A stretch of DNA of 17,884 nucleotides, from NCBI GenBank assembly GCA_029858565.1, contig JAOUEV010000063.1:1-17884 (forward strand), given 5' to 3'. Shown here one piece after another: positions 1 to 17,884 of the stretch. The DNA is from Nitrospirota bacterium. GTDB taxonomy: Bacteria > Nitrospirota > UBA9217. Made by a program: the position numbers and the translations under genes. Numbering within the stretch: position 1 is the first letter of the stretch; every line of letters begins with the position of its first letter. The notes beneath the pieces are model-generated. The model did no database searches. It saw only the letters and a list, made by a program, of their open reading frames with translations, and was not told the origin of the DNA.

Positions 1-32
1 CCTTTCGCATCTGACAACGGCAGGCTCGGAGC

Positions 33-1046
33 TCAGAACCGGCGGGAGAAAAGCAACATCGCGGAGATCTGCTCTGAGGTGATCTTGTCGTTGATGTCCG
101 AGAGCACGGTTCCGGCCGGCGGTTCACCTGCTGTATTCCCATACCACGTTTGCGTCTGCTTTCCCGAGGTGTCTATCTTCAGGTATTGTCCCCGCAACTG
201 CACCGCGTTCCCGTCCTCCATATCGATCTGCGCGCCGAGCGAGGCAAGGTAGGCGGAACCCGATGTTTTGGCCTTCGCCTTCTTGGTCCGCAGTAGATGA
301 TCGTCTTCGTCCTTTCCTTCTGCCCAGGGGCTGTATCCGAGGTCCAGGAGGAACCGGAAGCTCTTTCCTGCGGGCAGGTCCGTATGGATGCCAAGGTAGG
401 GTACCGTATAGGTGACGTCATAGGTCAGCACCTCGCCGCTGAGCGCGCCGGAGAATGTGGCGGCATAAGCGCCGTAACCGTATTGATGGGTGTCCCGTGC
501 GCTGAAGCGGTATGACTGATACAGGCATCCGGCCAGCGGACCAATGCCGAACCGTTCAGCGGTCCAGAAGGTATGGGACATCCGGAGATCGATCGTTTTC
601 GCGTGCAGATCTATTGTTGATTCCGAGTAGATATCCTTTCCCGGGTTAGCGGTCCCGACAAGAGCAATGTCCACGGTATCGTTCAGCCAGTCCGAATCCT
701 CGAGCTTGCCGGAAGCGGTCCCCACATTGAATCCATATCGAAGTTGTATGTCAAACACATCACGTCCGATGCTGTCCCGGCTGATATAGCCCAGTTCCAT
801 GTTGAGCAGCGCGGTCTGGAGCGGGAATTTGAGCTCACTGGTCACTGCCTCACCCGTTGTGGTATCCGCGAGATCTATGCGGTAGGTCGTGTCGCCGGAG
901 AGATAGCCTGCCCCAAAGCGGAAGATGCCTTCATCCTCATGCTTCACCCGTTTCTTGAAACGCGGGGCAGCATCGGCGTCGTTCACTGCCAGCGAGAACA
1001 GTGTAAACAGAGCCAGCGCCACTATGCTGAGCGTACTTTTCTTCAT
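33..1046 (-). CDS. Omptin-family (OmpT/Pla-like) outer-membrane beta-barrel protease
   Basis: N-terminal signal peptide, GKLEDSDW and KDEDDHLLR motifs matching the omptin catalytic D-x-D and D-x-H pairs, amphipathic beta strands and C-terminal Phe. ATG at 1046 (alternative TTG 1049) has GGAG upstream. Confidence 0.8.
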   Translation of the reverse strand: MKKSTLSIVALALFTLFSLAVNDADAAPRFKKRVKHEDEGIFRFGAGYLSGDTTYRIDLADTTTGEAVTSELKFPLQTALLNMELGYISRDSIGRDVFDIQLRYGFNVGTASGKLEDSDWLNDTVDIALVGTANPGKDIYSESTIDLHAKTIDLRMSHTFWTAERFGIGPLAGCLYQSYRFSARDTHQYGYGAYAATFSGALSGEVLTYDVTYTVPYLGIHTDLPAGKSFRFLLDLGYSPWAEGKDEDDHLLRTKKAKAKTSGSAYLASLGAQIDMEDGNAVQLRGQYLKIDTSGKQTQTWYGNTAGEPPAGTVLSDINDKITSEQISAMLLFSRRF

Positions 1047-1076
1047 CAACAGGCTCCCTTGTGAAAAAGATGCACA

Positions 1077-1104
1077 AGAATAACATGAGCGTCGGAATTG
1101 TCAA
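1077..1104 (-). promoter_or_regulatory. sigma70-type promoter for the omptin gene
   Basis: Minus strand TTGACA (1104-1099), 16 nt spacer ending TGT, then TATTCT (1082-1077), i.e. an extended -10. Confidence 0.55.
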
Positions 1105-1158
1105 GGTATTTGTACCTTTCTGTCACCTTGACCGGAACGGGATCCCGGGAAAATGCCT

Positions 1159-1187
1159 TTGACAAGGTATCCGCGATTCTCTAGAAT
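1159..1187 (+). promoter_or_regulatory. sigma70-type promoter for radA
   Basis: TTGACA (1159-1164), 17 nt, TAGAAT (1182-1187). Confidence 0.75.
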
Positions 1188-1196
1188 GACCTCATC

Positions 1197-2567
1197 ATGA
1201 AAGCAAAAGCAAAGACCGTCTATGTGTGCCAATCCTGCGGCAGCCAGTCGCCCCGGTGGATGGGCAAATGTCCGGACTGCGGCCAGTGGAACACGCTGGT
1301 CGAAGAGCGGATGGAGCGGCAAAAGGATATCGGCGCTGCAAAGAAGGGCCGTAGTTCTGAACCGCTTGCACTGAACGAGATCAAGACCGGCGACGAGGAC
1401 CGTTTCGTCACGAAGATCGGCGAGCTCGACAGGGTGCTGGGCGGCGGGATCGTTGCAGGCTCGGTTGTCCTGGTCGGCGGGGACCCGGGGATCGGCAAAT
1501 CGACCCTGGTGCTCCAGATGCTGCGGCAGGTTGCGGAGCTCCGGGGCAAGGCGCTCTATGTTTCAGGCGAGGAATCGCCGTCCCAGATCAAGATGCGCGC
1601 ACAGCGTTTGGGGGTCAAGGCCGAGAACCTGTACGTGCTTGCCGAGACATCGCTCGATGAGATCACCCGCGCTGCTGACGAGCTCCAGCCCCAGGTCATT
1701 GTTGTTGATTCGATCCAGACGGTCTTTACCTCGGAACTTCCGTCAGCTCCCGGCAGCGTGGGCCAGGTGCGCGAGGTCTCGGGACGTCTCATGCTCTATG
1801 CAAAACGCACGGGCATCCCGACCTTTCTCATCGGCCATGTGACCAAGGACGGCGCGATCGCCGGGCCCCGGGTCTTGGAGCATATTGTGGACACGGTGCT
1901 CTACTTCGAAGGAGACCGGGGCCATGCCTTCCGCATTCTCCGGGCGGTCAAGAACCGCTTTGGGAGCACGAACGAGATCGGCGTGTTCGAGATGAAGGAG
2001 TCCGGTCTTGCCGAGGTTGCCAATCCTTCGGAGCTGTTCCTTGCTGAACGGCCGAAAGACGCCACGGGCTCGGTCGTGGTATCGTCATTGGAAGGATCGC
2101 GGCCGATCCTTGCCGAGCTCCAGGCCCTGGTCACGCCGACCAAAATGACCATGCCGCGCCGCACTTCCATCGGCGTTGACTACAACCGCGTATCACTCCT
2201 GATTGCGGTGCTTGAAAAGCGCGTTGGCATGCACCTCATGGGCATGGACGTGTTCGTGAACATCGTGGGCGGCCTGAAGATCGACGAACCTGCGGTCGAC
2301 CTCGGCGTGATCGCAGCTGTCGCATCGAGTTTCCGCGAGAAGTCGATCGATCCGAACACGGTCGTGATGGGCGAGGTGGGCCTCGCCGGCGAGGTCCGCG
2401 CCATCAGCCAGGCAGAACTGCGCTTGAAAGACGCGGCCAAGCTCGGATTCTCGCGCTGCATCCTACCGATGGTGAACGTTGAGAAGCTTGATAAGGCAGC
2501 GGGCATCGGGAAGATGGAGCTCATCGGTGTCAGGACCGTGGAAGAGGCGATGGAGCGGTTGTTCTAG
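1197..2567 (+). CDS. radA: DNA repair protein RadA/Sms
   Basis: C4 zinc finger (CQSC...CPDC), Walker A GDPGIGKST, KNRFG motif and Lon-like C-terminal domain. Confidence 0.97.
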   Translation: MKAKAKTVYVCQSCGSQSPRWMGKCPDCGQWNTLVEERMERQKDIGAAKKGRSSEPLALNEIKTGDEDRFVTKIGELDRVLGGGIVAGSVVLVGGDPGIGKSTLVLQMLRQVAELRGKALYVSGEESPSQIKMRAQRLGVKAENLYVLAETSLDEITRAADELQPQVIVVDSIQTVFTSELPSAPGSVGQVREVSGRLMLYAKRTGIPTFLIGHVTKDGAIAGPRVLEHIVDTVLYFEGDRGHAFRILRAVKNRFGSTNEIGVFEMKESGLAEVANPSELFLAERPKDATGSVVVSSLEGSRPILAELQALVTPTKMTMPRRTSIGVDYNRVSLLIAVLEKRVGMHLMGMDVFVNIVGGLKIDEPAVDLGVIAAVASSFREKSIDPNTVVMGEVGLAGEVRAISQAELRLKDAAKLGFSRCILPMVNVEKLDKAAGIGKMELIGVRTVEEAMERLF

Positions 2568-2577
2568 GTTTATTATT

Positions 2578-2603
2578 ACCACGGAGGCACGGAGACACAG
2601 AGA
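2578..2603 (+). repeat. Short 8-mer tandem repeat CACGGAGG-CACGGAGA-CACAGAGA
   Basis: Three imperfect 8-nt units at 2580, 2588 and 2596, read directly from the sequence. Confidence 0.7.
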
Positions 2604-2607
2604 AAAT

Positions 2608-3726
2608 ATGGTCAAACAGGTTGCTATAGTTGTGTTTGCGCTTTTAATTTCTTCCTACGGCTTAAGTGCTGCGTATGGAAATGATACATTTGTCTATGAC
2701 AATGGTCGCACGGCTTATCCGATAAATACAGACAAGATACGGATGGCAGAGGAGAAAATTATCGTAATGATGCTTGGCGATGGATTCAGTCGGAAAGCTA
2801 AGGTAACCTGCGATTTTATTTTTGAAAATATTACTGACAAAGAGGTGTCGGCGAAGATCGGCTTTCCTGCGGAGGATCAGTATTACCATGATATCGGTGA
2901 AGGTGAAAAACGCTACCCGCCCCTACGAGATTTTGTGGCTCTTGTCGATGGGAAGAAGACTCAAGTAAATATCCGAACTCAGGAAGATAAGTATCCTGTT
3001 CTTTATTGGTATACATGGGATGTCACGTTTCCACCGTCCCGCCGAATTACCATCCGAAATGTCTACGAAACAGGCCTTTCACTCAGCTATTATAACCAAT
3101 GGTTCACATATATCTTAACAACCGGTGCAAATTGGAAAGGCCCGATCGGGCATTCAGAAGTAGAAGTTGTGTATGACAGCGTGGATGAACTCAGGAAGAG
3201 AGTAAAATCAGCATCGCCTGATAATTTTAAAATATCAGGAAGTAAAATTGTCTGGGATTTCATCAATTTAATTCCCAAAGAAAATATACAAGTTTACGAG
3301 AATAACATGGATCGCGAAGGCTATTTATCAGATCCAACGCACAGGTTATTCGAACGGCTGGCCGATTTTTTTCGCAAAAAAGAATATGTTGGAGGAAAAA
3401 GGGATTACACTGAACAAGATTTGGATATCCGGAAGATTAACGGGATCATGTCTTTCGTTCAGCAGATGAAAAATGAATATGCGGGAAATGTTAAGTCCGG
3501 GGAACAGTTAGTCACTGAAATAAACTTAATGTACCTGAGGTTACTTAGAAACGAGGTGTATGCAAAGCACGGTCGATATTTTGACTCCGAGTACCTCCGG
3601 AAGTTTTTTATGAAGGTCGGAGGCTATAATAGTGGGCCGGAATTTAATGAGGCGTCGCTAAACGCTTACGAAAGGAAGAATGTTGAGAGCATTGCTGCTT
3701 TTGAGGGAAAGCTTAAGAAACATTAA
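2608..3726 (+). CDS. Secreted DUF4424-like N-terminal domain plus C-terminal YARHG domain protein
   Basis: ATG at 2608 begins a signal peptide (MVKQVAIVVFALLISSYGLSAAYG). YILTTGANWKGPIG is a DUF4424-like motif, and LRLLRNEVYAKHGRYF...LNAYERKNV is a YARHG domain. The 2479 start in the track overlaps radA and is unlikely. Confidence 0.8.
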   Translation: MVKQVAIVVFALLISSYGLSAAYGNDTFVYDNGRTAYPINTDKIRMAEEKIIVMMLGDGFSRKAKVTCDFIFENITDKEVSAKIGFPAEDQYYHDIGEGEKRYPPLRDFVALVDGKKTQVNIRTQEDKYPVLYWYTWDVTFPPSRRITIRNVYETGLSLSYYNQWFTYILTTGANWKGPIGHSEVEVVYDSVDELRKRVKSASPDNFKISGSKIVWDFINLIPKENIQVYENNMDREGYLSDPTHRLFERLADFFRKKEYVGGKRDYTEQDLDIRKINGIMSFVQQMKNEYAGNVKSGEQLVTEINLMYLRLLRNEVYAKHGRYFDSEYLRKFFMKVGGYNSGPEFNEASLNAYERKNVESIAAFEGKLKKH

Positions 3727-3784
3727 CTGACAGCCTGCAGGGTATGCAACATAAAGCCCTACGAAATACGCGAATGTTTGTCTC

Positions 3785-3810
3785 TGGATTCCCGCCTTCG
3801 CGGGAATGAC
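3785..3810. repeat. REP/dRS3-like palindrome TGGATTCCCGCCTTCGCGGGAATGAC
   Basis: ATTCCCGC-CTTC-GCGGGAAT perfect hairpin, fitting the ATTCCC-N8-GGGAAT pattern. Confidence 0.75.
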
Positions 3811-3865
3811 GGCATGAAACTTTAGCCCTTACTACTCTACCCCTTGTTCTGACTTTCTGAATCTT

Positions 3866-5767
3866 ATGGCTATCGGCAAACTCTGGAACTTCTTCGGCAC
3901 CCGCTTCGGGATGATCATCTTGTCAGCCCAGCTTGTGCTGGTTATTGCCTTCATTTCCCTCTACTCCGGATACCAGTCCAGCGACAAGTGCGTTGCTTGT
4001 CACGCAGATAAAGAGCGGATGACAAAGCTCGGTTCCCCTGAGTTCGTGATGACGCGGGAACAGGTGCAGAAAGAATCGCGCCATCCGAACACCGAGTGCC
4101 GGGACTGCCATCTTGGGAACGGTTTGTCAGAGGATCCCGTAAAAGCGCATAAAGGCATGCTGAAGCTCCTGGTGCTGGACAATGATCTCGACGTTATACC
4201 GCGCAAGGGACTGGTGAAGCAGCTTCTTCCTTCAGGCAATGATCGCCTACGCGCCATGCTGCCACGAGACAGCAGCGGCGAGCTGGTCTACGAGGTCGGG
4301 ACGCTCATGTGGCATGACCGGAACCCGGTCACGCTTGGGTACGATCCTGCTATTGCGGCAAAGACCTGCGGCAAAGCATCGTGCCATCCTGACCAGGTGA
4401 AGCAGTTCGAGACCAGCATGATGGGCTCGAACTTCCGCCAGCGGTCCATGCGGACCTGGAACGATATCCACGGCCCGAATAATTGAGGGCCTTCTTTTGC
4501 AGACACCCTTCCGGTCGGAAGGGCTGAAGGCAACAGGTTCTCCTTCGAGAACACGAGCAGGATCGTTTCCGAGATCAACAGCACGCTCACGCACGACCAG
4601 GCCATTGCCAAGCAAAAGGCCTGCAACCTCTGCCATTCAGGCTGTCTTGATTGCCATTACACGCCCATGTCCGGCAAAGGGTCCCATTCCATGAGCCGCA
4701 TCCCTCCTGCGGTGAACTGCACCAGCGGCGGCAGGAGTACCTTTATCTGCCACGCAGGCACCATGGAGCGCAGGCGCGGGGACAGCTACCTTGGAAAAGA
4801 ATTGGCTGAACCTGCCGGGTTACCCGAGGACGTGCATGTGAAACAGAAGCTCGAATGCGTTGACTGCCACCAGACCGGACCGGACGGCATGGGCCATATC
4901 GAACGCAAAGCGACCTGCCAGGATTGCCACATTGAAGTTGAAGAGGCAATGGCAAAGAGCGCGCACAAGAACCTGGCGTGCGAGGCCTGTCATGTAAAAG
5001 TGCTGGGCGGGTACGAGATGACCTCCTGGGGTGCGGGAACGGTCCTGTCAAAGCCTAATCCTTTTAAGAAGTATTCATTATATTATGGACCCCAGGAGCC
5101 GCCGATCCTGATCAAGGACCAGAAGGGCAGATGGATGCCGGTCAAGATCTGGCCGAACAGCGTGGGTTCTATAAAGGAAGAGATCAAGCCGACAGCGGGG
5201 CTCACCTGGCGCTGGCCTGATGGCGCGACACAGGATGCATACGCGCAGCTCGGGACCTTCAGTTACCCTGGAGGGAACAACAACTACCTTGCCTGGCTCC
5301 AGGTGGAACAGGTGGCCCATCCGCTCGGAAAGTCCCGATCCTGCGAAAGCTGCCACGCTTCGGAGACCCAGACCGCAGAAGTGAACTGGAGGTTCTTCGA
5401 TTCCCAGGGAGCCGAGCCGTTCACCGGCAGACAAAAGGTCGTGGCGGACAGAAAGGGATTGCGCGTCATCGATATCAAGGTAATCTCGAAGATGATGGTC
5501 ATGGAAGGCGGGAATACCAAAGATTTCGCCGCATGGCTTCATCTTGGAGATATCTGGAATACAAAAGGTGATTTCTCCATTCCCAAGGCTGATCAGAAGA
5601 AGTACCGTGACCTTGAAGCGTCACTCCGTGATGCACGGAAGAAAATTGCTATAATGGAGCGAGAGATCAACGCGCGGGAAGCAAAGGGCGAAGATGTCAG
5701 GAAGCTTAAGCGTCAGTGGAAGGAGATGAAGGCTGCGGGGGCGCATGAGTCCCATGTAGGCCTGTGA
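3866..5767 (+). CDS. Membrane-anchored multiheme c-type cytochrome, probable selenoprotein (633 aa, Sec at codon 207, TGA 4484-4486)
   Basis: 3866-4486 and 4667-5767 are in the same frame (offset 801 nt). The gap after TGA is open and encodes GPSFADTLP...CNLCHSGCLDCH. Motifs are CVACH, CRDCH, CNLCH, CLDCH, CVDCH, CQDCH, CEACH and CESCH, plus CX4CH and CX9CH. There is an N-terminal hydrophobic helix and a SECIS-like hairpin just after the TGA. Confidence 0.88.
4487..4531 (+). promoter_or_regulatory. Bacterial SECIS-like stem-loop
   Basis: CCCTTCC (4506-4512), loop GGTC (4513-4516), GGAAGGG (4517-4523), extended by CAG/CTG and GCCTT/AAGGC pairing. The G-initial loop starts 26 nt after the UGA. 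Confidence 0.82.
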
Positions 5768-5772
5768 ATAAA

Positions 5773-5801
5773 CCCTCTTCCCTTCGCGGGAGAGGGCGGG
5801 G
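5773..5801. repeat. REP-like palindrome CCCTCTTCCC-TTCGC-GGGAGAGGG
   Basis: GC-rich hairpin with one bulge between the cytochrome and hemolysin-III genes. There is no U-tract, so it is not a classic terminator. Confidence 0.6.
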
Positions 5802-5810
5802 CTCAATAAT

Positions 5811-6428
5811 ATGCACAAAGGCGAACGATTCAACAGCATCAGCCATCTGATCGGGACTGGATTTGCGATCGCGGGTCTCGCTGTGCTGGTGGTCAAGGCT
5901 GCAATGCACGGGGACCCCTGGCGCATCGTGAGCTTCAGCATATACGGCGCGACCCTGGTGATCCTCTATCTTGCGTCGACGCTCTATCATGGCGCCGGCG
6001 ACAGCTCGAAGAAGGCGCTGCAGAAGTTCGATCATCTTGCGATCTACCTTCTCATAGCCGGGACCTACACCCCATTTACCCTGGTGACCTTGCGCGGCGC
6101 GTGGGGATGGACCATCTTCGGCATAGTCTGGGGCCTGGCCATTGTCGGCATCCTGATCGACACTCTGCAGCACGGGGGAAGGCGCATTATTCAGGTGGTC
6201 ATTTATCTTCTGATGGGTTGGCTTGCCATGGTCGCGTTCAAACCGCTGCTGGCCGCGCTGCCCGGAGCGGGATTCGCCTGGCTTATGACGGGCGGCGTTT
6301 TTTATACAGGCGGTGTGGTCTTTTATGCGCTCGAAGGCAAGATGCCCTTTGCCCATGAGGTGTGGCATCTTTTCGTGCTCGGAGGCAGCATCAGCCATTA
6401 CGTGGCCATCCTGGTGTATGTGTTGTGA
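5811..6428 (+). CDS. Hemolysin III / PAQR family membrane protein (TrhA/YqfA-like)
   Basis: ERFNSISH, STLYH, DHLAIYLLIAGTYTP and HEVWHLFVL motifs, with about 7 transmembrane segments. Confidence 0.93.
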   Translation: MHKGERFNSISHLIGTGFAIAGLAVLVVKAAMHGDPWRIVSFSIYGATLVILYLASTLYHGAGDSSKKALQKFDHLAIYLLIAGTYTPFTLVTLRGAWGWTIFGIVWGLAIVGILIDTLQHGGRRIIQVVIYLLMGWLAMVAFKPLLAALPGAGFAWLMTGGVFYTGGVVFYALEGKMPFAHEVWHLFVLGGSISHYVAILVYVL

Positions 6429-6430
6429 AA

Positions 6431-6512
6431 AATGCGGAATTCGTAATGCCGAGTGCGGAATGAAAGGATCAAGGAGCAAAGAAGGGCTAAAGGGGTAATA
6501 GGGCTAGCAGGG
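6431..6512 (+). repeat. Imperfect short tandem repeats (7-mer AATGCGG family, then purine-rich AGGGCTAA-like units)
   Basis: AATGCGG AATTCGT AATGCCG AGTGCGG AATGA at 6431-6463, and GAAGGGCTAAAGGGGTAATAGGGCTAGCAGGG at 6481-6512. Confidence 0.6.
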
Positions 6513-6541
6513 AAAGAAAATGGGCGGCTCGATGAGCCGCC
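6513..6541 (-). terminator. Intrinsic terminator for the DHH gene (possibly bidirectional)
   Basis: GGCGGCTC-GAT-GAGCCGCC hairpin (6523-6541), followed on the minus strand by CATTTTCTTT, between convergent genes. Confidence 0.7.
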
Positions 6542-6587
6542 TGTATGGTTTTCGCAGGTTGGAGTCTGGAATTTACCAGGTTCGGGG

Positions 6588-7511
6588 CTACTGTTCGTTG
6601 ATGGTCTTGAGAATATCCTTCAGTACCTCGTCCACCTTTGCAGGCGGTATTTGGCAGGTCCCGACCTTTTTGTGACCGCCGCCGCCGTGCTTCAACATCA
6701 AGGCGCCCACATCCACTTTTGAAGTGCGGTTCAGGATACTGCAGCCAACGGAGATCATGATGAACTCGCCTTTCCTGCCGTCAGCGAGTCTGACCGAGAT
6801 GTTCTGGTCCGGGAAGAGCACGTACTCCATGAACCGGTTGCCGTTTGGCACTTCCTTCTTTCCCCGCAGGTCGAGCACGATGGCATTGCCTTCGACACGG
6901 CCGACATCTTTCAGGAACTTCTTATACTTTTCGTTGTCCTCACGGTATGCCTTTACCCTGTCCTGCATGTCGGGGCTTGCAAGGATATTGTCGATGGTCA
7001 TGGTCCTGAGCATGCCGGGAATGGATTTCATGAGGTCGAAGTTGCTGACGCGGTAGGTATGGGTATACCCCAGACCGGTGCGGGGGTCAGACAGGAACGC
7101 GAGCAGCATCCATCCCTGGGCGTCCAGGATATCCTCCCTGGTGTATTTTGCCGAATCCGCCTTGTCCACGGCAGTGAGCATCTCCTCGAACTTCTTGAGC
7201 TTCGCGGTCTTGTCCGTTTCCTTGGAATAATAGTTGTAGATGACCCGTGCGGCGCTCGGTTCCATCTCGCAGGCGCCCTTGAACTTGCCCGCGAGCTGCT
7301 GACGCTGAAGTTCGCTTGAGTGGTGGTCGAACCAGAGGCCGCAGCCTTCGGCATATGGCATGTTGGCGATCACATCGTTCGAGTTCACCTTGATCTTGCC
7401 GTCCTGCAGGTCCTTGGGATGGCAGTAGAGGTAATCGTCCACGATCCCCAGTTCTTCGAGCAGTGCTGCGCAGGCGAGTCCGTCAAAGTCCGATCTTGTC
7501 ACAAGTCGCAT
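6588..7511 (-). CDS. DHH-family phosphoesterase (exopolyphosphatase-like / nanoRNase-like)
   Basis: MRLVTRSDFDGL start, WFDHH, and C-terminal GGGGH. ATG 7511 has GGAGG upstream, so it is preferred over 7547. Confidence 0.88.
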   Translation of the reverse strand: MRLVTRSDFDGLACAALLEELGIVDDYLYCHPKDLQDGKIKVNSNDVIANMPYAEGCGLWFDHHSSELQRQQLAGKFKGACEMEPSAARVIYNYYSKETDKTAKLKKFEEMLTAVDKADSAKYTREDILDAQGWMLLAFLSDPRTGLGYTHTYRVSNFDLMKSIPGMLRTMTIDNILASPDMQDRVKAYREDNEKYKKFLKDVGRVEGNAIVLDLRGKKEVPNGNRFMEYVLFPDQNISVRLADGRKGEFIMISVGCSILNRTSKVDVGALMLKHGGGGHKKVGTCQIPPAKVDEVLKDILKTINEQ

Positions 7512-7626
7512 TGCTATCCTCCCCGGTCGTAATGAATGATGCTTCACAAGAGTATATCAGAATTTTACTTCCCAGCGGGCCCGTTTTTACGTACTATAGA
7601 GGTGTCTGGAGCCTTGGGGAGGACTG

Positions 7627-8238
7627 TTGAACACCCTGATCAATACCATTGAGATCATCGGCATCTTTGCCTTTGCCCTGTCCGGCATCCTGGAAGCGCG
7701 GAAAAAAGGGATGGACATCGTTGGTGTTTACTCCGTGGGAATGATCACGGCGTTCGGCGGCGGCTCGCTTCGGGACCTGGTCCTGAACAGGCATCCCCTG
7801 TTCTGGGTGGAGCATTACTGGTATCCTATCCTGCTTCTCCTGCTGTCCTTTCTTGCCGGTTTCATCACACGACAGGTCACATCCCATACGCGGGTCATGA
7901 CCTCGGTCCTGGTGCTCGACGGCCTGGGCCTCGGTCTTTTTGCCGCATCGGGCGCATCAGTTGCCGCCGCAAGCGGCTGTCATCCCTTCATCTCCTCGCT
8001 CCTGGGGGTTACGACCGGCGTGTTCGGCGGGGTGCTCCGCGACATCATCTGCAATGAGATCCCCTACGTGTTCCAACGGACCGAGCTCTACGCCACCTGC
8101 GCTTTTGCGGGCGCCTGGTCCTACCTTGCGGTCGCTGGTACGGCCGGGAATGAACTTGCCGCGGTCATGAGCTGTATTTCGGTCACCTTTATATTACGGA
8201 TCGCTGCGATCAGGTATAAGATCAGGCTGCCTATATAA
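7627..8238 (+). CDS. Trimeric intracellular cation channel / UPF0126 membrane protein
   Basis: Duplicated GGG-x-LRD motifs (GGGSLRD, GGVLRD), hydrophobic profile, TTG start after GGAGG. Confidence 0.9.
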   Translation: MNTLINTIEIIGIFAFALSGILEARKKGMDIVGVYSVGMITAFGGGSLRDLVLNRHPLFWVEHYWYPILLLLLSFLAGFITRQVTSHTRVMTSVLVLDGLGLGLFAASGASVAAASGCHPFISSLLGVTTGVFGGVLRDIICNEIPYVFQRTELYATCAFAGAWSYLAVAGTAGNELAAVMSCISVTFILRIAAIRYKIRLPI

Positions 8239-8260
8239 AGACGTGACGAGGAGAACCTCA

Positions 8261-17884: not shown

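Follow-up and report, generated by a model that had tools for sequence, protein, structure and literature searches.

Does a multiheme cytochrome gene in a Nitrospirota genome that is interrupted by an in-frame TGA encode one selenoprotein or two shorter products? The gene lies in the window, the whole 17,884-nucleotide stretch analysed here (contig JAOUEV010000063.1), and ORF calling with translation table 11 splits it into 3866-4486 (206 aa) and 4667-5767 (366 aa). An earlier note, made from the sequence alone, had proposed that these ORFs form a hidden selenoprotein of about 633 aa, a periplasm-facing multiheme cytochrome. That proposal is supported by the residue that homologs have at the TGA column, by a SECIS-like hairpin and by the sel genes of the genome. 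The split-looking gene is most likely a single gene for a ten-heme cytochrome with selenocysteine (Sec) at the UGA, for which there are no data on selenium incorporation or expression.

A single reading frame across an internal TGA

The frame contains a single internal stop, which has the context HGPNN-TGA-GPSF. Translation across it gives a 633-residue protein, and the claim in the earlier note that one TGA joins two ORFs of the same frame was borne out.

3866..5767, + strand: decaheme c-type cytochrome gene, 633 codons and a TGA stop, with Sec predicted at codon 207 (from translation)
4484..4486, + strand: in-frame UGA predicted to be read as selenocysteine, U207 (from TGA/Cys alternation in homologs)

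Between the two called ORFs are 60 open codons (4487-4666) that include CNLCH (nt 4622) and CLDCH (nt 4643), the two further CxxCH motifs that the note had seen there. Orthologs that share 65-77% identity are full-length, and their alignment spans residues 1-629 of the read-through protein. An MxIGKLW N-terminus is common to the cytochrome and its homologs in the alignment.

TGA or a Cys codon at residue 207

In the class to which the window belongs, 49 genomes cover the column for residue 207; the codon is TGA in 46 of them and Cys in the remaining three (3/49). The best 80 of 327 loci found across species genomes include 41 with TGA, 24 with TGC and 15 with TGT, while the 19 ortholog loci include 16 with TGA and three with TGY. 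Cys occupies this column in every full-length database homolog (97/97), and remains so without exception even among relatives with 32-41% identity. The motif around it is GP[N/H/Q]N-C/U-GPSF across the family, and residue 207 is the sole family-wide invariant Cys or Sec outside any heme-binding motif. The column that the earlier note had singled out for checking, HGPNN-x-GPSF, is thus Cys or TGA in homologs and never another residue.

As the same codon is present in those 46 class genomes and in 41 of the best 80 loci, which come from independent assemblies, the TGA at 4484-4486 is not a sequencing error, an outcome that would have refuted the selenoprotein proposal. Contigs from a public run that is possibly the source of the window have an identical reading, with no variant listed at 4484-4486. 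Contigs from three other runs are fragments of relatives, and no variant at the TGA is among the differences listed for them, although 112 differences fall outside that listing. None of the runs listed is recorded as RNA. General reassignment of UGA, which the earlier note had considered unlikely, is excluded. Among the 12 large ORFs checked in the window, TGA terminates five, and apart from the cytochrome gene none of these ORFs has it in-frame (0/11). The cytochrome gene itself has 13 TGG codons and two TGA codons, one internal and one that ends the gene.

As the tree of Sec and Cys forms is unrooted, whether the ancestral state was Sec or Cys cannot be inferred.

A SECIS-like hairpin downstream of the UGA

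The 3' SECIS that the earlier note had invoked has a counterpart in a SECIS-like hairpin after the UGA; a bacterial SECIS is expected to follow its UGA directly and to have a conserved apical loop that contains G or U.

4506..4523, + strand: SECIS-like apical hairpin, with stem 4506-4512/4517-4523 and loop GGUC at 4513-4516, starting 19 nt past the UGA
4494..4530, + strand: SECIS-like lower stem, 4494-4498/4526-4530, around the apical hairpin

The GGUC loop and the flanking CC/GG are invariant in all of the aligned Sec forms (39/39), and this invariance extends to the third-codon positions of Pro and Val. In the apical stem, 91.1% of cells pair, compared with 22-53% when the partners are slid, and two pairs show compensatory changes. 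The hairpin has been lost from the Cys orthologs L060 and L078, which are nested in the Sec clade, and a second Sec group (L105, L117 and L119) has a different hairpin in the same place. Support for the lower stem, which is found in both the RNAalifold consensus of 39 sequences and the minimum-energy fold of the window sequence, is weaker and consists mostly of G-C to G-U changes.

As folding energy alone is not significant, the SECIS argument rests on conservation. The 54-nt segment had z = -1.1, with 27/200 shuffles folding equally well, and the 83-nt segment z = -2.2. Covariation is thin, as the sequences are close and coding: four of the seven pairs show no variation, and of the 37 distinct sequences, 23 do not form pair 26/37. 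When Rfam was searched at gathering thresholds, only four tRNAs were returned and no SECIS family was matched.

Selenocysteine machinery and decoding of the UGA

The earlier note had called for a search for selA, selB, selC and selD, and all were found in the genome. The tRNA-Sec (64 bits) has the anticodon TCA, selA and selB adjoin one another, and there are two copies of selD, each with its own in-frame TGA. The tRNA-Sec, SelA, SelB and SelD matches all exceed curated cut-offs. Also present are dsrAB and, elsewhere in the genome, a true MccSep/ExtKL that scored 581.6 bits against NCBIfam model NF040886 and served as a positive control. At least five CcsA/CcmC-type loci were found in the genome, and no lyase gene lies beside the cytochrome gene.

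With a conserved in-frame UGA, Cys homologs, a downstream stem-loop and Sec machinery, the locus meets the criteria commonly applied to predict a bacterial selenoprotein by computation. In the scheme that we propose, SelB and tRNA-Sec would decode the UGA at 4484-4486 as selenocysteine, directed by the hairpin with the GGUC loop 19 nt downstream.

If the TGA were instead a true stop, the locus would be two genes or a decaying pseudogene, with leftover codons downstream. Standard gene callers do treat it this way, and 22 of the 120 best database hits are fragments that begin after the TGA. However, an identical TGA has been kept in nearly all of the class genomes (46/49), and purifying selection is evident on both sides of it, at 65-77% protein identity. 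Homologs have an invariant Cys there, the conserved hairpin is confined to TGA forms, and heme motifs 4 and 5 lie in a stretch that lacks a start codon. A true stop is strongly disfavoured and can be set aside almost entirely. Insertion of Trp, Gly or Cys, through reassignment or near-cognate suppression, is possible in principle at any tolerated in-frame UGA, but nothing specific favours it here. Homologs have only Cys at the column and never Trp or Gly, TGA ends 5 of the 12 large ORFs checked, including the cytochrome gene, and the genome has the full Sec machinery together with other Sec genes (selD twice and MccSep); we consider this reading scarcely credible. Returning to decoding as Sec, we regard it as very likely that the cytochrome is a genuine selenoprotein of a distinct family.

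Architecture of the read-through protein

The earlier note had counted eight to ten hemes, and ten motifs were found. Eight are CxxCH, one is CX4CH (CGKASCH) and one, which is unusual, is CX9CH (CTSGGRSTFICH).

3989..4387, + strand: heme motifs 1-3, upstream of the UGA: CVACH (3989), CRDCH (4097) and CGKASCH, the CX4CH motif (4367)
within 4622..4993, + strand: heme motifs 4-6: CNLCH (4622), CLDCH (4643) and CTSGGRSTFICH, the CX9CH motif (4718-4753)
within 4622..4993, + strand: heme motifs 7-9: CVDCH (4856), CQDCH (4916) and CEACH (4979)
3902..3976, + strand: N-terminal hydrophobic helix, residues 13-37, a helix in the AlphaFold2 model (pLDDT 88-95)
5012..5485, + strand: beta-rich domain, residues 383-540, from AlphaFold2 secondary structure (pLDDT about 81-97)
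5594..5740, + strand: C-terminal pair of long charged helices, residues 577-625, from the AlphaFold2 model and the alignment

All ten motifs are invariant in an alignment of 57 sequences. The third is a plain CxxCH in divergent relatives, and the sixth, CX9CH in the window protein, is CX8-9 in relatives. The tenth, CESCH at 5342, is conserved and lies inside the beta-rich domain. Together with the N-terminal hydrophobic helix and a match to Pfam Cytochrome_C7 (PF14522; residues 321-376, 30.6 bits against a cut-off of 24.8), the ten motifs satisfy the criteria for the class of multiheme c-type cytochromes. The window protein has no Pfam match to Cytochrom_NNT, which we take to be the Pfam name for the NapC/NirT/NrfH family of membrane quinol dehydrogenases, in which a tetraheme module directly follows the membrane helix.

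The first heme motif starts 5 residues past the N-terminal helix, and divergent relatives have classical short signal peptides at the site of this helix in the alignment. We infer that the helix is a signal anchor or export signal and that the heme domain is periplasmic, so that the topology itself is inferred; a link to quinol is likewise an inference. The gene product would then be a 633-residue c-type cytochrome, exported to the periplasm, with ten covalent heme sites. At the other end, His627, just after the C-terminal helices, is invariant within the subfamily, and the helix region itself is missing in several divergent relatives. Conserved loops in the alignment contain the invariant residues Arg191, Arg193, Arg290, Arg303 and Arg304. 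The AlphaFold2 model, which contains no hemes, is least certain in the loop that holds residue 207 (pLDDT 66-77) and at the CX9CH motif (pLDDT 47-60), and a Foldseek comparison of the model with solved structures found no similar structure (best E-value 0.33).

Gene neighbourhoods and public annotation

In the window, the order is an omptin-like ORF (33-1049, opposite strand), radA, a DUF4424/YARHG protein, the cytochrome, TrhA and a DHH protein. Relatives have radA, the cytochrome and then a glycine-transporter-like protein or a nitroreductase, the distant Cys form lies between RodZ and RNase R, and paralogs adjoin sensor kinases and Usp. No genes for a redox partner or for substrate handling were found in any locus examined; the neighbours are housekeeping or regulatory. 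Clustering of the flanking ORFs yielded mostly shadow ORFs and added little.

The 22 fragments among the 120 best database hits are 358-430 aa long and start at query residues 215-276, just past the TGA. Public calls cut these proteins after the UGA, so that neither the membrane anchor nor the Sec loop is retained and three hemes are missing. As a consequence, surveys of sulfur cycling, selenium use or electron transfer that rely on annotation miss the family.

Possible functions of Sec207

Selenoenzymes characterised so far use Sec for catalysis or to ligate a metal, and a 2026 review describes its role in the same terms (PMC13188914). By inference, one heme would form the core of an active site with Sec207 as the reactive residue, either a nucleophile next to that heme or the heme's distal axial ligand, and the nine other hemes would bring electrons to this site from the membrane side. 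The most likely substrate would be an inorganic compound of sulfur or selenium; polysulfide, thiosulfate, tetrathionate and selenite are examples. This mode may resemble the cooperation of Sec with a Cys-ligated heme in MccSep. Our best guess is a periplasmic enzyme that converts sulfur or selenium compounds at a heme by means of its invariant Cys or Sec. The sulfur or selenium oxyanion chemistry suggested in the earlier note likewise stays at the level of inference. The mechanism draws support from the presence of dsrAB and a separate MccSep in the genome and from the invariant Arg residues in conserved loops, though with the function only inferred it remains tentative. As a whole, a Sec-containing decaheme selenoprotein with an inferred chemistry at a heme site is the best explanation of the locus, and we judge it likely.

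A more specific and doubtful version is that Sec207 is the distal axial heme ligand and forms the active site of a decaheme reductase of polysulfide, thiosulfate or selenite that is self-contained, anchored in the membrane and active beside MccSep in sulfur-cycling Nitrospirota, and that Sec has been gained or lost at this position at least five times. We know of no natural selenolate-ligated heme, only of those in engineered P450s. If Sec207 were such a ligand, it would form a natural Sec-heme bond, a possibility that can be tested.

Sec207 could also be a distal axial ligand without being catalytic, tuning one heme to a very low potential in an electron-transfer or storage cytochrome, extracellular or periplasmic for example. 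DsrJ-type proteins provide a precedent for His/Cys hemes with very low potential. Besides Cys207, the alignments offer only about seven invariant residues that could be distal ligands of the ten hemes (His95, His274, His324, His367, His485, Met186 and His/Met73), which favours this reading, as does the absence of nearby genes for a partner or for handling of a substrate. A weak local BLAST alignment (E = 0.094) also places U207 on Cys227 of the MccSep of this genome, the counterpart of heme-ligating Cys239 (PMC13510729). However, that alignment is not significant and was not recovered by profile-profile comparison, and tuning of potential alone would hardly repay the cost of decoding Sec. In known selenoproteins, Sec serves catalysis or ligates a catalytic metal (PMC13188914). 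We consider a non-catalytic Sec207 unlikely.

Catalysis on nitrite, hydroxylamine or NO, in the manner of NrfA or HAO, rather than on sulfur or selenium compounds appears quite improbable. The only matches of the family profile to solved structures are NrfA 6v0a (E = 3.7e-4, residues 302-384) and, weakly, NrfH 2j7a_C (E = 0.0019, residues 345-383), and multiheme enzymes are often promiscuous across nitrogen and sulfur substrates (PMC13510729). Both matches, however, are confined to generic heme-packing segments, the CxxCK motif is absent, and the NrfA, HAO and OTR family models were not matched. An invariant free Cys or Sec is the hallmark of cytochromes that handle sulfur, among them TsdA, SoxAX, DsrJ and MccSep, and is not known as a feature of nitrogen-handling ones (PMC13510729).

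Comparison with known systems

MccSep/ExtKL of Geobacter sulfurreducens (GSU2937-2936; NF040886; PDB 9WT8-9WTC) is a multiheme selenoenzyme, described in a 2026 paper as the polysulfide reductase that had been missing from sulfur respiration (PMC13510729). Its five hemes are bound at CxxCH motifs, a Cys ligates a heme, Sec lies in a D-G-U-P loop of a C-terminal Ig-like domain, and its Sec and His/Cys-ligated heme reduce polysulfide and selenite (PMC13510729). Like MccSep, the window cytochrome is predicted to be a periplasmic multiheme c-type protein with one Sec from an in-frame UGA that is followed by a hairpin. In both families, Sec and Cys forms alternate, a heme-rich N-terminal part precedes a beta-rich domain, gene callers systematically truncate the proteins, and the hosts include Thermodesulfovibrionia-type Nitrospirota and Desulfobacterota. 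Unlike MccSep, with its five hemes, the window cytochrome has ten heme motifs, and its Sec is in a heme-domain loop between motifs 3 and 4 (GPNN-U-GPSF). The CX4CH and CX9CH sites and the N-terminal membrane helix also set its family apart.

No homology between the two was detected. The window protein did not match NF040886 at E<=0.1 (cut-off 250 bits), and BLAST against the ExtKL of its own genome gave no alignment beyond heme motifs. The family profile did not find the MccSep chains among PDB sequences, though they were included in that set, and hhalign of the family against an MccSep alignment returned a probability of 4.4%. Membership of ExtKL/MccSep was accordingly rejected. The comparison with Geobacter ExtKL made in the earlier note holds as an analogy and fails as a classification, the real ExtKL being encoded elsewhere in the genome. 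A 'P-x-x-C-G' likeness between the Sec site and the heme-ligating Cys site of MccSep was also rejected as evidence and kept only as a lead, because its E-value was 0.094 and hhalign did not recover the alignment.

The NCBIfam comparison suggested in the earlier note gave no match. Among NCBIfam models none came near its cut-off, the best being ExtN with 24 bits against 200, and identity with a curated selenoprotein model was rejected, as none matches the window protein. A table in the 2026 review lists two other cytochrome-type selenoproteins, the tetrathionate reductase family octaheme cytochrome (TIGR04315) and the GSU2204-family CXXCH protein (NF041027) (PMC13188914). The window cytochrome resembles these in having heme c, Sec in some members and a link to sulfur or metal respiration. 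It differs in heme number and motif context, and neither model was matched at E<=0.1. Judged by sequence, the family belongs neither with MccSep/ExtKL nor with the other cytochrome selenoproteins of the review table (PMC13188914).

The literature searched includes MccSep, a 2026 review of selenoproteomes and BSepDB, yet no description of a ten-heme Sec cytochrome family was found in it, nor any mention of 'CX9CH'; the supplements of BSepDB, of a groundwater-MAG survey and of the MccSep paper could list the family. A groundwater-MAG selenoprotein survey is mentioned as ref. 66 in the review (PMC13188914).

TsdA, SoxAX and DsrJ share with the window cytochrome an invariant Cys outside CxxCH, possibly a heme ligand or catalytic residue, and a sulfur-metabolising host; it showed no sequence relationship to these proteins. 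To our knowledge, none of the three has Sec at the ligand position. The octaheme sulfite reductase MccA/SirA has a CX15CH (or CX12NKGCH) heme site that needs a dedicated heme lyase. The window cytochrome likewise has one heme site with a long-spaced Cys...CH motif, but the spacing is CX9CH and homology was not detected.

Multiheme cytochrome selenoproteins are a very small group, of which MccSep is the only characterised one that we found. The Sec form of the window cytochrome is the normal state in a class of mostly groundwater and sediment Nitrospirota (46/49 genomes), and it is found in hosts with MccSep and dsrAB as well. The natural series of Sec and Cys forms offers a way to study what selenium adds at a heme site. 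Alongside MccSep, the window cytochrome would represent a second way of building Sec into a heme protein, unrelated in architecture to the first.

Reading frame and annotation

The cytochrome gene is a single reading frame of 633 codons on translation, with one internal stop, a TGA at codon 207 in the context HGPNN-TGA-GPSF.

3866–5767, forward strand: decaheme cytochrome gene
4484–4486, forward strand: internal TGA

In a table-11 ORF list, the same gene appears as two ORFs, 3866–4486 (206 aa) and 4667–5767 (366 aa). The 60 codons between them are open and include CNLCH and CLDCH, confirming the earlier note's claim of two same-frame ORFs joined by a single TGA. TGA terminates five of the 12 large window ORFs checked (the cytochrome gene and four others), and no in-frame TGA was found in the others of this set. 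Thus, UGA is an ordinary stop in this organism and the general reassignment that the note had thought unlikely finds no support. Sequencing error was excluded as the source of the TGA because many independent assemblies carry it. Contigs of a public sequencing run that may be the source of the window match it exactly in the TGA region.

Among the 120 best database matches, 22 are fragments of 358–430 aa, including the window's own gene call, and all 22 start at query residues 215–276, directly past the UGA. Gene callers therefore drop the anchor helix, hemes 1–3 and the Sec loop, and calls that start furthest downstream, the window's own among them, also lose hemes 4–5.

Evidence that UGA encodes selenocysteine

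Orthologs were found in the genomes of 41 relatives (65–77% identity, alignments spanning residues 1–629). Twenty loci were fetched and 19 matched a motif search; the codon in the column of codon 207 is TGA in 16 and TGT or TGC in three. With each species represented by a single genome, a scan returned 327 relatives, and in the best 80 of these 327 loci the column contains 41 TGA, 24 TGC and 15 TGT. When the whole class was searched (64 genomes, all from one family), 51 matched at E≤1e-120 and 49 covered the column, with TGA in 46 and no stop in three. The 120 best database matches include 97 full-length proteins, every one with Cys here, and Cys remains invariant in relatives that are just 32–41% identical, in the motif GP[H/Q][N/D/S]C[G/R]. 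With Cys285 counted as the first Cys of a CX9CH motif, no other Cys is invariant outside the ten heme motifs.

A SECIS-like hairpin, CCCUUCC-GGUC-GGAAGGG, starts 19 nt 3' of the UGA.

4506–4523, forward strand: SECIS-like hairpin

Its loop and closing pairs are invariant in 39 aligned Sec forms (orthologs with TGA in the column), including at third-codon positions of Pro and Val codons. In the alignment, 91.1% of cells pair, vs 22–53% with slid partners. Two of the seven pairs show compensatory changes, one of them U-A in the window vs G-C in nearly all others; four pairs do not vary at all and one position is mostly mismatched. RNAalifold added a lower stem. The hairpin is gone in three Cys orthologs nested within the Sec group, and folding of two of them confirmed the loss (-10 vs -19.5 kcal/mol). 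Folding energy by itself does not stand out (z = -1.1 over 54 nt and -2.2 over 83 nt), and no SECIS family in Rfam was matched at gathering thresholds.

The genes for selenocysteine insertion, selA, selB, selC and selD, are all present in the window's own genome (G000; C numbers are contigs).

C73:36061–36155, reverse strand: tRNA-Sec (64 bits; called SeC, anticodon TCA, by ARAGORN)
C101: selA and selB, adjacent
C3:2376–3290, forward strand: selD, one in-frame TGA
C14:90529–91446, forward strand: selD, one in-frame TGA

As each selD contains an in-frame TGA, both are Sec-containing SelD paralogs. Because codon conservation, Cys in homologs, the SECIS-like element and the Sec machinery are four independent lines of evidence, we consider it highly probable that the window gene encodes a selenoprotein with Sec at the UGA, as first proposed from the window alone.

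Distribution of Sec and Cys forms

In a quick, unrooted maximum-likelihood tree of 81 sequences, the window's clade comprises 39 Sec and two Cys forms (41 rows, SH-aLRT 100). A second small Sec group, 46–47% identical to the window protein, is nested in an otherwise Cys clade. It consists of L105, assigned to Thermodesulfovibrionales, and L117 and L119, assigned to Dissulfurispiraceae, which have a different hairpin, CCUCCG-G/U-CGGAGG, at the same place after the UGA.

L105:3628–3681: second-group Sec form
L117:842–895: second-group Sec form
L119:3157–3210: second-group Sec form

L122, a Cys form that is the sister of L117, retains the second-group hairpin sequence, and this remnant suggests a recent Sec/Cys switch. 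At least five switches are needed on the tree, and their direction cannot be read without a root. Two orthologs contain extra stops and may be pseudogenes or assembly errors (G049:C40:6305–8191 and G060:C8:239170–240991); one has an additional TAG, and the other is split and shows a TAA as well as what looks like a break in the frame.

The family is compact: among 1.84 billion cluster representatives searched with its profile, just 197 proteins met E≤0.001 and 51 met E≤1e-30. The ESM Atlas clusters nearest a Cys homolog are labelled merely 'cytochrome C family protein'; Nitrospirota and Thermodesulfobacteriota are their commonest phyla, and Myxococcota and Fidelibacterota lead one cluster each.

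Protein architecture

The ten heme motifs, all invariant in a 57-sequence homolog alignment, are eight CxxCH, one CX4CH (CGKASCH) and one CX9CH (CTSGGRSTFICH). At the last of these, heme may be attached in an unconventional way; no paper in the literature searched uses the term 'CX9CH'. The own genome contains at least five CcsA/CcmC-type heme-handling loci. An AlphaFold2 model built from 57 sequences (mean pLDDT 82.6, pTM 0.81) has its lowest confidence near the Sec207 loop and the CX9CH motif.

Residues 13–37: N-terminal hydrophobic helix (model)
Up to approximately residue 380: heme region, mainly coil and helix (model)
Residues 285–296 (window 4718–4753, forward strand): invariant C-X9-CH (distant relatives: C-X8-9-CH); its GGGR loop is conserved
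Residues 383–540: beta-rich domain containing the tenth heme motif (model)
C-terminal: two long charged helices (model)

Sec207 is part of a long loop that links motifs 3 and 4 and is strongly conserved, and in which Met186, Asn189, Arg191, Gln192, Arg193, Trp198, Gly203, Pro204, Asn206, Cys207, Gly208, Pro209, Ser210 and Asp213 are invariant. Short signal peptides of the classical type occur in divergent relatives, some of which carry a C-terminal membrane helix, so a periplasmic location is the predicted common denominator. The column of residue 73, a candidate distal ligand, is His in the window's subfamily, Met in divergent relatives and Cys in P0011 (alignment A4).

Gene neighbourhood

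In relatives, the gene order is radA, the cytochrome gene, then a glycine-transporter-like gene. Compared with this order, the cytochrome gene of the window has additional genes both upstream and downstream. Sensor kinases of PAS/HisKA or dCache-HAMP type are encoded beside Cys-type paralogs (41–43% identity) in related genomes, together with a response regulator and a tandem Usp protein; this hints that the paralog is under two-component regulation.

33–1049, reverse strand: putative distant omptin-like outer-membrane beta-barrel (Pfam omptin family, 58 bits; far under every NCBIfam omptin cut-off)
2479–3726, forward strand: extra gene, DUF4424/YARHG protein
5811–7547: extra genes, TrhA (hemolysin-III family) and a DHH-family ORF
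16340–17884, forward strand: tRNA-Thr(TGT), tRNA-Tyr, tRNA-Gly(TCC), tRNA-Thr(GGT), then an elongation-factor-like GTPase ORF
L124:5938–7731, reverse strand: Cys-type paralog
L126:5752–7617, forward strand: Cys-type paralog

The GTPase ORF runs past the window end and is probably tuf, on the sole evidence that it matches the N-terminal portion of the selB model (194 bits, below cut-off).

Possible function

Sec in known selenoenzymes is catalytic or a metal ligand. Among c-type cytochromes, a lone invariant Cys typifies those that handle sulfur (PMC13510729). Conserved arginines lie on both sides of the Sec207 site in the 57-sequence alignment, and the organism has dsrAB and MccSep. On these grounds the leading inference, held only tentatively, is a periplasmic decaheme enzyme in which the invariant Cys/Sec would be the reactive residue at one heme site, nine hemes would form a wire from the membrane side, and inorganic sulfur or selenium species would be the likely substrates. 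No functional support came from neighbouring genes at the loci examined (window, relatives, a distant Cys form and paralogs), which counts against this reading. Residue 207 could be a heme ligand, which has not been shown; there are ten hemes and approximately seven invariant candidate distal ligands, Cys207 excluded. A Sec-ligated heme used for electron transfer without catalysis seems unlikely to us, and chemistry on nitrogen oxides more doubtful still.

Comparison with MccSep/ExtKL and other selenoproteins

The closest known case is MccSep/ExtKL of Geobacter sulfurreducens, a polysulfide and selenite reductase that is the key enzyme of sulfur respiration in this species. It has five hemes, with Cys239 ligating heme 2, and its C-terminal Ig-like domain carries Sec325 within a D-G-U-P loop; its family is found in Desulfobacterota and Thermodesulfovibrionia (PMC13510729). 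The comparison with Geobacter Ext cytochromes raised in the earlier note stands as an analogy and fails for membership of ExtKL. The ExtKL model NF040886 was not matched and no NCBIfam model came near its cut-off, the best being ExtN (24 bits vs 200). Alignment of the two families by hhalign gave a probability of 4.4%, and BLASTP against the own-genome MccSep aligned the heme motifs alone. The family profile found no MccSep chains among PDB sequences, though they are present in that PDB copy, and its best match was a NrfA (E = 3.7e-4, 83 residues). A Foldseek search of the model against PDB found nothing. On sequence comparison, the window protein falls outside the MccSep/ExtKL family.

A 2026 review (PMC13188914) names three selenoproteins that are cytochromes or contain CXXCH: ExtKL, the GSU2204 family (NF041027) and the OTR-family octaheme (TIGR04315). 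The window protein matches none of these models and its family is distinct from them by every test run. No description of it was found in the literature searched, which did not cover the family lists of large computational selenoproteome surveys.

The window's own genome also encodes an MccSep/ExtKL ortholog of 433 aa, with five CxxCH and Sec313 in HSIPDG-U-PTPNR.

G000 C2:7504–8826 (L043:1505–2827), reverse strand in G000: MccSep/ExtKL ortholog (NF040886, 581.6 bits; PDB 9WT8/9WT9, E ~1e-170)

Its 120 best database matches are all 292–385 aa and cover 64–72% of the query, which, judged from coverage and not alignment positions, fits N-terminal fragments ending at the TGA. As the window protein is unrelated to this MccSep, we conclude that the organism has two unrelated Sec-containing multiheme cytochromes.

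Follow-up and report, generated by a model that had tools for sequence, protein, structure and literature searches.

A multihaem cytochrome c gene with one in-frame UGA

The DNA analysed here, referred to as the window, is a 17,884-nucleotide stretch (positions 1-17,884, forward strand) of contig JAOUEV010000063.1 from the Nitrospirota bacterium (UBA9217) assembly GCA_029858565.1. It carries a multihaem cytochrome c gene whose reading frame is interrupted only once, by the TGA of codon 207, and which becomes a single open frame ending at the true stop, TGA 5765-5767, when codon 207 is read through (Table 1). The resulting 633-aa protein begins with an N-terminal hydrophobic, membrane-type helix, bears Pfam signatures of cytochrome c7 and cytochrome c3, and contains nine haem motifs, eight of the CXXCH form and one of the CX4CH form (CGKASCH, residue 168), together with the additional invariant residues C285 and C295-H296, an invariant C-x9-CH. 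Orthologues at 65-77% protein identity contain one in-frame TGA each, always at the same codon.

Table 1. Positions of the features of the cytochrome gene, and other candidate SECIS loops of the host genome
Feature	Positions or contig	Strand	Details
Gene, multihaem cytochrome c selenoprotein (predicted)	3866..5767	+	Single open frame once the TGA is read through; 633 aa
In-frame UGA, predicted to be read as selenocysteine	4484..4486	+	Codon 207; motif HGPNN-U-GPSFAD; Cys in homologues
Basal helix, 5' arm	4485..4488	+	Columns 2-5, includes the GA of the UGA; pairs with 4539-4542; RNAalifold
Conserved lower helix, 5' arm	4494..4498	+	Columns 11-15; pairs with 4526-4530; RNAalifold consensus
Apical SECIS hairpin, proposed SelB-binding element	4506..4523	+	Stem 4506-4512/4517-4523; loop GGUC 4513-4516
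Conserved lower helix, 3' arm	4526..4530	+	Columns 43-47; RNAalifold consensus
Basal helix, 3' arm	4539..4542	+	Columns 56-59; RNAalifold consensus
fdhA	C41 and C7		GCC-GGUCU-GGC after the UGA; 5-nt loop from position 22
selD	C3		Loop AGGUC (5 nt), starting at about position 22-23
selD	C14		Loop GGC
FDH-like gene	C24		Loop GGG
ExtKL homologue			GGUC at positions 21-24 after the UGA

Homologues were found in 38 of 61 related genomes, and a scan of one genome per species added 74 further loci, nearly all labelled as Nitrospirota metagenome-assembled genomes. The 99 locus rows that covered the UGA site yielded 83 distinct 180-nt segments, in which the codon at the UGA column was TGA in 43, TGC in 29 and TGT in 11, that is, Cys in all 40 non-TGA segments. 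The peptide across the site in the window reads HGPNN-U-GPSFADTLPVGR, the surrounding motif GPNN-[U/C]-GPSF is invariant, and conservation of the protein continues through and past the TGA. On these alignments the UGA at 4484-4486 and the Cys codons of its homologues are a classic, clean Sec/Cys pair.

Public annotations split this gene in two. In public protein collections, the Sec forms are represented solely by C-terminal fragments of ∼360-430 aa, which bear the label 'hypothetical' if any; the names in use for the Cys forms are 'hypothetical protein', 'cytochrome C' and 'cytochrome c3 family protein'. The behaviour of the gene callers and the size of the public downstream proteins are in keeping with a TGA that is a real stop, separating two genes or marking a pseudogene, with a hairpin that serves mRNA stability, attenuation or translational coupling. 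However, 42 distinct orthologues from many genera retain the in-frame TGA, with the frame conserved on both sides, and no in-frame ATG, GTG or TTG occurs after it before the ATG at 4667. Two invariant haem motifs, CNLCH and CLDCH (codons 253-264), lie between the TGA and that ATG and, because no start precedes 4667, can be translated only by read-through. Moreover, neither a U-tract nor a terminator-like site is present at the hairpin, and no promoter-like site was found there. We therefore give almost no credence to a real stop, the least probable of the readings weighed here.

Structure and conservation of the hairpin after the UGA

In the window, CCCTTCC and GGAAGGG form a perfect 7-bp stem around GGTC; the stem starts 19 nt after the UGA, and 26 nt (4487-4512) separate the UGA from the loop, whose first base is position 30. 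The first-pass annotation of this DNA had described just this arrangement of UGA, 7-bp stem, GGUC loop and 26-nt spacing, and the sequence reads as it claimed. It had also proposed a fit to the bacterial SECIS model. As outlined in PMC13188914, that model calls for an apical loop of 3-9 nt closed by an upper stem of 4-16 bp. One or both of the first two loop bases must be G, most often as GG or GU, the loop lies 16-37 nt from the UGA, and the minimum free energy is no higher than −7.5 kcal/mol. With its 4-nt loop on a 7-bp stem, the loop sequence GGUC, a spacing of 26 nt and a folding energy of −11.2 kcal/mol, the hairpin falls within the outlined model on all four counts, as proposed.

The fit to the model is, however, a modest argument when taken alone. 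A search of the genome for TGA trinucleotides with a downstream Watson-Crick stem of 7 bp or more, enclosing a loop of 3-9 nt with a G among its first two bases at a spacing of 16-37 nt, gave 1,069 of 133,288 (0.80%). One qualifying site is thus unusual, yet about 1,000 exist genome-wide, and therefore the hairpin alone proves little and the comparative evidence decides. Folding statistics were given low weight in either direction. The 18-nt hairpin by itself has a z-score of −2.21, and for the 62-nt stretch starting at the UGA the values are −26.9 kcal/mol and z = −2.79; the exact stretch 4484-4531 folds at −18.1 kcal/mol (z = −0.84), no better than its shuffles. Over the homologues, the 62-nt region has a mean z of −0.98 in the TGA sequences, with values below −2 in 10 of 43, and a mean of +0.20 in the Cys set. 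Because the established E. coli fdhF element itself scores z = +0.70, such z-scores have little power here. A scan of 4400-4650 against Rfam returned no match at E ≤ 10 and hence no match to a curated SECIS family.

The comparative evidence was far more informative. The apical element GCC-GGUC-GG occupies the same columns in all 42 distinct TGA segments of the close clade. Absence of the hairpin from other TGA-bearing homologues, which would have spoken against the annotation, was looked for; the element was present throughout the close clade, and a different stem was found in five TGA forms of a second clade (described below). In a tree of 79 rows, from which four short rows had been left out, all 39 Sec rows of the close clade had the motif CCGGTCGG, and none of the 39 Cys rows of the tree did. 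Three Cys forms are nested separately within the Sec clade, L024 as sister to L107 (support 99), L035 as sister to L046 (support 92) and L036 in a group with L063 and L065 (support 91), and all three are without the hairpin. The 66-nt regions of these three show no excess of folding stability over their shuffles (z = +2.15, +0.50 and +2.06), and the residues encoded by the hairpin codons, PVGRA in TGA forms, read PARRA, PRHRA and PTGHA in L024, L035 and L036. Since these residues drifted in the nested Cys forms, we conclude that PVGRA is needed by the RNA and not by the protein. The Sec/Cys column, the conservation of GCC-GGUC-GG in 42 of 42 TGA segments and its absence from the 39 Cys rows bear out the original suggestion that the UGA is recoded and is not a nonsense mutation.

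The hairpin overlaps codons 214-220 (T-L-P-V-G-R-A), so that amino acids and synonymous sites are both constrained there. Synonymous constraint was quantified over the 405 columns with a conserved degenerate residue when the 42 Sec orthologues were aligned by codon. Against a mean of 0.677 over these columns, normalised synonymous entropy reached its minimum in the 7-codon window 214-221 (0.167), and codons 210-227 contain all nine of the lowest windows; Thr214 is ACC, Pro216 is CCG and Val217 is GTC in every one of the 42 sequences. These data bear on the possibility that the hairpin is a by-product of protein constraint, the P-V-G-R-A codons being self-complementary and the RNA without function. 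In its favour, the stem lies wholly within coding sequence, PVGRA is nearly invariant in the TGA forms, and the Pro-Pro-x-Glu-Val codons of the second clade yield a partial stem even in Cys forms. In contrast, Cys orthologues from the same clade, 65-73% identical, vary PVGRA in the three ways given above, distant Cys orthologues vary these residues completely, and the third positions of the hairpin codons are frozen at the point of lowest synonymous entropy in the gene. Protein constraint cannot account for frozen synonymous positions, and we regard the by-product reading as highly unlikely.

Covariation was examined in an alignment of 41 distinct orthologue rows that are 92% identical. RNAalifold placed the apical helix at columns 23-25/38-40 and 27-29/34-36 around the GGUC loop, and 94.8% of cells are paired. 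Six of the seven pairs of the apical stem are always paired. The fourth, 26-37, is mismatched in 27 of 41 rows; of the other 14, 12 have U-A, one has A-U and one has G-C. It follows that the conserved stem consists of 3 + 3 bp around a 1x1 mismatch. The perfect 7-bp stem emphasized in the first-pass annotation is thus real in the window, which shares it with a minority of orthologues, but is not the conserved form. At pair 27-36, G-C is found in 39 rows and G-U in one; the window alone has U-A there, which reflects two synonymous third-position changes (CTT and GGA).

Below the apical stem, 96.6% of the cells of the conserved lower helix are paired, with changes on one side only, and the basal helix is paired in 100% of cells, which is weak evidence because the helix is almost invariant. 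The lower stems drawn originally, CAG/CUG and GCCUU/AAGGC, can be formed in the window but are not conserved: of the 41 rows, 3 can form pair 18-42, 8 can form pair 9-45 and 15 can form pair 6-48. Two-sided, compensatory changes occur at 2 of 16 pairs (3 cells), a number of pairs that 10 of 500 shuffles also reach; such sparse covariation is expected of a region that is 92% identical.

Selenocysteine machinery and related elements

From its fit to the model, its association with TGA and its synonymous constraint, we conclude that the hairpin at 4506-4523 is very probably the apical stem-loop of a bacterial SECIS element located inside a multihaem cytochrome c gene, with Sec insertion predicted at the UGA. 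The host genome encodes selB (389 bits), selA (604 bits), two selD genes with an in-frame TGA in each, and one tRNA-Sec gene. Since SelA, SelB, SelD and tRNA-Sec are thus all encoded, the genome provides what a functional SECIS calls for. By the Sec pathway established in bacteria, SelB with bound GTP and Sec-tRNA(Sec) would attach to the GGUC loop and the upper stem. Tethered there, it would deliver Sec on arrival of the UGA at 4484 in the ribosomal A site, and the ribosome would presumably melt the lower helices that start at the UGA. After Sec, translation would run for 426 further codons to the stop at 5765. Without the SECIS, the expected product would be a 206-aa fragment from which six of the nine haem motifs are missing.

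In other systems, read-through of a stop codon can be promoted by RNA structure that lies downstream of it, and on that ground we considered whether the UGA might be read without Sec, for example by a near-cognate Trp- or Cys-tRNA, with the hairpin aiding read-through or pausing independently of SelB. Such decoding sits poorly with the presence of Cys in every non-TGA homologue, which is the usual counterpart of Sec, with the full Sec machinery in the genome, and with a loop of the same GGUC type as in the host fdhA and in E. coli fdhF. We consider it very improbable, slightly more so than the by-product reading. Insertion of Sec under the direction of a SECIS element remains the preferred explanation.

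Other candidate SECIS loops of the same genome resemble the cytochrome hairpin in their core (Table 1). Its own fdhA, with GCC-GGUC(U)-GGC, and a selD gene, with AGGUC, both accepted as Sec genes, share the loop core with the cytochrome element, but their loops are of 5 nt and begin at position 22-23, in contrast to the 4-nt loop that begins at position 30 in the cytochrome gene. The spacing in the cytochrome gene (26 nt) is accordingly 8 nt longer than that in fdhA (18 nt). Presumably, one SelB reads the cytochrome, fdhA and selD elements. A GGTC starting between +19 and +33 follows 9.3% of all TGA sites of the genome, in an interval that was chosen after the data had been seen. With GGUC-type loops at 18 nt (fdhA) and at 26 nt (cytochrome), this one genome offers a natural test set for the spacing tolerance of SelB.

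The resemblance of the loop to the GGUC of E. coli fdhF, also proposed from the window sequence, is right: the K-12 record gives GCA-GGUC-UGC, with the loop at positions 22-25 and a spacing of 18 nt. The fdhF sequence was taken from K-12 by position, and a blastn search of the host fdhA region against E. coli genomes returned no match. The cytochrome and fdhF elements are both stem-loops that immediately follow the Sec UGA within the ORF, carry a 4-nt GGUC apical loop on a G+C-rich closing stem and lie inside a longer imperfect helix that starts at the UGA. They differ in spacing (26 versus 18 nt), in the host genes, which are unrelated, and in the upper stem, which in the cytochrome gene has 7 perfect pairs or, in most orthologues, 3 + 3 pairs around a 1x1 mismatch. 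A bulged U has been described in the fdhF SECIS. The SECIS in the window is of an ordinary, known kind, and the interest lies in the host gene.

The cytochrome family and a second clade

A 2026 review, as far as its account of haem-related selenoproteins goes, names three such families, ExtKL (NF040886), GSU2204 (NF041027) and a tetrathionate-reductase-family octahaem group (TIGR04315) (PMC13188914). The cytochrome matched none of these three models at E ≤ 1. As a positive control, the ExtKL/MccSep homologue of the host genome (contig C2, 7507-8826, minus strand), which has an in-frame TGA, scored 581.6 bits against NF040886. In a direct BLASTP comparison of the cytochrome with ExtKL/MccSep, the best alignment was 24.6 bits over 16 residues, at the level of CXXCH only. 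Like the TIGR04315 octahaem family of the review (PMC13188914, families as listed there), the cytochrome is a multihaem protein having a Sec form; unlike that family, it gives no model match at E ≤ 1, and its fold match to the octahaem structure 1sp3 is weak and comes from a low-confidence model.

Another parallel is with MccSep/ExtKL of Geobacter, which is described in PMC13510729 as a five-haem selenoprotein polysulfide reductase in which Sec acts beside a Cys-ligated haem; this 2026 work showed that sulfur respiration cannot proceed without it. On that description (PMC13510729), the two proteins are alike in being multihaem cytochromes c with one Sec and Cys-type relatives, and in being common in Nitrospirota. 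They differ in haem motifs (nine in the cytochrome versus five), in length (633 versus ∼440 aa) and in the position of Sec (207 versus ∼325), and the cytochrome has a membrane anchor, unlike MccSep/ExtKL. By analogy with MccSep as described there (PMC13510729), it is plausible that Sec207 has a catalytic redox role next to a haem.

A search of the PDB with the single 633-aa sequence gave no match at E ≤ 1, and a profile search gave a best E of 0.0027, to NrfH, which is generic CXXCH similarity; no sequence-related solved structure was found by either search. An AlphaFold2 model had a mean pLDDT of 65.5, and because residues 176-224, around the Sec, and 277-356 fall below 50, the Sec environment cannot be read from it. 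Foldseek found no match to this model in the PDB at E ≤ 0.001; the top match of the low-confidence model was the Shewanella octahaem cytochrome 1sp3, a weak one (E 0.042, probability 0.20, TM 0.18-0.24).

In the literature on multihaem selenoproteins in Nitrospirota, only the MccSep paper (PMC13510729) was found. The words 'cytochrome' and 'heme' are absent from the main text of the BSepDB paper (PMC13326102) and likewise from the main text of the deep-Sep paper. As far as these main texts and the three family models go, the host gene appears to represent an unlisted multihaem selenoprotein family that is mis-annotated across public data. A more far-reaching reading, given somewhat better than even confidence, is of an undescribed family of membrane-anchored proteins of ∼630 aa with nine haem sites and the C-x9-CH, widespread in uncultured Nitrospirota and unrelated in sequence to the MccSep/ExtKL of the same genome, in which the Sec of HGPNN-U-GPSFAD would lie at a haem-linked catalytic site that reduces a sulfur, selenium or nitrogen compound, and which would have two SECIS variants with the same loop position. 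A second, unrelated multihaem selenoprotein beside MccSep in the same organisms suggests that Sec and haem c have been paired repeatedly as a solution. Once the SECIS is taken into account, dozens of Nitrospirota genomes regain an enzyme of 633 aa, and this cytochrome selenoprotein is a concrete candidate for biochemical study.

The second of the two variants occurs in a more distant clade (∼47-50% identity), in which 5 of the 15 loci examined have TGA at the same codon. Its hairpin has a different stem of 7-8 bp, CCUCC/GGAGG, with a compensatory variant, CCCCC/GGGGG, in one TGA sequence, and closes a 3-nt loop that begins with G (GUC or GGC); the loop starts at position 30, identical to the window. 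Over this stem, 95% of cells are paired, and two-sided changes are seen at 2 pairs. Four of the five TGA forms fall in one supported subclade (99/95) together with the Cys form L129, which keeps the hairpin and so is an exception to the association of hairpin with TGA; we interpret L129 as a recent Sec-to-Cys change. The remaining Cys forms of the clade have A-rich loops or no hairpin. Part of the stem comes from Pro-Pro-x-Glu-Val codons, which are present in Cys forms too, and given both this and L129, a hairpin at the second-clade site is not by itself proof of function. The origin of the stem in these codons suggests a way in which coding sequence could become part of a SECIS on a change from Cys to Sec. 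The TGA form L097 had been considered as an independent gain of Sec, an idea that was dropped when four more TGA forms and the hairpin-keeping Cys form were found. Sec may have been gained twice, or may be ancestral with repeated loss, the trees being compatible with either. A selB gene was found in the genome of one of the second-clade TGA forms.

A second multihaem selenoprotein and the Sec machinery

The same genome carries, on contig C2, a true ExtKL/MccSep homologue. It contains five CXXCH motifs, and its in-frame TGA falls within the motif GHSIPDG-U-PTPNR; one organism therefore encodes two unrelated multihaem selenoproteins. Further genes with an in-frame TGA are present elsewhere in the assembly (see table), and both fdhA genes (C41 and C7) contain a GCC-GGUCU-GGC hairpin at a spacing of 18 nt from the UGA. 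A 2026 review (PMC13188914) describes some Nitrospirae in which selC overlaps selB or is embedded within it. Here, the only tRNA-Sec found by ARAGORN and selB lie on separate contigs.

Features of the window and of contigs (C) of the same genome
Feature	Location	Strand	Remarks
radA-like gene	window 1197-2567
DUF4424/YARHG ORF	window 2479-3726		listed from TTG start
CX4CH motif CGKASCH	window 4367-4387		codons 168-174; unusual; conserved in 32/32 aligned homologues
C285-x9-C295-H296	window 4718-4753		codons 285-296; invariant; conserved in 32/32 aligned homologues
Four tRNA genes (Thr, Tyr, Gly, Thr)	window 16340-16734		directly upstream of EF-Tu gene
EF-Tu gene	window 16674-17882		listed start TTG at 16674
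ExtKL/MccSep homologue	C2:7507-8826 (= L118:201-1520)	-	NF040886, 581.6 bits
selD	C3:2376-3290		one in-frame TGA
selD	C14:90529-91446		one in-frame TGA
fdhA (formate-dehydrogenase-like)	C41:35343-37343		one in-frame TGA
fdhA (formate-dehydrogenase-like)	C7:6454-8460		one in-frame TGA
Formate-dehydrogenase-like gene	C24:36982-37425		one in-frame TGA
tRNA-Sec	C73:36057-36155	-	ARAGORN; single one found
selB	C101:16483-18369	-

SECIS elements and homologues of the window selenoprotein

The experimentally established SECIS of E. coli K-12 fdhF (L134:13889-13950, minus strand) scored z = +0.70, no better than dinucleotide shuffles; rejection of SECIS candidates by shuffle z-scores is not warranted. 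In the second, more distant clade, a Cys-type (TGT) homologue (L129:2674-2739, minus strand) has kept in full the hairpin seen in its Sec-type sisters, CCUCC-GGC-GGAGG; this appears to be a SECIS surviving as a relic of a recent switch from Sec to Cys. An orthologue with 74% identity and an identical SECIS (L045) comes from a bin labelled Betaproteobacteria; its tree neighbours are all Nitrospirota, and the label probably reflects a binning or labelling issue.

Unusual motifs and start codons in the window

The CGKASCH and C285-x9-C295-H296 motifs of the window selenoprotein could represent non-standard haem attachment or an active-site Cys. Because the listed TTG of the EF-Tu gene overlaps the last tRNA, the real start must be later. 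The DUF4424/YARHG ORF, read from its listed TTG, shares 89 nt with the radA-like gene, and its true start is probably farther downstream.
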